Shown one piece after another: positions 1 through 57,494 of a DNA stretch of 57,494 bases. The position numbers were made by a program, and so were the translations under genes. The notes under the pieces are model-generated. The model made no database searches and was not told the DNA's origin. It was given only the letters and a program-made list of their open reading frames with translations. The first letter of the stretch is position 1, and each line of letters begins with the position of its first letter. Origin of the DNA: a virus; the IMG/VR virus record IMGVR_UViG_3300006198_000004; one strand, 5' to 3'.

Positions 1-77
1 AACCTATTGCCCTTGCAAGATTGGCGGTGTACCAAAGCACATCGCCCAATTCGTAGGCTATTCGGTCCCGTGTGTCC
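1..77. repeat. Terminal overlap, copy 1 (identical to 57418-57494)
   Basis: An exact 77-nt match was read by eye at both ends of the window. It is consistent with an assembly overlap on a circular molecule. Confidence 0.9.
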
Positions 78-238
78 TTGTCGGAGAAATCTCCATTGTG
101 GTCGCGGATTATCTTTTTCACCTTGTCGGCTACCTCGCCGGCTTCACCGCATAAAGCGAGTGCGAGATATTCAACCTTGTTGTCGTTGGGGTAGATAGCC
201 GTAGAGAGTGCCTCCGCTTGGTATTCGTTTAGTTCCAT
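1..238 (-). CDS. MazG-like nucleotide pyrophosphohydrolase, N-terminal part (gene wraps the circular junction and continues at 57417 down to 57326)
   Basis: My translation of the minus strand from the ATG at 238 gives MELNEYQAEALSTAIYPNDNKVEYLALALCGEAGEVADKVKKIIRDHNGDFSDKDTRDRIAYELGDVLWYTANLARAIG. The EAGE...K and ELGDVLWY motifs are typical of the MazG family. Confidence 0.75.
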   Translation of the reverse strand, partial: MELNEYQAEALSTAIYPNDNKVEYLALALCGEAGEVADKVKKIIRDHNGDFSDKDTRDRIAYELGDVLWYTANLARAIG

Positions 239-244
239 TCGATA

Positions 245-1066
245 TTAGTTTTTGCTTGTGATTGTCTTTTTATATTCTCTCATGGCTGCGTGGAGTGTGC
301 CGTGCTTGTCGAGCAACTTTATCAGAGTGTCAACCTCAATGGTCGGCTCACCGTCCAGATACGCGGCAATGTTTCGTAGAGCGTCAGCGATAGCTTTACC
401 TTGCTTTGCATCCTTGAGGGAGCGTTGCACCTCTTTGTTGGTTGCGGTTGAGCGTCCGGCGGCCTTTGCAGTCCTCACGGCCGTTCTTGCGGCTCTAACT
501 TGGTCGTGGGGGTCGGTGTAGCTGCTTGCAAGCTCACGAGCCGCCTTTGCCGACAGCTCCCCACTTGCTATTTTGTCTTGTAGGTATTGAGGCAGGTCGA
601 GCAATGCCAGACACTTGCTAATGAAAGCCGGGGATTTTTTGAAAGTTTCGGCTATTTGCACTTGCGAATAGCCAAATTCCTCTTTGAAACGGCGAAACAT
701 TATAGCACATTCCAGCTCGGTAAACCGCTTACCCTCGTTCCCCATCATCTGCTCAATGTAGAGGTCTTTCACGCTTGCGTCTTTTGGAGCTTTGAGAGCC
801 GGAACATAAGGTATGTCGGCACCCTCGGAGATAGCAAGCATGGTCGCACGATAGCGGCGTTCTCCGTCAACCAGTTTATAGCGTTCCACCCCGTTTTCAT
901 CCTTGTAGGCGATAACGGTTATAGGGTTAAGTACCCCCTTTCCCTTGATTTGCTCTTTGAGTTCGTCTAAGTCGAAATCTCGGCGCACGTTAAATCCGTC
1001 CACAACCACGATGTTGCGCGGGTCCACAAGAAATATATCCTTGCGTTTGGTAGAGTTAGTTTCCAT
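245..1066 (-). CDS. ParB-like nuclease/DNA-binding protein
   Basis: ParB N-terminal motifs are present (NPITV...LVDGERRYRA). The track ORF extends to a GTG at 1117, but the ATG at 1066 (METNSTKRK) avoids overlap with the upstream gene. Confidence 0.75.
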   Translation of the reverse strand: METNSTKRKDIFLVDPRNIVVVDGFNVRRDFDLDELKEQIKGKGVLNPITVIAYKDENGVERYKLVDGERRYRATMLAISEGADIPYVPALKAPKDASVKDLYIEQMMGNEGKRFTELECAIMFRRFKEEFGYSQVQIAETFKKSPAFISKCLALLDLPQYLQDKIASGELSAKAARELASSYTDPHDQVRAARTAVRTAKAAGRSTATNKEVQRSLKDAKQGKAIADALRNIAAYLDGEPTIEVDTLIKLLDKHGTLHAAMREYKKTITSKN

Positions 1067-1085
1067 TGTAGTAACTTGTTGTACG

Positions 1086-1817
1086 TTAGAATAAACTTTT
1101 TTGAGCGACAGCCCCACGGAGGCGTTTCATGGCCGGCTCAAAATACTTTTCCAGTATCTCGCATCCGATAAACTTACGCTTTTCGTTGTGGCAGGCTATG
1201 GCGGTCGAGAAAGAGCCTGCGTATGCGTCAAAGACTACATCACCCTCGCTTGTATGGAGCAATAATAGGCGTTGCAACAGGCTTACGGGCTTTTCGGTTT
1301 CATGTATGCGTTGCGCTGCTTGAGGCGGCTGGTTGCGAAAGGTTTTCAGTTGCATATCATATCCGAGAGAGTTGTATGTAACGCCTTTCTCACGCACATA
1401 CACGATAAATTCCAGATTGTTGATATAGCAACCATTACCGAGTGGAATAGGGTTAGGCTTATCCCATACCAAAAGAGTTGCTACATAACCGCGCTGCTCC
1501 CACCATGTCATTATGCGCCCTATCTGCTTGTTTGAGCAAAACACGCAGATATTCACGCGCTTGCAAATACGCTCAAACTCGCTGAAAATCTTGTCGTAGT
1601 CAATGCCTTGCGACACGAAATATAGAGAGCTGTTTTTGCGCGACTGTATTTGCTTACGGGTGCAGAAATCACCATGCGCACCGCCCCCGTTAAGGTCTAA
1701 GTCGTAGGGAATATCCGACAATATGAAATCCACACTATTATCCGGCAGATTACCCATAACCTTTTCACAGTCGGCGTTGAAACACTTGCAATCGCCCAAT
1801 ATCACGCAGCTATCCAT
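1086..1817 (-). CDS. DNA methyltransferase, N6-adenine/N4-cytosine class (beta-type)
   Basis: It has a SDIPY (DPPY-like) catalytic motif followed by HETEKPVSLLQRLL and an FDAYAGSFST AdoMet-binding motif. The start was moved to the ATG at 1817 (MDSCVILGDC), directly after the upstream stop at 1820. Confidence 0.85.
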   Translation of the reverse strand: MDSCVILGDCKCFNADCEKVMGNLPDNSVDFILSDIPYDLDLNGGGAHGDFCTRKQIQSRKNSSLYFVSQGIDYDKIFSEFERICKRVNICVFCSNKQIGRIMTWWEQRGYVATLLVWDKPNPIPLGNGCYINNLEFIVYVREKGVTYNSLGYDMQLKTFRNQPPQAAQRIHETEKPVSLLQRLLLLHTSEGDVVFDAYAGSFSTAIACHNEKRKFIGCEILEKYFEPAMKRLRGAVAQKSLF

Positions 1818-1819
1818 GC

Positions 1820-2278
1820 TCAATATCGAAAATCGGTGAAATGAATAATTTTGCCCTTGAACACATTGCCGGTGTGAACACTCCCGAAAAACCACTCTAT
1901 AAAGTCGGGTAGTTCGAGGCCGTCATTCTTGGCGAGAGTTTCAATAGGTACTGGCTTGCCGTCAACCCACGCTTGGGGCTTTTCATCATCCACTCCGTAG
2001 GTAATGGTGATGTCTTGCAGTCCTACCGACACAAACTGCTTTATATCGGCCTGCTCGGAGTTGTAGGGTCGGCCCGTCCATTCTCTCACGCATAAGATTT
2101 TGTTTCCGGCGTTGATGTCGGCCACTTTTTGCGCCCATTGTCCTTTTTCATCGGCGCGTATGGTGTGTATCTTACGACCCGCAAAGAGCTTGACCGCAAA
2201 GAGGGTATTTATGCCCTTTTTGGAGTGTGTGGCTGGGAATACCCGGCACAATGTAAGGATTACTTTCTTGCGTTCCAT
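1820..2278 (-). CDS. Small conserved protein, possibly ASCH/PUA-like
   Basis: The ORF lies between the two methyltransferase genes. The start was taken at MERKKVIL (2278), abutting the upstream stop at 2281. The fold assignment rests only on weak similarity judged by eye. Confidence 0.35.
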   Translation of the reverse strand: MERKKVILTLCRVFPATHSKKGINTLFAVKLFAGRKIHTIRADEKGQWAQKVADINAGNKILCVREWTGRPYNSEQADIKQFVSVGLQDITITYGVDDEKPQAWVDGKPVPIETLAKNDGLELPDFIEWFFGSVHTGNVFKGKIIHFTDFRY

Positions 2279-2280
2279 TT

Positions 2281-3354
2281 TTACTTGGTTAATTTGGTTA
2301 GCCATTGTTCGTAAACTTGTGTGGCTATCTGGGCTATCATTATTGGCGGTACGCTCATTCCGCAGATATATTCGGGCTTTTGAGTGCCAAAATCGTAGTC
2401 TTGTGGGAAAGATGATACTTTGCATATATCCGACACTGAGAGCCATTGTTTGCCCCAATCCGGCATAGGAGAGGCTTTTGTCCTATATCCGGCAATCAAC
2501 GTGGGGTGTATGTCGGTTTTCTGAACGAGGGCGCATTGGAGATACTTTTTCGGCAATCCTCTCTTGAGTCGGTCGTATTCCTCGGAATAGCACGGGGTAG
2601 TTATCGGGTCCCCTAACGTAAGGCCGGCCTCCTCGCATGATATACCCGGCTCGTTGAAATCAAGTATCAGACGAGGCAATACATCGAAAAGGTTGTAGGT
2701 CTGCGGCACATAGTCGATAAGGTCTTTTCGCAGACACACGAAAAAGACACGCTCACGCCTTTGTGGTACGCCCATATTCTGCGCGTCTAAAAGCCAGTGT
2801 TGGCAATAATAGCCAGCCGCATCAAATTCGGCGTAGATACGTTGCACATACTTTTTCGCATCGCCTTGCAACAAGCCTTTGACGTTCTCGGCGATTACCA
2901 CTTTCGGCTGGAGCTTACGCGCAACCTCGATGAAATCGAAAAAGAGTGTATCAAGCACTTGCGTAGCCTGCCCCTCACGAAACTTTTTCTCAACGCCCCA
3001 TGCTTTCTCACGACTACCAGCTATCGAGAAAGCGGAGCATGGCGGGGACCCGTCCAGAATATCGAGATTGTAGAGAGCTTCGGGAAATGCAGTCCTTTCC
3101 TTGAACGTCTGAATTGGCTCCAGAAACTTATAGCGCGGGTGATGGTTGCTCTCGTATAGGTTCATTACCCGAATATCTATCTCATTACAGCCTATCACGT
3201 CAAAGCCCGCCAGTTTATAGCCCATAGTCGAGCCGCCACCACAAGCAAAGCAAGAGAAAACCTTGCCTTTGTCTTTGGTGAAAATCGCGTCTTTGAGCGT
3301 CCAGTTGTAATTAAATCTATGCTCCATTTTCTTATAAAGCTGTTTGGTGAACAC
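2281..3354 (-). CDS. DNA (cytosine-5) methyltransferase
   Basis: The C5-methyltransferase motifs are present: FSCFACGGGS (I), GSPPCSAFS (IV, with the catalytic Cys), ENVKGLL (VI), QRRERVFFV (VIII) and GMSVPP (X). Confidence 0.9.
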   Translation of the reverse strand: MFTKQLYKKMEHRFNYNWTLKDAIFTKDKGKVFSCFACGGGSTMGYKLAGFDVIGCNEIDIRVMNLYESNHHPRYKFLEPIQTFKERTAFPEALYNLDILDGSPPCSAFSIAGSREKAWGVEKKFREGQATQVLDTLFFDFIEVARKLQPKVVIAENVKGLLQGDAKKYVQRIYAEFDAAGYYCQHWLLDAQNMGVPQRRERVFFVCLRKDLIDYVPQTYNLFDVLPRLILDFNEPGISCEEAGLTLGDPITTPCYSEEYDRLKRGLPKKYLQCALVQKTDIHPTLIAGYRTKASPMPDWGKQWLSVSDICKVSSFPQDYDFGTQKPEYICGMSVPPIMIAQIATQVYEQWLTKLTK

Positions 3355-3373
3355 ACTTATAGGGCGAAAAGAA

Positions 3374-4198
3374 TTAACGCCGGCGGCTACCCCCGTGCAG
3401 TTCTATCACGTTGAAAGATTTGAAACGGTCAACAAGTCTGCCCTCAAAGCGTTGTTTAAGCTCCTTGACAGTAAGGTTGCTTGTGATATGATAGCGTTTG
3501 CCGTGCTGCTGGTATATCTCATAACGGGCAAAGAGAAATTCATCCGTTATCTGGGTAAGCAACGTGCCGAAACTCTTTTGATTCTCGGTTGCAAGTCCTA
3601 AGTCATTAAGGCAAATGTTATACGGGTCCACACCGTCATAAGCCTCTTGGCGGCTTGCTCCTTGCAGTTCGTTGTAGGTGTACTTGTCAATATGCCCGAA
3701 AACCTTGTGGTAGTTCATAAGCTGGGTCATACTGATATTGCGAAACTGATTCACGTTGCTTGTCGCTTGGAGATAGTCGGCGAATACTTGCATAAGCAAT
3801 GTTTTACCCGTTCCGGGTTCACCTATCAAGAGTATGTTTTTGTGTATCTTGTAGTTCTCATTTGGAAACACAAGCTCGGCGAGGGGGCAGTCGTTGAAAT
3901 AGTATAACAAGAAACGCAAAACATCCTTGTTATGCTCATCAACCATGAAACGTGAAAACTCACGCAGCATATAGTTGTTACCCATGCCTATAACCATATT
4001 GGCGTGTACTTGGTATTCCTGCTCGTCTGTAAGGTCATACTTAAAACCTTTCAGCATAGCCTTCCTCCGGCGCATCACCAGATTGCGGGCCTGTTCCTGC
4101 TGGAGCTTGTAACGCTCCTGTTGCATATCCCGGAGTAGCTGGAGTGCCTCCTGCTGATTCTGGGGTAGTCGGAGATTTTGTTGGTTTACAAATTCCAT
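3374..4198 (-). CDS. DnaC/IstB-like AAA+ ATPase (putative helicase loader)
   Basis: It has a Walker A motif (GEPGTGKT) and follows the replication-initiator-like gene. The start is uncertain, with in-frame ATGs at 4126, 4075 and 4060. Confidence 0.65.
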   Translation of the reverse strand: MEFVNQQNLRLPQNQQEALQLLRDMQQERYKLQQEQARNLVMRRRKAMLKGFKYDLTDEQEYQVHANMVIGMGNNYMLREFSRFMVDEHNKDVLRFLLYYFNDCPLAELVFPNENYKIHKNILLIGEPGTGKTLLMQVFADYLQATSNVNQFRNISMTQLMNYHKVFGHIDKYTYNELQGASRQEAYDGVDPYNICLNDLGLATENQKSFGTLLTQITDEFLFARYEIYQQHGKRYHITSNLTVKELKQRFEGRLVDRFKSFNVIELHGGSRRR

Positions 4199-4925
4199 AT
4201 CTTTGTTGTTTTTCGTAGTAGCTATCCGCTACCCACGATAGGATTGTTCTGTAATGGCTTTTATATCGTTTACCTTTTGAGCCTATGTAGTTATCAAGAA
4301 TTTCTATCATGCCCTTTGCGGCCTCTTCTCCGTATTTCTCGCAGAGTTTGGCGTATTCGTCACGGGTCATTGATACAAATTCCCCATACTTGTATTTCTT
4401 AGCTTTCTCGGCCTTTGCCTTTTGTTCCGGGGTCATTTCTGGAGCTTGGGGCAATTCCTCATCATCGAATAATTGAGGTTGTGGCGGCTCTTGCTTGTTT
4501 TCGGGGGGAGGCTCAACGATTACGGGCGCAGGCGTTTCGGGTAATTCCGCTTGTTGCTCAATTACCTTGCGCATGGTTATCTCGCCACCCTTGCGGCCGG
4601 CGGTGCGCCTTATTGCGCTTATGCGCTCTTTTCTCACCATTTCGGGGGAGTAGTAAGCTCCTTTGTCATCAACCGCCAATAGACCGTTCTCAACAAGAAT
4701 TTCAAGTGCTATCGGGTCAATATCCAGAGTTCTTAATATCTGCCCTTTGGTGTAGAGTTTTCCGTTGGGATATGCCATAATCCCCCTTGTGGGGCTTTCC
4801 CACAGATAGCAAAGCATAGTTAGCCACATCCCCCTTATTTCGTAAGAGAGATTATTGATACGGGGGCTGTCTAACCATTCCCCCGTATCAATAGGCATTA
4901 GGGATTTGCTCCGCTTGTTTGCCAT
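4041..4925 (-). CDS. Replication initiator / DnaD-like replisome organiser
   Basis: The C-terminal YGEFVSMTRDEYAKLCEKYGEEAAKGMIEILDNYIGSKGKRYKSHYRTILSWV segment resembles DnaD or phage replisome-organiser domains. It lies upstream of the DnaC-like ATPase. Confidence 0.55.
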   Translation of the reverse strand: MANKRSKSLMPIDTGEWLDSPRINNLSYEIRGMWLTMLCYLWESPTRGIMAYPNGKLYTKGQILRTLDIDPIALEILVENGLLAVDDKGAYYSPEMVRKERISAIRRTAGRKGGEITMRKVIEQQAELPETPAPVIVEPPPENKQEPPQPQLFDDEELPQAPEMTPEQKAKAEKAKKYKYGEFVSMTRDEYAKLCEKYGEEAAKGMIEILDNYIGSKGKRYKSHYRTILSWVADSYYEKQQRYGICKPTKSPTTPESAGGTPATPGYATGALQAPAGTGPQSGDAPEEGYAERF

Positions 4926-4941
4926 AGGGGATTTGCAGTCT

Positions 4942-5691
4942 TTACGCCTCCAGAATGGCGATGTCGGGGGCTATCCCGCGGATTTCGTTCAGCACTCGGT
5001 CAATGGCCGTGTCGCGCCACTCATCGGAAATTTCCTTTGCGCCGGGCGATACGAGCTGTAAGAACACCTCGCCGTCCGTAAGGTAGTGGTCAAATTCCAC
5101 ATCGAAAGTGGTCTTTTCCGGCCCCTTGAAAATAGGGATTTTCACGGTGAACGACTTGGGCAGGTTGCTTTCTACCGTCTGGCGATAGACCTCGGCGCGA
5201 GAGCCGGACGGGTCATGCTGCTTTTCGATTTGAGATTGGGCGTTGGCTTTGAAATTCTTGAGGGCCGATACGAGTTTCATGCACTGCTCTTTGTCCTCAA
5301 AGGTAGCACGATTGAGGCGTATGAATTGCCCCAGTTTGGCGGGTACCCAGCCGGCGTTGGGGTCGTTGATACCGAATTTCTTGAACACCTCGGAGAGTTC
5401 GGCGGTGCCGGAGATTGTGGCTTTGTTGTAGGGGTCGCTTTCGTTGACAATAAGCGTGATTGTGTACTTTTCACGCTCCACCAGAATTTTTGCCTTTTTC
5501 TGCTCGATTGTGTCAACTCGCTTCCTCAGCCAGTCCAGCGGTGTTGAGAGAACACCTGCCACGTCCGTACTTACGGGGGCTTTCTCATCCAGCACTTTGC
5601 CAGCTACGCCCTCGCGGTAAACTATCACGATAGGCTTTTCACCCGTGTAGTTTTCGATTGTGAGATTGATTTTGTTGTTATTCTCATCCAT
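4942..5691 (-). CDS. Hypothetical early protein
   Basis: It is a long ORF in the operon context. I recognise no secure motif. Confidence 0.5.
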   Translation of the reverse strand: MDENNNKINLTIENYTGEKPIVIVYREGVAGKVLDEKAPVSTDVAGVLSTPLDWLRKRVDTIEQKKAKILVEREKYTITLIVNESDPYNKATISGTAELSEVFKKFGINDPNAGWVPAKLGQFIRLNRATFEDKEQCMKLVSALKNFKANAQSQIEKQHDPSGSRAEVYRQTVESNLPKSFTVKIPIFKGPEKTTFDVEFDHYLTDGEVFLQLVSPGAKEISDEWRDTAIDRVLNEIRGIAPDIAILEA

Positions 5692-5718
5692 TGTTGTAAG
5701 GATTAAGTTGGTGAATTG

Positions 5719-6153
5719 TTAATCATCCGTGCCGGTGCGCAAAAAACGCGCAGCCTGAATGATGTTGCGTTGTCTTTCTTCGGGTGTCATGGCACGTTCC
5801 TCTATCTTGTAGCCGTCAGCGGAGTAGTAGGCTGTTCTACCCGCCTCAACGTCAACAAATTTGAAAGTGTCGGCCGTTACCCACTCGCCACGGGCTTTCA
5901 GCTCATCAAGAATTTTGCCCCGACGTTCAAGCAAAGGCTTGATACGGCCTTTGATGTCGGCACGCACTTGTGCAAGCTCATCTTCAAGCTCCGCCACTTG
6001 GATTGACACGGATTCAAGCTCGGCGCGGCGGTCGTTAACCTCGTCTTGGTTGAAAGAGCGCGTAAAACTACGCGGCTCTATCTGGTCGCAGTTGTCGCGC
6101 AGCATTTGCTCACGAGCTTCAACCGGGTCATTGGGAAACATTACATCTTGCAT
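5719..6153 (-). CDS. Hypothetical coiled-coil early protein
   Basis: The ORF sits in the operon and has a charged heptad-like segment (ELESVSIQVAELEDELAQVRADIK). Confidence 0.5.
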   Translation of the reverse strand: MQDVMFPNDPVEAREQMLRDNCDQIEPRSFTRSFNQDEVNDRRAELESVSIQVAELEDELAQVRADIKGRIKPLLERRGKILDELKARGEWVTADTFKFVDVEAGRTAYYSADGYKIEERAMTPEERQRNIIQAARFLRTGTDD

Positions 6154-6183
6154 ATCTCTTATGTTTTTGAGGTGAATTGCAGT

Positions 6184-6798
6184 TTATTCAAGGTGGCCGC
6201 CCACGGTGAAATTGTAGGCATAGGCTTCAGCCCACAATTCCACGAATTGCTTGCCAAAGTATTCTGCCTTTTCCTCGGTGTCAAGGCACAAGCGGAACGC
6301 CCCATACGCATACGCCCACGAGCTACGACGGCGCGCAAGCAGAGAACCGAAACCCGCAAGCGCGCCAGCGCACGCATGGGCAGACAGGAGGGCACCCCGT
6401 TCATCATCGCTCATGTTGGAGATTTCGCCGGGGGTCCAGAGTGCCATTACCGGGTACCACCACACTTTGCTACCGTCAGCCGTGGGCTGGCATTTGTTCT
6501 CGCCGCCCCATAGAGCTTTGCAAATATGCTCCAGCTTCATTTGGGCGATAATATGGTTAGGTACTCCGGCGGCTACGAGCTTTTCAACGTCCAGACTTTC
6601 GCCAAGAGCAACGCAAGCGTCCTCGTAGGAGCGAATTGTGGTATAGTCTGAAAGACTTGGTGCTGGTCGGGAGGGTGTTGCAGTTGTTTCGTTATCCCCT
6701 ACGAGAACAGCGAGAATTTTGCGCGTGTTGTCATCGGCCATTGCATAAGCCGCCTCATAGTTCGCGCTTGTGATTTTGAGTTCTTTGTTTTCGCTCAT
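6184..6798 (-). CDS. DGR target protein 2 (small C-type-lectin-fold-like variable protein, no signal peptide)
   Basis: Residues GALLSAHACAGALAGFGSLLARRRSSWAYAYGAFRLC align with the TR-encoded GAILSANANNGANAGFGYLNANNRSSWTNANGAFRFY. The DNA differs from the TR only at TR adenines. Confidence 0.85.
   Translation of the reverse strand: MSENKELKITSANYEAAYAMADDNTRKILAVLVGDNETTATPSRPAPSLSDYTTIRSYEDACVALGESLDVEKLVAAGVPNHIIAQMKLEHICKALWGGENKCQPTADGSKVWWYPVMALWTPGEISNMSDDERGALLSAHACAGALAGFGSLLARRRSSWAYAYGAFRLCLDTEEKAEYFGKQFVELWAEAYAYNFTVGGHLE
6285..6398 (-). other. DGR variable region VR2 (remote)
   Basis: My hand alignment to TR 19998-20111 shows about 18 substitutions. All fall at plus-strand T positions of the TR, which are A on the coding strand. 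Confidence 0.85.
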
Positions 6799-6936
6799 CG
6801 TCTAATTGTTTGAGTTTATTGATGTTAATTTTTAGTCATTCGTATTGCATTTGCCACTCTAAGGCTCTTTGTCGGATTAGGTGGCAAGAGGTCTAATATC
6901 ATCGGAATATGTCTTACCAATTCCGATATTACGTTG

Positions 6937-7389
6937 TCAGCTACCGGTATCATTTGTGCGCCAATATTTATCCGGGTCTGGTATTTCGATACCGAGAAAT
7001 TCACGTCCGTACTCCCGCAGCTTTTCGCAATAAGTTGAGAATTGCACGGTGTCCATTGTGGCGGTCGAGCTTGGAAATTCCACTATTTCGCCCGTGTGTC
7101 GATTAACAACACTCTCTTTGGCGATAATGGATTTGAAAAACTCATGCACCTGCTCCACCGTGGTAAACTCCCAGCCGGCCTCTAAAAGACCGTCTAAAAG
7201 CATGGGATAGATGCAACCCCAGAGCCAACCGTTTTGGTCGTTGGTGCGCGGCTTGCGGATTTTCTTAACCTCAATATGGTAAAGTCCATCGCATACCTGC
7301 GCAAACCACTCGTATAGGGGTCGGAGATTGAAACGCCCGCTTATCTTTTCTACCATAACCTTTGCCATATCAATACTTGGAAATGTCAA
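6937..7389 (-). CDS. NinB/Orf-like recombination mediator (tentative)
   Basis: The PRTNDQNGWLWGCIYP motif resembles the RSxxQNxxLW signature, and the gene sits in the recombination module. Confidence 0.4.
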   Translation of the reverse strand: MTFPSIDMAKVMVEKISGRFNLRPLYEWFAQVCDGLYHIEVKKIRKPRTNDQNGWLWGCIYPMLLDGLLEAGWEFTTVEQVHEFFKSIIAKESVVNRHTGEIVEFPSSTATMDTVQFSTYCEKLREYGREFLGIEIPDPDKYWRTNDTGS

Positions 7390-8098
7390 GAGTTAAGCCC
7401 GGATTTGCGGCATACACAACCTTACCTGTCAATCGTTCTATCTCGCTTATGAAATGCTCTCGGTCGCTATTCTGCGCGGATAGGTGCAAAAGCACGATAT
7501 TCTGAACGAGCGATAGGTCATGCTCACTAATTACGCGCTTGCAAGTGTCAAGCTCCATGTGCGAGTTAGGCAGTCGCTCAATCTGACTTTTGAGCGTGTA
7601 GCCCTTATTCACGGCCTCAAGCAACTTGTAGTTGGAATAGTTGCACTCAATCAGCAAGTGGCTTAAATTCGGGAATATTTGCAAGCAATCGCAACTATCG
7701 GTAAGGAACATCAAGCGGCCACATTCGGGGTGCATGATATGATAGCCCACACAAGGCACATCGTGAAATGCGGGGAAAGGCAACACCTTAAACCGCCCCA
7801 GCTTGTAGCCTTTGCCCGGTCGTATGGCTATTGCACGAGAGCCGGCCACCTGCTTTGCAGTCCATACCTCCGGCAATGCCAGTGTTGTAATTCCACTATC
7901 AACCATGTTACGAATATATTTGGCGTGGTCGTTGTGCTGGTGAGTGATTAGGCAGCCCGCCACCTTGCGGAGATTGAATCCCAAAGCCTTTTTGACTTTC
8001 GGAAAAGCAATACCGGCCTCAAGTATCAAAGCCTCTTTGCCATTGTCGAGAATATAGCAATTACCGGCTGACGAGCTACCTAACACTTTCAGTTCCAT
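7370..8098 (-). CDS. Metallo-beta-lactamase-fold hydrolase/nuclease
   Basis: It has the HxHxDH motif (ITHQHNDHAKY) and lies next to RecT. Confidence 0.8.
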   Translation of the reverse strand: MELKVLGSSSAGNCYILDNGKEALILEAGIAFPKVKKALGFNLRKVAGCLITHQHNDHAKYIRNMVDSGITTLALPEVWTAKQVAGSRAIAIRPGKGYKLGRFKVLPFPAFHDVPCVGYHIMHPECGRLMFLTDSCDCLQIFPNLSHLLIECNYSNYKLLEAVNKGYTLKSQIERLPNSHMELDTCKRVISEHDLSLVQNIVLLHLSAQNSDREHFISEIERLTGKVVYAANPGLTLDISKY

Positions 8099-8110
8099 TT
8101 GTCGAGCGTG

Positions 8111-9082
8111 TTAAAATCCACATTCGATTACTTGTGCTTCCTCACTCTCAACCTCAGTGGGGGCAGGTGTAATGTCCTCATACTCCACCGTGGTTGCGTC
8201 AACCGCTTGTGCGGTCGTTGCGCTGGCAGTGTCGGCGGTCGGAGCTTTGACAACGCTTTGCGTTGCGGCCCCGTCATCGCTATCAAGTGCCTGCTGGAGT
8301 TCCACGGAGAGATAGCCATATTTACTTAGTAGATTTCTTAGTACGGTCTTAATCGCCATGCCGTGAAAGTTTCCGAGCCAGCCCAGAGAGCCGCTATCGG
8401 CTACCACGGGGAGCTTTGAAAGCTCCATAAGCGACTGAACGGTTACATCACGATTGCCCTTGATTGCTTTTGAGTAGCGTTTGGCGTGTATGGCAATTTC
8501 CTCAACACTCATGTAGAGTGCCTTGTGATAGCCGTTGAGCAATTCGATATAGGCAAAGTAGCCTATAACGGTTTCGCTCTTGCGGTCTCCGTCTAAGTCG
8601 ATTTCGCCCGTGAGCTTGGATTTCTTTTTGAGTTCGCCCTCATACACCACATCGGCGTTGATAATGCGATACTGACCCGTGCGCATTGCGAGTTGATATA
8701 AGCCCTTATAGCCTATCTGGAAAGTCGGCTCATACTGCTTGCACTTGGAGCCGTCCGGCAATGTAACAGTGTTGTTGTAGGCTATGATGAAAGCCTGTCC
8801 GAGAGCCTTGTTGATAGGCAGGCGCAGAACGGCCGCTTTTAAGGCTTCTTTCACTACGAGGGTAGGGTCGCATAGCTGGAGCTTGCCGTCCGTGCTGAAA
8901 AGTTCCAGAACGGCCGCCATAAATGTTGAGGCGTTCTGCTGGAGGGCGTTCTCAAATTGCTTTTTGATTGCGCCATTGTTCAGCACCTCGTTAAGCTGGT
9001 TGACAGGCGATTTCTTTGCCGGTGCCGTCTGTGGAGCCGGCGCGGGTGCAGTCATCGGAGCTGCTTGTCTTGTCTGTGTCAT
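8111..9082 (-). CDS. recT: RecT-family single-strand annealing protein
   Basis: The central region is RecT-like (GYKGLYQLAMRTGQYRIINADVVYEGE; GYFAYIELLNGYHKALYMSVEEI). Confidence 0.8.
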   Translation of the reverse strand: MTQTRQAAPMTAPAPAPQTAPAKKSPVNQLNEVLNNGAIKKQFENALQQNASTFMAAVLELFSTDGKLQLCDPTLVVKEALKAAVLRLPINKALGQAFIIAYNNTVTLPDGSKCKQYEPTFQIGYKGLYQLAMRTGQYRIINADVVYEGELKKKSKLTGEIDLDGDRKSETVIGYFAYIELLNGYHKALYMSVEEIAIHAKRYSKAIKGNRDVTVQSLMELSKLPVVADSGSLGWLGNFHGMAIKTVLRNLLSKYGYLSVELQQALDSDDGAATQSVVKAPTADTASATTAQAVDATTVEYEDITPAPTEVESEEAQVIECGF

Positions 9083-9090
9083 TGTGGTAA

Positions 9091-11058
9091 CTATTGAATT
9101 GTTAGAGTTCTGTCATAGCTCACGCGCAGATTGATAACCTGCGAGATTGTGGGGATTACCTCATTGACACTTTCGCGGTTGTCAATAAAGATAGGCGCGG
9201 AAAAGCCTTTGGCTACGCATAAGGCGTTGATAATATCAAGCCCGGCATTGAGCTTTCCGGCGGCGTTCACATCGGGATAGGGGGTGCCGTTCACCGTGCA
9301 TACACAAGTGATTTTCTCGCCACCGTTCTTTTGCTCTTTGAGGAAAGAGAAAGAAACGTACTTGAAAAGGCCGTTGATACGCTCATAGAGCATTTCATCT
9401 TTGGCTTTGAGGAAGCGCGTGTAGGTGTCCTCCCAGCACTCCAAATCGGCTATGGCTTGATTGTTGGCAATCCGTTTTTCCTCTAACTCAGAGATTTCCT
9501 TTCGGCAGCGGGCGATTACCTCACGCTTACCCAGTCGGCGGTTGAGTTCGGCGATACTTTCCGACAACATGGCTTTTGCCTCTTGGAGTTCGCTTGTGTC
9601 GGCCGGCTTTACATCGGCGTAAATCTGGTTATTCAGTTCCTCTATTTCGTTGGCAAGCGCAACGCATTGAGGGTCGGCCCCGATTATTTCCTCAACATTG
9701 AGCGCGGCGGGAATATGCGCTTTGGCATATTCGATTTTGCCTTTCAGCTCCAGCACCCTGTCTTGGAGCGTTGAGATTTGCCCTGTAAGGCGCGTTTCAT
9801 CGGCCTTTGCTTGGTCGAGCGACTTGCGCATTGGTATTCCACGAGCCTGTATCTCCTTTTGGCGTTTGGCTTTGTCCTGCTCAAAGTTGCCACGGATTCT
9901 ATCAAGTGTTTTGGCGAGATTATCACCTTTCAGCGGTTCGCCACAAGTGGGGCATACGAGGCTTTCTTTGGTCGGCTCAACGAATACCTCTAACGCCACG
10001 GCCTTAAAGTCCTCGCGTAAGCCTACAATATCCTTGTCGAGCTTGGATATAGTGCCTTGCACGGTTTCAAGCTCACGGGTCTTAGTGGCAATGTTACGCT
10101 CCATTGTGGCAAGCTCACTCTCCATTGCCTCTAAGTCGGAGATAGCTTTGTTACGGTCGGAATTGGCTTGCACACGGATTTCATTCTGACGGTTGCCTAA
10201 CGCCAGACGTTTTTCTCCCTGTAAGCGCATAAGTTCAACCTTGCGCTTGTTGGCGGCATTGGCCGCTGCGCTCACATCGGAAAGTTGAGCGTCAATGTCG
10301 GCGAGGCTCTTTTTCTTATCGGCAAGCTCTTTCTCCAACGCGGCCCAGTCCTCATCTTCGGGCATTAGCTTTTGCGCCATTTCGATATTTGAGGGTATGG
10401 TTGTGAGCGCATCATTGCAACTCTTTTTCTTGGCTGCTACCTCTTGGGCGTACTTGATTAAGGACGTGCCGTTGATATGGTCCAGCAACGCCATAAATTC
10501 CGGGCTTAAAGCGGCCACCTCGTCATCGGATATGTTGCCTACCATTTGGAGCAACATTTCTTTCTGGTCCTCAGCCGACAGGCGGGGGAATAGGTAGGGA
10601 TTGGTTATCAGCCTAAATACATCTTCGGGGATAATCTCGGAGATTTCGGCTTGATACTCCTTTTTGGTACCGCAACGCACATCGTTAATGAAAAACTGTG
10701 TTTCGTCTTTCATCACCTCATCGGTGGTGCCGTTTACCTTGTTCCATTTCTCCACAAGGCAGCGTTGCAGTTTAATCTCTCTCCCGTCCACGTCAAACAC
10801 GCCAGTTACGGAGTGTTCCAGACGATAGATAGGTTTTCCGTTCTTGTCGAGGGTCTTGACATTAAAGCCCCCGTTACCATCGCCACGGCCTGCGCTATCC
10901 TTTCCGAATAGCAGCCACAAGTAAGCATCATAGAGCGTGGTCTTGCCCGTAGCGTTACCGCCTGTAATCGTAACCACGTCACTATCAAAGCTCACATCAA
11001 AGGAGCGTACCCCCTTGAAATTCACCAGCGACAGCGATTTTAATTTAATTGTTCTCAT
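9091..11058 (-). CDS. SMC/SbcC-like AAA ATPase with long coiled coil
   Basis: The N-terminal Walker A is in the RecF/SbcC-type context (LVNFKGVRSF...ITGGNATGKTTL), followed by a long coiled coil and a CxxC hinge. The start was taken at MRTIKLKS (11058). Confidence 0.75.
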   Translation of the reverse strand: MRTIKLKSLSLVNFKGVRSFDVSFDSDVVTITGGNATGKTTLYDAYLWLLFGKDSAGRGDGNGGFNVKTLDKNGKPIYRLEHSVTGVFDVDGREIKLQRCLVEKWNKVNGTTDEVMKDETQFFINDVRCGTKKEYQAEISEIIPEDVFRLITNPYLFPRLSAEDQKEMLLQMVGNISDDEVAALSPEFMALLDHINGTSLIKYAQEVAAKKKSCNDALTTIPSNIEMAQKLMPEDEDWAALEKELADKKKSLADIDAQLSDVSAAANAANKRKVELMRLQGEKRLALGNRQNEIRVQANSDRNKAISDLEAMESELATMERNIATKTRELETVQGTISKLDKDIVGLREDFKAVALEVFVEPTKESLVCPTCGEPLKGDNLAKTLDRIRGNFEQDKAKRQKEIQARGIPMRKSLDQAKADETRLTGQISTLQDRVLELKGKIEYAKAHIPAALNVEEIIGADPQCVALANEIEELNNQIYADVKPADTSELQEAKAMLSESIAELNRRLGKREVIARCRKEISELEEKRIANNQAIADLECWEDTYTRFLKAKDEMLYERINGLFKYVSFSFLKEQKNGGEKITCVCTVNGTPYPDVNAAGKLNAGLDIINALCVAKGFSAPIFIDNRESVNEVIPTISQVINLRVSYDRTLTIQ

Positions 11059-11665
11059 TCTTGAATATTTTATTGAGTGGTAATCCTTTGTTGTTTCGGT
11101 ATCGGATTGTTCCGGGTGCGACACCTAAGCGTTGCGCCCATTCGCTTATAGTCAGAGTTTCACCATTGAAAGTTATTTTATGATTGTTTCTTTTGTTTCG
11201 TGCTTGTGTTAAGCTATCTACCCAGCGGCAATTATCCGGCTCATAGCCTAAATCGGGATTTATACGGTCTATTGATAAGCCCTCTTGATAGCCGTTGTTG
11301 ATAGCCCACGTTTTGAAATTATCATAATTTTGCCACTCGGAGCAGAGGGCGATTCCACGGCCGCCATATTGAGGATAATTTTTGTGGCGTTGATATTCAC
11401 AACGCTGTTTCATACCTCGCCACACATGATACAACCTCGTATTGCTTTCTCCGTGTTTTGTATTTCGTGCGGTCGCTTTTTCAGAGGATATGCACCCGCA
11501 GCTTTTTGTATTGCCACGTTTAAGACTTGCGCCTAATACGGATAAGGTTTTGCCACAATCGCATTGGCATAGCCACAAACTTTGTCCTCTACGGTCAGAG
11601 CCATTTCTGGCAATAACTACCAACCTACCGAAGCGTTGGCCGATAAGATTACTTGCTTTGCTCAT
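11045..11665 (-). CDS. AP2/HNH-associated DNA-binding protein
   Basis: The pattern GRLVVI...WLCQCDCG...SCGC, then YHVWRGMKQRC and YGGRGI..C.EW, is typical of phage AP2-like or HNH-associated proteins. Confidence 0.55.
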   Translation of the reverse strand: MSKASNLIGQRFGRLVVIARNGSDRRGQSLWLCQCDCGKTLSVLGASLKRGNTKSCGCISSEKATARNTKHGESNTRLYHVWRGMKQRCEYQRHKNYPQYGGRGIALCSEWQNYDNFKTWAINNGYQEGLSIDRINPDLGYEPDNCRWVDSLTQARNKRNNHKITFNGETLTISEWAQRLGVAPGTIRYRNNKGLPLNKIFKNENN

Positions 11666-11946
11666 CTGTGAATTATTGTGTTGAGCCTTTCGGCATTGTT
11701 GATTGCCATCAGTTCGGCGCGTGAATAGTAGCGTTTGGAGTTTTTTGCGGACCCGTTACGTTGTGGCGTTATCAATCCGCTTTCCACCCAGCGTTTAACC
11801 CTCACCTCTTGGAATTGACTATACGCCTCACGTTGAGAAATAAGGTCGCTTGCCGGAGCCGCTTCCTTTTGGTAGGTCGCAACACCAAGAGCCGCCATAT
11901 TCGCGCATAGCGTTTTCAGTTCGTACAATTCCATTGTGATTGTCAT
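11662..11946 (-). CDS. Small DNA-binding protein, excisionase-like (tentative)
   Basis: It is a 94-aa basic protein with an HTH-like segment, and its stop and start overlap its neighbours in the operon. Confidence 0.35.
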   Translation of the reverse strand: MTITMELYELKTLCANMAALGVATYQKEAAPASDLISQREAYSQFQEVRVKRWVESGLITPQRNGSAKNSKRYYSRAELMAINNAERLNTIIHR

Positions 11947-12173
11947 TGCTTTGCTACCTTATGCGCTTTGTGAGCTTTGATTTTGCGAATAAGCAAATCC
12001 TTGAGGCTCTCCCCGTCCTCTTTGTCGAGAAAGAGTAAGCCCGAAAAATAGAGAGAAGCGGCTACGAAAAGCCAGTGCGCCGGATTACCGGCGCATACTC
12101 CCCAGATAGCCCCGGCGAGGCATAAGAGCCAAATGCAGAGCCAGACGGTGTTGTAAATTTGTGTTCCTGTCAT
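11943..12173 (-). CDS. Small membrane protein (two predicted TM helices)
   Basis: There are two hydrophobic stretches (VWLCIWLLCLAGAIWGV; WLFVAASLYFSGLLFL). Confidence 0.5.
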   Translation of the reverse strand: MTGTQIYNTVWLCIWLLCLAGAIWGVCAGNPAHWLFVAASLYFSGLLFLDKEDGESLKDLLIRKIKAHKAHKVAKQ

Positions 12174-12187
12174 CGGTGTTGCAATTT

Positions 12188-12412
12188 TTATGTGAATAAT
12201 TCTTGTTCGGGAATACCTAACTCTTTGGAAATAATAGAGGTTTTGAGCGCATCCGGCTTTTGAGTGCCGGCTATCCAGCAGCGCACCGTAACCTCATGCA
12301 CTTTACACAAAGCGGCGATTTTCTTAACGAAAGCCGTTTTTGGGGCTACCTCAGCCTTTGGGGGCAGAGCGTCATAGAATAGGCGAAACCTTGTTTTTTT
12401 CTTGTTCTCCAT
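12188..12412 (-). CDS. Cro-like HTH regulator
   Basis: It is a 74-aa protein with an HTH (KKIAALCKVHEVTVRCWIAG) and is divergent from the XRE repressor gene. Confidence 0.6.
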   Translation of the reverse strand: MENKKKTRFRLFYDALPPKAEVAPKTAFVKKIAALCKVHEVTVRCWIAGTQKPDALKTSIISKELGIPEQELFT

Positions 12413-12564
12413 TATAATTCTTATAGTGTTATGTGTTCCGTAAGCACAAATTTTTGTATCTTTGCGGCATTACAAAACTGATTGTGTCGCAAAGTTAGAC
12501 ATTCTTTGCGATATATCGCTAAGTATCGCAAATAAAAATTGCAATATTAACAATTATTAACAGC
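12413..12564. promoter_or_regulatory. Immunity switch region
   Basis: - -7 boxes: TATCTTTG (12457-12464, plus strand) and TAACTTTG (12490-12497, minus strand).
- 12-bp palindrome GCGATATATCGC (12508-12519), plus TATCGCAAA (12524-12532).
- 17-bp site TGTGTTC-CGT-AAGCACA (12432-12448). Confidence 0.6.
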
Positions 12565-13050
12565 ATGCCAATCAAGATAGACCTTAACGGCCTCCGAAAA
12601 TCTTTAGGTTTGAAGCAGGCCGAATTTGCCGAAAAGATAGGCATTAAACAAGCCTATCTATCTGAGTTGGAGACAGGTAAAAAGCCTATTCCGACCAATA
12701 TATACAACTCTCTCGTGGATGTGTTTGGCGAGGAAACTTGCGATACGTTTGCAATATCGCAAGAGGAAGCCATAAGCGGTCAACATTTCCACGGCCCGAT
12801 AACGGGGGATAACCCACAATTCGCCGGGCATGATTTCAATAACAACCCGCCATGCAATTTTGGCATCGAGGTTGAAAGGGTAATCGCGGCCATGACTGCA
12901 CAAGCAGACCTCACAAAAGAAGCTCACGAGATAACCAGACGCGCACAAGCCCAAGTTGACCGAGCGCAAGCGCAGGTTGACGTGGCACAACAACAAATGA
13001 ATCGCCTATTGGCTATAATTGAACAGAAACTAAATATTGTACCAGTATGA
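12565..13050 (+). CDS. XRE-family HTH repressor (CI-like) without an S24 peptidase domain
   Basis: The N-terminal HTH is LRKSLGLKQAEFAEKIGIKQAYLSELETGKK. The C-terminus is a Q/A-rich coiled coil (AQAQVDRAQAQVDVAQQQ), and no Ser-Lys autocleavage motif is visible. Confidence 0.75.
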   Translation: MPIKIDLNGLRKSLGLKQAEFAEKIGIKQAYLSELETGKKPIPTNIYNSLVDVFGEETCDTFAISQEEAISGQHFHGPITGDNPQFAGHDFNNNPPCNFGIEVERVIAAMTAQADLTKEAHEITRRAQAQVDRAQAQVDVAQQQMNRLLAIIEQKLNIVPV

Positions 13051-13355
13051 TTTGGATTTTTCTTATCCCGATAATCTGCCTAATACTCGCGGCGATTGTC
13101 AAAGGCTTTACGACAACTCCAAGCCAAAGCCTTAATCAAAAATTCGTAAGTCTTGGCACACTTACAGGCAAAACCTACTCGCAGATTACAAGTGTAGTTG
13201 GCGAGGCTAACTCCAAAAATTCTATTGGTAATGGAACAATCCTTTGCCAATGGGTTCAGCCTGCCTATCACATAGCGTTATTATTTGACGCGAACATGAT
13301 TTGTTTGGGAGTGGAGAGCGAAACAAAGGTTGATGAAACGCAGTTAGGACTATGA
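13047..13355 (+). CDS. Membrane-anchored small protein (candidate superinfection-exclusion factor)
   Basis: It has an N-terminal TM helix (MIWIFLIPIICLILAAIV) and overlaps the stop of the repressor gene. Confidence 0.5.
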   Translation: MIWIFLIPIICLILAAIVKGFTTTPSQSLNQKFVSLGTLTGKTYSQITSVVGEANSKNSIGNGTILCQWVQPAYHIALLFDANMICLGVESETKVDETQLGL

Positions 13356-13552
13356 ACGAATACTACCGAATGGTGATTGAGCTTTTCAAGGAGAGCCTCA
13401 CCAGCGTAAACCGGGTAAATCCCGATGAAAGCCTCCGGGTGCTGATAGAGATAGAAAAAGCGATAACAACTGCAAAAATCACCGGACAGCCCCTTGATGA
13501 GCTATACCAGCTCAAAGCGGATGTTGAGTTGATAAGAGCTTTGAATGAATGA
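13352..13552 (+). CDS. Hypothetical small protein
   Basis: Its start and stop overlap its neighbours in the repressor operon. Confidence 0.45.
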   Translation: MNEYYRMVIELFKESLTSVNRVNPDESLRVLIEIEKAITTAKITGQPLDELYQLKADVELIRALNE

Positions 13553-13803
13553 ACACTCCGATAAGCAAGCAAATCATGGAGCGTTTCTATTGCGCTCTTG
13601 ACGCGATAATAGCCATGAAGCGTATTCGCGGAGTAAACACATATTGTCGGCTATATGAGATAGACCGCCGCAACCTTATCGCCAATCGAAAGGATTTAGA
13701 TAGGGGATGGTTTCAAGTTTCGTGGCTCCAGCCGATGATAACCGACTACGGAGTAAACGCCAAATGGCTCTTGACCGGCACCGGCAAGATGTTTGATGAA
13801 TAA
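13549..13803 (+). CDS. CI-repressor-type HTH domain protein
   Basis: The C-terminal signature VNAKWLLTGTGKMF matches the WLLTGEG motif of the phage CI repressor HTH domain. Confidence 0.55.
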   Translation: MNTPISKQIMERFYCALDAIIAMKRIRGVNTYCRLYEIDRRNLIANRKDLDRGWFQVSWLQPMITDYGVNAKWLLTGTGKMFDE

Positions 13804-13808
13804 GAATA

Positions 13809-13845
13809 GGGCAGCACTTTCGGGTGTTGCCCTGTTTTGTTCTTT
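13809..13845 (+). terminator. Rho-independent terminator of the repressor operon
   Basis: The stem GGGCAGCAC/GTGTTGCCC (one G-U pair) is followed by TGTTTTGTTCTTT. Confidence 0.7.
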
Positions 13846-13953
13846 CCCCCACACCCCCTATTTTAATATACATATACTCTTTTACTACTACTCTTAATAT
13901 AGTGTGTATATATACGCGCGCAGGCGCATTATGCGCGCAGGCGCGAGGCAAAA

Positions 13954-14329
13954 TTTTGCCTAAGCAAAACCGCCTAAAAAGTATCTTGAATTTCAGCGAC
14001 TTACAAATTTTGCTTAGGCAAAACGGTGATTTTGGGATTTTGCTTAGGCAAAAGTTGTGAATGTGTTGATTATCAGCGTTTTGCGAGTTTTGCCTAAGCA
14101 AAATTTTAGGGCGTGGAACATTTTGCCTAAGCAAAACCGAAAGCGCAAAGCATTGATTTTGTGGGTATTTCAAAATTTTGCCTAAGCAAAACGGGGTCGA
14201 AAAAGTGTGTTTGAGAGCCTATTTTTAGCCACTTTTTGCCCTAAAAATTCCGTGGAACATTTTGCTTAGGCAAAATCACCTTGAAATTATTTTGATATTC
14301 AGATATTTACAAATTTTGCTTAGGCAAAA
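13954..14329. repeat. Array of eight 16-bp palindromes TTTTGC-YTAR-GCAAAA
   Basis: Copies lie at 13954, 14008, 14038, 14088, 14121, 14176, 14260 and 14314, with a degenerate copy at about 14234. The array is non-coding and sits between convergent genes. It is flanked by an AT-rich tract (13860-13915) and a GC island (13916-13946). Confidence 0.85.
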
Positions 14330-14331
14330 CG

Positions 14332-15606
14332 CTATTTTTTAGGCTCGTCAACACTTGGTAAATCCAATGCCAGAAAATCAAGCACGGCGCGGTTGGCCGC
14401 ATCTATTTTATCCCAGCTCTTGCGAATGTAAATGTCGGTTACGCGCATATTCTCGTCAACATGGTTTAGGGCAGTATGCACCGTGTATTTATCAACCCCA
14501 GCGTCATTGTTGGCTATCGTAGCCCAACTATGCCGGGCCGCGTAAAACTCCAAATCATCAACGCCGATAATCTTACCTATGCGTTTCAATCCTTTGTTGA
14601 GCGCAGCGCAAAATGTATCGGTGGATGAATAGAGCCGATAGAAATTGAACACCCTTTGCCCCGTGGTGTCGCGGTACTTATCCACAAGAGCCTGCGCCTC
14701 CGGCTCAATCCTTATGGAGATTTCCGCTTTGTCGGCACGGCGGTTGCGTGTCTTTTGGCGTTGGTAGGTTATGCGGCCGTCCGCGATGTCGGTTGCGGCG
14801 AATAGGTCGGCGGCGTTCATGCCTACAAGAAAGAAACTCAGAAGAAACACGTCCTTTGCAAAATTGAACCGATTCACTCCGGGTTGTAGTATGGTCGTAT
14901 ATGGAACTTGCGCAAAAGCCCGCATCTGCTCGACTGACAAAGCGCGTTTGCGCGATAGCGAGGGCTTTGGTATCTCTACCTTGTTGAACGGAGAGAAAGG
15001 TATGCGGATAATTCCGGCTTCCTCATCGTTAAATTCTTTCTTAGCCCGGTTATACATTGCCCGGAGTTGCGCAAGATACAGGCTTTGGGCGCGGTCTCCT
15101 TTCTTGCAGTCCTTACGCGGTGGCTGCTTGGCTATCCATGCTATCCAGTCATTGAGGAATTGCACCGTGATTTCCTTAATGCTGACAACCTCACGCTCGG
15201 CAAATCGTTTCAGACTGTTTATTGCCACCTTGTAGGCTTTGGCGGTCCCGCCTCGTCCGTCTTTCTCCAGCTTGGCGATGAAAGCCTCGGTGTAGGCTAC
15301 TATATCCAAGTCAAAGGGTTTTTCTCTATCTTTTGCCAGCAACTCCACGACCTGCTCCACGGTCATATCGTCCAGACCCTCGCCCACGCTGTTGCATATA
15401 GCGCGATAGCGGCGCAATGTGTCCTCTACCATGTCGATGTACTTTTGGTTTTTGAGCTTGAGGGCGCGTGTCAAATCCTCTTTACCTACATACCACGGAG
15501 TAGAGAGATACTTTTTGCGCTGCTTGTGAGTAACGCGGATTTTTATGTTATAGGTGCCGTCGGCTCTCTTTTGATGAGCATACACCTCTGCTTTGAAAGT
15601 TGCCAT
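14332..15606 (-). CDS. int: Tyrosine recombinase (phage integrase, Bacteroidota type)
   Basis: The N-terminal arm-binding-like segment is MATFKAEVYAHQKRADGTYNIKIRVTH. The C-terminal catalytic region is ARHSWATIA...ALNH...TDIYI (Tyr). Confidence 0.9.
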   Translation of the reverse strand: MATFKAEVYAHQKRADGTYNIKIRVTHKQRKKYLSTPWYVGKEDLTRALKLKNQKYIDMVEDTLRRYRAICNSVGEGLDDMTVEQVVELLAKDREKPFDLDIVAYTEAFIAKLEKDGRGGTAKAYKVAINSLKRFAEREVVSIKEITVQFLNDWIAWIAKQPPRKDCKKGDRAQSLYLAQLRAMYNRAKKEFNDEEAGIIRIPFSPFNKVEIPKPSLSRKRALSVEQMRAFAQVPYTTILQPGVNRFNFAKDVFLLSFFLVGMNAADLFAATDIADGRITYQRQKTRNRRADKAEISIRIEPEAQALVDKYRDTTGQRVFNFYRLYSSTDTFCAALNKGLKRIGKIIGVDDLEFYAARHSWATIANNDAGVDKYTVHTALNHVDENMRVTDIYIRKSWDKIDAANRAVLDFLALDLPSVDEPKK

Positions 15607-15614
15607 TTTCTCTT

Positions 15615-15631
15615 GTAGAACTATTGTAGAA
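15615..15631. repeat. 17-bp GTAGAACTATTGTAGAA element, copy 1 (tandem GTAGAA(C) heptamers 11 bp apart)
   Basis: It is an exact repeat of 15938-15954 and lies in the integrase 5' leader. Confidence 0.8.
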
Positions 15632-15641
15632 CATTCTCACG

Positions 15642-15649
15642 CAAAATTA
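15642..15649 (-). promoter_or_regulatory. -7 box TAATTTTG upstream of integrase
   Basis: The reverse complement of CAAAATTA matches the TAnnTTTG consensus, about 36 nt upstream of the int ATG. Confidence 0.45.
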
Positions 15650-15672
15650 GTCATTTTTTGCGGAAAGTGAGG

Positions 15673-15705
15673 AAACAAAAAAGCCCCACCCGGAAAAGGT
15701 GAGGC
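15673..15705 (-). terminator. Rho-independent terminator downstream of tRNA-Arg
   Basis: On the minus strand, the stem GCCTCACC/GGTGGGGC is followed by TTTTTTGTTT. Confidence 0.7.
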
Positions 15706-15712
15706 TTGATTT

Positions 15713-15784
15713 TGTAGCCCTGCGGGGAATCGAACCCCGATTTAAGGTTTAGGAAACCCTCGTTCTATCCGTTGAACTACAAGG
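15713..15784 (-). tRNA. tRNA-Arg(CCT)
   Basis: I folded the cloverleaf by hand:
- acceptor AGCCTTG/CAGGGCT;
- D arm GTTC-AACGGATA-GAAC;
- anticodon arm AGGGT-TTCCTAA-ACCTT;
- T arm CGGGG-TTCGATT-CCCCG;
- discriminator A, with no encoded CCA. Confidence 0.85.
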
Positions 15785-15937
15785 CTTTATGTAGTCTAAT
15801 CAATGTGTCGGCTCTAAAACATTCACTCGGTAAACAAAATTTGCTCTCAAATTTTGCGTTCAACCCGGAATAGATGTTTAGGAAACTCCTATTTTAACTT
15901 TGATTATCAACCAGATACGAGGCTAATTCGTTATTTC

Positions 15938-15954
15938 GTAGAACTATTGTAGAA
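15938..15954. repeat. 17-bp GTAGAACTATTGTAGAA element, copy 2
   Basis: It is an exact repeat of 15615-15631 and lies on the other side of the tRNA. Confidence 0.8.
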
Positions 15955-16097
15955 TTTCGGTTGAAATTCCAAAATCCCCGCGCCTCTTTCGGGGCTAACG
16001 GGGATTGGGTTGCAACACCGATTACAAGAATCGGATGTGCAAAGTTAGCTCTATTTTTTGAAACGCGCAAGCTCATTGTTTATTTTGTCAATGGAGC

Positions 16098-16132
16098 AAA
16101 AAAATAAGGGGCAACCTCACGGCTACCCCTTA
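16098..16132 (-). terminator. Rho-independent terminator ending the late/lysis operon
   Basis: On the minus strand, the stem TAAGGGG/CCCCTTA is followed by ATTTTTTTT. It lies 33 nt after the stop at 16165. Confidence 0.7.
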
Positions 16133-16164
16133 CCTCTAACTATAATAGTTACTACAAGAAAATG

Positions 16165-16752
16165 CTATTTCAATTCGATGTATTCCGTGTAGGTTATTTT
16201 GGTGTGAGGATTGGAGCTTACTATTTCCTGCCGTATAGCCTTTGTACCCCACTTGATAAACCAAAACTTTTTCGGGACCCGGTGAACAATCTGCGTGATT
16301 GTATCGCACGAAACAACATCAAGAGCTGCGCTATCACCTCGTATCTCTCCAGCAACAGTTACCCACGGGTCCTGCCAGCGCAACACCTTGAGGCTATCCA
16401 TAACGCCCTCACGGTAAACAATGCTGTCTCGGACTTGGGTAATCACTTTGACCTCGGTCTGCGTTGCAGTCGTGGCAGCCGATTGGAGGCGTTTGACTTT
16501 TACCCCCAGCTCGTCAGCCGTCCGGCACACATGGTTGTAGTGGTCTTGAAGCTCGGAGTAGTCGAGAGTGAGTTTTTGAACCGATGCGGCCGATTTGCCG
16601 GCCTCCGTTTCGTAGTAGTCGGCTCTATCCATTAAAGCCGTAGCGTTGGCGGTCAGACGCTCATTTTCGCTCGTGAGCTTTTTGTTGGCAGCCCACAAAG
16701 AGAGAATGATAACGCCCAGCCCCAGCAATACAAGATAAACCCAATTTTTCAT
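16165..16752 (-). CDS. Membrane-anchored coiled-coil lysis-associated protein (spanin-like)
   Basis: It has an N-terminal TM helix (VYLVLLGLGVIILSLW) followed by a coiled coil. An ATGA overlap joins it to the amidase gene. Confidence 0.55.
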   Translation of the reverse strand: MKNWVYLVLLGLGVIILSLWAANKKLTSENERLTANATALMDRADYYETEAGKSAASVQKLTLDYSELQDHYNHVCRTADELGVKVKRLQSAATTATQTEVKVITQVRDSIVYREGVMDSLKVLRWQDPWVTVAGEIRGDSAALDVVSCDTITQIVHRVPKKFWFIKWGTKAIRQEIVSSNPHTKITYTEYIELK

Positions 16753-17342
16753 TTGTAGGTCTGGTCTATGTAGTTGATGATAGCCTTGACGTGGAGCATG
16801 GCGATTGTCTGTTTGCCGTTCTCGGTCAAAAGATAGTCAACCTCGCCTTTGTTGTCTTGGAAAAGATTTTCAGTGAGGACAGCCGGGCAATTTGTATCTC
16901 GGCATATAGCCCAGTTGCCTACCCAGTATTTTTCAGCCGGAACACACCGATTGCCTTGTAGCTCGGCTCGTTCAGCCTCCTTGTATAGACATTGAGCCAG
17001 ACGCTTTGAGTTGGAGCTTGCGTTGGGAGCGACCCAGCCACTCCAGCCTGTCGCATTATGCCACTTGCCATCGGAGCCAGCGGCATTGTTGTGTACGGAG
17101 ATGCAAAGGCAATTCTTGGAGCCGTAGCGTTTGCAGTAGTCGTTTACCCTACGCACTCGCTCCTTGAGGGGTATGTCTTTGGTTTCGGGAGTTATCAGAA
17201 CGGCATCATACCCCATGCCTTTTAATATATTCACGATACGGGCCGCAACGTCCCGGCACCACTCATATTCTTTCAGTCGGCCATCGGGGGAACACTTGCC
17301 CTTAGTGTCGAAGCCGTGGCCGTTGTCTATTAAGATTTTCAT
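16749..17342 (-). CDS. N-acetylmuramoyl-L-alanine amidase (endolysin)
   Basis: The Amidase_3-like motifs ILIDNGHG...E...SVHNNA are present. Confidence 0.85.
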   Translation of the reverse strand: MKILIDNGHGFDTKGKCSPDGRLKEYEWCRDVAARIVNILKGMGYDAVLITPETKDIPLKERVRRVNDYCKRYGSKNCLCISVHNNAAGSDGKWHNATGWSGWVAPNASSNSKRLAQCLYKEAERAELQGNRCVPAEKYWVGNWAICRDTNCPAVLTENLFQDNKGEVDYLLTENGKQTIAMLHVKAIINYIDQTYK

Positions 17343-17938
17343 TCGTCATTCATTCTATGGTAGAAATCAATTTTAATTCTCTCATATACGGCTTGCACGT
17401 TGGTGTAGGCGCGTCCGTGGTTTACCGTTTCGTTGTAAACCTCATGCTCCACAACCTCGGCCACCCATTCTATCCAATCGTGGTTAATGTAAGAGGATAG
17501 TTTCTTACCTCGGTAGTTGAAACAGTCAAAGCGACTGTTCCTGTCCTCATGGATATTCTGGATAAGGGTGTGGATTTTGCCTCTTGTCGCGTCCTTATCT
17601 ACAATGTGGTTTTCCTCGCGCACTTTTTTAATAATGCGACACACTTTTTCAATAGCAAGGTCAAAGAAAACCCCGGTGGTATGCTTTATGCGTAGCTGCG
17701 TTTCCGGGCGCAAGCCCTCGGATATGTCGGTGAGCATATCGTTTTGTTTCCGGGTTTCAACAAGCAGGTCATTAACCATTTTGTTGTTGCCCTTAATCAT
17801 GCCGTCTATAATAGACTTGAACCAGCGGAAACAAGCTACCCACAACAATGCAGTCAGTATAAGGAAAAAGGCGGCGGTAACGGCCATCATTCCTACATCG
17901 CCTATATTCTTGGCGATTACGTCAACTTCTTGTGTCAT
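17339..17938 (-). CDS. Membrane protein, possible holin or lysis regulator
   Basis: It has a single N-terminal TM helix (MMAVTAAFFLILTALLWVACF) and lies directly upstream of the endolysin. Confidence 0.4.
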   Translation of the reverse strand: MTQEVDVIAKNIGDVGMMAVTAAFFLILTALLWVACFRWFKSIIDGMIKGNNKMVNDLLVETRKQNDMLTDISEGLRPETQLRIKHTTGVFFDLAIEKVCRIIKKVREENHIVDKDATRGKIHTLIQNIHEDRNSRFDCFNYRGKKLSSYINHDWIEWVAEVVEHEVYNETVNHGRAYTNVQAVYERIKIDFYHRMNDE

Positions 17939-18351
17939 CGGTTTCTCTTTTTACCACGTTTGTAGAAAGCGAAATTATCCTTGTCGGCCTGCGTTATCTC
18001 GGTCTTGGGAGAGAACACATTAAAGCCAAACATATTGCCGTAGCTTACCACCTTGATAACGGCACGGAAAGGGAATTTGCGATTTGGGTTGCAAAACACA
18101 TTCCGCAACTTTTTACTGTCGGTGAAAAACGCGGATTTGGCCGCACCCTCACCATAAGCTACAAGCAAGCGGTCTCCATTCTCGGTTGCGCGAGTGGTAC
18201 ACCCGGTAAACACAGTGATTTGGTTAACCACTGCGTCTATCGGGGTGTAGTCGCAATCGAAAAGGTCGGAGCTTGTTACAGATTCGTCCTCAACGAAATC
18301 CTCTATTTCCTCATCTATCATAAGTCCATAGGGATATTGAGAGTGGCACAA
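17935..18351 (-). CDS. Hypothetical protein
   Basis: The ORF is in the operon. I recognise no motif. Confidence 0.45.
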   Translation of the reverse strand: MCHSQYPYGLMIDEEIEDFVEDESVTSSDLFDCDYTPIDAVVNQITVFTGCTTRATENGDRLLVAYGEGAAKSAFFTDSKKLRNVFCNPNRKFPFRAVIKVVSYGNMFGFNVFSPKTEITQADKDNFAFYKRGKKRNR

Positions 18352-18788
18352 TCGCTATCCACCATATTGCGGATAGCCAGACGGTCGCGCAAAAAGTCCT
18401 CGTAGGGCTTCTTGTATTCTTTGGGTAGCAGACCCAGCACTGCGCTCTGATACTCGTTCACCAGCTTGCTCTCGGTGTTGGCCGAGTACTTGGCAGATAG
18501 CAGGGTGCTGAAAATGTTGTCTGCGGTCGTGGGATATTCCACACGGAGGCTGTCGTACTGGAACATCTTGCCTGTTGCAGTCTCCGGGTCGGTGGCGATT
18601 GTTACGCCGCCCATGTCATCCTTGACAACATCAACCTCTACGATGTTGTGGTTGTAGAGTACGGTACCTTGCCCGTTGTTATACGGGTCAATTACCTGCG
18701 GCCGTGTTTCCGATAGCAGCCCGATTGATAAAATACTTTTTTCCATTTTGAATAACGGTGTTAAAGATGTTTTCTTTATGTTGCTCAC
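18318..18788 (-). CDS. Hypothetical protein (start uncertain; overlaps the RT 3' end)
   Basis: The ORF is in the operon, with an alternative ATG at 18746. It does not resemble a helical-bundle Avd. Confidence 0.4.
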   Translation of the reverse strand: MSNIKKTSLTPLFKMEKSILSIGLLSETRPQVIDPYNNGQGTVLYNHNIVEVDVVKDDMGGVTIATDPETATGKMFQYDSLRVEYPTTADNIFSTLLSAKYSANTESKLVNEYQSAVLGLLPKEYKKPYEDFLRDRLAIRNMVDSDCATLNIPMDL

Positions 18789-19911
18789 TACACCTTAAAG
18801 CCCACCCGTATTCCGAGGGGAATAGATGTTTAATGTCTTGTTGGTCGCGGATAGGGTTGTTGCGGGCCACCTTGATTGATTTCTTGTAGAATCTCAAAAG
18901 TATGCTCTTACGCATCAACACGCCATAGTGGTTTTGCTTGAACCCCACATAGTCAATGCTCCTATCATCAACCGGGAAAATCTGCCAAGTGTGCTTAAAC
19001 TCCACTTTTAGCTCCGCAGCCAGATATAGCCCCGCCATGTCGAGAACGAAATGCAGTGCAACCGAGCTTTCAGCCAGAAACACCATATCATCCATGTAGC
19101 GGAAATAATAGAGCTTGCATCCGAATTTGAGCCTTACCAACGCCGCCAATTCCTCAACAACCCAGTGGTCGAAATATGCGAAATAGAGATTGGCTAAGTA
19201 TTGGCTGGTGTAGTTGCCTATTGGCAGACCTTTTTCTTTACCGTTGCTATCTATAATCTTATCTAACAGCCTTAAAAGTTGTTCATCCGCAATGGTTATG
19301 CGGATTATGAGCTTGAGGGCGGCGTGGTCTATATTGTCGTAGCATTTTTTAATATCGGTCTTGAGGCACATTCTCGTACCTCGTTTGTCGCGTTTTAGAG
19401 CGTGGCGCACGTCAAGCATACATTTGTGAGTGCCTCGGCCCTTGATACATGAATAGGTATGCTCAATAAATATGTGGGTCCAGTGCTGCCCCAGCACGTT
19501 TATGATGCAATGGTGAATAATCCTATCTGGAAAGAACGGAGCAATCATAATGTCGCGCTCTTTCGGGTCATATATTTTCTTTACGCGATACTCGCCCGGC
19601 TGGTATGTTTCATACCTTAACATAGCCCATAGCGCATCCATATTCTCCAATATGTGTTCATTGAACCGCTTTATATCCGAGTGGTCGCCTTTGCCTTTCT
19701 GCGCCATATATTGAGCGCGGCAAAGATTCTCACAAGTATATAGCAGCCAATACACATTATACAGCTTTTTGGTCGGTGAACAAAAGAGTTTTCCAGTGTC
19801 CCCGATATAAAGCCCGCAATCCTCAAAGTCGGAATATTGAGGTTGATATGTATGCGTCTTTTTGCTCATTGTGCCGTTAGTCAAAAACAGAGTTTTGGAT
19901 TTCCTACTCAC
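18688..19911 (-). CDS. DGR reverse transcriptase
   Basis: It has the catalytic motif YMDDMVF (YxDD), the DGR-type motif LPIGNYTSQYLANLYF, and an adjacent TR/VR pair. Confidence 0.92.
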   Translation of the reverse strand: MSRKSKTLFLTNGTMSKKTHTYQPQYSDFEDCGLYIGDTGKLFCSPTKKLYNVYWLLYTCENLCRAQYMAQKGKGDHSDIKRFNEHILENMDALWAMLRYETYQPGEYRVKKIYDPKERDIMIAPFFPDRIIHHCIINVLGQHWTHIFIEHTYSCIKGRGTHKCMLDVRHALKRDKRGTRMCLKTDIKKCYDNIDHAALKLIIRITIADEQLLRLLDKIIDSNGKEKGLPIGNYTSQYLANLYFAYFDHWVVEELAALVRLKFGCKLYYFRYMDDMVFLAESSVALHFVLDMAGLYLAAELKVEFKHTWQIFPVDDRSIDYVGFKQNHYGVLMRKSILLRFYKKSIKVARNNPIRDQQDIKHLFPSEYGWALRCSEQHKENIFNTVIQNGKKYFINRAAIGNTAAGN

Positions 19912-19995
19912 ACTGTCTTAATCACTATTTTTTTACCAAGAGGTAAGGTGTCGGCGGTCAACAGTCTGAAATATCTTATTCAAAGAATTGAAACC

Positions 19996-20111
19996 ACGGT
20001 AAAAGCGGAACGCCCCATTCGCATTCGTCCACGAGCTACGATTGTTCGCATTCAGATAACCGAAACCCGCATTCGCGCCATTGTTCGCATTGGCAGACAG
20101 GATGGCACCCC
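19996..20111 (-). other. DGR template region (TR)
   Basis: It is homologous to VR1 and VR2. It is adenine-rich on the minus strand, with Asn AAY codons (ANANNGANAGFGYLNANNRSSWTNANG). Confidence 0.88.
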
Positions 20112-20221
20112 TGACCGCCGACACCCGTATTTCGTTTTGCGTTAATCCGTTTTATTTCATTGTATTACATATTAGTTTGACAATATTTTCGTTGCTCCGT
20201 GTTCCGTTGTTTTGCAGTCCG

Positions 20222-21586
20222 TCAAAAACGGCACAAGCGGACCGCCCCAAACGCACCCGTCCACGAGCGACGATGGGTCGCATACAGAACACCGAAACCC
20301 GCAAGCGCGCCAGAGGTCGCAAGGGCAGACAGGAGGGCACCGTACCAGCCCGAAGCATTGACACCAGCCTGCCAGAGATAATCACACAATCCTTGATTGG
20401 AGCTGGCTCCTACACTTGTGGGGAAAGTGAAACCGTCATAGGAAAAGCCGAAATTCCACTGATAGCCATCGCTACGGGGTAGGTCGGTGATAGCAACGTA
20501 GCCGTCCGGCACAGTTGTTGCGTTGTCGGCCGGGGACGTAAATTTGGTAGGGTCAGAGCAGCCATAGGCCGTTGTCTTTCCATTTTCACTATCCGGCGAA
20601 TAGTGGATAAGAACGTCATCGGCCAAGAACCACAAGTATTCATACGGGGCTTCAAGTCCACGATAAGAGTTGACTTGCACAACCTTGTCGCCGCCGGTCC
20701 AGCCTTTGATTGTATAAGACACGCGGCCCGTGTTGTTGCCGAGGGTTGCAGTCACGCCGCAGGGGATAAACGGCCTATAACCGCCCCATGTGTTCCACTG
20801 GCTGCCGTCAACAGCGGGACCACTGCCGAGGCCGCCTTGATGAAAGCCATCAGCCGTGAGCGTTTCGTTGTAGGTGTCCTGACAGTGGAGAGAAGCATAT
20901 TCGATGCGCTGGAGCCATGCAATTTCCATATAGGCACGAGCCATGCCTAAGTGAGTGCCATTCTTGCAAGCCGGCCTTGCGCCGGCCTTAGAGATTGAGG
21001 TGCGGGGCATACCGAGCTGAGAATTGTATGTGCCGTCCTTGCTTGCGTCCGAGGCACCGCTGCCGCCACGGAAATTAGTAGCGTTGGGGAGCAACGACAA
21101 AATGCCGTTTGCATCGCGCAAAAGCTCTCCGTCTGCCCCCCACTGGAGCCAGCACCCGGAAACGGCCGTATTGTTGGCAATGTCGATAGTCGCGCCCCAC
21201 GGCGATAGGGTCTTTCGGGTCATACGCACAAAGCCGGGCAGAGCATACTCGGAGATAGCCAAAGCCCACTGTGTGCCGTTCACCTCAAAGCGGGCATAGT
21301 ATTCCGGCTTTTCAAGCATTACATTTCCGTCCGTTGTGTCGAGCTTTGCGGCCGCCCCGGAATCCTTTTTACGAGAATCGTTCTGGTGGAGATAGTATTT
21401 TACCGAGCCGTCCGTGTTCTCAACAAAACGCCTCAGTTTCTTTTGGATAGGGAGTGTGCGGTGCAAGTCCATGTTGCCGATACGGGTCAGCAAATAGTCC
21501 TTGCTGGTAAAATCGCCTTGCACACCATACCACATATCGTATGGATATTGCGGCTTAGTGGAGCCGCTGCCTAAGATTAAGCCCAT
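20222..21586 (-). CDS. DGR target protein 1 (tail-fibre/receptor-binding-like, C-terminal C-type-lectin-fold VR)
   Basis: The VR lies at the extreme C-terminus (GALLSALATSGALAGFGVLYATHRRSWTGAFGAVRLCRF*). The gene is positioned after the tail tip genes. Confidence 0.8.
   Translation of the reverse strand: MGLILGSGSTKPQYPYDMWYGVQGDFTSKDYLLTRIGNMDLHRTLPIQKKLRRFVENTDGSVKYYLHQNDSRKKDSGAAAKLDTTDGNVMLEKPEYYARFEVNGTQWALAISEYALPGFVRMTRKTLSPWGATIDIANNTAVSGCWLQWGADGELLRDANGILSLLPNATNFRGGSGASDASKDGTYNSQLGMPRTSISKAGARPACKNGTHLGMARAYMEIAWLQRIEYASLHCQDTYNETLTADGFHQGGLGSGPAVDGSQWNTWGGYRPFIPCGVTATLGNNTGRVSYTIKGWTGGDKVVQVNSYRGLEAPYEYLWFLADDVLIHYSPDSENGKTTAYGCSDPTKFTSPADNATTVPDGYVAITDLPRSDGYQWNFGFSYDGFTFPTSVGASSNQGLCDYLWQAGVNASGWYGALLSALATSGALAGFGVLYATHRRSWTGAFGAVRLCRF
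20228..20341 (-). other. DGR variable region VR1 (3' end of adjacent target gene)
   Basis: My hand alignment to the TR shows about 17 differences at TR adenines and 2 at non-adenine positions. Confidence 0.85.
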
Positions 21587-21598
21587 AGCTTTACGATT

Positions 21599-21880
21599 TT
21601 AATAGGGGTTATCACTTGCACCCCAATAAATCTCATATTTGGCGGTGTCGATAGCGTTTGGGGGCAATGCCACTATCTTACCGGGAGTCCAATCACCGAC
21701 AGGCACGGGGAAATCCCCTACCTCTTTGTCGCATATAAGGCGGCATTGCACGATAGTATCATTCTCCACCACGCCCGTTTTGGAGCGCAGGTATATGGAA
21801 AATGGCAGGCTATCGCGCAAAAGAAAGCCTTTTGAAAGGTCATCTATACGACCTTTGGCGAGTATTCTTACGTCATCCAT
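21599..21880 (-). CDS. Hypothetical tail-module protein
   Basis: The ORF is in the operon. Confidence 0.45.
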   Translation of the reverse strand: MDDVRILAKGRIDDLSKGFLLRDSLPFSIYLRSKTGVVENDTIVQCRLICDKEVGDFPVPVGDWTPGKIVALPPNAIDTAKYEIYWGASDNPY

Positions 21881-21923
21881 AATTAACTGGGTTAATCTAC
21901 TGCAAAGTTAATAATAAATGCGT

Positions 21924-22154
21924 TCATAGAACACACTTTAAGGCATAAATTATAGCCACTTGGAGCATTTGCCCCACAATCCCGCCTAAAATCGTAGCTA
22001 ATATGTCGAGCCAATCCCATACGCCACCGTGCGCTTTATCCTTAAATTCCATGCCGGCGGCAAGTCCACCGACAAAGAGGATAGTGAGGAACAATGCGCA
22101 GGGGATAGCGTAGAGAAAGTGCTTGAGGCGGTTGCTTTCCGTAATCCAGCTCAT
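21924..22154 (-). CDS. Small membrane protein (two TM helices)
   Basis: There are two hydrophobic helices (FLYAIPCALFLTILFVGGLAAG; ILATILGGIVGQMLQVAIIYAL). Confidence 0.45.
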   Translation of the reverse strand: MSWITESNRLKHFLYAIPCALFLTILFVGGLAAGMEFKDKAHGGVWDWLDILATILGGIVGQMLQVAIIYALKCVL

Positions 22155-22156
22155 AG

Positions 22157-25100
22157 CTATTCGTTGTTTGTGTTAGTGTTTGAATATTTAGGGCTTCGGC
22201 TCATAGTTAACTGCTGATATTCTGATGCCGGGCACATTTTGGCGGTTACATAATTCCACCCGATTATCTCAACATTGGAATATTGAGTATCTTGCGTGAT
22301 AGTATTGGTTTTAGTAATACCACATTCGAGTGCGATAAAACTTCCTTTTGGTACTGTCACTGACTTGTGGGCCGGTACGTGGGTAAGCGTAGACGGTTTG
22401 AAATCATCAAGGCAATAGAATACAAACTCAACACTTGTGGGGGAAAAATTATAAATAATCATTCGCGTACCCACAAGGCTGCGCACATACTTTGATCCCT
22501 CTGCATCGTATGGGAATAGCACACCCGGCATACAAGGAAGCCAAAATAGATATGTGTATTGGCTTAACTTGGATAAGTTGGCACTTAGATATATCAACGG
22601 TCCAGTCTTATTCAAGTCAAGGCAATCATGCTCATCCACATAGGTGGATATATTGCTATTTGTTATTCCCGTAACAAAAGGCCGTAACCATCCGCTAAGT
22701 AGCATTTGCCCAGTGCGTCCATCAAGATACGCATTTCCACTCTCGCTTTCCAATCGCCCATTGCGGAATATCCAATTTGCGATATTAGCGTTTTCCGCCA
22801 AGAGGAATCCTGTCGCAATAGTTTCAAACTCCGCTCCAAAATCATTCCATTTGCTTGTATTGGTCGGCAATATATTTGAGAAAGAACCTGCATCAATACG
22901 CGCAATGTAATAGTGGTTATTATATTTCACCACATCAATGCGTTTGGCATTTCCGTAATATGTTTTAGAGCTATCATACACACCGCGAAAAACAAGAGCT
23001 GGCCCAACATCGCCGTCTTTACCATCTGCGCCGGGCTTGCCGTCAACACCATCGTAGGGCGTTACGCGGACGGGGGTAGTCCAGTTTGAGAGCAACGCAT
23101 TTGTCTGTCCGCTGATTTTTGCGGTCGTGAGCCAAAGATATTTCAAGCTGCCGACACTCGGCATTGCAGTAGTCCATCCACTCGGCGCACGTTCTCCGTT
23201 GTTCAAAGTCGGTGCCGCGCTCTTTGACCCGTTGACAGCATAACGATACTCGGTGTAATCGCCATTTTTGCCATCAGTGCCATTCTCGCCGTCCTTTCCG
23301 TCATTAGGGAGTACCATCCATAAAACGGGTGTGGAGAAAGCCCCCCACTTGCCATCTTTCTTTTTGCGGACACTCTCATATTCGTAACGATAGCTGGTTG
23401 TTACGCCAGAGGGGTTGTCAGTCCAGCCTTTACGCAACGCCCAATCCATGCCCATAATCCATAACGGGCGACCGGTACTCGCGACTGTTGATTGTGTAAC
23501 AGGTGCTATTGTAGTTGCCACTAAGCACTCATAATAATTGCCGTCTGCGCCAATAACGACATCGCCGACATTGTAAGATTTTCCGACAACGTGGTTTTCA
23601 GTCGTTAGCGGAGGCACGAAATCATCAACATACTCATCGCTTGCGGGAGTTGCGGGAGTTGTTTCGCTGCTCATCAAGCGATATATGCGTTCTACATCGG
23701 CCGTGTCGATTGAAAAAGGAATCGGGTCGCTCCATGCCACTACGTTATTATTGGAGCCGTCAACGGTGCCAACGGAGAGCCAGCAATTATTTACCGTTAC
23801 GATACGATAATGGCCGCAATCGCCATTTTTGCCATTGCTCTGGTCTTTTGCGTATGCGACATCAACAAAATGTGTTCCGGCGGTTGGTATTGACACATAA
23901 ACGACCTTTTTAGCATCCGGGCCGCTTATTCGGTCCAGATAGTTTGCAGTGCGTGTAAGACCCTCGGTGTCGAGTTTACCCACAAGCACAAAGTCAAAGT
24001 TGGTTTCGCTCTGCGCCCAAATTTCAATCGCAACCATCTGATTAGGTTTGGTGGTTACGATTGTAATACGGTTTTTCGTTATCTCGTTGTCGGCGATTGC
24101 CGGCGAATTATAATATCCGTTTAGTTGCGAAAAAACATTGCCATGTGTGATTTGCACATTCTCGCGGTCGGGTGTGTCGCTCCAGCCTGCTGGGGTCAAT
24201 GCGCTGCCGGTAGGCTTGCTTGGCTTTTCAAAGGAATAACGATAGACAAGGCGGTTGCTATCTCCATTTACACCATTAACGCCCTGTGCCACTACACCCC
24301 AATATACGGAATCCGTTGGCAAGTGTCCTTTTGTCGGGGTATTATGAATATAGCGATAGGTAGCGGTCGCTCCGTCCGGGGTCGTGTAGCTTACCTCGTC
24401 ATTCCGATAATAGATATAGCTTGCGTTCCATACACCACGATATACACCCAAAGGCGAAACATCGCCACTCTCGCTTACAACGCTTACGTTCTTTAAGGAT
24501 ATGCCATTGTCCCGGCTAACATTCCAGTCGATAGAGCTTGAGGCATCCCCTATACGAAATTTGTTTCCGTCCAAGTCCAGATAGCACTCACCATCGCTTG
24601 TTACGATACGACCCGTGGTAATGGTGTTGCCATTGATACGGGTAAAGCCATAGGTAGTTTGGAAATCACGGAAATTATCATCGGAGTAGAGCGTTGAGAG
24701 AATCCCCACAAGGAAATAGTAGTTGTTGGGGTCATCGGTCGGCTCAAACTTATATTGGGTCTGGGTCATTATCCATGTGCCGGTTTCTCCATTCTTGGAG
24801 CATTTGGCAAATAGATAATACCCTGCTGTGCTTGGCAACTCAAAGGCAACCGCGCCCATTTGCCATGCCCTAATTTTGTTCGGGTCAATGGTAAGGTGCG
24901 ACAATATGCCGGCTGAGGCGGCAAAGCGATTAGGATTGCCGCCATAGTTGGCTTGGAGAATTACCCCGGTTAACACAAACTGCTGGCTTTTTGAGCCAAC
25001 TGTCAACATATTAGTGTCTATCGAGTTGGGGCGTATATTGTCAGTATCGAAAAAGCCGTCAGTGTCATAAACCATGTTGCGCAAGTCCTCGGTGGTACGC

Positions 25101-26743
25101 CAACCACGGCGGGCTTTATTGAGGTCGCGTAGTCGATTGTTGGTGATTATCTGCTCATGGTCTATAACCGTTAGAACCGTCTGGGTTGAGATTGAAATTG
25201 CTGTCGTATCGGAGAGGGTCAACTGATAGTCATGCTCCAACAAAAGATTGCGAGTAATCTTTTGTATGCGGATTTGTTTTGCTATTCCGAAACGGTCATC
25301 TTTTACAGGCACAAAATCGCCAACCTTGAATACACATACCTCCGCATCGCGGCTCAACGCCTCAAGGAAATATAGGCGGTCCAGCGTAAGCGAATATTGC
25401 GCTTTGGCTTGGGTCGCAGGCTTGAAATCATCCATGCCGGCATACCACAAATCTTCCTCGGCATTTTGCTCGTAACTTTCGGGCAGAAATATATCGGTAA
25501 TCTTGTAGGTATCACCTATCCTTATGCGATATGCCTCGGTGTCGGTCGTAGGTATGGTAAGGCCGCGTTTGTCAGTGAAAGGGATTAAGCGGAATTTCTT
25601 AGTAGCATGGTCGTAGCCGCCTTTCGCCTCAAGCTCAAACTGCTGCCCTGCCAAAAGCCCGGACGTGAACGTGATTTTGGCCGTAACACCATCCACGAGA
25701 TAGATTGTGCCACTATCGTTTTTGGCGTTAAGGTCAAAGTCCATAGTGTCATCAATGAAAGCGTTTATATCACCGTCAACCAATGCAGTAACTTTGCCCG
25801 TGCGAGTCGGAAAGATTTTGTCGTAGGTCTTGCTATCCTCATCGCTGCCTATCTTGGCCGCCAACTGCGCATCCTCTAAATAACGCTTGCCGTCATCCGA
25901 AATACCGATAAGCTCGGTATTGGGTTCAACAACGGTGCCGTCATATAGAATGTGCTTTTTGCGATTGTAGCGGCGGGGATAAGGCAGTTGTAGGCGTTCA
26001 GCGTAGTTGCGATAGTCGGTGCGTATGTTGGTAGTGCCGCCCTCAACCCAAAGGCGCGTAATAATGGCTTTGTCATCCACCTTTTGCTCTTTGAGCTTAT
26101 AGAGGCCGTTGCCCTTGCCCCACTCAAAATATTCAGCACCGCCGGGGGGATTGACACGCTGCCCGAATTTTCCAATATGGATTGTGCGCACGTTGTCATC
26201 CTGTGTAATAAGAAATTCCAGATTGAAATTGTCCTTATTGCAAAGGGTCTGTAAGACTTGTAGGCAGTTATTCCCGGAGAATTGAAGCGTGAGAGCCTCG
26301 GTTTCGGGGCAGTTGTTTTCATCGAAAGCCCATAGCCCCGGATAATCACGATTGAGGTTGAAAATCAACACTTGCACAAATTCCTTGATTGTATAAGTCA
26401 AGTCAAATGTAGAACGGTCGGATTTTCCGTACCTGTCGCAATTACGATAGATTGTTTTCATAAGGTCATACATAGGCCCGTAGAAAATCGGCTCAAACGT
26501 ATAATGGTTTGCGCCCTCAATCCCACGGGTTGTAGTAGTCCTTATAGAGTAATCGAATCCGTCAACAATGATTTTATCCCCCTTGTCGAAAGATAGCCAT
26601 TTATCGGAAACGATTTGGAGCGAAATATAATCATCGCCCATAAGGGAGCTGTTTTGTGTTGCCTGCTTGACTACACAAAACGGCTCCTTAGTATTGAGCG
26701 TGATAATCTCGCCGTTGCGTTTGATTATTTGAGTAATTCCCAT
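22157..26743 (-). CDS. Giant tail tip / host-specificity protein (1528 aa)
   Basis: It follows the Dit-like gene. Two collagen-like G-X-Y runs are present: GKDGENGTDGKNG (about 23270-23310) and GVDGKPGADGKDGDVGPA (about 23000-23055). Confidence 0.7.
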   Translation of the reverse strand: MGITQIIKRNGEIITLNTKEPFCVVKQATQNSSLMGDDYISLQIVSDKWLSFDKGDKIIVDGFDYSIRTTTTRGIEGANHYTFEPIFYGPMYDLMKTIYRNCDRYGKSDRSTFDLTYTIKEFVQVLIFNLNRDYPGLWAFDENNCPETEALTLQFSGNNCLQVLQTLCNKDNFNLEFLITQDDNVRTIHIGKFGQRVNPPGGAEYFEWGKGNGLYKLKEQKVDDKAIITRLWVEGGTTNIRTDYRNYAERLQLPYPRRYNRKKHILYDGTVVEPNTELIGISDDGKRYLEDAQLAAKIGSDEDSKTYDKIFPTRTGKVTALVDGDINAFIDDTMDFDLNAKNDSGTIYLVDGVTAKITFTSGLLAGQQFELEAKGGYDHATKKFRLIPFTDKRGLTIPTTDTEAYRIRIGDTYKITDIFLPESYEQNAEEDLWYAGMDDFKPATQAKAQYSLTLDRLYFLEALSRDAEVCVFKVGDFVPVKDDRFGIAKQIRIQKITRNLLLEHDYQLTLSDTTAISISTQTVLTVIDHEQIITNNRLRDLNKARRGWRTTEDLRNMVYDTDGFFDTDNIRPNSIDTNMLTVGSKSQQFVLTGVILQANYGGNPNRFAASAGILSHLTIDPNKIRAWQMGAVAFELPSTAGYYLFAKCSKNGETGTWIMTQTQYKFEPTDDPNNYYFLVGILSTLYSDDNFRDFQTTYGFTRINGNTITTGRIVTSDGECYLDLDGNKFRIGDASSSIDWNVSRDNGISLKNVSVVSESGDVSPLGVYRGVWNASYIYYRNDEVSYTTPDGATATYRYIHNTPTKGHLPTDSVYWGVVAQGVNGVNGDSNRLVYRYSFEKPSKPTGSALTPAGWSDTPDRENVQITHGNVFSQLNGYYNSPAIADNEITKNRITIVTTKPNQMVAIEIWAQSETNFDFVLVGKLDTEGLTRTANYLDRISGPDAKKVVYVSIPTAGTHFVDVAYAKDQSNGKNGDCGHYRIVTVNNCWLSVGTVDGSNNNVVAWSDPIPFSIDTADVERIYRLMSSETTPATPASDEYVDDFVPPLTTENHVVGKSYNVGDVVIGADGNYYECLVATTIAPVTQSTVASTGRPLWIMGMDWALRKGWTDNPSGVTTSYRYEYESVRKKKDGKWGAFSTPVLWMVLPNDGKDGENGTDGKNGDYTEYRYAVNGSKSAAPTLNNGERAPSGWTTAMPSVGSLKYLWLTTAKISGQTNALLSNWTTPVRVTPYDGVDGKPGADGKDGDVGPALVFRGVYDSSKTYYGNAKRIDVVKYNNHYYIARIDAGSFSNILPTNTSKWNDFGAEFETIATGFLLAENANIANWIFRNGRLESESGNAYLDGRTGQMLLSGWLRPFVTGITNSNISTYVDEHDCLDLNKTGPLIYLSANLSKLSQYTYLFWLPCMPGVLFPYDAEGSKYVRSLVGTRMIIYNFSPTSVEFVFYCLDDFKPSTLTHVPAHKSVTVPKGSFIALECGITKTNTITQDTQYSNVEIIGWNYVTAKMCPASEYQQLTMSRSPKYSNTNTNNE

Positions 26744-27909
26744 ACCGTTATGGCGTTGGTTTCAAATTGCTCTATGTCCTCGATAACCCCGGTAACGATA
26801 ATGTCATACTCGCCGGGGAGCGCGTAGGTATGCTCTACGGTAGTGTTGTTGCCACCCACGTTGAAAGTGTGAGTGCCATCGCCCCAGTAGATGTTGAGTA
26901 GCTTGTATGTCGATACAGTGATTGTTGCCTTTGAATTGCTGGTGCCGGATATGTGGCGCAACACTCTTTTCACCGGTTCATCCTCTGTGAGCTTGAGGGT
27001 GAATTTGCCAATCATAAGGTCATCATTATAGCCACCCCATTTCTTATCAACGGGGGATTCATCCAGTAAGTCAACCTCATAGACGAGTGGCTTTGCGGTC
27101 CCGTCATACTCCACCTTGAGGCGGCGCGTATGGTCGCCGTCAAAGAGCGCGAAAAAGCGGTTGCACCACTCCACAAATGCGCTGCGGCTGCTTGCCTCGA
27201 TAAAGCATTGTAGAGTAATGGTACGCTCCTTGAAACGCTTGCGCTTGCGGTCGCGCACAACTCCGTGGTAGTTGTCGTAGTCCACCGATAGACTTTCTTT
27301 CTGCGCCAGCCTGCCAACAAGTCTATCAGAGGCCGACACATATACGCCGTAGTCCTTGAAATTTACGCCGTCAACGTAGTATTCAACATCGGTGTCGGCT
27401 TGCATTTTGAGGATTTCTTTCTCTGTCTTTGCCACGTTGAAGAGGCGCACCTCATCCAGCGTTGCAGTCGTTGTGAGCAATTCATCGGTGGAGAGTGAAA
27501 GTCCCGTGGGGTTTGCGCTCAACGTGCCAACATAGACACACTCGGCATTTAAGAACACTTTGAGCGTGGAGCCGCTGCGCACGAAAGCGACAAAATGCCA
27601 CTCGCCCGGCACAACGTCCAGCCACTGCTCGTTGAAATTCTCTATACCGGGTAAATTTACGAGCCACCCCAGACGCTTTGTAGCGATTTTCACATACAAC
27701 GTGAGTGTAAAGTCGCTTGTGAAAGGTATAGCCTGCGCCGTGCTTACCTCGCCGCCGCATAGGTCGAGAGCTTTGCCGGTCTTGGCTTGCTTGGTGAATA
27801 CGGCACCGCCCGAAATGGTTGCGTCATGGCGGCCCGTGGAGTAGTCGTATGCCTTTGAGCCGTCCGGGTCATCAAAGGGCAGATACAAGAGTAAATTTTT
27901 GTCAACCAT
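26725..27909 (-). CDS. Distal tail protein (Dit-like) with LamG-like N-terminal and PKD-like C-terminal domains
   Basis: It has a LamG-like start (LPFDD..GS.AYDYS...ATISGGAVF) and a PKD-like end (WGDGTHT...HTYALPGEYDIIVTG). It lies downstream of the tape measure gene. Confidence 0.6.
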   Translation of the reverse strand: MVDKNLLLYLPFDDPDGSKAYDYSTGRHDATISGGAVFTKQAKTGKALDLCGGEVSTAQAIPFTSDFTLTLYVKIATKRLGWLVNLPGIENFNEQWLDVVPGEWHFVAFVRSGSTLKVFLNAECVYVGTLSANPTGLSLSTDELLTTTATLDEVRLFNVAKTEKEILKMQADTDVEYYVDGVNFKDYGVYVSASDRLVGRLAQKESLSVDYDNYHGVVRDRKRKRFKERTITLQCFIEASSRSAFVEWCNRFFALFDGDHTRRLKVEYDGTAKPLVYEVDLLDESPVDKKWGGYNDDLMIGKFTLKLTEDEPVKRVLRHISGTSNSKATITVSTYKLLNIYWGDGTHTFNVGGNNTTVEHTYALPGEYDIIVTGVIEDIEQFETNAITVWELLK

Positions 27910-27911
27910 GA

Positions 27912-28436
27912 TTAGTATGTGGTTTTATCGTTATAAGTTGCTTTGACTTTTGCGAGTGAGGATAACCCTATATACTCGGTTGTGGTATTTTCCCCATAGG
28001 CGTTGATACTGACATTCGCATCATTGCCTATCACGGAAAGGTGTAGCGTGGCATTGTCGAATAGGTCAATGGTAACAATGGCATTGTCGGAAACAATCAC
28101 GGCTACCTCGCTGTCATGGCGCACATACAGGCGTGAAACGGAATAGCCGTCATACTCCAACATAGCTTTGCAGGCACCGTTAAGCACAACATCCGGCTCG
28201 TTTTTCATCGGGGGGAGTTCATCATCAATAAACACCCCGAAAGGCTCACTCTTGCCCTTGAAATTCTCTCGGAGAAAATCAAGAGTAGGATAGTTTTCGG
28301 AAATGCAAAAATCTATTCCTTTGATATAGAGTTTCACAAGTTCCTCGGTCGAAAGTCCGTTATGGAGCTTCCTTTGCCATAGACGGCACAAGCCTTTATT
28401 TATACCGTCCGTTTTGAGTTGTTCTATCAGTTCCAT
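27912..28436 (-). CDS. Hypothetical tail-module protein
   Basis: The ORF lies between the tape measure and Dit-like genes. Confidence 0.45.
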   Translation of the reverse strand: MELIEQLKTDGINKGLCRLWQRKLHNGLSTEELVKLYIKGIDFCISENYPTLDFLRENFKGKSEPFGVFIDDELPPMKNEPDVVLNGACKAMLEYDGYSVSRLYVRHDSEVAVIVSDNAIVTIDLFDNATLHLSVIGNDANVSINAYGENTTTEYIGLSSLAKVKATYNDKTTY

Positions 28437-28439
28437 AGC

Positions 28440-31400
28440 CTACGATATACCTTGTGAGAGTAAAGAGCTGTCTTTTGTTTCTATTCGCTTGAGGGTCGCG
28501 TCAATCCGGGAGAGTATGGCGTTTGTATTAGCCGTGTTCTGCGATATGGCCGACTGTTGCAATAACTGTTCGCGCAATACGCTCGTCTGCTCGGATTGAT
28601 TTATGATAAAAGCGTTAAGACGGCCCGCGATAACACCGCCTGTTTCCTCGCTCATGGCGGCCACGGCACCGGCCAGCGGGTCGCTTGCCGTATCGTCCTC
28701 AATATCTTTTATCCAATCGCCTACTGCGTCAAGAGCGTTAGTAAAGGTTTCGCCGGCCATTCTGGTAAGGTATTCAAATCGGGCTTTTTCCTCTTTGGTA
28801 AGCACACCGTCCGACATCGCCTCTCCCAGATATTGCACGGCCTCATCCATAGCCTTAGCGAGAAATTGGCGTTTCAGAGCGTCAATCACGGCCTTTTTCA
28901 GTACCTCGCGTGTAGTATCGCCCAAAGCCTTTGCCGCGTCCTCGCCGGCGCAATATGCGTCAACTATCGCGTCCGCGTATTGGTCGATAGCCTCTTTGGT
29001 TGTGGTCCCGGCGAAAGTTTCCATCATTTGCCGGTCTAAGTCCTCAATCTGCTGCTCAATCTGCTCTATCGCATCATTCCATTGCTGGATTTTGTTGTTG
29101 TCGGTCTTTTTCTTGTCCTTTTCAGCTTGGATTTGCTGGCGCATAAGTTCTTGCTGCTCTCGGAGCGACTGTTTCTGTTGCTCATACAAGCCCAGCATAT
29201 CATCACCCTCTTTGGCTTTTGATAGCTGTTTGTTCAAGTCCTTAATCTGCGCCGTCAGTTGGGCGTATTTGGCAAAATCCCATGTTCTACGGGCTGTTTC
29301 ACGCTGTTTCTCCAATGCGGCTATCTGGTCCTCTATCAGTTTTATGTTTTGTTCAAATCCGGCACGTTCCTCATCATTGAATACCCAGTAAGTATTATTA
29401 AAGGCACGTTCCAGACGAGAGTGAGAGCGTTCAAGCGCATCAATCTGTTTTTGTAGCTCCTGTATGCGCTTTTCGTATTTCTTATCATGGAGCTTGGCGA
29501 ATATTCCTACAACGGATGTAATAGAGGAAATCATGCCGGTTACTCCACCGATAATATCACCACTCATAAACTTGCCAACCGAGGCGGCCGCATTTCCCAA
29601 CTGCCCCATAAGCTCTATTGCAGTCCCCAGACCGTCAGCCACTCCGTCCATACCCAGAGCGTCAAACATACTTTGGAGCGAAGAGGCGCACTCGGTCGTT
29701 ATATCCGTTACTTTCTCCACGGATTGAGTAATGCCATTCGCGGCGGCTTTTACCTCGCGCTCGGCATTTTCTACATCCTCTTTGCTACCCTCGCCTTTGG
29801 CTAACGCAGCTTTGGCTGCTGCGAGTTTCTTTCTCGCTTTGAGATAGTCATTAAAGAACGTATCAAGGGCAGAGAACGGGTTGAGTTGCTGAATCCTTTC
29901 TTTGGCTCGTGTAAGGCTATCAATAACGGCCTTAAAGTCCACGGGCGAGAGTTGGATATTGCCGGCGGCCAACTGTTGCTCAACATCCTTAATCAGCTTG
30001 GAGATTTGCCCCACGGAAAGAGTATCAAGGTCGCTAAACAACTTTTTCCAGCTATCGGATTGCTGGAGAAATGCCGTATTCAAAGCCGACAATGCCTCTT
30101 TCTCAGCTTTGTTGATAAGGCGTATGCGTTCCTCATCGCCCATGCGCTCGGCCTCAGCTCGGAGTAAAGCGTATTGGTCGGTGATAGATTGCCTTTGTTC
30201 CTCAAAAGAGCGATAATCGTTTAGGACGGTTTCATGTACCTCTTTTTGGAGTTCGGCCTCCCTTTGGGATAGGTCCAGACTTGCGGCGGCTCGGTCATCA
30301 TCGCTTATAATACCACTTTCGCCATTTTCCAGCTTGCGTTTTGCATCTGCCACCGCTGCCAGTTTCTCGGCAAGAGTTTGGCTACGATTGATAGCGGCAT
30401 TGACACTCTCACGGAAAGCGTCAAGAGCCGTTTTTGCACCTGTAAGCTCATCATATTGCACGTTAAGGGATATAAGAAAATTACTCTCTCCCTCGGTGAT
30501 TGTTCCGGCGGCTTTTTTGGCTTGGAGTTCGGCGATTTGCTTTTCAAGATACTGCTTGAAAGAATTGCCCGATTGGAGCAAAGACGCAAATTGCTTATCG
30601 GCAACATCCTTACCCATATTCTCCACCCAACGCCAATAGAGTTCGTATTGCTTTTTCTTGTAATCCAATTCGCCCTCAAAGAGTTTGTTCGTGGATTGCT
30701 GGTAGCTTTGATTCTCATAGGCGCGGCGTTGTGCAAAGCCGTCTTTTTCCTCTTGGGATAGGCCGCCTTTGCCTGCGGATTTACGAGCCTTTATAAGCTC
30801 TTTTTCCTCTTTGTCGATACGGTCAAGAGCTTCCTTATGTTGTAGGTCAAGAGTAGCTTTGCGTTTGGCATAGCCCTCTTCCATGACTGCAATACGGGAC
30901 TCTTCGACACGCTTTTCAGCCTCAAGCTGCTTTTGTGCCAAAGTATCAGCGGCACGGGCCGCATCGTTTGCTCCATTGTGGCCGCCACTACGCCCGCCAC
31001 CGCGCTTATTTCTGCCCGTGGCGGAATCCAACTTTTTCTGGAGTGTATCAATTTGGGTGTTGTAGTCTTTCCATGCTTGGCTTCCCAGTTGAGCCTCGCC
31101 GCGCAACTTTTTGAGATTTTGGATTTCGCTATTTATGCCAGTTTCAGTATTGAGGTCGTTTTGTTTCTGCCCAATTTGAGCTTGAACATCGCGCAACATC
31201 GCCATTGCGTCTTGATAGCCATATACGGCAATATCAATCGCAACCTCGGTCCCGCTTATCTTTGTAGCCAAATCGTGTAGTTCAGTAAGGCTTAGGCTGG
31301 CAATATCAATTTGCGGAGCTGTCTGTTCAGCCGTGTTACCCATTCGGGCATAAGAATCAGCGGCGGCATTTGTCGCTTCTGTTTGTTCCTCAAATGCTTG

Positions 31401-33875
31401 TCTTGCCAAGATAGCACGGTCAATAATACCATCTTCCTGCATGAATACATCGTGGAACGCATCATCAAGCACTGAATAATCAGTAATAAACGAAGCGTGT
31501 TGTGCATCAATTCCCGCATCGGTCATTATCTGTGTTATCTGGTCGCGTAACTGTTGTTTAGCCCTTTCCTTTTCATCGTCTGAAAGGTTCACCATTTTAG
31601 GCAAAGCGTCCTCAATTATTTGCCGGATATGCCCGGCAAAAGCCGTGGCGTTCTGTTGAATATCATCGCTATCAGTAGAATATCCAATGCCTAAAATTTC
31701 ATTCCAATTATAGTGGTGAGCCTCTTTGAGTTCCTTTTGGATTGATTTCTCAATCTCATCCAAAGCCGTAGAATACTCGTTTTGAATATTAGCGAGTGAA
31801 TTAGACCTTTCAGTTTCGCCCGATTGACGTTTAATAGCGTCAGTGAGTTTATCCATAGCCTCCTGCACCTCTCGTGCGGACGCTCCAACTTGTAACGCAT
31901 TTAAGCCGTATTCCTCTAACTGCGCATTTAGTTCTTGAAAGGCTTTCTTATAGGCATTACTATTATGGTCGGTATTTTGTAACACCGATACAAGCATTTG
32001 GAGATTGGATAACTGACTTTCTCCACTCTCGCCAAATTTTTTCATACTATCCGCCGCATCATCCTCGCTATCGCCCAGCATGGTAAATGCACTTATCAAT
32101 AGGCCGACAAGAGATAGAATTGCGCCGATAGGGTTAGCTACCATTGTAGCCCAGAGAGCTTTTAACCCTGCTGTCAATTTACCCGTAGCGGCCGATAATA
32201 TGCTTGTGGCTGCTGTCTGTGCAGTCTTAGCGGCGGTGTCGGCTACCGATGCGGCCCGACCTTGTGTGGTTGCAAGAGTTTCAAGCTGTTTTTTCTTTGC
32301 ATAGAAATCCGATTGAGCCGCCAATGCCGCTTTGCGAGTAATAGCTTGCTGGTCCACGGCCGCCTCAAGTCTTTTTTGTGCAGCGGCTATGGCTGTCGCA
32401 TTTCCTGACTGTTGCGCCCAATATACCTCATAACGAGCCGCTTCAACCGCTTGTGTTGCTGATATAGCCTTTGACTTGGCGGCTTCAACTGACACGGCCG
32501 CCTCTTTTACGGTTGTGCGCATGGTTTCCAAAGAGGCCGCTTGGCTTGCCCGTTTGGATTGTACCTCTTGGATAACGGCAGCTCGATAGGCCGCACTTTT
32601 GGCGGTCAAATCCATTTTTGACAATGCCAAACGCTGCTCGGCCGAAAGAACACTCAACGCTGCGGCTTCATATCCTGCGCTTGATGTAGTAAGTCCGATG
32701 TTGGATAGGTACTCTTGCTGCTGAACAGTCAACAGGCTCGTAATAGCCCCTATTCGTAGCTGCTTGACAATAGCCGCTTGTTGTTCCGCGCTTAGGGTAG
32801 CCTCCAATGCCGTAAAATGTGCATTTTCGGCGGCGGTCATAGCTTTCTTTTGAGCAAGAGCCGTGCCGTTGAGAGCTGCCTCGGCTTTCATAAGTACGAG
32901 TTTTGCGCTCCTTACGGTGTTGTCAAGCACTGCAATGCCGGTGTAGCCTTTGGTCGCAACACTATTGAGTACGATAGCGGCTTTCACTGACCCGTAGCCG
33001 ATAGCAACCGCTTTCAGTATGCGCACCAACGTATCCATGTGTTCCACAAGGTATGTGGCACCGGCAATAGCCCCGGAGAATAAGCCCTCGTTGGATTTAC
33101 CCCAGTCGTTAAGAACAGTGTCCCAAGCGTCTTGTAGGTTTGCAATCTGTCCCGTGAGAGAGGCCGATTGTTTTTCCATGAGGTTGTAGAATTGGCCGCC
33201 GGAATTAGTCATCTTGTTTAAGACCTCTTCGACATCGGCAAAGCCGATTTTGCCGGCCGACACCATTTCATTTATCGCATCGGCTGTTGTATGGTATTTC
33301 TCCGCAAGCTCTTTTACAAGTGGAATACCACGGCCCGTAAATTGTCGCACGTCTTGCGCATAGAGCCTGCCCTGTACCATTGTTGTACCGTATAGGTAAA
33401 CAATATCATTAAGAGGTATGGAAAGGCCGCTGGCTATGTTTCCAAGCCTTACAAGCGTGTCATTCACTTTGTCGGCACTCACACCATAAGCCATGAGCTG
33501 CTTTGCACCCTCAGCCACGCCCATAAGGTCAAATGGCGTTTTGGCGGCGGTGTCAACCATCTGTTGCATGAGCGTAGTAGCCTTATCGGTACTGCCCAGC
33601 ATTGTTTCAAAGGCAATTTCCAGTTGCTGGAATTGTCCGCGTGTCTGTATAATGGAATTTACGAGGCCGTGCATACCCTGTCCTACAAGGTAATAGGAGA
33701 TATAACGCCCTGCGCTTTCGGCCATTTTTCTAAATGAATCCTCAACCTCTCCAACCTCGCTAATAGCGGTATTGGAGAAATTTCTAATCTGTCGCTCCAT
33801 TGACTGAGCCGACACATTGAAATCATCTATATTGAGCGTTGCCCTAAATCCTAACGCGCCGCCTAAGTTTTCCAT
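28440..33875 (-). CDS. Tail tape measure protein (1811 aa)
   Basis: The N-terminal TMP core is AKTPFDLMGVAEGAKQLMAYGVSADKVNDTLVRLGNIASG. It also has a long coiled coil, a TM-like segment and the expected position. Confidence 0.88.
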   Translation of the reverse strand: MENLGGALGFRATLNIDDFNVSAQSMERQIRNFSNTAISEVGEVEDSFRKMAESAGRYISYYLVGQGMHGLVNSIIQTRGQFQQLEIAFETMLGSTDKATTLMQQMVDTAAKTPFDLMGVAEGAKQLMAYGVSADKVNDTLVRLGNIASGLSIPLNDIVYLYGTTMVQGRLYAQDVRQFTGRGIPLVKELAEKYHTTADAINEMVSAGKIGFADVEEVLNKMTNSGGQFYNLMEKQSASLTGQIANLQDAWDTVLNDWGKSNEGLFSGAIAGATYLVEHMDTLVRILKAVAIGYGSVKAAIVLNSVATKGYTGIAVLDNTVRSAKLVLMKAEAALNGTALAQKKAMTAAENAHFTALEATLSAEQQAAIVKQLRIGAITSLLTVQQQEYLSNIGLTTSSAGYEAAALSVLSAEQRLALSKMDLTAKSAAYRAAVIQEVQSKRASQAASLETMRTTVKEAAVSVEAAKSKAISATQAVEAARYEVYWAQQSGNATAIAAAQKRLEAAVDQQAITRKAALAAQSDFYAKKKQLETLATTQGRAASVADTAAKTAQTAATSILSAATGKLTAGLKALWATMVANPIGAILSLVGLLISAFTMLGDSEDDAADSMKKFGESGESQLSNLQMLVSVLQNTDHNSNAYKKAFQELNAQLEEYGLNALQVGASAREVQEAMDKLTDAIKRQSGETERSNSLANIQNEYSTALDEIEKSIQKELKEAHHYNWNEILGIGYSTDSDDIQQNATAFAGHIRQIIEDALPKMVNLSDDEKERAKQQLRDQITQIMTDAGIDAQHASFITDYSVLDDAFHDVFMQEDGIIDRAILARQAFEEQTEATNAAADSYARMGNTAEQTAPQIDIASLSLTELHDLATKISGTEVAIDIAVYGYQDAMAMLRDVQAQIGQKQNDLNTETGINSEIQNLKKLRGEAQLGSQAWKDYNTQIDTLQKKLDSATGRNKRGGGRSGGHNGANDAARAADTLAQKQLEAEKRVEESRIAVMEEGYAKRKATLDLQHKEALDRIDKEEKELIKARKSAGKGGLSQEEKDGFAQRRAYENQSYQQSTNKLFEGELDYKKKQYELYWRWVENMGKDVADKQFASLLQSGNSFKQYLEKQIAELQAKKAAGTITEGESNFLISLNVQYDELTGAKTALDAFRESVNAAINRSQTLAEKLAAVADAKRKLENGESGIISDDDRAAASLDLSQREAELQKEVHETVLNDYRSFEEQRQSITDQYALLRAEAERMGDEERIRLINKAEKEALSALNTAFLQQSDSWKKLFSDLDTLSVGQISKLIKDVEQQLAAGNIQLSPVDFKAVIDSLTRAKERIQQLNPFSALDTFFNDYLKARKKLAAAKAALAKGEGSKEDVENAEREVKAAANGITQSVEKVTDITTECASSLQSMFDALGMDGVADGLGTAIELMGQLGNAAASVGKFMSGDIIGGVTGMISSITSVVGIFAKLHDKKYEKRIQELQKQIDALERSHSRLERAFNNTYWVFNDEERAGFEQNIKLIEDQIAALEKQRETARRTWDFAKYAQLTAQIKDLNKQLSKAKEGDDMLGLYEQQKQSLREQQELMRQQIQAEKDKKKTDNNKIQQWNDAIEQIEQQIEDLDRQMMETFAGTTTKEAIDQYADAIVDAYCAGEDAAKALGDTTREVLKKAVIDALKRQFLAKAMDEAVQYLGEAMSDGVLTKEEKARFEYLTRMAGETFTNALDAVGDWIKDIEDDTASDPLAGAVAAMSEETGGVIAGRLNAFIINQSEQTSVLREQLLQQSAISQNTANTNAILSRIDATLKRIETKDSSLLSQGIS

Positions 33876-34108
33876 TACATATAACCTTTGAGATAGTTTT
33901 TAATATCTTCTTTTGTTGTGAGTTCTTGGGTGATTGTCTGGCTTTCATCAATCGGGTTGCCGTTTTCGTCAAGTGGCACTTCCTTTGCCCTCGGCGCATC
34001 CGCAATCATCAGTTGCACGTTGAGCCATGAAATGCCCCATAGCAAGTATTCATAGCTCCACCCAAAGTTTCGTAGTAGTTCGCCACGATTACCCCACGGA
34101 GAGTTCAA
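33875..34108 (-). CDS. Tail assembly chaperone, downstream part (TTG start in the track; possibly made by frameshift)
   Basis: It sits directly between the chaperone-like ORF and the tape measure gene. Its frame is -1 relative to 34114-34761 and stays open upstream. Confidence 0.4.
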   Translation of the reverse strand: MNSPWGNRGELLRNFGWSYEYLLWGISWLNVQLMIADAPRAKEVPLDENGNPIDESQTITQELTTKEDIKNYLKGYM

Positions 34109-34113
34109 CCCGG

Positions 34114-34761
34114 TTACTCTATTCGGTCGTTCTCGGTTTTCGGCCGGGTCGTTCCCATTTCCCGTATCAATCGAATAGAGGATGTAAAACCCGCGGGGTT
34201 CATCATCTGGTTAATAACCTCGGCGAGTTTTTGTAAACGCGCCACGGTTAGGTGTTCCATGAAAAATTGTTTGAGGTCCCGCACGGATTTGTTTTTAAGG
34301 TCGGCCACTATCGGGTCGTTAATGACTGCAACGGCGGCTATTTCTGCCATTTGGGGTATGTACTTGAATAGCCGCTTGCTCTCTTGGATAGGTTGCGCTT
34401 GCACAACATCCTCGTTGTATTCCATGAGCATATAGAGCTGGCGCAAGCGGTCGATAGTTCCGAGATAAAGAGGTTTTATATGGAAATTGCGCATATACAC
34501 CTCTTTCATCGTGCCGGTTTCAACATCGGGTATCTCGGTAAGCGTTACATCCCAGTCTTTGGGTATCTGTTTATCGCGCCACACTACATTGCGCTTTGGG
34601 AATAAGCGTTTTTTGAGATTAAACCACTTTGAGGGCTTAACCGGGTTAATTTTCAAAGGCACGGTAAACTTAGCCCCCATTGATAGGAGGGCTTGTATTG
34701 CCTTATCTTCTATCTCTAACCGCTGCTCGCGTGTCAGTTCTTGTTGCTCTTGCTGTTCCAT
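34114..34761 (-). CDS. Tail assembly chaperone (gpG-like, by position)
   Basis: It lies between the major tail and tape measure genes. Confidence 0.5.
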   Translation of the reverse strand: MEQQEQQELTREQRLEIEDKAIQALLSMGAKFTVPLKINPVKPSKWFNLKKRLFPKRNVVWRDKQIPKDWDVTLTEIPDVETGTMKEVYMRNFHIKPLYLGTIDRLRQLYMLMEYNEDVVQAQPIQESKRLFKYIPQMAEIAAVAVINDPIVADLKNKSVRDLKQFFMEHLTVARLQKLAEVINQMMNPAGFTSSIRLIREMGTTRPKTENDRIE

Positions 34762-34776
34762 TGCGATTTAATTAAA

Positions 34777-34810
34777 TGCGCCCCCTAACCGAATAGGGAT
34801 AGGGGGCGCA
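34777..34810 (-). terminator. Strong hairpin after the major tail gene (possible attenuator)
   Basis: It has a perfect 11-bp stem, TGCGCCCCCTA/TAGGGGGCGCA, with a 12-nt loop. The following A/T-rich run is weak as a U tract. Confidence 0.45.
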
Positions 34811-34832
34811 GTCGTTGCGAAAAGGCCCGTTG

Positions 34833-35348
34833 TTAGGCGGTCTGTGTCGGGTCGGTCATTTCCTCGTCTATGCAGAGCTGGTCTTGGAAATTGATTTTGA
34901 GAGGCACCAGACAGATACCCTTGCTTGAATAGGTGATTTCAAACTTGGGTACGACTACTACGTTGGGGCAGCCGACAAACAAGCCCTCTTCTGGCATGAG
35001 CCATACGGCCCATTCCTTGTAAACAGGCTTGAGGGGGCGCAGCCACTTACGCTTGGGCGCGGAGCCGGTGATTGTGCCACCGAAATACCGGGATAGCTGC
35101 TCCAGCGACGGGTCCATGAGTGTGAGGTTGACGGCGGTAACGTAGTTACCCATCAGCGTGATTTTCTTTGAGGACGTTTCCGATTCATGCACGGTCTGTT
35201 CCACATCGTCATCTACAAGCTGACAGGTGTCTTTGTAAACATCGCCTAAGTCAAGCCACGCATTGCCGTTCGCGGGCATCTGGCCGGCGGTTGTGCCAGC
35301 GGGGGCTATAAAGATTTTTTTAAGCCCCATTGTTGATAATATAGGCAT
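34833..35348 (-). CDS. Major tail protein (by position and size)
   Basis: It is a 171-aa ORF directly upstream of the chaperone pair. Confidence 0.55.
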   Translation of the reverse strand: MPILSTMGLKKIFIAPAGTTAGQMPANGNAWLDLGDVYKDTCQLVDDDVEQTVHESETSSKKITLMGNYVTAVNLTLMDPSLEQLSRYFGGTITGSAPKRKWLRPLKPVYKEWAVWLMPEEGLFVGCPNVVVVPKFEITYSSKGICLVPLKINFQDQLCIDEEMTDPTQTA

Positions 35349-35367
35349 GGTCTTATTAAATTGGTTG

Positions 35368-35796
35368 TTATTGATTACTTGTTTTATCTCTCACGGTGAT
35401 TTCCAGAGCAAACGAAACGAAATGCTCGTCATGGTCCGGCTCTTTGATAGGGGGATTGATTAGGCCGACATTCCAGTTGTAGCCCTCGCCCTTTTCGTAG
35501 TGGTTTTGCAGTACCTCAATCGCCTTGCTCCGAATGGCAATCAACCGCGAGTGATTGATACGAAATACGGATTTGCCGCCGGCCATCGGCTTTTGTATGT
35601 CCGGCACATGGATATTCACGTTGATTTGTCCGTAACGCACACTCCCCTCGCCGTCTATGGTGTGAGGAACAATGATAACGTCCTCTTTGGTGTAGTCGTT
35701 CCTTTCGTAGTCGATTACACCGCTTATCATGGTCTTAACCTCGCTCTCTTGGAGCATTTGGTAAACCCTTACAGCTATTTCCTCGGTCGTTATCAT
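35368..35796 (-). CDS. Tail completion / tail terminator-like protein
   Basis: The assignment rests on its position in the head-tail joining cluster. Confidence 0.45.
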   Translation of the reverse strand: MITTEEIAVRVYQMLQESEVKTMISGVIDYERNDYTKEDVIIVPHTIDGEGSVRYGQINVNIHVPDIQKPMAGGKSVFRINHSRLIAIRSKAIEVLQNHYEKGEGYNWNVGLINPPIKEPDHDEHFVSFALEITVRDKTSNQ

Positions 35797-36260
35797 ATTG
35801 TCATTCCAAACATTTCATTTGCTTTGGCTTTCGCCTTATCCATGAGCTTTTGCATTGCCTTTGGAAAGTCGGTTTTGGCTTTGAGTTCAGCGGGGAGTAT
35901 CACGTTATAGCCCTTTGCCTCCACATAGGCGGCATAGTTCATGCCGGCAACAATCACGAGCGCAATACAATCGGGGAGTGTCGCAATCATTTTCATTGCG
36001 GCTTTCAGTGCCGCCTCTTGCGGTTTGTCGGATTGGTCGGCGGGACCGAAAACAATGTCTTTGTTTTTCACTACAACATAGCTTATTGAGTTTGTGAGAT
36101 TACCCGTGCGGTCGGTGTAGTTGTGCTTATCCTTTGCATACTTGACTAATTCCTCACCCAAGTATTTGCAAAGGAATATGGCAGCCTCTTCAACGCGATT
36201 TTGAAACGCGGCTACTTGGGCGGCTATTAAACCACTGCCAAACATCGGAGTTATCCCCAT
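35793..36260 (-). CDS. HK97 gp10-like head-tail joining protein
   Basis: It has the TGNLTNSISY motif and the expected position. Confidence 0.55.
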   Translation of the reverse strand: MGITPMFGSGLIAAQVAAFQNRVEEAAIFLCKYLGEELVKYAKDKHNYTDRTGNLTNSISYVVVKNKDIVFGPADQSDKPQEAALKAAMKMIATLPDCIALVIVAGMNYAAYVEAKGYNVILPAELKAKTDFPKAMQKLMDKAKAKANEMFGMTI

Positions 36261-36580
36261 ACCTCAATATATTTTCGGTTCAACGTATCTACTCCTTGCG
36301 CCTTAAACTCGGCAATCATGGTCTTGTCGGCATTGTAGAGCCGGATAGTATCACCCACACTTATTTCACCTCGGAAATACTTTGAAATGAAAACATCGTA
36401 AGTGTAGGTGTATTCTTGCCCGTCAGTACCTATGTAGTGCTTGGCAGGGATAGAAATATCAATCTGGCACTCGCAACCCTCTTCAAAAGCGGCGGTGTCG
36501 CTTTGAACAGTAAAGCCGGTTGCGGGGTCTGTGAAAACCTCGCCACCATGCCAATAGTCAAAAGAGCCGTTGTATCTCAT
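36251..36580 (-). CDS. Head closure / head-tail adaptor protein (by position)
   Basis: It is a small ORF in the connector cluster. Confidence 0.4.
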   Translation of the reverse strand: MRYNGSFDYWHGGEVFTDPATGFTVQSDTAAFEEGCECQIDISIPAKHYIGTDGQEYTYTYDVFISKYFRGEISVGDTIRLYNADKTMIAEFKAQGVDTLNRKYIEVWG

Positions 36581-36583
36581 ATC

Positions 36584-36919
36584 CTACCAATACATAGAGC
36601 CGTCCGTGATTGTGGGGATTTCCAAAATCTCATCGGCATCAAGTCCGGCATCAGCGCACAATTCCTTGATACGCTTTCTCAACTCCTTAGTGTCGTAAGA
36701 CTGTGAGGATTTGCCTAAACTTTCACTACTTAACACCAGAAACTTTTTAAGCACCTTGACAGCGGCAGTTGCCACTATCTTTTTGCAGTCCGGTGTGTAA
36801 GGCGTGTCGTTGGCTACCTCGGAAAGTCCAGCGTCAATAAGGGCTTTCTTACATACCACCTGTGCGGCGGTGTAAGGCTCCAGCTCGGCCATTAATGCCT
36901 CAAGAACGGTTATCTCCAT
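36584..36919 (-). CDS. gp6-like head-tail connector protein (by position)
   Basis: It is a small acidic helical ORF downstream of the capsid gene. Confidence 0.4.
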   Translation of the reverse strand: MEITVLEALMAELEPYTAAQVVCKKALIDAGLSEVANDTPYTPDCKKIVATAAVKVLKKFLVLSSESLGKSSQSYDTKELRKRIKELCADAGLDADEILEIPTITDGSMYW

Positions 36920-36922
36920 AGC

Positions 36923-37321
36923 TTACTCCTTTTCGGGGTTGGGGTCGGCGGTTTCGTTGTTGTTGAGCATTTCAGAAAGGGTCTGCGCCTGCTCATCGTT
37001 GAGAGCCGAAAGAGCGTTGCTCACGGCCTTTTCTTTGGCGTTGTGAGCCACACGAATACCCATAATGCCCAGTGCGGCCTTAATGGTTTCTATGTGATAG
37101 CGTTTCCCTTGAAATTCTACATGGTCGCTTGCCGCCTCTACGGGGTTTGTAGGGGCAGTTTCGGAGGCGGCCGGTGCGTCATCCAGTGCAACGATAACGC
37201 AAAAGCCACGCCCTACAAGCGCGTTGATACGTTCAACATCGTTGCTCTGGATAAACTCGCCGGGGCAAAGGGTCTTACCCTCTGCTTTGCCATTGAAAGG
37301 CTTAATTACTTTCAGTTTCAT
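36923..37321 (-). CDS. Hypothetical head-module protein
   Basis: The ORF lies directly after the capsid gene. Confidence 0.4.
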   Translation of the reverse strand: MKLKVIKPFNGKAEGKTLCPGEFIQSNDVERINALVGRGFCVIVALDDAPAASETAPTNPVEAASDHVEFQGKRYHIETIKAALGIMGIRVAHNAKEKAVSNALSALNDEQAQTLSEMLNNNETADPNPEKE

Positions 37322-37336
37322 AGCAAAGCAAAAGGG

Positions 37337-38587
37337 TTAGACGGTTTCAAGAGTAGCGGCGGCTACGGCAGCGTCATAGTCGGCTTTGGTGCGGTAGTAG
37401 GCAGTGGTGCCGTTTGCATCGGCGGCAACCTCTTTTTCCTCTAAGCCGCGTACCTGTAAGCAAACAATCTGCCCAATCTCGGTGATAAGGGGCAGCAAGC
37501 GGCCCGCGCCCTCGGTGTATTCGCCGGCGGTCTGGCCCGTGGATGCACCTGTGCGCCACTTGGAGATACGAATACCATTGCCGGCGTTGAGATAGTCCAC
37601 ATTCTCTTCCTCGATAAGCTCGGAGTCCTCGATAGCGGGCTGGATTTCGCCGATAACGCCGGCGGGCTTGATTGCGATAAAGTTGGGATTCCACGGCTCA
37701 ATAGCTTGACGCTTGCCGTCCGGGGAGATACCCATCTTGCGCTGGATAACGGTAATGGGGGGGATTTCGTTTTCTTCCAGCAACGCGGAAAATTCCGATT
37801 TGGTGACAGTCTGCGCCTGCTTGTCGGTGCCGTGTGCCAGTAGGCGGGTAGCGTCATTCATGCGCAGCCATGTTGCGAGTTCCTGCGACATAAGGATTTC
37901 GCCGGGCTGAACACCACGGGCGCGCAGGGCGGCGCAAAGGACGGAAAGGAAAAGAATCGGGTTGAGCTTGCCGGCCTTGACATTTGCAGTGGTCCAGTTC
38001 AGAACGCTTACGAGCTTGTTTGCGTCCGGCATGGTATAGTCCACCTCGTAGGCACGGCCGCCGGGGTTGTTGATAGCGGGTACGAATTGAGCCACGCCCC
38101 AGTTGGAGAAAGCCATGAGAACGATAAAGTCCATCACGTCCTTGCAACCGAGATATGCGTCCTGCATCTGGTGTGTGAGCGTCTTTTCAATCTGCTTAAC
38201 CTTGTCGGCCTCCTTGAGGCGGGGGTTCTCGTAAACCTCCATGAGCTTACGATAATCGCGGGCGAACATTACGAAAGTCTGGCCGACACGGGGAATTTCC
38301 TTTGTCCAGACATCGAAGCCGTCCGACCGGCGCAGGGGCGAGGGTGATTCATCGCCCAAGAGCGTAGCCATGAAACGTATCTGGTATTTACCGACAATAG
38401 CCTCGGCAGTAAGCGACATCTGCGGAGTATTGTAGGTAAACCAGCCATCGGTATACATCTTTTGGAAAAGAGCAACCTCACGCTCCGAAGCCTTGTCAAA
38501 GGTCTTACGCCACGTTGCAAGCAAGTCCAGCGGAGAGCCGGCCTTGTGCAAGCCAGTGAAAGTTGTAAAAATTGACTTTGTAGGCAT
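37337..38587 (-). CDS. Major capsid protein
   Basis: It is a 416-aa ORF downstream of the scaffold-like gene. The internal out-of-frame ORFs look spurious. Confidence 0.7.
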   Translation of the reverse strand: MPTKSIFTTFTGLHKAGSPLDLLATWRKTFDKASEREVALFQKMYTDGWFTYNTPQMSLTAEAIVGKYQIRFMATLLGDESPSPLRRSDGFDVWTKEIPRVGQTFVMFARDYRKLMEVYENPRLKEADKVKQIEKTLTHQMQDAYLGCKDVMDFIVLMAFSNWGVAQFVPAINNPGGRAYEVDYTMPDANKLVSVLNWTTANVKAGKLNPILFLSVLCAALRARGVQPGEILMSQELATWLRMNDATRLLAHGTDKQAQTVTKSEFSALLEENEIPPITVIQRKMGISPDGKRQAIEPWNPNFIAIKPAGVIGEIQPAIEDSELIEEENVDYLNAGNGIRISKWRTGASTGQTAGEYTEGAGRLLPLITEIGQIVCLQVRGLEEKEVAADANGTTAYYRTKADYDAAVAAATLETV

Positions 38588-38612
38588 GGTTTATTAAAAT
38601 TTTGTGTTGATA

Positions 38613-39260
38613 TTACAGCGATTTTGTCAGCTTGACGTGTGGGTTGGCTTTGAGGAAAGCACCGGTTTCGTCTTTCTGGCTGTCGGGGATAGGCGATACA
38701 CGCCTTTCGTAGAGCGCGTATTGCATGGTGTCGGCGGTTACGTCAATGTCAGTTTCAAACTCGCTCACCACCCTATCCTTGATGGTGACGGAGTTTGCGA
38801 GGCCGCGTTCTTTGGTCTTGGGAGTAGCGGCACCATCGCTCACAAGCTCCACAATCACATCGCCGGCTTTCAGCCCGGTAATGGCAGCGGAAAGAGTGAT
38901 ACGATAAATGTTGCCCTTTTCCTCAATGGCGGAGATTTTGGGAGCCGAGGCGATTGCAACGGCATCTGCGCCGGCGATACCCACAAACTCGCCCTCGGCG
39001 AAACACGGAGCATAAAACTCATCGACATACAGGGTAACGAGTTTTGAGTTTTCCGCATCCACCTCTACGACCTTTGCAGTCTTGATTACCTGCACCAGAC
39101 GGGTTTCCTCATTACGAATGGCAGGCGTTCCGGCGGGGATAACATCGCCGACACGGAATTTCTGCCCCGTAACATCAAGGTTAAAACCGCCCATTACGAT
39201 TGAGGGGCTACCCGTAAAAATCGGGCGCGTACCCACAAAGGAGGCTGTCTTGCGTTTCAT
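38613..39260 (-). CDS. Capsid-associated structural protein (decoration-like, tentative)
   Basis: It lies between the scaffold and capsid genes and is beta-rich. Confidence 0.4.
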   Translation of the reverse strand: MKRKTASFVGTRPIFTGSPSIVMGGFNLDVTGQKFRVGDVIPAGTPAIRNEETRLVQVIKTAKVVEVDAENSKLVTLYVDEFYAPCFAEGEFVGIAGADAVAIASAPKISAIEEKGNIYRITLSAAITGLKAGDVIVELVSDGAATPKTKERGLANSVTIKDRVVSEFETDIDVTADTMQYALYERRVSPIPDSQKDETGAFLKANPHVKLTKSL

Positions 39261-39272
39261 CTTGAAAAATTT

Positions 39273-39902
39273 TTATTTAGCGGTTATTGTTTCCAGCAAT
39301 GCGTCAGCGGCTTCGTCAACCTGCTTTTCGCTTGCCGATTTTGCACCCTCGGCTTTGTCGGAAATAAGGCCGTTTGTGATACAATCCTGTCGGAGTGCTG
39401 CCACGGCGGTTTCCACGTCCTCATCATCAGCAATGGAATTGCCGAGGCGGTCGCGGAGAAAAGCGGGGATTTTGTGCTTTTCAAAAGCTGCGTTGATTTC
39501 GGCCTTACGCGCCTCGCGGCTACGTTCAGCTTTCAAGTCGTTCAGCTCTTTTTCCATTGCGGCAATACGCTCATCGGAGTTATCACCGGGCTTTGTCTTG
39601 CCCTTGCCCTTTGTGCCTTTGGTGGCGGTGTCATCGTCCGTGTCATCGTCCGTGTCATCGTCATCTTTGGCGGGTTTGGTCTTACCATTGCCCTTTGCTT
39701 TCTGCGCCCAGCGTGTAGCCTCACCCTGAGTTTCGGTTGCTACATCAGCTATAAGGGTTGCAGTCTTTTCGATTGCCTCCTCATCGGTAGAATCATCCTC
39801 AATGCCTCCACCGAGCTGCTCGGTTAGCTTATCGAGGTACTTCTCCGATAGGCGGGTGTCCTTAGTCTTTTCCTTGACTTTTGCCCTAAGTGCTTTGTTC
39901 AT
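39273..39902 (-). CDS. Scaffolding protein
   Basis: It is acidic and helical, contains a DDDDTDDDTDDDT run, and sits upstream of the capsid gene. Confidence 0.6.
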   Translation of the reverse strand: MNKALRAKVKEKTKDTRLSEKYLDKLTEQLGGGIEDDSTDEEAIEKTATLIADVATETQGEATRWAQKAKGNGKTKPAKDDDDTDDDTDDDTATKGTKGKGKTKPGDNSDERIAAMEKELNDLKAERSREARKAEINAAFEKHKIPAFLRDRLGNSIADDEDVETAVAALRQDCITNGLISDKAEGAKSASEKQVDEAADALLETITAK

Positions 39903-40185
39903 ATCGGTTGTTGTTATGCCCCGGAAAAGGGGGTGTTAATAATTGGCTTTTCAGTTCTTAGACACAAAGATAGCTAATTTTTACGATATGTGTTTATAAA
40001 ACACAGAAAAATTTTACCGGGTAAATCTCTGAATTTTCAGCGACTTAAATTTACTGGGTAAATTTTTCCGAAAAATAATTGCCAAAATATTTGGTATATT
40101 CAATAAAACACATTAACTTTGCGGTGTGTTTGAGAAACACAGAAGCTCAAACCAACAAAGCAACACCGATAAAAACTACAAGAAA
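39903..40185. promoter_or_regulatory. Divergent control region (late head-tail operon to the left, accessory block to the right)
   Basis: - Minus-strand -7 box TATCTTTG (39965-39972).
- Plus-strand promoter: TTTG (40090-40093) and TAACTTTG (40114-40121).
- 17-bp palindromes at 39989-40005 and 40125-40141.
- Two TTTACYGGGTAAA palindromes (40013-40025 and 40050-40062). Confidence 0.65.
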
Positions 40186-40395
40186 ATGGCAAAGACAAAA
40201 AGACAGGCTCTCCAAGAACGCCTCAATACCTATGGAAAGAGTGTTAACGCAACGCTCACAATCGGCAAAAACGAGTTAGGCTATTTCATTAGCTACAACG
40301 ATAATCCGATAGCTCTTACATCTGGTCGCTCTTTCAAAGAGCTTGCTGCTTACGTTGACGGTCTCCGCGATATGCTCTTAATCTCCAAACACTAA
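40186..40395 (+). CDS. Hypothetical small protein
   Basis: It is the first ORF after the plus-strand promoter. The start was taken at the ATG at 40186 (MAKTKRQ). Confidence 0.5.
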   Translation: MAKTKRQALQERLNTYGKSVNATLTIGKNELGYFISYNDNPIALTSGRSFKELAAYVDGLRDMLLISKH

Positions 40396-40407
40396 TCTCT
40401 ACAAGAA

Positions 40408-40608
40408 ATGGCAACACCAAATAAATTCAACAAAGGCGATAAGGTAACAGTAACACGCCGCAATGGTGCTAAGGTAATAGGCACAATCTCCGGGTGGGAT
40501 TACAACGTATGCACCTTTGAGGTAGAGTATGATATTGACTACCTCAAAGACGGTAAAAATTTTACCATGATATGTGTTCCACAAACAGCTATAACCCTTA
40601 ACGCATAA
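40408..40608 (+). CDS. Hypothetical small protein
   Basis: It belongs to a tightly packed plus-strand ORF series. Confidence 0.45.
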   Translation: MATPNKFNKGDKVTVTRRNGAKVIGTISGWDYNVCTFEVEYDIDYLKDGKNFTMICVPQTAITLNA

Positions 40609-40619
40609 CCCACGCAGGA

Positions 40620-40874
40620 ATGGAAACCAACAATAAATTCAACAATGCAATCAATGAAATTCGCACTCGCATTGCGGATAAGTTCGATGCAAGCATTTCA
40701 AGTGATTACTATTCGACTAAATATGCCGACATACGCATACGCTTGAATAAGACAACCGACATGGTAGCCTTTCGATACGAAATTGCTAAGATAGCAAAAG
40801 AACACGGCCTAAAATCGGCAGTTAACGGCAATGGGCTTTATGTAGATATATTGCTCTGCGATTCCGACAAATAA
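40620..40874 (+). CDS. Hypothetical small protein
   Basis: It belongs to a tightly packed plus-strand ORF series. Confidence 0.45.
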   Translation: METNNKFNNAINEIRTRIADKFDASISSDYYSTKYADIRIRLNKTTDMVAFRYEIAKIAKEHGLKSAVNGNGLYVDILLCDSDK

Positions 40875-40905
40875 CATCAACAGACAACGCAACACCAACA
40901 AGAAT

Positions 40906-41265
40906 ATGGAAACAAAAAAACTCAAATTCACTCTCAAAATCCCGCGCTGGACTATGGCCGAGGATTTAGGCTACACGCCTATCACTACGTTCTGGCAAGA
41001 CTTTTCTATTGCCGACAAATTCGGTCCCGCCGCAATCCGCGACACTTTCAAACGTGCCTTTGCGGAATGGAAAGGCAACTACAAGTATCTCACGGAGCTT
41101 GTAATGGTACTCAACCACAAAATAGCCTATCACTACAACCCAGCAAAAGGCGCACCCAACGTGTTAGCCAATCTCTACAATGAATTGTGGGAAGAGGCCG
41201 ACAGCTACGCTAACACTCATCTTGAGGGTGAGGAATATGCTTACTTTTACTCAATCACCGACTAA
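40906..41265 (+). CDS. Hypothetical protein
   Basis: It belongs to a tightly packed plus-strand ORF series. Confidence 0.5.
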   Translation: METKKLKFTLKIPRWTMAEDLGYTPITTFWQDFSIADKFGPAAIRDTFKRAFAEWKGNYKYLTELVMVLNHKIAYHYNPAKGAPNVLANLYNELWEEADSYANTHLEGEEYAYFYSITD

Positions 41266-41277
41266 ACACCTACGACA

Positions 41278-41481
41278 ATGGGAATACTCAAAGACGCAAT
41301 CCGTGAGGTGCTGACACAATCAGCCAAAGAGCAAGGCCGCGATATTCGCTTTATTGATAGCCCTACAAGGGTTATCGAAACAAGCGAACAAGCCAAATAC
41401 AATGACATACGCCGCGTTGAACGTGGCTATGTGCAAGGCGTTCACAAAGCAAGAAAGGAGGCTAACAATGGCAACCAGTAA
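41278..41481 (+). CDS. Hypothetical small protein
   Basis: It belongs to a tightly packed plus-strand ORF series. Confidence 0.45.
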   Translation: MGILKDAIREVLTQSAKEQGRDIRFIDSPTRVIETSEQAKYNDIRRVERGYVQGVHKARKEANNGNQ

Positions 41482-41620
41482 ATCCCTATGCGCCCAATGC
41501 ACCTATGGCGCACGTTACGGCTCATCCTACTTTTGTAGTTATCGGTGCCGACCATTCAATAACAATAAATCCAAATGCGCCAACTATCACGCCAAAAACG
41601 ATACTCAAAAAAATGGATAA
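41468..41620 (+). CDS. Cys-rich small protein
   Basis: The start was taken at MATSKSLCAQC (41468). It carries CxxC...C...C spacing. Confidence 0.35.
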   Translation: MATSKSLCAQCTYGARYGSSYFCSYRCRPFNNNKSKCANYHAKNDTQKNG

Positions 41621-42125
41621 TATCATAAAATTTAGAGCTAAACGCCTTACCAATAGAAAGAGAGGCGCATGGGCTTACGGGCATTTATACCCGATGAACA
41701 CAACAAAAGGACTGCAACTCTGTATCTGCGACCATAAACAGGGCTTTGCCGGTCCCGTGGACGATAATACAAAGGGGCAATTCATTGGGTTATACGACCA
41801 GCATGATAAAGAGATATTTACAGGTGATTATATCGCCATTGATTACAAATATGATGGCTTAGGCTCACATGGATGCGTTGAACCAGACCAAGATTGCTTC
41901 TGCGAGGGAGTAGTTGTTTATATGAGAGAATTTGCCTGCTATGGCTTACATCTTTATAAGGCAGAACAGCCAATTAAAGAATCCTTAAAAGAAACGCCAT
42001 ATCTAACCCTACCGTTAATAGAGTTTGATTTGGTAAGTGATAGCATTGAGATATTAGGAAATATTTACGATAACCCGGAATTACTCACCAATGGAAAAAA
42101 TAGTAAAGCAAAGAGAAATCAGTAG
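41613..42125 (+). CDS. YopX-family protein
   Basis: MDNIIKFRAKR...GLYDQHDKEIFTGDYI matches the YopX pattern (IKFRAW...GKEIYEGDIV). Confidence 0.65.
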   Translation: MDNIIKFRAKRLTNRKRGAWAYGHLYPMNTTKGLQLCICDHKQGFAGPVDDNTKGQFIGLYDQHDKEIFTGDYIAIDYKYDGLGSHGCVEPDQDCFCEGVVVYMREFACYGLHLYKAEQPIKESLKETPYLTLPLIEFDLVSDSIEILGNIYDNPELLTNGKNSKAKRNQ

Positions 42126-42132
42126 CATTAAG

Positions 42133-42396
42133 ATGAGCGTAAATCCGCCACAATGCGTTATAGATGCCGACTATTGCGTTATCGCCAATGGAAAGGTGAT
42201 GCAATATGTAGGGATAGGATGGGTTGAATTAAGAGCCGCAACCCCAAGCGACTACGATACAATCCCCCAGATACTAACACCGCATTGCTCTCAATGCGAA
42301 TACTACGACAATATAGGCGATACCATGTATTGCGCCAAATATCAAAAGCGGATAACGGCCCGCAAGCGTCCGTGTAAACACTATAAAGAAAGATGA
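42133..42396 (+). CDS. Cys-rich small protein
   Basis: It carries CSQC...C...C motifs. The start was taken at the ATG at 42133, after the YopX stop. Confidence 0.4.
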   Translation: MSVNPPQCVIDADYCVIANGKVMQYVGIGWVELRAATPSDYDTIPQILTPHCSQCEYYDNIGDTMYCAKYQKRITARKRPCKHYKER

Positions 42397-42638
42397 AAAA
42401 ACAACTCATTTCAGCCGTGGGCGTTATCTACGTTCACAATCTCCAAGGCGACACCGTAGAACCTAACGTATTGGGCGAGGTGTTCTATATGCGCACAACG
42501 CGCATACTCAAACGCCGAGTGCGTAAGGTTATCTATTCTCTTGCCGTGCCTCTTGACGGGCATAGCATAGACTCTACAAAACAAGAAATGCGTGAGTTAC
42601 TTGATGATATAGTAAGACGATATTACGACCGTTGCTAA
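42393..42638 (+). CDS. Hypothetical small protein
   Basis: Its start overlaps the preceding stop. Confidence 0.45.
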   Translation: MKKQLISAVGVIYVHNLQGDTVEPNVLGEVFYMRTTRILKRRVRKVIYSLAVPLDGHSIDSTKQEMRELLDDIVRRYYDRC

Positions 42639-42639
42639 T

Positions 42640-42927
42640 ATGCCAATCAAGCCCGAAAATCGCGCACGATACCCTAAGAATTGGCCGCAAATACGCAAGG
42701 CAATACTTGAACGTGCGCACAACTGTTGCGAGTTTTGCGGAGTTGAAAACTACTCTATGCGGCTCAACCCCAATACAGGCAAAGAGGTTAAAATCATCCT
42801 CACGATAGCGCATTTAGACCATACCCCCGAAAACTGCGACCCCAGCAACCTACGGGCATTGTGTCAGAAATGCCACAACTCTTATGATGCGGAACACCGC
42901 AAGGAAACAAGAAAACGAAATAAATAA
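42640..42927 (+). CDS. HNH endonuclease
   Basis: It has the motifs CEFCG...IAHLDH...NL.ALCQKCHN. Confidence 0.8.
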   Translation: MPIKPENRARYPKNWPQIRKAILERAHNCCEFCGVENYSMRLNPNTGKEVKIILTIAHLDHTPENCDPSNLRALCQKCHNSYDAEHRKETRKRNK

Positions 42928-42933
42928 CAAGCT

Positions 42934-43158
42934 ATGAAAGTCTATATCAATAAACGTAGTGGCGGTTACGGCTACACAGGTGGCTTAATCGTTGTGGCCG
43001 CAAATAGCCCTCAAGAGGCACATGGTGTTATGTGTGATAGTGAACGTGGCGATGATTATATTGACTATTACGAGGCCGCAGGCTGGCAACTGTTAGCTAA
43101 TGTAGTGGCAAACGTGGAACAACCTACAATATTAGCGGAACATGGCTACACAGAATGA
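42934..43158 (+). CDS. Hypothetical small protein
   Basis: It belongs to a tightly packed ORF series. Confidence 0.4.
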   Translation: MKVYINKRSGGYGYTGGLIVVAANSPQEAHGVMCDSERGDDYIDYYEAAGWQLLANVVANVEQPTILAEHGYTE

Positions 43159-43351
43159 AACTGTTGCGCTCGTGGAAGGCTTTGCCAAAGCCAACCCGGA
43201 AACGATAGAGCGACTTAACGCCGCAGCTCGTGAAATGCTCAATCCATGCCGGCAAGAATTGACTGCAAAGGAGCTTGAGGCGGCGCAAGTGGCGTTCTGT
43301 TTGGGCGGCGTGTGGGTAATCATTAACCAAGTAAACATAAACCCTAAATGA
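43142..43351 (+). CDS. Hypothetical small protein
   Basis: It belongs to a tightly packed ORF series. Confidence 0.4.
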   Translation: MATQNETVALVEGFAKANPETIERLNAAAREMLNPCRQELTAKELEAAQVAFCLGGVWVIINQVNINPK

Positions 43352-43352
43352 T

Positions 43353-43601
43353 ATGGAAATAAAAATCAAATGGAGATATGCCAGCGGCTCTATCGACACA
43401 AAAGATATGGAGCTTATATGTATTCCGGCAAGAGGTCGGCGTTCTTTTGGTCCCGATGAGCTGGATGCGGAGATGGCAATCAAAGACGGCTGGAACATGG
43501 TAATCGCCCACATACACACTGGCGATGTGGAAAGCTCCAATGCCTTGTGTCAAGAGATATGCCGCCGGTTTAATGAATTTCCAAAAGAACAGAAACTATG
43601 A
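43353..43601 (+). CDS. Hypothetical small protein
   Basis: It belongs to a tightly packed ORF series. Confidence 0.4.
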   Translation: MEIKIKWRYASGSIDTKDMELICIPARGRRSFGPDELDAEMAIKDGWNMVIAHIHTGDVESSNALCQEICRRFNEFPKEQKL

Positions 43602-43810
43602 GCTATTGCCCGGATTGTGGATGCAAGATGTATAAAGGCATTTGCACCAACTGCCACGAGGATTTGATTATCTTCGATGAGTGTTTGGAATACGATATTC
43701 CAATGAGTGATGAATTTCTGGAGCGCGTTGATGAGTGCCGCAAGCGACAAAAGGAGTATGCAAAGCGTCCCGATGTCAAACGTGCCATAAACTCCAATAA
43801 CAACGAATGA
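43598..43810 (+). CDS. Zinc-ribbon small protein
   Basis: It has the motif CPDCGCKMYKGICTNCH. Confidence 0.45.
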   Translation: MSYCPDCGCKMYKGICTNCHEDLIIFDECLEYDIPMSDEFLERVDECRKRQKEYAKRPDVKRAINSNNNE

Positions 43811-43813
43811 ATT

Positions 43814-44053
43814 ATGAAAATGATAGTAGAGCCTAACGGCGCGTATTCAGAACAATATTATGGGCTTACCAAAAGAGAGGTGAAATTGATATTGCCGTAT
43901 ATACGCAATGCGGCCCGACACGCTGAAAACATGGTAGAACACTATCAAGATATTCTTGAAAGTGGAGAGGCTACCGACCGCCAAACAACGGCCTTAGCTC
44001 AATGGGAAGATAAAATGGATATTTTTAACTCCATGATAGCTTTTATGGAATGA
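43814..44053 (+). CDS. Hypothetical small protein
   Basis: It belongs to a tightly packed ORF series. Confidence 0.4.
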   Translation: MKMIVEPNGAYSEQYYGLTKREVKLILPYIRNAARHAENMVEHYQDILESGEATDRQTTALAQWEDKMDIFNSMIAFME

Positions 44054-44283
44054 GCGATAAGTGCCATTACATAAACGTCCGCGATGTTGGGCGCGTCCTT
44101 ATTCCGGGTTGTATGGCGGTGGCTGTAAGTGGCGATATATCGCAATGCACTTGCAACGCCCCGCTATCATACCCGGAGCAAATAGACCAACTCCAGCGGG
44201 AGAATAAAAGGCTTAGAGAGGAAAACAAGCGGCTCAAAGCCTTGTTAAGCTCACAAGAAAACGAGGCTAACAAAAGAAAATAG
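44050..44283 (+). CDS. Hypothetical small protein with C-terminal coiled coil
   Basis: It has a leucine-zipper-like segment (QIDQLQRENKRLREENKRLKALL). Confidence 0.4.
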   Translation: MSDKCHYINVRDVGRVLIPGCMAVAVSGDISQCTCNAPLSYPEQIDQLQRENKRLREENKRLKALLSSQENEANKRK

Positions 44284-44292
44284 CCCCAAAAG

Positions 44293-44338
44293 TTTGTTAT
44301 ATTAAATATATTCCATAACTTTGCGTTTATCAAACACA
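44293..44338 (+). promoter_or_regulatory. Internal promoter with operator
   Basis: The promoter has TTTG (44293-44296), a 19-nt spacer and TAACTTTG (44316-44323). The 17-bp site TGCGTTT-ATC-AAACACA (44322-44338) overlaps the expected transcription start. Confidence 0.65.
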
Positions 44339-44342
44339 AAAT

Positions 44343-44627
44343 ATGACTACGAAACGCCAAAGGAAAGTAATCCACGTTGAGCTTAAAGAGCCTTACAACG
44401 GCCGGCGCAACTACTATTTCGGTAGCGCAAAAGCCATATACAACACACTCCCCACGGAGATAGTCGGTATTAGCTTAGGCTCGCTCTGGAATTGGTTTAG
44501 CAAGTCCAACACCTACACCGGCGCACACGCCACAATCCGAAAGAGAGATTTAATCACAACACCAACCAATAGAGGAAAACGAAATGAAAACCGAGCTGAC
44601 AATAGAACAGAGCCAACGGCTCATTGA
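44343..44627 (+). CDS. Hypothetical basic protein
   Basis: It is the first ORF after the internal promoter. Confidence 0.45.
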   Translation: MTTKRQRKVIHVELKEPYNGRRNYYFGSAKAIYNTLPTEIVGISLGSLWNWFSKSNTYTGAHATIRKRDLITTPTNRGKRNENRADNRTEPTAH

Positions 44628-44937
44628 AAGAGGGGTAAATCCTATATTAGCAAGTGGATTGGCGAAAGACCCTGTATCACAATGGGAATTACCCGTGTTT
44701 ACTTTAATAGACATTGCTAAATTATTGCCAGAAAGAAAAGCGTTTGCAAATGCCGAGGCTTATGCGAACATACATTTTGAGCTTGCCGAGCATAAATGGG
44801 TGGCTCAATATCTTGATTATGACAAAGATGATGATGTGATTGCCGAGGAATCTGCTCCGGAGCTTATAGACGCTTTATATTCTCTTTGCTTGTGGGGCAT
44901 TAAGAGAGGGTATATAGAAATTCTAAAAAAGAATTGA
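44584..44937 (+). CDS. Hypothetical protein
   Basis: The ORF overlaps the preceding one. Confidence 0.45.
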   Translation: MKTELTIEQSQRLIERGVNPILASGLAKDPVSQWELPVFTLIDIAKLLPERKAFANAEAYANIHFELAEHKWVAQYLDYDKDDDVIAEESAPELIDALYSLCLWGIKRGYIEILKKN

Positions 44938-44938
44938 T

Positions 44939-44992
44939 ATGTTAGGAGCAATCATAGGAGATATAGTTGGCTCACGCTTAATATTTTCGTAA
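44939..44992 (+). pseudogene. Truncated remnant of an ADP-ribosylglycohydrolase-family gene (17 codons)
   Basis: It encodes MLGAIIGDIVGSR, the characteristic N-terminus of ADP-ribosylglycohydrolase-family proteins. This is followed by LIFS* and then the lipoprotein-gene promoter box. Confidence 0.5.
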
Positions 44993-45032
44993 TTTTGCAT
45001 TTCAATTCAAACAACTCAATAACTACAAGAAG

Positions 45033-45620
45033 ATGAAAAAACTATTATTTGGATTTTCCATGCTGCTTGCATTGACCCTTTCGGCTTGCGGCGGCGATGA
45101 TGAGCCGGACACACCGACTGCAAAACTGGACGTGAAAGAGCTTGTAGGCTATGTAGGCAAACAAACATCCTACGTCAAAGAGAATTTCAAGAGTGGCACA
45201 TTTGAAAACGAGGGCGGCTCACTTGGCAAGACCACGCTAAGATATGGCTTGCCAACAAAAGATGCCAATTATTCCGTTACGTTCAAAAGCAACACAAGCG
45301 GAGTAATCACCGACATTGTAGTATATGGCAACTACGGCTCGTCTTACGACAAAGGGATTGAGGCTTACAAGGCCGACATGGACAAAATCAACTCTACCAT
45401 TACACACGTTTCCTATATCGCCAGATACAACAACGGTGTAACAATGGATTTCAAAGACCGTGCGGAGTTCTGGAGCTATGTTGCCGAAAACGGCGTTTCC
45501 AAATTCATTCAAGAAACATGGTGGATTGAAAACACCGCAACAATCAAGTTTGATGTGGAGGCTACATACAACCGTAGTGGCAACTCCGTGGAGATTGACA
45601 TTGAAAAGAAAGAGTGGTGA
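45033..45620 (+). CDS. Lipoprotein (moron-like)
   Basis: It has a signal peptide with a lipobox (MKKLLFGFSMLLALTLSAC-GGDD) and its own -7 box, TAATTTTG, at 44989-44996. Confidence 0.8.
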   Translation: MKKLLFGFSMLLALTLSACGGDDEPDTPTAKLDVKELVGYVGKQTSYVKENFKSGTFENEGGSLGKTTLRYGLPTKDANYSVTFKSNTSGVITDIVVYGNYGSSYDKGIEAYKADMDKINSTITHVSYIARYNNGVTMDFKDRAEFWSYVAENGVSKFIQETWWIENTATIKFDVEATYNRSGNSVEIDIEKKEW

Positions 45621-45672
45621 TGTGTTTATATAACACATATTGCTCACTTTCAGCAAAATAGTTGATTTTTTA

Positions 45673-45703
45673 TTTGTAAATCTCGGTTTTTGAGGCTACC
45701 TTT
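45673..45703 (+). promoter_or_regulatory. Promoter of the structured leader / antirepressor operon
   Basis: It has TTTG (45673-45676), a 19-nt spacer and TACCTTTG (45696-45703). Confidence 0.6.
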
Positions 45704-45708
45704 GCAAT

Positions 45709-45849
45709 GCGTTACATTTCAAAGGGCAAGTGAGTAAAACCGCTTGCAAATCTGTGAGTGGTATTTTTATACCCTTACTTGACATAACTAACGGTATTGT
45801 ACCCCCGTGTGGTGCGTTAATGCGCCCACTGCCCTTTGAGGTGTAACGC
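45709..45849 (+). ncRNA. Candidate structured RNA / 5' leader (closing helix plus internal hairpins)
   Basis: - The 5' arm 45709-45732 pairs with 45827-45849 over about 22 bp.
- Two of these pairs are U-G and work only on the plus-strand transcript.
- Internal hairpins lie at 45754-45778 and 45809-45829.
- The RNA would start at the predicted transcription start. Confidence 0.5.
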
Positions 45850-45904
45850 AACGGGAAAGGCAATGCCGTTTTCTATTGCCTGTTATCTTTCAAAATGCGT
45901 TATA

Positions 45905-46168
45905 ATGAAAGAGAAACAAAGAGGTATGGCTACCTCAAACAGCCAAACGGAGTTTGACCTACTGCTTACTCTCGCCAAAAAGGTTGCTCGGCTTCGTGAT
46001 GAGTTTGAAAAACTCTCAATGAGCAAGGTGTGTGACGGAATATTCTCGGTTAATTTCTTTGAGGCTCAAAACCGCCTTAACGAAATTCTGCTCACTGACC
46101 TTACGGCTCCGATGCACTCGTGCGTGATAGAACAGTTTGTAAACCACGCAAGCGAGGAGGGCGTATGA
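45905..46168 (+). CDS. Hypothetical protein upstream of the antirepressor
   Basis: The ORF follows the leader. The start is at ATG 45905 or 45926. Confidence 0.45.
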   Translation: MKEKQRGMATSNSQTEFDLLLTLAKKVARLRDEFEKLSMSKVCDGIFSVNFFEAQNRLNEILLTDLTAPMHSCVIEQFVNHASEEGV

Positions 46169-47028
46169 GCAAGCAAGTGTTCAGCTACAACGGCTCTCCC
46201 GTCACTTTCCAACTCGGAGAGGCTACAATGGTTAACGCTACCCAAATGGCGAAGCCTTTCGGCAAACGACCTGTGGATTGGTTGCGACTACCTTCAACAA
46301 AAGAGTTTATCAAAACTCTATCCACTGTGAGAAATTCACACAGTGAAAATCTCGTGATAACGGTTAACGGTGGTACGACTGACAACGGAAAAGGCACATG
46401 GTTACACGAAGATGTTGCGCTGGAGTTCGCACGTTGGCTATCGCCCCAGTTCGCTATATGGTGCAACGACCGTATCAAGGAGCTTATGCGCCACGGAATC
46501 ACCGCCACGCCGCAAGCGATAGATGCACTGCTCAACGACCCGGACACCATGATAAGGACGCTCCAAGCATTAAAGGCAGAGCGTGAACGGGCCGACAATG
46601 AGAAACGCCGTGCCGATACTCTGGAGATACAGCGTGATACATTCCACTCGGAAAACCGCCGCTTGCAAAAGCTACACACCGGCTATCTCCGTCAGCTTGA
46701 GGCGCAAGCTCCAAAAGTTGAGTATGCCGATAACGTGCTTTCCAGCGATAGCACCTACACCACTACCCAGATAGCAAAGGAATTGGGAATGTCGGCGCAG
46801 GCACTCAACAAAATACTCCACGGCCTCGGCATACAGTTCCGGCAAAGTGGTCAATGGCTGCTCTATGCCAAGTATCAGGCAAAGGGGTATATGAAAACAC
46901 GGACGCATACCTACAATCGTTCCAATGGACGCACAAGCACCATGCTTGTATCAGTCTGGACCGAGGCGGGGCGAATGTTCCTACACTCACTGCTCAAAAA
47001 GTACGAGTTAATCAAAAGTGGCGTATAA
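46165..47028 (+). CDS. KilA-N / Ant-type antirepressor
   Basis: The N-terminal KilA-N-like region is FSYNGSPVTF...ATQMAKPFGKRPVDWLRL...GTWLHEDVALEFARWLSPQFAIWCNDRI. The C-terminal KilAC/ANT-like region is YTTTQIAKELGMSAQALNKILHGLGIQ. Confidence 0.8.
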   Translation: MSKQVFSYNGSPVTFQLGEATMVNATQMAKPFGKRPVDWLRLPSTKEFIKTLSTVRNSHSENLVITVNGGTTDNGKGTWLHEDVALEFARWLSPQFAIWCNDRIKELMRHGITATPQAIDALLNDPDTMIRTLQALKAERERADNEKRRADTLEIQRDTFHSENRRLQKLHTGYLRQLEAQAPKVEYADNVLSSDSTYTTTQIAKELGMSAQALNKILHGLGIQFRQSGQWLLYAKYQAKGYMKTRTHTYNRSNGRTSTMLVSVWTEAGRMFLHSLLKKYELIKSGV

Positions 47029-47078
47029 ATTGTTCTAATTCCAAAAGTTATTACTAACTTTGCACAACGGTAAAATTT

Positions 47079-47147
47079 AAGCCCCTCCAAGTAAGGCCGT
47101 GGATTGTAGTTCCACGGGTTGCTGCTTGGATGGGCTTATTTCTTTTT
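47079..47147. terminator. Bidirectional terminator between convergent operons
   Basis: The outer stem AAGCCCCTCCAAG/CTTGGATGGGCTT has 12 of 13 pairs, and the inner stem is CCGTGGA/TCCACGG. It is followed by TATTTCTTTTT on the plus strand. Confidence 0.7.
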
Positions 47148-48680
47148 CAGCATTTTCAAGATATTAGGATTGTCCGTAATGCTATGAAGTCTTAACCCTT
47201 GTTCATATATGGCTCTTGTGATTATCCAACAAGTAATCTCGCCTATGATAGTTTCATGTATATAGGCTTTCATTTCGGGGTCATGTATATCATCAACATA
47301 ACCCATATATTGAGATTGTTGATACAGCTTTGGCAACTGCAAAAGAGCCTCGTTTTTGGCTTCAATGTTCGCGAAAGGTTGATTAAGCCACTCCTTGACA
47401 CTTTTCTTTGATATTGTTATAGGGTCATTTATTCCGGGTGCTGATAATGCCTGTGAGCATATAGTGGCATACGCCAGCCGTTGTATCTCCTTTCGCCTCT
47501 TTTTAATTCGTTCCGACAACGGATTCTTTATAACACGGCCTTTCTCTACAAGTTCTTGATTATCCCTTAAAAAGTATGGTAAAGTTCCGGCAGTTGTTGC
47601 TCTATCTATTCTCTCCGCATTATCTTTCGCCCAGACCTTAAACGTTGAGGGCATAGCCGTTACCTCGTTGGCACAATCAACGCCGGCCGGGTCTTTCCCG
47701 TCCAGAATATTATCCAACATTTTATCAAGCTCGGCGGGGCTTGCCAGTACCGGCTCTTGGTAACAACGACAATTAGGGTGCCAGCCACTCCACTTGAATG
47801 TTTTGGGGTATATGCCTTTGAGGTCATCGCAAATATCCGGCTCCGGGTGGTTGTTGCTCAACTTGATTTCAATGCCGATAACGAAAGGCATTTGTTGCCA
47901 ACGCTCATAGTCGGCAGTGCGGTAGGCGATATTTGTTTCAGTTCGCGCCAGCCTTTGAGCGTTCCTATAAGAGCTACGATATACACCACGTCCGGGGTGA
48001 TATTTACGGGGGTCATCATCAACCCATTTGTAGGACCCGCTTTCAGCGTCAAAGATGCGCCTTTTCCACACGCGCCCATATTTGGGTGTGCCGTCCTCGT
48101 TCTCGCCGATTTTGACACGGAAACGCCTATAAAAGCGGTCGGGGTCATTGAGATACTTTTGAATTTGGGTGGCAAGTCTATTAGCCGGAGTTCCCTCGCC
48201 AATAGCCAAATCCAAAGCGTCCTCTAACTCATCCTTGAAAACTCCCGTGTATTTCCATACCTTTTGAGAGAGATTAAGCCCTGCGCCGGTCTTACGCGCA
48301 AAAAACGCTTTCATTGCATCCATGTTGCGTTGAAAGAATCGGGCAAAGTGGTTATCCTCTATTGAGTGTTCGCCAAATATAGCCTTGACAAGTCCATCGT
48401 TATGCTCGTTGGCATTTAGCCACTCTTTTTCTACCCCAGTACGGATTATCTGGTAAACGCGAGAATACATAGAGCGCAATATTGGCGTAACCTCATCGGA
48501 ATAGCCATATTCGGAGAAAGAGAACGGTTTGCCCGCCTCAAGCTCCGTGCCTTTTACCAAGTTAATTATTTCAGTGAGCGCAGACCGATAGACAGCCCCC
48601 ACGTTGGCGGCGTAGCCCTCGGTGCGCTTGAATAACTCGGAATTGAGCTTTTTGTAATCTATGTATTTCCGCTTTGCCAT
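47136..48680 (-). CDS. Head morphogenesis protein (SPP1 gp7 / Mu F family) with C-terminal extension
   Basis: The MuF core is RTETNIAYRTADYERW...NHPEPDICDDLKGIYPKTFKWSGWHPNCRCY, and about 150 further residues follow it. Confidence 0.8.
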   Translation of the reverse strand: MAKRKYIDYKKLNSELFKRTEGYAANVGAVYRSALTEIINLVKGTELEAGKPFSFSEYGYSDEVTPILRSMYSRVYQIIRTGVEKEWLNANEHNDGLVKAIFGEHSIEDNHFARFFQRNMDAMKAFFARKTGAGLNLSQKVWKYTGVFKDELEDALDLAIGEGTPANRLATQIQKYLNDPDRFYRRFRVKIGENEDGTPKYGRVWKRRIFDAESGSYKWVDDDPRKYHPGRGVYRSSYRNAQRLARTETNIAYRTADYERWQQMPFVIGIEIKLSNNHPEPDICDDLKGIYPKTFKWSGWHPNCRCYQEPVLASPAELDKMLDNILDGKDPAGVDCANEVTAMPSTFKVWAKDNAERIDRATTAGTLPYFLRDNQELVEKGRVIKNPLSERIKKRRKEIQRLAYATICSQALSAPGINDPITISKKSVKEWLNQPFANIEAKNEALLQLPKLYQQSQYMGYVDDIHDPEMKAYIHETIIGEITCWIITRAIYEQGLRLHSITDNPNILKMLKKK

Positions 48681-48982
48681 TAGTCGTTATATTCGTTTTC
48701 CAAGTGGGTTATAAACTCATCGAGAACATCGCGTATTCGCTTCATTTTGGCAATAAATTCCTTGTCGCTGTCATAGACGGCCTTGTGTATGTTTGCCGAA
48801 ACGTGGCAGTCAGACACGCGCAAAAAGGTGGATTGATACGGTTGGTTATCGTAGTCAATTACATCACCGTCATAAGCAACGACACTCCCGCTTGAGGGCG
48901 AATCCGGCTCGTTGAGCCAGACACGTTTAATGAATTTCGTATTTCTTGCTTTCTCGCTCATCGCTTTTGGAAATGGTCGCAA
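48680..48982 (-). CDS. Hypothetical protein
   Basis: The ORF is in the operon. Confidence 0.45.
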   Translation of the reverse strand: MRPFPKAMSEKARNTKFIKRVWLNEPDSPSSGSVVAYDGDVIDYDNQPYQSTFLRVSDCHVSANIHKAVYDSDKEFIAKMKRIRDVLDEFITHLENEYND

Positions 48983-49140
48983 TAGTCGTATTTGAGAAAT
49001 TTACACCATTTTTGGAATTGGCACCGGCAAAATATCATATTGCCGTCTGCCCCTTTGTTGTGCCAGTCGGTCGAGTGTTTGCAGTCCTTACAGGTGTAGG
49101 CTGGTCGCTCCGCTTGCTTGGTGGTCGCTTTCTTAGCCAT
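48958..49140 (-). CDS. Cys-rich small protein
   Basis: It has the motifs CKDCKH...CRC...C...C.H. Confidence 0.4.
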   Translation of the reverse strand: MAKKATTKQAERPAYTCKDCKHSTDWHNKGADGNMIFCRCQFQKWCKFLKYDYCDHFQKR

Positions 49141-49142
49141 AG

Positions 49143-49448
49143 TTACACCTCATCCATTTCAATAGTCTGCCCTGCTAATTTGTGGTCGCAATCGGGCAGA
49201 TATTCAATTCTACCCTCTCGGATGAAAGAGTGGCACCGTGTTTCTCTATATGCGCCGGCTATCTTTGTGGTTGATAGGACAGCGACAGACGGCGTGAAAG
49301 TGGGTTTATTCACATCGCCATTAAACCCCCAAATAGGGTGTTCTTGATTGTTCTCTTGCTTGGTATAAACCGCGTGAGTTTTCCCACAACCGGGGCAAAA
49401 GAAAGAATACATCCCGGCGGTTCCGGGTACGAGTTTTATTTTAGCCAT
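49143..49448 (-). CDS. Zinc-ribbon-like hypothetical protein
   Basis: It has the motifs CPGCGKTH...CHSF...CDH. Confidence 0.45.
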   Translation of the reverse strand: MAKIKLVPGTAGMYSFFCPGCGKTHAVYTKQENNQEHPIWGFNGDVNKPTFTPSVAVLSTTKIAGAYRETRCHSFIREGRIEYLPDCDHKLAGQTIEMDEV

Positions 49449-49665
49449 TGGTGGAGTTGAAAAGGTGGTCTATTAGTTCCTGCTTGGTCGCAAAGCAACC
49501 CCTCGCGTCAAAGGTCAGACGTTGGGGATTGTTTCGCGGGGCCGTGTTGATAAGCTCAACAAGTACCTCGGTAGTGCGTCCTCGCATCGGAGAGTTAGGG
49601 GCAGTGAGCGTTATTTCCACACTTGCACTTGGAATTTGTGGGGCTTGTTTTGGCTCATAGTCCAA
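49441..49665 (-). CDS. Hypothetical small protein
   Basis: The ORF is in the operon. Confidence 0.4.
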   Translation of the reverse strand: MDYEPKQAPQIPSASVEITLTAPNSPMRGRTTEVLVELINTAPRNNPQRLTFDARGCFATKQELIDHLFNSTNG

Positions 49666-49702
49666 ACCTCATCGCCCGGATTGAATTTTGTAGTGTAGTC
49701 CA

Positions 49703-51130
49703 TTAGTCCGTGGGTTCAAAAGCGTCCATGCGCCGTAAAGCCATTTGCTGCTCCATATTTTCCGCTTGCTCTTTCTTGATACGTTCCAACTCGGTCTTTA
49801 CGTCCTTGATTAAGTAAGACAGCTCTACATAAGTTTCACGGCTCATCGCGCCATCATTGAATTGTTTGGATATGTCGGCCAGCATATCGCTAACGTCATC
49901 GCCGAAAGGCTCTTGAAATTCATGCCCTAAGTCGAGTGCGTCATGCTCGGCCTTGTGGGTGTAGTCAAGAACATTTCCCATTATGGCACACATAAGGGAG
50001 GCGTGGCGGTTCATATACTCATCGTGCTTTTCCTTATGTTTTTCGGCCTTGATTATCGCCAGCAACATAATTTTGCGAATAGCCTTTGCCGACAGGTTGC
50101 CGAGGCTTTTCATGTTGTCAAAATCAATGTTGGGCGTGAACGACTTGGAAAGAATGTGTTTATCCAGACGTTCAAACTGGTTGCGCTTGCTCTCGCTTGC
50201 CTCGTTCCATGTGAGGTAGGACACATTGCCGCCATTTTTGAGAATAAGCAATTTAGCCTCTTCCTCTTGCTTGGGTAGGGAGTTGAGTATTTCGGCGGTC
50301 GCTACCATTGTGGGGTTGGCGAAACGGTCGATAACATCGGCCTCCACACTCTCGGAGTTCTCAACCTTTTCAATAAGCGGTTGCACATCGGAGTGTTCTG
50401 GCTCCTGCTCAAAGAGCAACACGGGGATTTTCCCTATTGGATTGGGTCGGTGTTCCACTTCCCAGCCAAAAGAGCCTTGCTTACAACGGTAGATAGTATC
50501 GGCCGTGTATATGTCGATATGGTGAACGGTGCGATTTCCCTCCTCGGTGAGATAGTAGCCCCAGCCAAAGGCGCGCAGACGCTTGTATTGGTCTTTTATC
50601 GTGTATATGTCATCACCGCTTTTCTTGCTCAATACATTAAGCAAGAGTTTTGGCTTATTGGTCGCTTCCTCGCGGTAAACGTGATACAGGATAGCCGACA
50701 CACCCTCGGCACCGGCGGCACGTTTAGCCTGCCTCACGCAGCTATCAAAGCGAATTTCACGCATAAGCTCCTTGTAAAAGTTGTATGAGTAATCGGTGTT
50801 TTCTGAAAGTTGCGTCCATTTCACGGGCCGGCCGTAGAGAAATACCAACGCAATTTCGTTGATGAATTTCTGGTAGGGGATAGGAATTTTGTTGCGCTTG
50901 CTCCAACGCAGGAAATTACCCTTGCTATCAAGCACGGCCCTATCCTTGCGCTCCATTACTTTGTGAGTGCTTATCTCGTACTCTTGCAAGTGGCGCATCG
51001 CTTTCTCGGAGTGTGCGGTCATCATTGCAACGGCCCGTGTTACGTCATTAGACGCAAGCAACTCATCAAAGCTCTGTTGGTAGCCGACAGCCGCCTTGAT
51101 GTTGTTGGTGATTGTTTGAATTAAGCTCAT
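49703..51130 (-). CDS. Portal protein (SPP1 gp6-like)
   Basis: It is a 475-aa ORF directly downstream of TerL, with a portal-like N-terminal pattern (HKVMERKDR...IPIPYQKFINEIALVFLYGRPV). Confidence 0.8.
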   Translation of the reverse strand: MSLIQTITNNIKAAVGYQQSFDELLASNDVTRAVAMMTAHSEKAMRHLQEYEISTHKVMERKDRAVLDSKGNFLRWSKRNKIPIPYQKFINEIALVFLYGRPVKWTQLSENTDYSYNFYKELMREIRFDSCVRQAKRAAGAEGVSAILYHVYREEATNKPKLLLNVLSKKSGDDIYTIKDQYKRLRAFGWGYYLTEEGNRTVHHIDIYTADTIYRCKQGSFGWEVEHRPNPIGKIPVLLFEQEPEHSDVQPLIEKVENSESVEADVIDRFANPTMVATAEILNSLPKQEEEAKLLILKNGGNVSYLTWNEASESKRNQFERLDKHILSKSFTPNIDFDNMKSLGNLSAKAIRKIMLLAIIKAEKHKEKHDEYMNRHASLMCAIMGNVLDYTHKAEHDALDLGHEFQEPFGDDVSDMLADISKQFNDGAMSRETYVELSYLIKDVKTELERIKKEQAENMEQQMALRRMDAFEPTD

Positions 51131-51142
51131 AATATCGGGATG

Positions 51143-52570
51143 TTACGTTAAACCTAATATTTGTTCTATGTTTTCGGGTATGTCGATTTCGTTGTAATCA
51201 AACCAGCAACGCATCAAAAGCATATCGCGCCAGTCCGGGGAGCAACCCAAATCAAGTTTTATTTCCTCTTTGGGCTTTAATTGGAGCTTGCCGTCACTAT
51301 CCCCTTTCCACGTTTGCAGTTGTTCAAGCTCTCTTATGATTTCCTCTCGGTCGGCTTGGCTCACAAGTTCCTCATCAATGCCTACCTCATTGGCGTTAAT
51401 GTGTTCAGCCAGCTTGTAGCCGCATTGAGTTTGTAGGTTGCGGTAGTTCTCGCCGGCGAAAGGCGAAGCACCATTGACAAAGCCCTGTATGTCGCAATTA
51501 TCAACCACGCCGCCGCCCACGCCGTCCTCATCCACAATGCACCTATGCTTGGGTATTCTATATTTGCGCTGCTTGGTCGTTATCCATAGCTGAATATCGG
51601 TGAGCTTGCTTTTAGGAAAGCACATCAAATCTATTATATGATAGCCATCCCAAACGGCCAGACGCGCATAGTCGGCACCGAAACGCGCTATATCGCCAGT
51701 GATATAAAACTTGCCGGTGCGGATAGAGAGATTGTTTCCGAATATCGCGCAAATGTCATCGTAAGAGCATAAGGCGTTGGGGTTATCGTCATAATCCCAA
51801 TTACCCTTAAACAGTCGCTCAAACTTGACTTTATCGCTTGTGGTTTTCAATCCCTCAATATAAGCCGGGTCTATGTATGGATTTTCTTGTACCAGACAAG
51901 CAATATAGTAGCGGTACGCCTCAAGACGATTGGCTTTATAAGGCTTGTAGAAAATATCATACATCCAGTTCTTTTTGGGGTTACAAGTGATAAAGAGTTT
52001 GCGCACAATCCCATATTCCAAATTGAGGTGTCGGCCCACACGGGTTTTGAGCGTGTCGTATGCACCAAAATTCACCTCGCCGCCCTCTTCAATCCAGCCC
52101 CCGGTAAATTCCAAAGAGCCAAAGCGTTCATACAGCGGGTCGGAGGGCTTGTATTGCAAATCCAACAAGTCTATTCGGGACCCGTTGTAAAATTCAATAT
52201 AGTTGTCCTGCGCGTTGTACTTGTAAAGTTCCTCGGTGCAACCATACATGGCACATACTTTCTTGAATGTTATGTATGTCGATTGCTTGATACGCTTTAA
52301 TTCCTCACGTCCGATAAACCATTTTGTCCCCGCATAAGCAAGACTCATAAAGAGCAACCACGCGGCACCTGTCCACGATTTTGCACCGCCGGCGGCTCCA
52401 CCATACAACACCTCTACATGGTCGTTGTCGGTGAGTATGGATAATGCCATACCTTGCTTTTCGTGCCTCTTGCCGTCTTTGCAAGTAATAAAGTCGAAAC
52501 ACCCACGTTTGAATAGCTCAACTTTGACCGCAAGCGACAACGGCAATGATATGTCTTTATTCCTTGCCAT
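51143..52570 (-). CDS. terL: Terminase large subunit
   Basis: It has a Walker A motif (YGGAAGGAKSW), an acidic Walker B region (WIEEGGE) and a C-terminal nuclease-like DIARFGADY segment. Confidence 0.85.
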   Translation of the reverse strand: MARNKDISLPLSLAVKVELFKRGCFDFITCKDGKRHEKQGMALSILTDNDHVEVLYGGAAGGAKSWTGAAWLLFMSLAYAGTKWFIGREELKRIKQSTYITFKKVCAMYGCTEELYKYNAQDNYIEFYNGSRIDLLDLQYKPSDPLYERFGSLEFTGGWIEEGGEVNFGAYDTLKTRVGRHLNLEYGIVRKLFITCNPKKNWMYDIFYKPYKANRLEAYRYYIACLVQENPYIDPAYIEGLKTTSDKVKFERLFKGNWDYDDNPNALCSYDDICAIFGNNLSIRTGKFYITGDIARFGADYARLAVWDGYHIIDLMCFPKSKLTDIQLWITTKQRKYRIPKHRCIVDEDGVGGGVVDNCDIQGFVNGASPFAGENYRNLQTQCGYKLAEHINANEVGIDEELVSQADREEIIRELEQLQTWKGDSDGKLQLKPKEEIKLDLGCSPDWRDMLLMRCWFDYNEIDIPENIEQILGLT

Positions 52571-53084
52571 TGTTGCCTGTCTTTATTTTCTCCAAAAGAG
52601 CGTTGTATTGCAATAGTTCCTCGGTAGTCAGCACCGACAAATCAACCGGGTTAACTTTCGCGTTGATTTCGCCCTCTATCGTCTGCGTAGCCTTGCCAAA
52701 TACTCGGTCAAAAAGCATTTCGATTGTTGACGTGCGCCCATAGCGCATATCGGTATTGATAGCGGATATTATGCTCAATACCCACATCGGAGTGTTGGGA
52801 TTGGGCTTGTGGGGGTCGGCGGGGTCTTTCAACAGCGGCTCCAGTTCTGCGGGGGAGCTTTCGTAAATGTGTTGAATTACTTTTAAGATTTCCTCTTTGC
52901 TGCTTTGGGGGTCAACTTTTTTTCCCGTGGTCTGCCGTATGTAATTAAGCACGGAGAATTTGCCACGCCCTTTTCGCTTGGGCTGGTTCTCGGACGTAAA
53001 GCGATTGCCTTTCTTATTTCCTTTTTCAAAGAGTGCCATTCGTTGTGATTCCGTTGATTTATTCTTTCCGTGTTTGTTGAACAC
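52557..53084 (-). CDS. Terminase small subunit (by position)
   Basis: It is basic at the N-terminus and lies directly upstream of TerL, overlapping it. An alternative ATG lies at 53039. Confidence 0.5.
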   Translation of the reverse strand: MFNKHGKNKSTESQRMALFEKGNKKGNRFTSENQPKRKGRGKFSVLNYIRQTTGKKVDPQSSKEEILKVIQHIYESSPAELEPLLKDPADPHKPNPNTPMWVLSIISAINTDMRYGRTSTIEMLFDRVFGKATQTIEGEINAKVNPVDLSVLTTEELLQYNALLEKIKTGNNGKE

Positions 53085-53148
53085 ATATTGACTGCAAAGA
53101 AAACCGGGCAGCCGAAACCGCCCGGCTCTTTACTCGGTATTGTGGGAG

Positions 53149-53373
53149 TTAGGCGTTAGCCTCTTGGGTCTGATACTCTTTCCATATCCATGCTATAAGG
53201 TCATCCCCAAAGTCGTAATCATCGGGGTATTCATCCAGACGTGCCTCGGCTTTGTCGATAACACTTGTGAGGTGTTTTTGCTGCTCATCGGTAGCACTCC
53301 ACACCTCAATTTCTCCATTGAGTTGCTGCTGGATAACAGCCTTTTCCTCTTGGGTAAATTCAATTTTTTTCAT
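53149..53373 (-). CDS. Hypothetical acidic small protein
   Basis: The ORF is in the operon and is followed by a hairpin with a T-run at about 53105-53135 on the minus strand. Confidence 0.4.
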   Translation of the reverse strand: MKKIEFTQEEKAVIQQQLNGEIEVWSATDEQQKHLTSVIDKAEARLDEYPDDYDFGDDLIAWIWKEYQTQEANA

Positions 53374-53390
53374 TTTCTTGTCGTATGTAG

Positions 53391-53990
53391 TTAGAGTTTA
53401 TATTTCGCGCATATAGCTTTAACGCGGCGAGTGTATTTGTCGGCTTTACCATGAACGGCCTTTGTTACCGTTTCAGCCCAAAACTCGCTCACATTGGTAC
53501 GGGCATATTTACCATAGCCCGATTTTTTCTTATCTCTCATCCATGAACGATAGAGAGAACGTATTTCTTTGCCGGCCGCCCTTTGATTTGCTCCTGTGAG
53601 GTGTTCATTCCATGTAGCGTGTGCCAGCTCATGTGTAACAGTATGCGCAATAGGTTTGTTTGTGCGCGTACTCCAGCCGCTTGTGTAATTGTCGGAGTGC
53701 GCCCTACTAACAGACTTTGCGCCTTGATTGAAATGTGAACGGTTGAGATAAACAGCCTTTGATGCACCATTGGCAGTAACGTGAACACCATAAGCCTCCG
53801 GAAAGTCCGCAAGTTTAACCTCTCGTTGTCTTACGCCTAAGACAGCATGATAACGAGATATTGCCTGCTTTGTTGCCTTATACATCTGGGGGTCGGTCAT
53901 TTCAACAAGCGGGCCTACATTTGTGATTTTGCCCTTAAAATCGCCGCCACCGTCTTTTGTGCCGCGATTGGAGCCGGAATTTCTGCCCAT
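53391..53990 (-). CDS. Zincin-like metallopeptidase domain protein
   Basis: It has an HExxH motif (HTVTHELAHATW). The start was taken at MGRNSGSN (53990), abutting the upstream stop. Confidence 0.6.
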   Translation of the reverse strand: MGRNSGSNRGTKDGGGDFKGKITNVGPLVEMTDPQMYKATKQAISRYHAVLGVRQREVKLADFPEAYGVHVTANGASKAVYLNRSHFNQGAKSVSRAHSDNYTSGWSTRTNKPIAHTVTHELAHATWNEHLTGANQRAAGKEIRSLYRSWMRDKKKSGYGKYARTNVSEFWAETVTKAVHGKADKYTRRVKAICAKYKL

Positions 53991-53992
53991 AG

Positions 53993-55114
53993 TTATTTCT
54001 TTTTTGCGTTGATAAAATCGTGAATATAGAGCAATCCATGTCGGCGGCAAAAGGCTTTAATCTCATCGCCACCGCCATAAACTACAAGATTGGGGAGTTC
54101 AAGCCCGCTTATCTCCTGCGCTACCTGTAAATCGCTCTTGAGGCTTTCAAGCCATCCGTCAAGCCCACGAGTGAAAAAGGCGTTGTAGCCTTTCGGAATA
54201 CCCATTTTGTTGTATTCGATAAACTTGTGGGCTACATTAAGGTCGGCGTAAACTTTGATACCACACTCTTGCAAGTAGCGACAAAGCCACCGCTTTTTGT
54301 AGATAAGGCTTATTCCGTATGCGATTGGCGTTTGGTCGTGGCAGCTACAATTAGGCTCTACCACCGCCTTACAACCGCTTGTGAGCAAATTAATCGGGTC
54401 TTTGAACAAAGCCTCAAAGCGGTAATCATCCACATAGAAATGATAGGTCGCTACATCCTTTCTTAGACGGCTATTCGCGCCCCACGGAGTTAATGGCAAT
54501 TCAACCTTGCCGGCTTGCATTTCAAGCAAGAGATTGGGGATTTCGTAAATATTATCGCTTTCGTATAGCACATCTTTCAGCATGGAGCGATAAAAAGCCT
54601 CTTTATCATCGCCTCCATTCTCTCCGTCATCGTCTGGCTCATTGTCATTGTCGCTATCATCGCCCTCGTCCCCATCATCGGAGTTGTCAAAGGGCGCGAG
54701 GGTTGCAGTCTTGGAGGCCGTCTTTTTCTCTTTCGGAAAATCCAGACCTATAAAGCCAAAATCAACATCACCAAAAGCCGGGTCTGTCTGTAATGCGCCA
54801 AAATCCCACTCTCCATTGTTGATGTTGGAGCGTAGGATAAGGTCGGTGCGTTCATCATCCGACAACTCGGAGTAAAGCACGGTCGGGACCTCTTTTATTT
54901 TGAGCCTTTTTACAGCCTTGAGGCGTTGGTTCCCGTCCAGAACGATAAGGCGGCCGTCCTGTTCCTCTAATGCCATAGGCCGGTGTTCCCAGAATCCGTT
55001 GAGCTTGATTGAATCAACAACACGAGCCAGCCCGTCCTTGTCGATAGTTCGCGGATTGTTTGGCAGAGGGTGCAGGTCGGCAACCTTGCGATATTTCATT
55101 GGCTCACATTTCAT
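53993..55114 (-). CDS. ParB-like nuclease domain fused to a DUF4417-like C-terminal domain
   Basis: It has an N-terminal ParB motif (LHPLPNNPR...VLDGNQRLKAV), an acidic linker and a conserved C-terminal domain (YHFYVDDYRFEALFKDP). Confidence 0.65.
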   Translation of the reverse strand: MKCEPMKYRKVADLHPLPNNPRTIDKDGLARVVDSIKLNGFWEHRPMALEEQDGRLIVLDGNQRLKAVKRLKIKEVPTVLYSELSDDERTDLILRSNINNGEWDFGALQTDPAFGDVDFGFIGLDFPKEKKTASKTATLAPFDNSDDGDEGDDSDNDNEPDDDGENGGDDKEAFYRSMLKDVLYESDNIYEIPNLLLEMQAGKVELPLTPWGANSRLRKDVATYHFYVDDYRFEALFKDPINLLTSGCKAVVEPNCSCHDQTPIAYGISLIYKKRWLCRYLQECGIKVYADLNVAHKFIEYNKMGIPKGYNAFFTRGLDGWLESLKSDLQVAQEISGLELPNLVVYGGGDEIKAFCRRHGLLYIHDFINAKKK

Positions 55115-55595
55115 CGTCCTCTGCGCCCTCCTCTGCCTTTTCAGTTAACAGTTCCTCATCCTCGGAGTAATCGGGATTGAGGTTTGTTTCATCCTCGGCC
55201 AGATTGAACACCTTGCGGATAAGTTCAGCCACGCGAATAAGGCGATAGTGGCGGCGATTGGCGATAAAAACCAGTCGGCTACCATCGCTTCGGTCAACGC
55301 CCATTCCATAGAAACGAGCGCGATAGTCCAAAGGCAATTTAACCTTATTGTCGTAGATATACACCGCATCGGCCACAACCTTTGAGAGTGTCGCGGTACG
55401 ATTGTAGCGGCCATTGAGATAGATATGCGCCTTATCGCCCATAGAGAGCGTTTCGTGGGGCAATAGCCTTGCGACTTTTTCACCTATCCACTCGCGCCCT
55501 CCGACAAGCCAAATGGCATATAAGACAACCACCACCGCCAGAACGGTGCAAGCTATCATAACGTAATCTCCAACCTGTAGGGTCGAAATTTCCAT
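55104..55595 (-). CDS. Membrane-anchored hypothetical protein
   Basis: The start was taken at MEISTLQ. It has a TM helix (YVMIACTVLAVVVVLYAIWLV), and a -7 box TATCTTTG on the minus strand lies at 55624-55631. Confidence 0.45.
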   Translation of the reverse strand: MEISTLQVGDYVMIACTVLAVVVVLYAIWLVGGREWIGEKVARLLPHETLSMGDKAHIYLNGRYNRTATLSKVVADAVYIYDNKVKLPLDYRARFYGMGVDRSDGSRLVFIANRRHYRLIRVAELIRKVFNLAEDETNLNPDYSEDEELLTEKAEEGAEDDEM

Positions 55596-55675
55596 GCGTG
55601 TAATATTAACTTGGTTAATGATGCAAAGATACAAAATAATGCGTTTACAGAACACATTTTAGGTGAGAAAATTTA

Positions 55676-56113
55676 CTATCTCCCGAAAACGAGCATAGCG
55701 GCATCACGCTTGTGTTCATTCGTGCGTCCTTTCCACTTTGTCATGTTCACGAAAGTTTCATGCGTAATCTTGGTAAGATTGCGTTTCGGGGCTACCATTT
55801 CAAACCATACGCCTAAGTCCGTGAGGTATGCCTCCCAGATAGACGCATCACGTTTGACCGAGCCAACGCCTTGCAGTTTTTTACGCTCTTCCTCGCGGCT
55901 CATGTTTTCCGTACCAAACCACGTTCTTTGTCGCGGGTCCTCAACTCTCACATAAAGCCTTACGCCCTCGCTCTCGGCTATTCCCTTGTATTGAGCCACT
56001 ATTTCCATAGCCTTGTGGATTGCAACATCCTCAATGGCACGAAAACACTGGCTCCGGCTATCCCACACGGCAATGCCTGTGTGGGTACCGGTATCAATGC
56101 CAATGTGTATCAT
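55676..56113 (-). CDS. RuvC-like Holliday junction resolvase
   Basis: It has an N-terminal IGIDTGTHTG motif and a size typical of phage RuvC-fold resolvases. Confidence 0.6.
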   Translation of the reverse strand: MIHIGIDTGTHTGIAVWDSRSQCFRAIEDVAIHKAMEIVAQYKGIAESEGVRLYVRVEDPRQRTWFGTENMSREEERKKLQGVGSVKRDASIWEAYLTDLGVWFEMVAPKRNLTKITHETFVNMTKWKGRTNEHKRDAAMLVFGR

Positions 56114-56114
56114 A

Positions 56115-56684
56115 TCAGTAGCGGGCGCAAACTTTGTCGTAGATAGCCTTGCACACCTCTATGTCGTAGAGCGCATCGTGGAGCTTGCTATCGTCAATAG
56201 CAATGCCGAGGGTCTTGGCTACTGTTCCCTGCTTGAAATTCTCCATGTCGGCGCGCTGTTCGGCGAGATAGGGCGTTGCCATAACCATCACGTCTATGCT
56301 ATTCGCCCAGAACCACGAGCCAAAGAATTTATCGTCGTTCTGGATAAACCATGCACGGAGAAATTGATTGTCGAAAGAGGCGTTGTTGTAGCCCACAAGA
56401 AAAAACTTGTCTTTCTTGTTGTAGCGGTCGACATACTTTGAGAGCATATCCACAAATTGATTGTAGATAACGCCCATAGGCGGGTATGCCTTGATTTGAG
56501 CCTCGGTTACACCGCCTACCTCTAAGGCGGCCGGCTCAATAAGAGCCTGCGGGTTGGGCTGGACGTGGAGATTGAAAGTTTCCTTAACCTCTCCGTCTAT
56601 TACCACCATGCCGGAAATCTGGTGGATTCCATGCTTGTTTACGAGTGTTCCGGTCGTTTCTAAGTCGAAAAATAATAGTTTCAT
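56115..56684 (-). CDS. DEDDh 3'-5' exonuclease (DnaQ-like)
   Basis: It has the Exo I motif FFDLETTG, Exo II GYNNASFDNQFL and Exo III HDALYD. Confidence 0.85.
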   Translation of the reverse strand: MKLLFFDLETTGTLVNKHGIHQISGMVVIDGEVKETFNLHVQPNPQALIEPAALEVGGVTEAQIKAYPPMGVIYNQFVDMLSKYVDRYNKKDKFFLVGYNNASFDNQFLRAWFIQNDDKFFGSWFWANSIDVMVMATPYLAEQRADMENFKQGTVAKTLGIAIDDSKLHDALYDIEVCKAIYDKVCARY

Positions 56685-56875
56685 TTAGTGTTGTTGTTTG
56701 GTGTTACGAGTTCTATGTTTTTAAGCCTCCATGCGCGTTTTTCCTTGTAGCCCGTGGCGTAAGGTATGAATACCCGGAGAAAACACTGGTCTTGATAGGG
56801 CAATGCGCAAACCTCGGCCACTCGGCCCGTCTTTTTGTTGCGCACAATGTCCCCGATTTGGTAGGGTCGGCTCAT
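56681..56875 (-). CDS. Hypothetical small protein (KOW/SH3-like)
   Basis: The start was taken at MSRPYQIGDIV (56875), which forms an ATGA overlap with the upstream stop. Confidence 0.4.
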   Translation of the reverse strand: MSRPYQIGDIVRNKKTGRVAEVCALPYQDQCFLRVFIPYATGYKEKRAWRLKNIELVTPNNNTK

Positions 56876-57063
56876 TTTATCTTGCGGATTTTGATATATT
56901 GCGGGCCGCCCATAAGCACTTGCATATAGATTGCGGCTATGATTTGCCAATAGGCTTCGCGCCCGGATGTCTTGATGATGTCCTTTTTGAGCTTACGCGG
57001 TAGGCGTATAGGCTTGTGGGGCTTTTTCGTGCGTATGCACTCCCCTTTGATGTCTTGTGTCAT
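56872..57063 (-). CDS. Hypothetical basic small protein
   Basis: ATGA overlaps are present at both ends. Confidence 0.35.
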   Translation of the reverse strand: MTQDIKGECIRTKKPHKPIRLPRKLKKDIIKTSGREAYWQIIAAIYMQVLMGGPQYIKIRKIK

Positions 57064-57320
57064 TCTTTCTCGGTCTTTTTGTATGTGAATAAGTCGTTGT
57101 TGTCGGTCGTAACGAATAGAGGCGGGATAGCACCCCCATACGTCATTTGTGATACATATATCCGTGGCTTTCTCTTGAGGCGTTCAAAGTCGGCCTCGGT
57201 CAGCTCCCAGCAAGATATTACTTGGGTCCCGTCCTCGGATATGCGACAGGGTAGCGGTTGCACATTCGCATCCTTGCTTGAGGCGATAGCGTTCTGTTCT
57301 GGAAATTCTATCGGTTTCAT
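57060..57320 (-). CDS. Hypothetical small protein
   Basis: The ORF lies 6 nt downstream of the MazG-like stop. Confidence 0.45.
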   Translation of the reverse strand: MKPIEFPEQNAIASSKDANVQPLPCRISEDGTQVISCWELTEADFERLKRKPRIYVSQMTYGGAIPPLFVTTDNNDLFTYKKTEKE

Positions 57321-57325
57321 GTTGT

Positions 57326-57494
57326 TTATCGGTTATCGCCCGTGCCGTGGATAGTACCCCGGAGCTTACGGGCAGCTATTTTTGCGAGATTGAGAGTTGC
57401 CACCTCGGAAAGTGAGGAACCTATTGCCCTTGCAAGATTGGCGGTGTACCAAAGCACATCGCCCAATTCGTAGGCTATTCGGTCCCGTGTGTCC
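57326..57494 (-). CDS. MazG-like pyrophosphohydrolase, C-terminal part (continuation of 1-238 across the junction)
   Basis: My translation gives ...ARAIGSSLSEVATLNLAKIAARKLRGTIHGTGDNR*, with the stop at 57326-57328. Confidence 0.75.
   Translation of the reverse strand, partial: DTRDRIAYELGDVLWYTANLARAIGSSLSEVATLNLAKIAARKLRGTIHGTGDNR
57418..57494. repeat. Terminal overlap, copy 2 (identical to 1-77)
   Basis: It is an exact 77-nt match to the start of the window. Confidence 0.9.

Follow-up and report, generated by a model that had tools for sequence, protein, structure and literature searches.

The c4 RNA of phage P1 carries an antisense segment with complementary upstream and downstream copies, the a1/b1 and a2/b2 sites. 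Sequence differences in the c4 segments set the heteroimmunity of P1 and P7. RNase P processes c4 to its mature form, and c4 acts through Rho-dependent polarity. In P1, c4 takes part in the repression of ant (PMC8198154). At the Gifsy-1 IsrK-orf45-anrP locus of Salmonella, an sRNA whose Rho-independent terminator is leaky precedes a small ORF, to which an antirepressor is coupled. One promoter gives a short and a read-through isoform, and the short one pairs with the long one near the start of the small ORF (PMC4825925). For P4 (seqA-CI RNA (seqB)-seqC), the same source describes two direct copies that flank an antisense copy in the leader, with pairing leading to premature termination of the operon that contains the replication genes (PMC4825925). 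StxS is a short RNA made from a lambdoid late promoter (PMC7547250).

Little is understood of how gut and oral Bacteroidota (Bacteroides, Phocaeicola, Alistipes, Porphyromonas) control prophage induction. A literature search returned no phage regulatory RNA described for Bacteroidota, and the RNA family reported here was not described in that literature either. We analyzed a window of 57,494 nucleotides of viral DNA. The DNA that carries the RNA element is a Bacteroidota prophage. An integrase gene (14332-15606) adjoins a tRNA (15715-86), and portal and terminase genes are found at 49.7-52.6 kb. Region 46100-52600 had no megablast match in the phage collection. The element itself occupies an intergenic region (45621-45904). 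A 195-aa ORF borders it on one side, and on the other a small ORF and then an antirepressor gene. With somewhat better than even confidence, we interpret this cassette as a promoter-proximal two-state RNA switch with a short antisense address, carried by temperate Bacteroidota phages. The RNA probably controls whether the phage wakes up.

Locus, downstream genes and spread of the family

All coordinates refer to the window, and the features lie on the plus strand. A Bacteroidota-type promoter was read from the sequence. Its -33 element, TTTG, is located at 45673-45676, exactly where a first-pass annotation of this DNA had placed it, and was not surveyed across homologues. The -7 element TACCTTTG (consensus TAnnTTTG) is located at 45697-45704. 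The annotation had recognized this box, but one base too far to the left (45696-45703). The -7 box stands directly 5' of the RNA in nearly all homologues. Its TTTG is invariant in 71 of 71 aligned homologues, but these sequences had been cut at the TTTG motif. The transcription start is inferred to lie a few bases 3' of the -7 box, at about 45705-45711; no mapping data are available.

The small ORF (ORF1, 45905-46168, ATG at 45905-45907) encodes 87 amino acids and has no family match. Its stop codon overlaps the start codon of the following gene (ATGA), an arrangement that, from the sequence, suggests translational coupling. The following gene, Ant (46165-47028), encodes an antirepressor with KilA-N and KilAC/ANT domains according to Pfam (PF04383, E = 9e-24; PF03374, E = 1.5e-32) and matches PHROG 63 'anti-repressor Ant' (E = 2e-36). 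The first-pass annotation had likewise predicted a small ORF and a KilA-N/Ant antirepressor here.

Using blastn, the same element was detected in eight Porphyromonas gingivalis phage records and in one faecal phage. The P. gingivalis records annotate it as the start of a 'hypothetical protein'. One homologue belongs to phage019 of P. gingivalis ATCC 49417. Scanning IMG/VR with the conserved core GCGTTAATGCGCCNAC resulted in at least 120 stretches. Among the matches listed, the family signature was present in 107 of the 123 with enough flank, corresponding to 82 distinct 410-nt segments. A variant core with one extra U was found at 23 further loci. Well over 100 viral contigs, again among the matches listed, carry the family. 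In the genome collection, 14 true members were identified among the 120 matches listed, and most of the others were chance matches in unrelated phyla. The true members belong to Alistipes, Butyricimonas, Phocaeicola, Bacteroidaceae, Porphyromonadaceae and two Flavobacterium genomes. The host range obtained from these matches is a lower bound.

The genes behind the cassette differ between phages. ORF1 and Ant stand behind it in the window and in the homologous locus L004. The P. gingivalis phages have small ORFs at this place, followed by genes annotated as ParB-like and primase; their cassette lies on the same strand as the annotated DNA primase gene and about 800 bp 5' of it. At other loci it is followed by small proteins with hydrophobic C-terminal halves and then by large ORFs that look late-gene-like by eye. 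The cassette appears to be a portable gate that heads operons. No second copy of the RNA was detected in the window, where the covariance model R1 found only 45791-45876 (96 bits), all other matches having E >= 0.19.

Rfam, to which the first-pass annotation had pointed, offered no relevant family. Searching the whole window with Rfam 15 at the gathering threshold matched only the tRNA. A cmscan of 45400-46200 at E <= 10 gave four noise matches and nothing relevant, and nine homologous loci gave no match at E <= 0.1. The classes modelled in Rfam (6S/Bacteroidales-1, Y-RNA-like, ribozymes, C4, HEARO and others) are unsupported in the absence of a match. A riboswitch of a known class was rejected, since there was neither an Rfam match nor a conserved multi-helix pocket. 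Nothing indicates ligand binding, and the riboswitch-like option raised earlier was not upheld; sequence alone cannot rule out an aptamer of unknown class. A retron msr-msd ncRNA had been considered too, because of the long terminal inverted repeat, but no reverse transcriptase was seen nearby. For the window this statement covers ORF1 and Ant, and the ORFs of the homologues were not scanned against domain libraries. We regard the RNA family as real, widespread and apparently undescribed.

The long helix and the terminator helix

RNAfold pairs the 5' arm a (45708-45728) with the 3' arm a' (45830-45850) in 21 consecutive base pairs, and the helix begins four bases after the -7 box. Both arms are supported by MFE structures and by covariation. 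A helix of about 22 bp between 45709-45732 and 45827-45849 had been described before; the helix is real, and its extent had to be adjusted. Coordinates in the earlier description were correct within 1-4 bases. The plus strand of 45705-45900 folds with an MFE of -74.9 kcal/mol (z = -7.8), and none of 200 shuffles was as stable. The minus strand folds at -65.9 kcal/mol (z = -5.3) and is less stable than the plus strand. The plus-strand z score was calculated against dinucleotide shuffles.

Two U-G pairs, 45717/45841 and 45718/45840, fall in a conserved central stretch of a:a' (CAUUU/AGGUG). Among 71 homologues, 70 keep U-G at the first pair and 54 at the second. Being conserved as U-G, these pairs identify the structure as an RNA of the plus strand, in agreement with the strand specificity that had been argued from the window alone.

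The first-pass annotation had proposed covariation in homologues as a test. The long helix covaries across at least 71 distinct homologues. In this alignment, 96.0% of the cells of a:a' and the core hairpin form standard pairs, compared with 80.7% in column shuffles and 35-53% when the partners were slid. Double changes were counted in 295 cells, compared with 85 in the shuffles. Single a:a' pairs show up to four pair types at near-equal frequency (for example AU 21, CG 20, UA 19, GC 8). As a caveat, the aligned homologues are related to each other.

The MFE structure contains the inner hairpins H1 (45730-45747) and H2 (45754-45778) and the core hairpin (45809-45829), and the latter two had been noticed before. 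A hairpin is present at the same place as H1 in homologues (GGCGAG..CTCGCC); its covariation was not formally counted. H2 has a U-rich loop (AUUUUUAU) that is nearly invariant, and three of its pairs are part of the RNAalifold consensus. The core hairpin GUGGUGCGUUAAUGCGCCCAC, also written as GUGGNGCGUUAAUGCGCCCAC, is near-invariant and has the loop UUAAU. When the stems were kept fixed and single loop positions were varied, the scans found 0, 3, 0, 1 and 0 stretches, compared with at least 120 for UUAAU. One scan with a double variant of the loop found none, against the same count for the consensus loop. The homologues had been baited with the core hairpin, so that part of the stem invariance arises by construction, and the variant scans cover the loop only. 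One compensatory change in the core stem (GC to CG) was observed in the P. gingivalis phages. A role of the self-complementary GUUAAU loop as a kissing-dimer site is unsupported: no compensating double variants were found, and the rare loops UCAAU and UUAGU are not palindromic.

A second helix is formed by t (45792-45808) and t' (45851-45868), the latter directly abutting a'. The strand t is divided into a distal part (45792-45800), an internal loop (45801-03) and a proximal part (45804-08). The helix is supported by covariation and is the MFE solution without the 5' arm. It encloses the core hairpin and a', and t' is followed by a run of TTTT (45869-45872) and then CT, where the end of a short RNA is inferred. 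A T-run is found 3' of t' in nearly all homologues. In 22 sequences selected for a uniform indel layout, 99.2% of the cells of t:t' and the core are paired, compared with 39-49% when slid, and nine of nine distal pairs show double changes. In the whole set, t and t' occur in 34 distinct combinations. The mean duplex energy was -21.4 kcal/mol for own t:t' partners, -16.8 kcal/mol for non-cognate partners and -7.9 kcal/mol with t' shuffled. The two alternative helices show covariation of textbook quality. With a stable, covarying helix directly before a U-run, t:t' meets the criterion for an intrinsic terminator; that transcription actually terminates here is an inference.

Folding of 45707-45950 with RNAfold resulted in a:a' together with a hairpin between t' and t2 as the MFE structure. 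t2 (45875-45881) is a downstream copy of part of t and is predicted to pair with 45859-45865 of t' in the read-through RNA. Removal of the first 20 nt flips the MFE structure to the t:t' terminator fold before the U-run. In these folding models a:a' behaves as an antiterminator and t:t' as a terminator. Only 0-1 nt separate a' from t', and the folded core hairpin and 2 nt link t to a'. Because a linker of a few nucleotides would have to span two helical turns, we infer that the full 21-bp a:a' and t:t' are mutually exclusive. This is a topological argument. A pseudoknot remains possible if a:a' is partly open, and RNAfold cannot model pseudoknots.

The idea of a terminator/antiterminator pair had been raised in the first-pass annotation, where it was assigned to two small hairpins downstream of the long helix. 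A terminator alternative does exist, but the pair is a:a' versus t:t' and not the small hairpins. One of these, AGGCAAT/ATTGCCT (45859-65/45875-81), is real. It is the t':t2 hairpin, was also reported by a terminator-like scan, and in homologues t2 varies together with t' (GGAAC..GTTCC, GGCAAA..TTTGCC; judged by eye and uncounted). The other, AACGG/CCGTT, is a local fold restricted to one subclass. The conserved competitor for the downstream segment is the upstream stretch 45792-45808, which had been missed. The t:t' terminator helix and the t2 locking hairpin are new relative to the earlier description, as is the address copy a2, the key feature.

Address block and its copy at the ORF1 start

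The outer 9 nt of a (TGCGTTACA, 45708-45716) form a fast-evolving address block. The outer part of a' (UGUAACGCA, 45842-45850) is complementary to this block and also to a copy of it, a2 (TGCGTTATA, 45896-45904). a2 is located in the loop of a start-site hairpin (45886-45912), in which the MFE fold pairs 45886-45892 with 45906-45912 and places the ATG (45905-45907) at the stem base. In the window, a2 differs from a at one of nine positions. Across the family, a2 matches a with at most one mismatch in 49 of 67 modules, compared with 3.5% in non-cognate controls. In total, 26 different 9-mers occur. It lies 0-5 nt before the ATG or contains it, the latter in members from P. gingivalis, Butyricimonas and Flavobacterium.

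The a':a2 duplex is merely 9-11 bp long and contains one G-U pair in the window. At 68 positions that differ between a and a2, a' is still able to pair with a2. In 34 of these cases the pair with a2 is Watson-Crick, and a' forms only a wobble or a mismatch with a. From these 34 positions favouring a2 over a, we conclude that the a':a2 pairing is under selection. The start-site stems vary between subfamilies while their pairing is kept (UUUCAUUUU/AAAAUGAAA, UCUUUCA/UGAAAGA, UGCCA/UGGCA, UCAGU/ACUGA), and the duplex energy of the flanks is -5.1 kcal/mol, compared with -2.5 kcal/mol when shuffled. For 69 members, partition-function folding gives a2 a probability of 0.73 of being unpaired in the full transcript and of 0.27 when a is blocked. 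Blocking a raises the pairing of a' with a2 to a probability of 0.60.

The address block evolves 3-4.5 times faster than the scaffold (divergence of 7% vs 1.6%, 13% vs 4.7% and 38% vs 12%). The blocks of close relatives differ by zero or by at least two nucleotides, never by one. Tandem pairs of modules whose blocks differ are present on several contigs. The ORF1 proteins of loci L044 and L086 differ at only 2 of 85 residues despite different blocks. Because near-identical ORF1 proteins accompany different blocks, ORF1 is not the reader of the block. We read the address block as a specificity (heteroimmunity) determinant. The window holds two extra exact address 11-mers, at 42152 (plus strand) and 31891 (minus strand). 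Extra targets as a feature of the family were rejected, since 2 extra 10-mers were found across 97 modules and 1.75 were expected.

All of these pairings could serve the transcript itself. In a purely cis-acting attenuator, a factor bound to the invariant hairpin or to the U-rich loop of H2 would choose between a:a' and t:t'. An N/Q-like factor, RNA polymerase as in the case of put RNA, or an RNA-binding repressor would be candidates. The three-way matching of the block would then just maintain intramolecular pairing, and no RNA would act in trans. The computed switch does work wholly in cis, very different phages share an almost invariant core hairpin loop, and the operons headed by the cassette are diverse (Ant; ParB-like and primase-adjacent genes; hydrophobic proteins with late-looking ORFs). 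Nevertheless, we consider this explanation unlikely. No candidate factor gene is consistently adjacent. The block, moreover, changes much faster than the scaffold and in multi-nucleotide steps, and it differs between tandem modules. Both observations on the block are easier to account for if specificity between molecules matters.

Proposed switch and relation to known systems

In the two-state switch that we favour, the read-through state (state A) would be characterized by the 21-bp a:a' helix, which would block t:t' by topology and allow transcription to continue. t2 would capture t' and lock the read-through form. The start-site hairpin would display a2 unpaired, and ORF1 and the coupled Ant could be translated. 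In the terminated state (state T), a would be unavailable and t:t' would form right before the U-run. Pairing in trans with the exposed a' of another copy, processing or a masking factor could each make a unavailable. The product would be a short RNA of about 165 nt with a' single-stranded beside the invariant hairpin. The exposed a' would bind a2 at the start of ORF1, either in cis, on the read-through RNA, or in trans, and block initiation. Both the action in trans and the repression, rather than activation, through a2 are inferred. The start site, the termination and any short RNA are likewise inferred without expression data. The more general proposal of the first-pass annotation, a plus-strand regulatory leader or sRNA for the antirepressor operon, is supported by the covariation, the conserved U-G pairs and the terminator alternative.

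Some properties of the RNA speak against the two-state switch, the short a':a2 duplex among them. In addition, a:a' is favoured thermodynamically and probably also by folding order, so the default state would be read-through with a' hidden. Free a' could be provided by processing or by an invading copy; its actual source is unknown.

The sign of the regulation may also be the opposite. IsrK, the closest characterized relative by layout, with the same order of sRNA, small ORF and antirepressor, activates translation in trans (PMC4825925), which argues against repression. Accordingly worded for the cassette, the short RNA or the exposed a' would bind the a2 loop, open the stem and activate ORF1 and Ant. 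The read-through mRNA would be poorly translated, with its ATG in the start-site hairpin, and the RNA would promote induction. The ATG of the window does lie at the base of the start-site stem, and 40 of 59 members have a similar hairpin. However, the start-site stems are weak (-3 to -7 kcal/mol), and pairing of a' with a2 would reach to within 0-5 nt of the ATG or include it. A duplex inside the ribosome footprint usually prevents initiation. Activation therefore seems distinctly unlikely to us.

We regard a type I toxin-antitoxin-like arrangement, in which an RNA antitoxin covers the start of a toxic protein that is small and hydrophobic, as very improbable. ORF1 has 80-91 aa and a hydrophobic C-terminal half (by eye) at many loci, and tandem paralogues with distinct blocks are known from some type I loci as well. 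However, ORF1 is soluble or antirepressor-like in the window and in L004, L006 and L032, and the RNA is located upstream and co-oriented, being neither antisense nor divergent.

Finally, we give next to no credence to a DNA-level feature, with the three block copies as repressor operators or the inverted repeat as a cruciform or origin: the first block copy does lie near the inferred start site, just 3' of the -7 box, and the promoters of many homologues contain a palindrome between -33 and -7. An operator or cruciform was rejected because of the conserved U-G pairs, which would be A-C mismatches on the other strand, the covariation spanning 21 bp plus a second helix, and the often better fit of a' to a2 than to a under wobble-aware rules. 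In addition, a2 lies in a hairpin loop with stem pairing kept across subfamilies and the block is not read by ORF1.

As a tentative possibility only, the two-state switch can be extended to a programmable immunity code made of RNA alone and used by temperate phages of Bacteroidota. The block of about 7-9 nt, written three times (at the 5' end, in the antisense arm and at the start codon), would define orthogonal groups. The antisense arm of the terminated form would capture the 5' arm of nascent copies with the same block, and these would terminate too. Such a self-propagating bistable RNA switch might set induction or superinfection immunity without a dedicated protein, and the invariant hairpin might be the docking site for a conserved host factor. 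For lysis-lysogeny control and the heteroimmunity of related phages, the cassette provides a mechanism that can be tested directly. As a compact and apparently portable terminator-plus-translation gate with a swappable address, it is also a possible genetic tool in Bacteroides.

Among the known systems, P1/P7 c4-icd-ant (immI) and the cassette both have an RNA encoded at the head of the controlled operon. As in the cassette, a downstream copy in P1 lies where translation of a small ORF begins, and in P1 the antirepressor is expressed only if this ORF is translated. The C4-type layout, an antisense a' flanked by the copies a and a2 with a2 at the start of a small ORF, is fulfilled. The Rfam C4 model RF01695, which includes P1/P7 c4, P4 CI/SeqA and IsrK, was not matched in 45400-46200, in the whole window or in nine homologous loci. 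Because it does not match the covariance model, the cassette is not a member of the Rfam C4 family. In contrast to c4, the cassette comes from a different phylum and adds an intrinsic terminator that alternates with a long helix, as well as an invariant hairpin. Gifsy-1 IsrK-orf45-anrP shares the layout of leader RNA, small ORF and antirepressor. However, IsrK activates translation and belongs to the C4/SeqA structural family, whereas the cassette matches no C4 model, and neither a long helix between the 5' and 3' parts nor a terminator/antiterminator topology has been described for IsrK.

The cassette shares with P4 the arrangement of two direct copies around an antisense one, and its position upstream of the primase gene in P. 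gingivalis phages also resembles P4. No sequence or structure similarity between P4 CI and the cassette was detected. Termination in P4 is Rho-dependent and CI is processed, whereas the cassette has a built-in intrinsic terminator. In classical attenuators, the PR'-tR' 6S RNA and StxS, a promoter is followed by a structured leader ending in a terminator, as in the cassette, and the short RNA is a by-product or a regulator. In contrast to classical attenuators, the alternatives of the cassette are two topologically exclusive helices instead of overlapping strands, and its variable address also matches the downstream start codon. The comparison suggests that the logic of c4/CI/IsrK either evolved independently in another phylum or has diverged there past the point of recognition.

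Variants and arrangements of the RNA module

Several homologous loci deviate from the common architecture of the structured RNA. In the L244-L266 subfamily, the near-invariant core hairpin (45809-45829 in the window) carries one additional U (GUGGUGUCGUUAAUGCGCCCAC) and its loop is unchanged. Locus L246 contains a second, nested-looking copy of the core with the stem GCGG/CCGC, a compensatory change. Two minimal variants (L094 and L062) lack the inner hairpins H1 and H2; here, the 5' arm is short and the first terminator strand t comes almost immediately after it, with the core, the 3' arm a' of the long helix and the second terminator strand t' next in order. Since these loci do without them, H1 and H2 seem dispensable for the basic switch.

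Tandem modules were found in L023, L033, L102, L113, L120 and L077, each with two core matches spaced 350-440 bp apart. Every one of these modules has its own promoter, RNA and small ORF, and the address blocks, the fast-evolving outer part of the 5' arm a, differ between the paired modules (e.g. GACTTCC vs GCACTAC in L023). Two further loci look like natural chimeras from their arm sequences. In L264, the 5' block is GCGTTAC and does not match the GCTTACC address of a' and of a2, the downstream copy. In L009, the pairing of arms a and a' is broken by two mismatches. Recombination could explain such loci, as could an assembly artefact. According to the two-state model, both would be stuck in the terminated or masked state.

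Additional address copies elsewhere in the window, and repeats near the promoter

The window holds two additional exact matches to the 11-nt address, at a chance expectation of about 0.05 by our own estimate. One copy, AATGCGTTATA, lies on the plus strand (42152-42162) within the ORF 42091-42396 and is preceded by the core-like GCGTAAATCCGCC (together 42137-42162). The other, AATGCGTTACA, lies on the minus strand (31891-31901), which is the sense strand of a 1811-aa ORF. Across the 97 modules surveyed, however, extra address copies showed no excess over the chance level.

In many homologous RNA promoters (L120, L012, L023, L003 and L010), the spacer between the -33 and -7 boxes contains a palindrome; examples are GGATTCAAAAAGAATCC (L120) and GGATTAAAAAATAATCC (L012, L023). 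These palindromes suggest that a DNA-binding repressor additionally controls the promoter.

A 7-5-7 inverted repeat (ATGTGTT TATAT AACACAT, 45620-45638) in the window may serve as an operator or as a weak terminator. It precedes the -33 box by about 35 nt, and the stop codon of the 195-aa ORF upstream falls within it.

Start and end of the first downstream gene

In the P. gingivalis phage locus L001 (PP754931.1), a 189-aa 'hypothetical protein' (XAW31940.1, L001 2962-3531) is annotated with a start upstream of the RNA and reads through it. The equivalent CDS in the other P. gingivalis phage records likewise start upstream of the RNA and cross it. The position of the a2 hairpin suggests that translation really begins at the ATG near L001 3200 (MHSTEKD...). 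Thus, the first ~80 annotated codons are probably spurious.

The ORF1 proteins encoded directly downstream of the RNA are unrelated in sequence and share a ..KGG.. or ..EEG.. ending (46150-46168 in the window, and most homologues). The endings are shared because a GGAGG-like motif is placed about 8 nt upstream of the ATGA in which the next gene starts and overlaps ORF1. Bacteroidota mostly do not use Shine-Dalgarno sequences, which makes it unusual to find a Shine-Dalgarno-like element in front of a coupled internal start.
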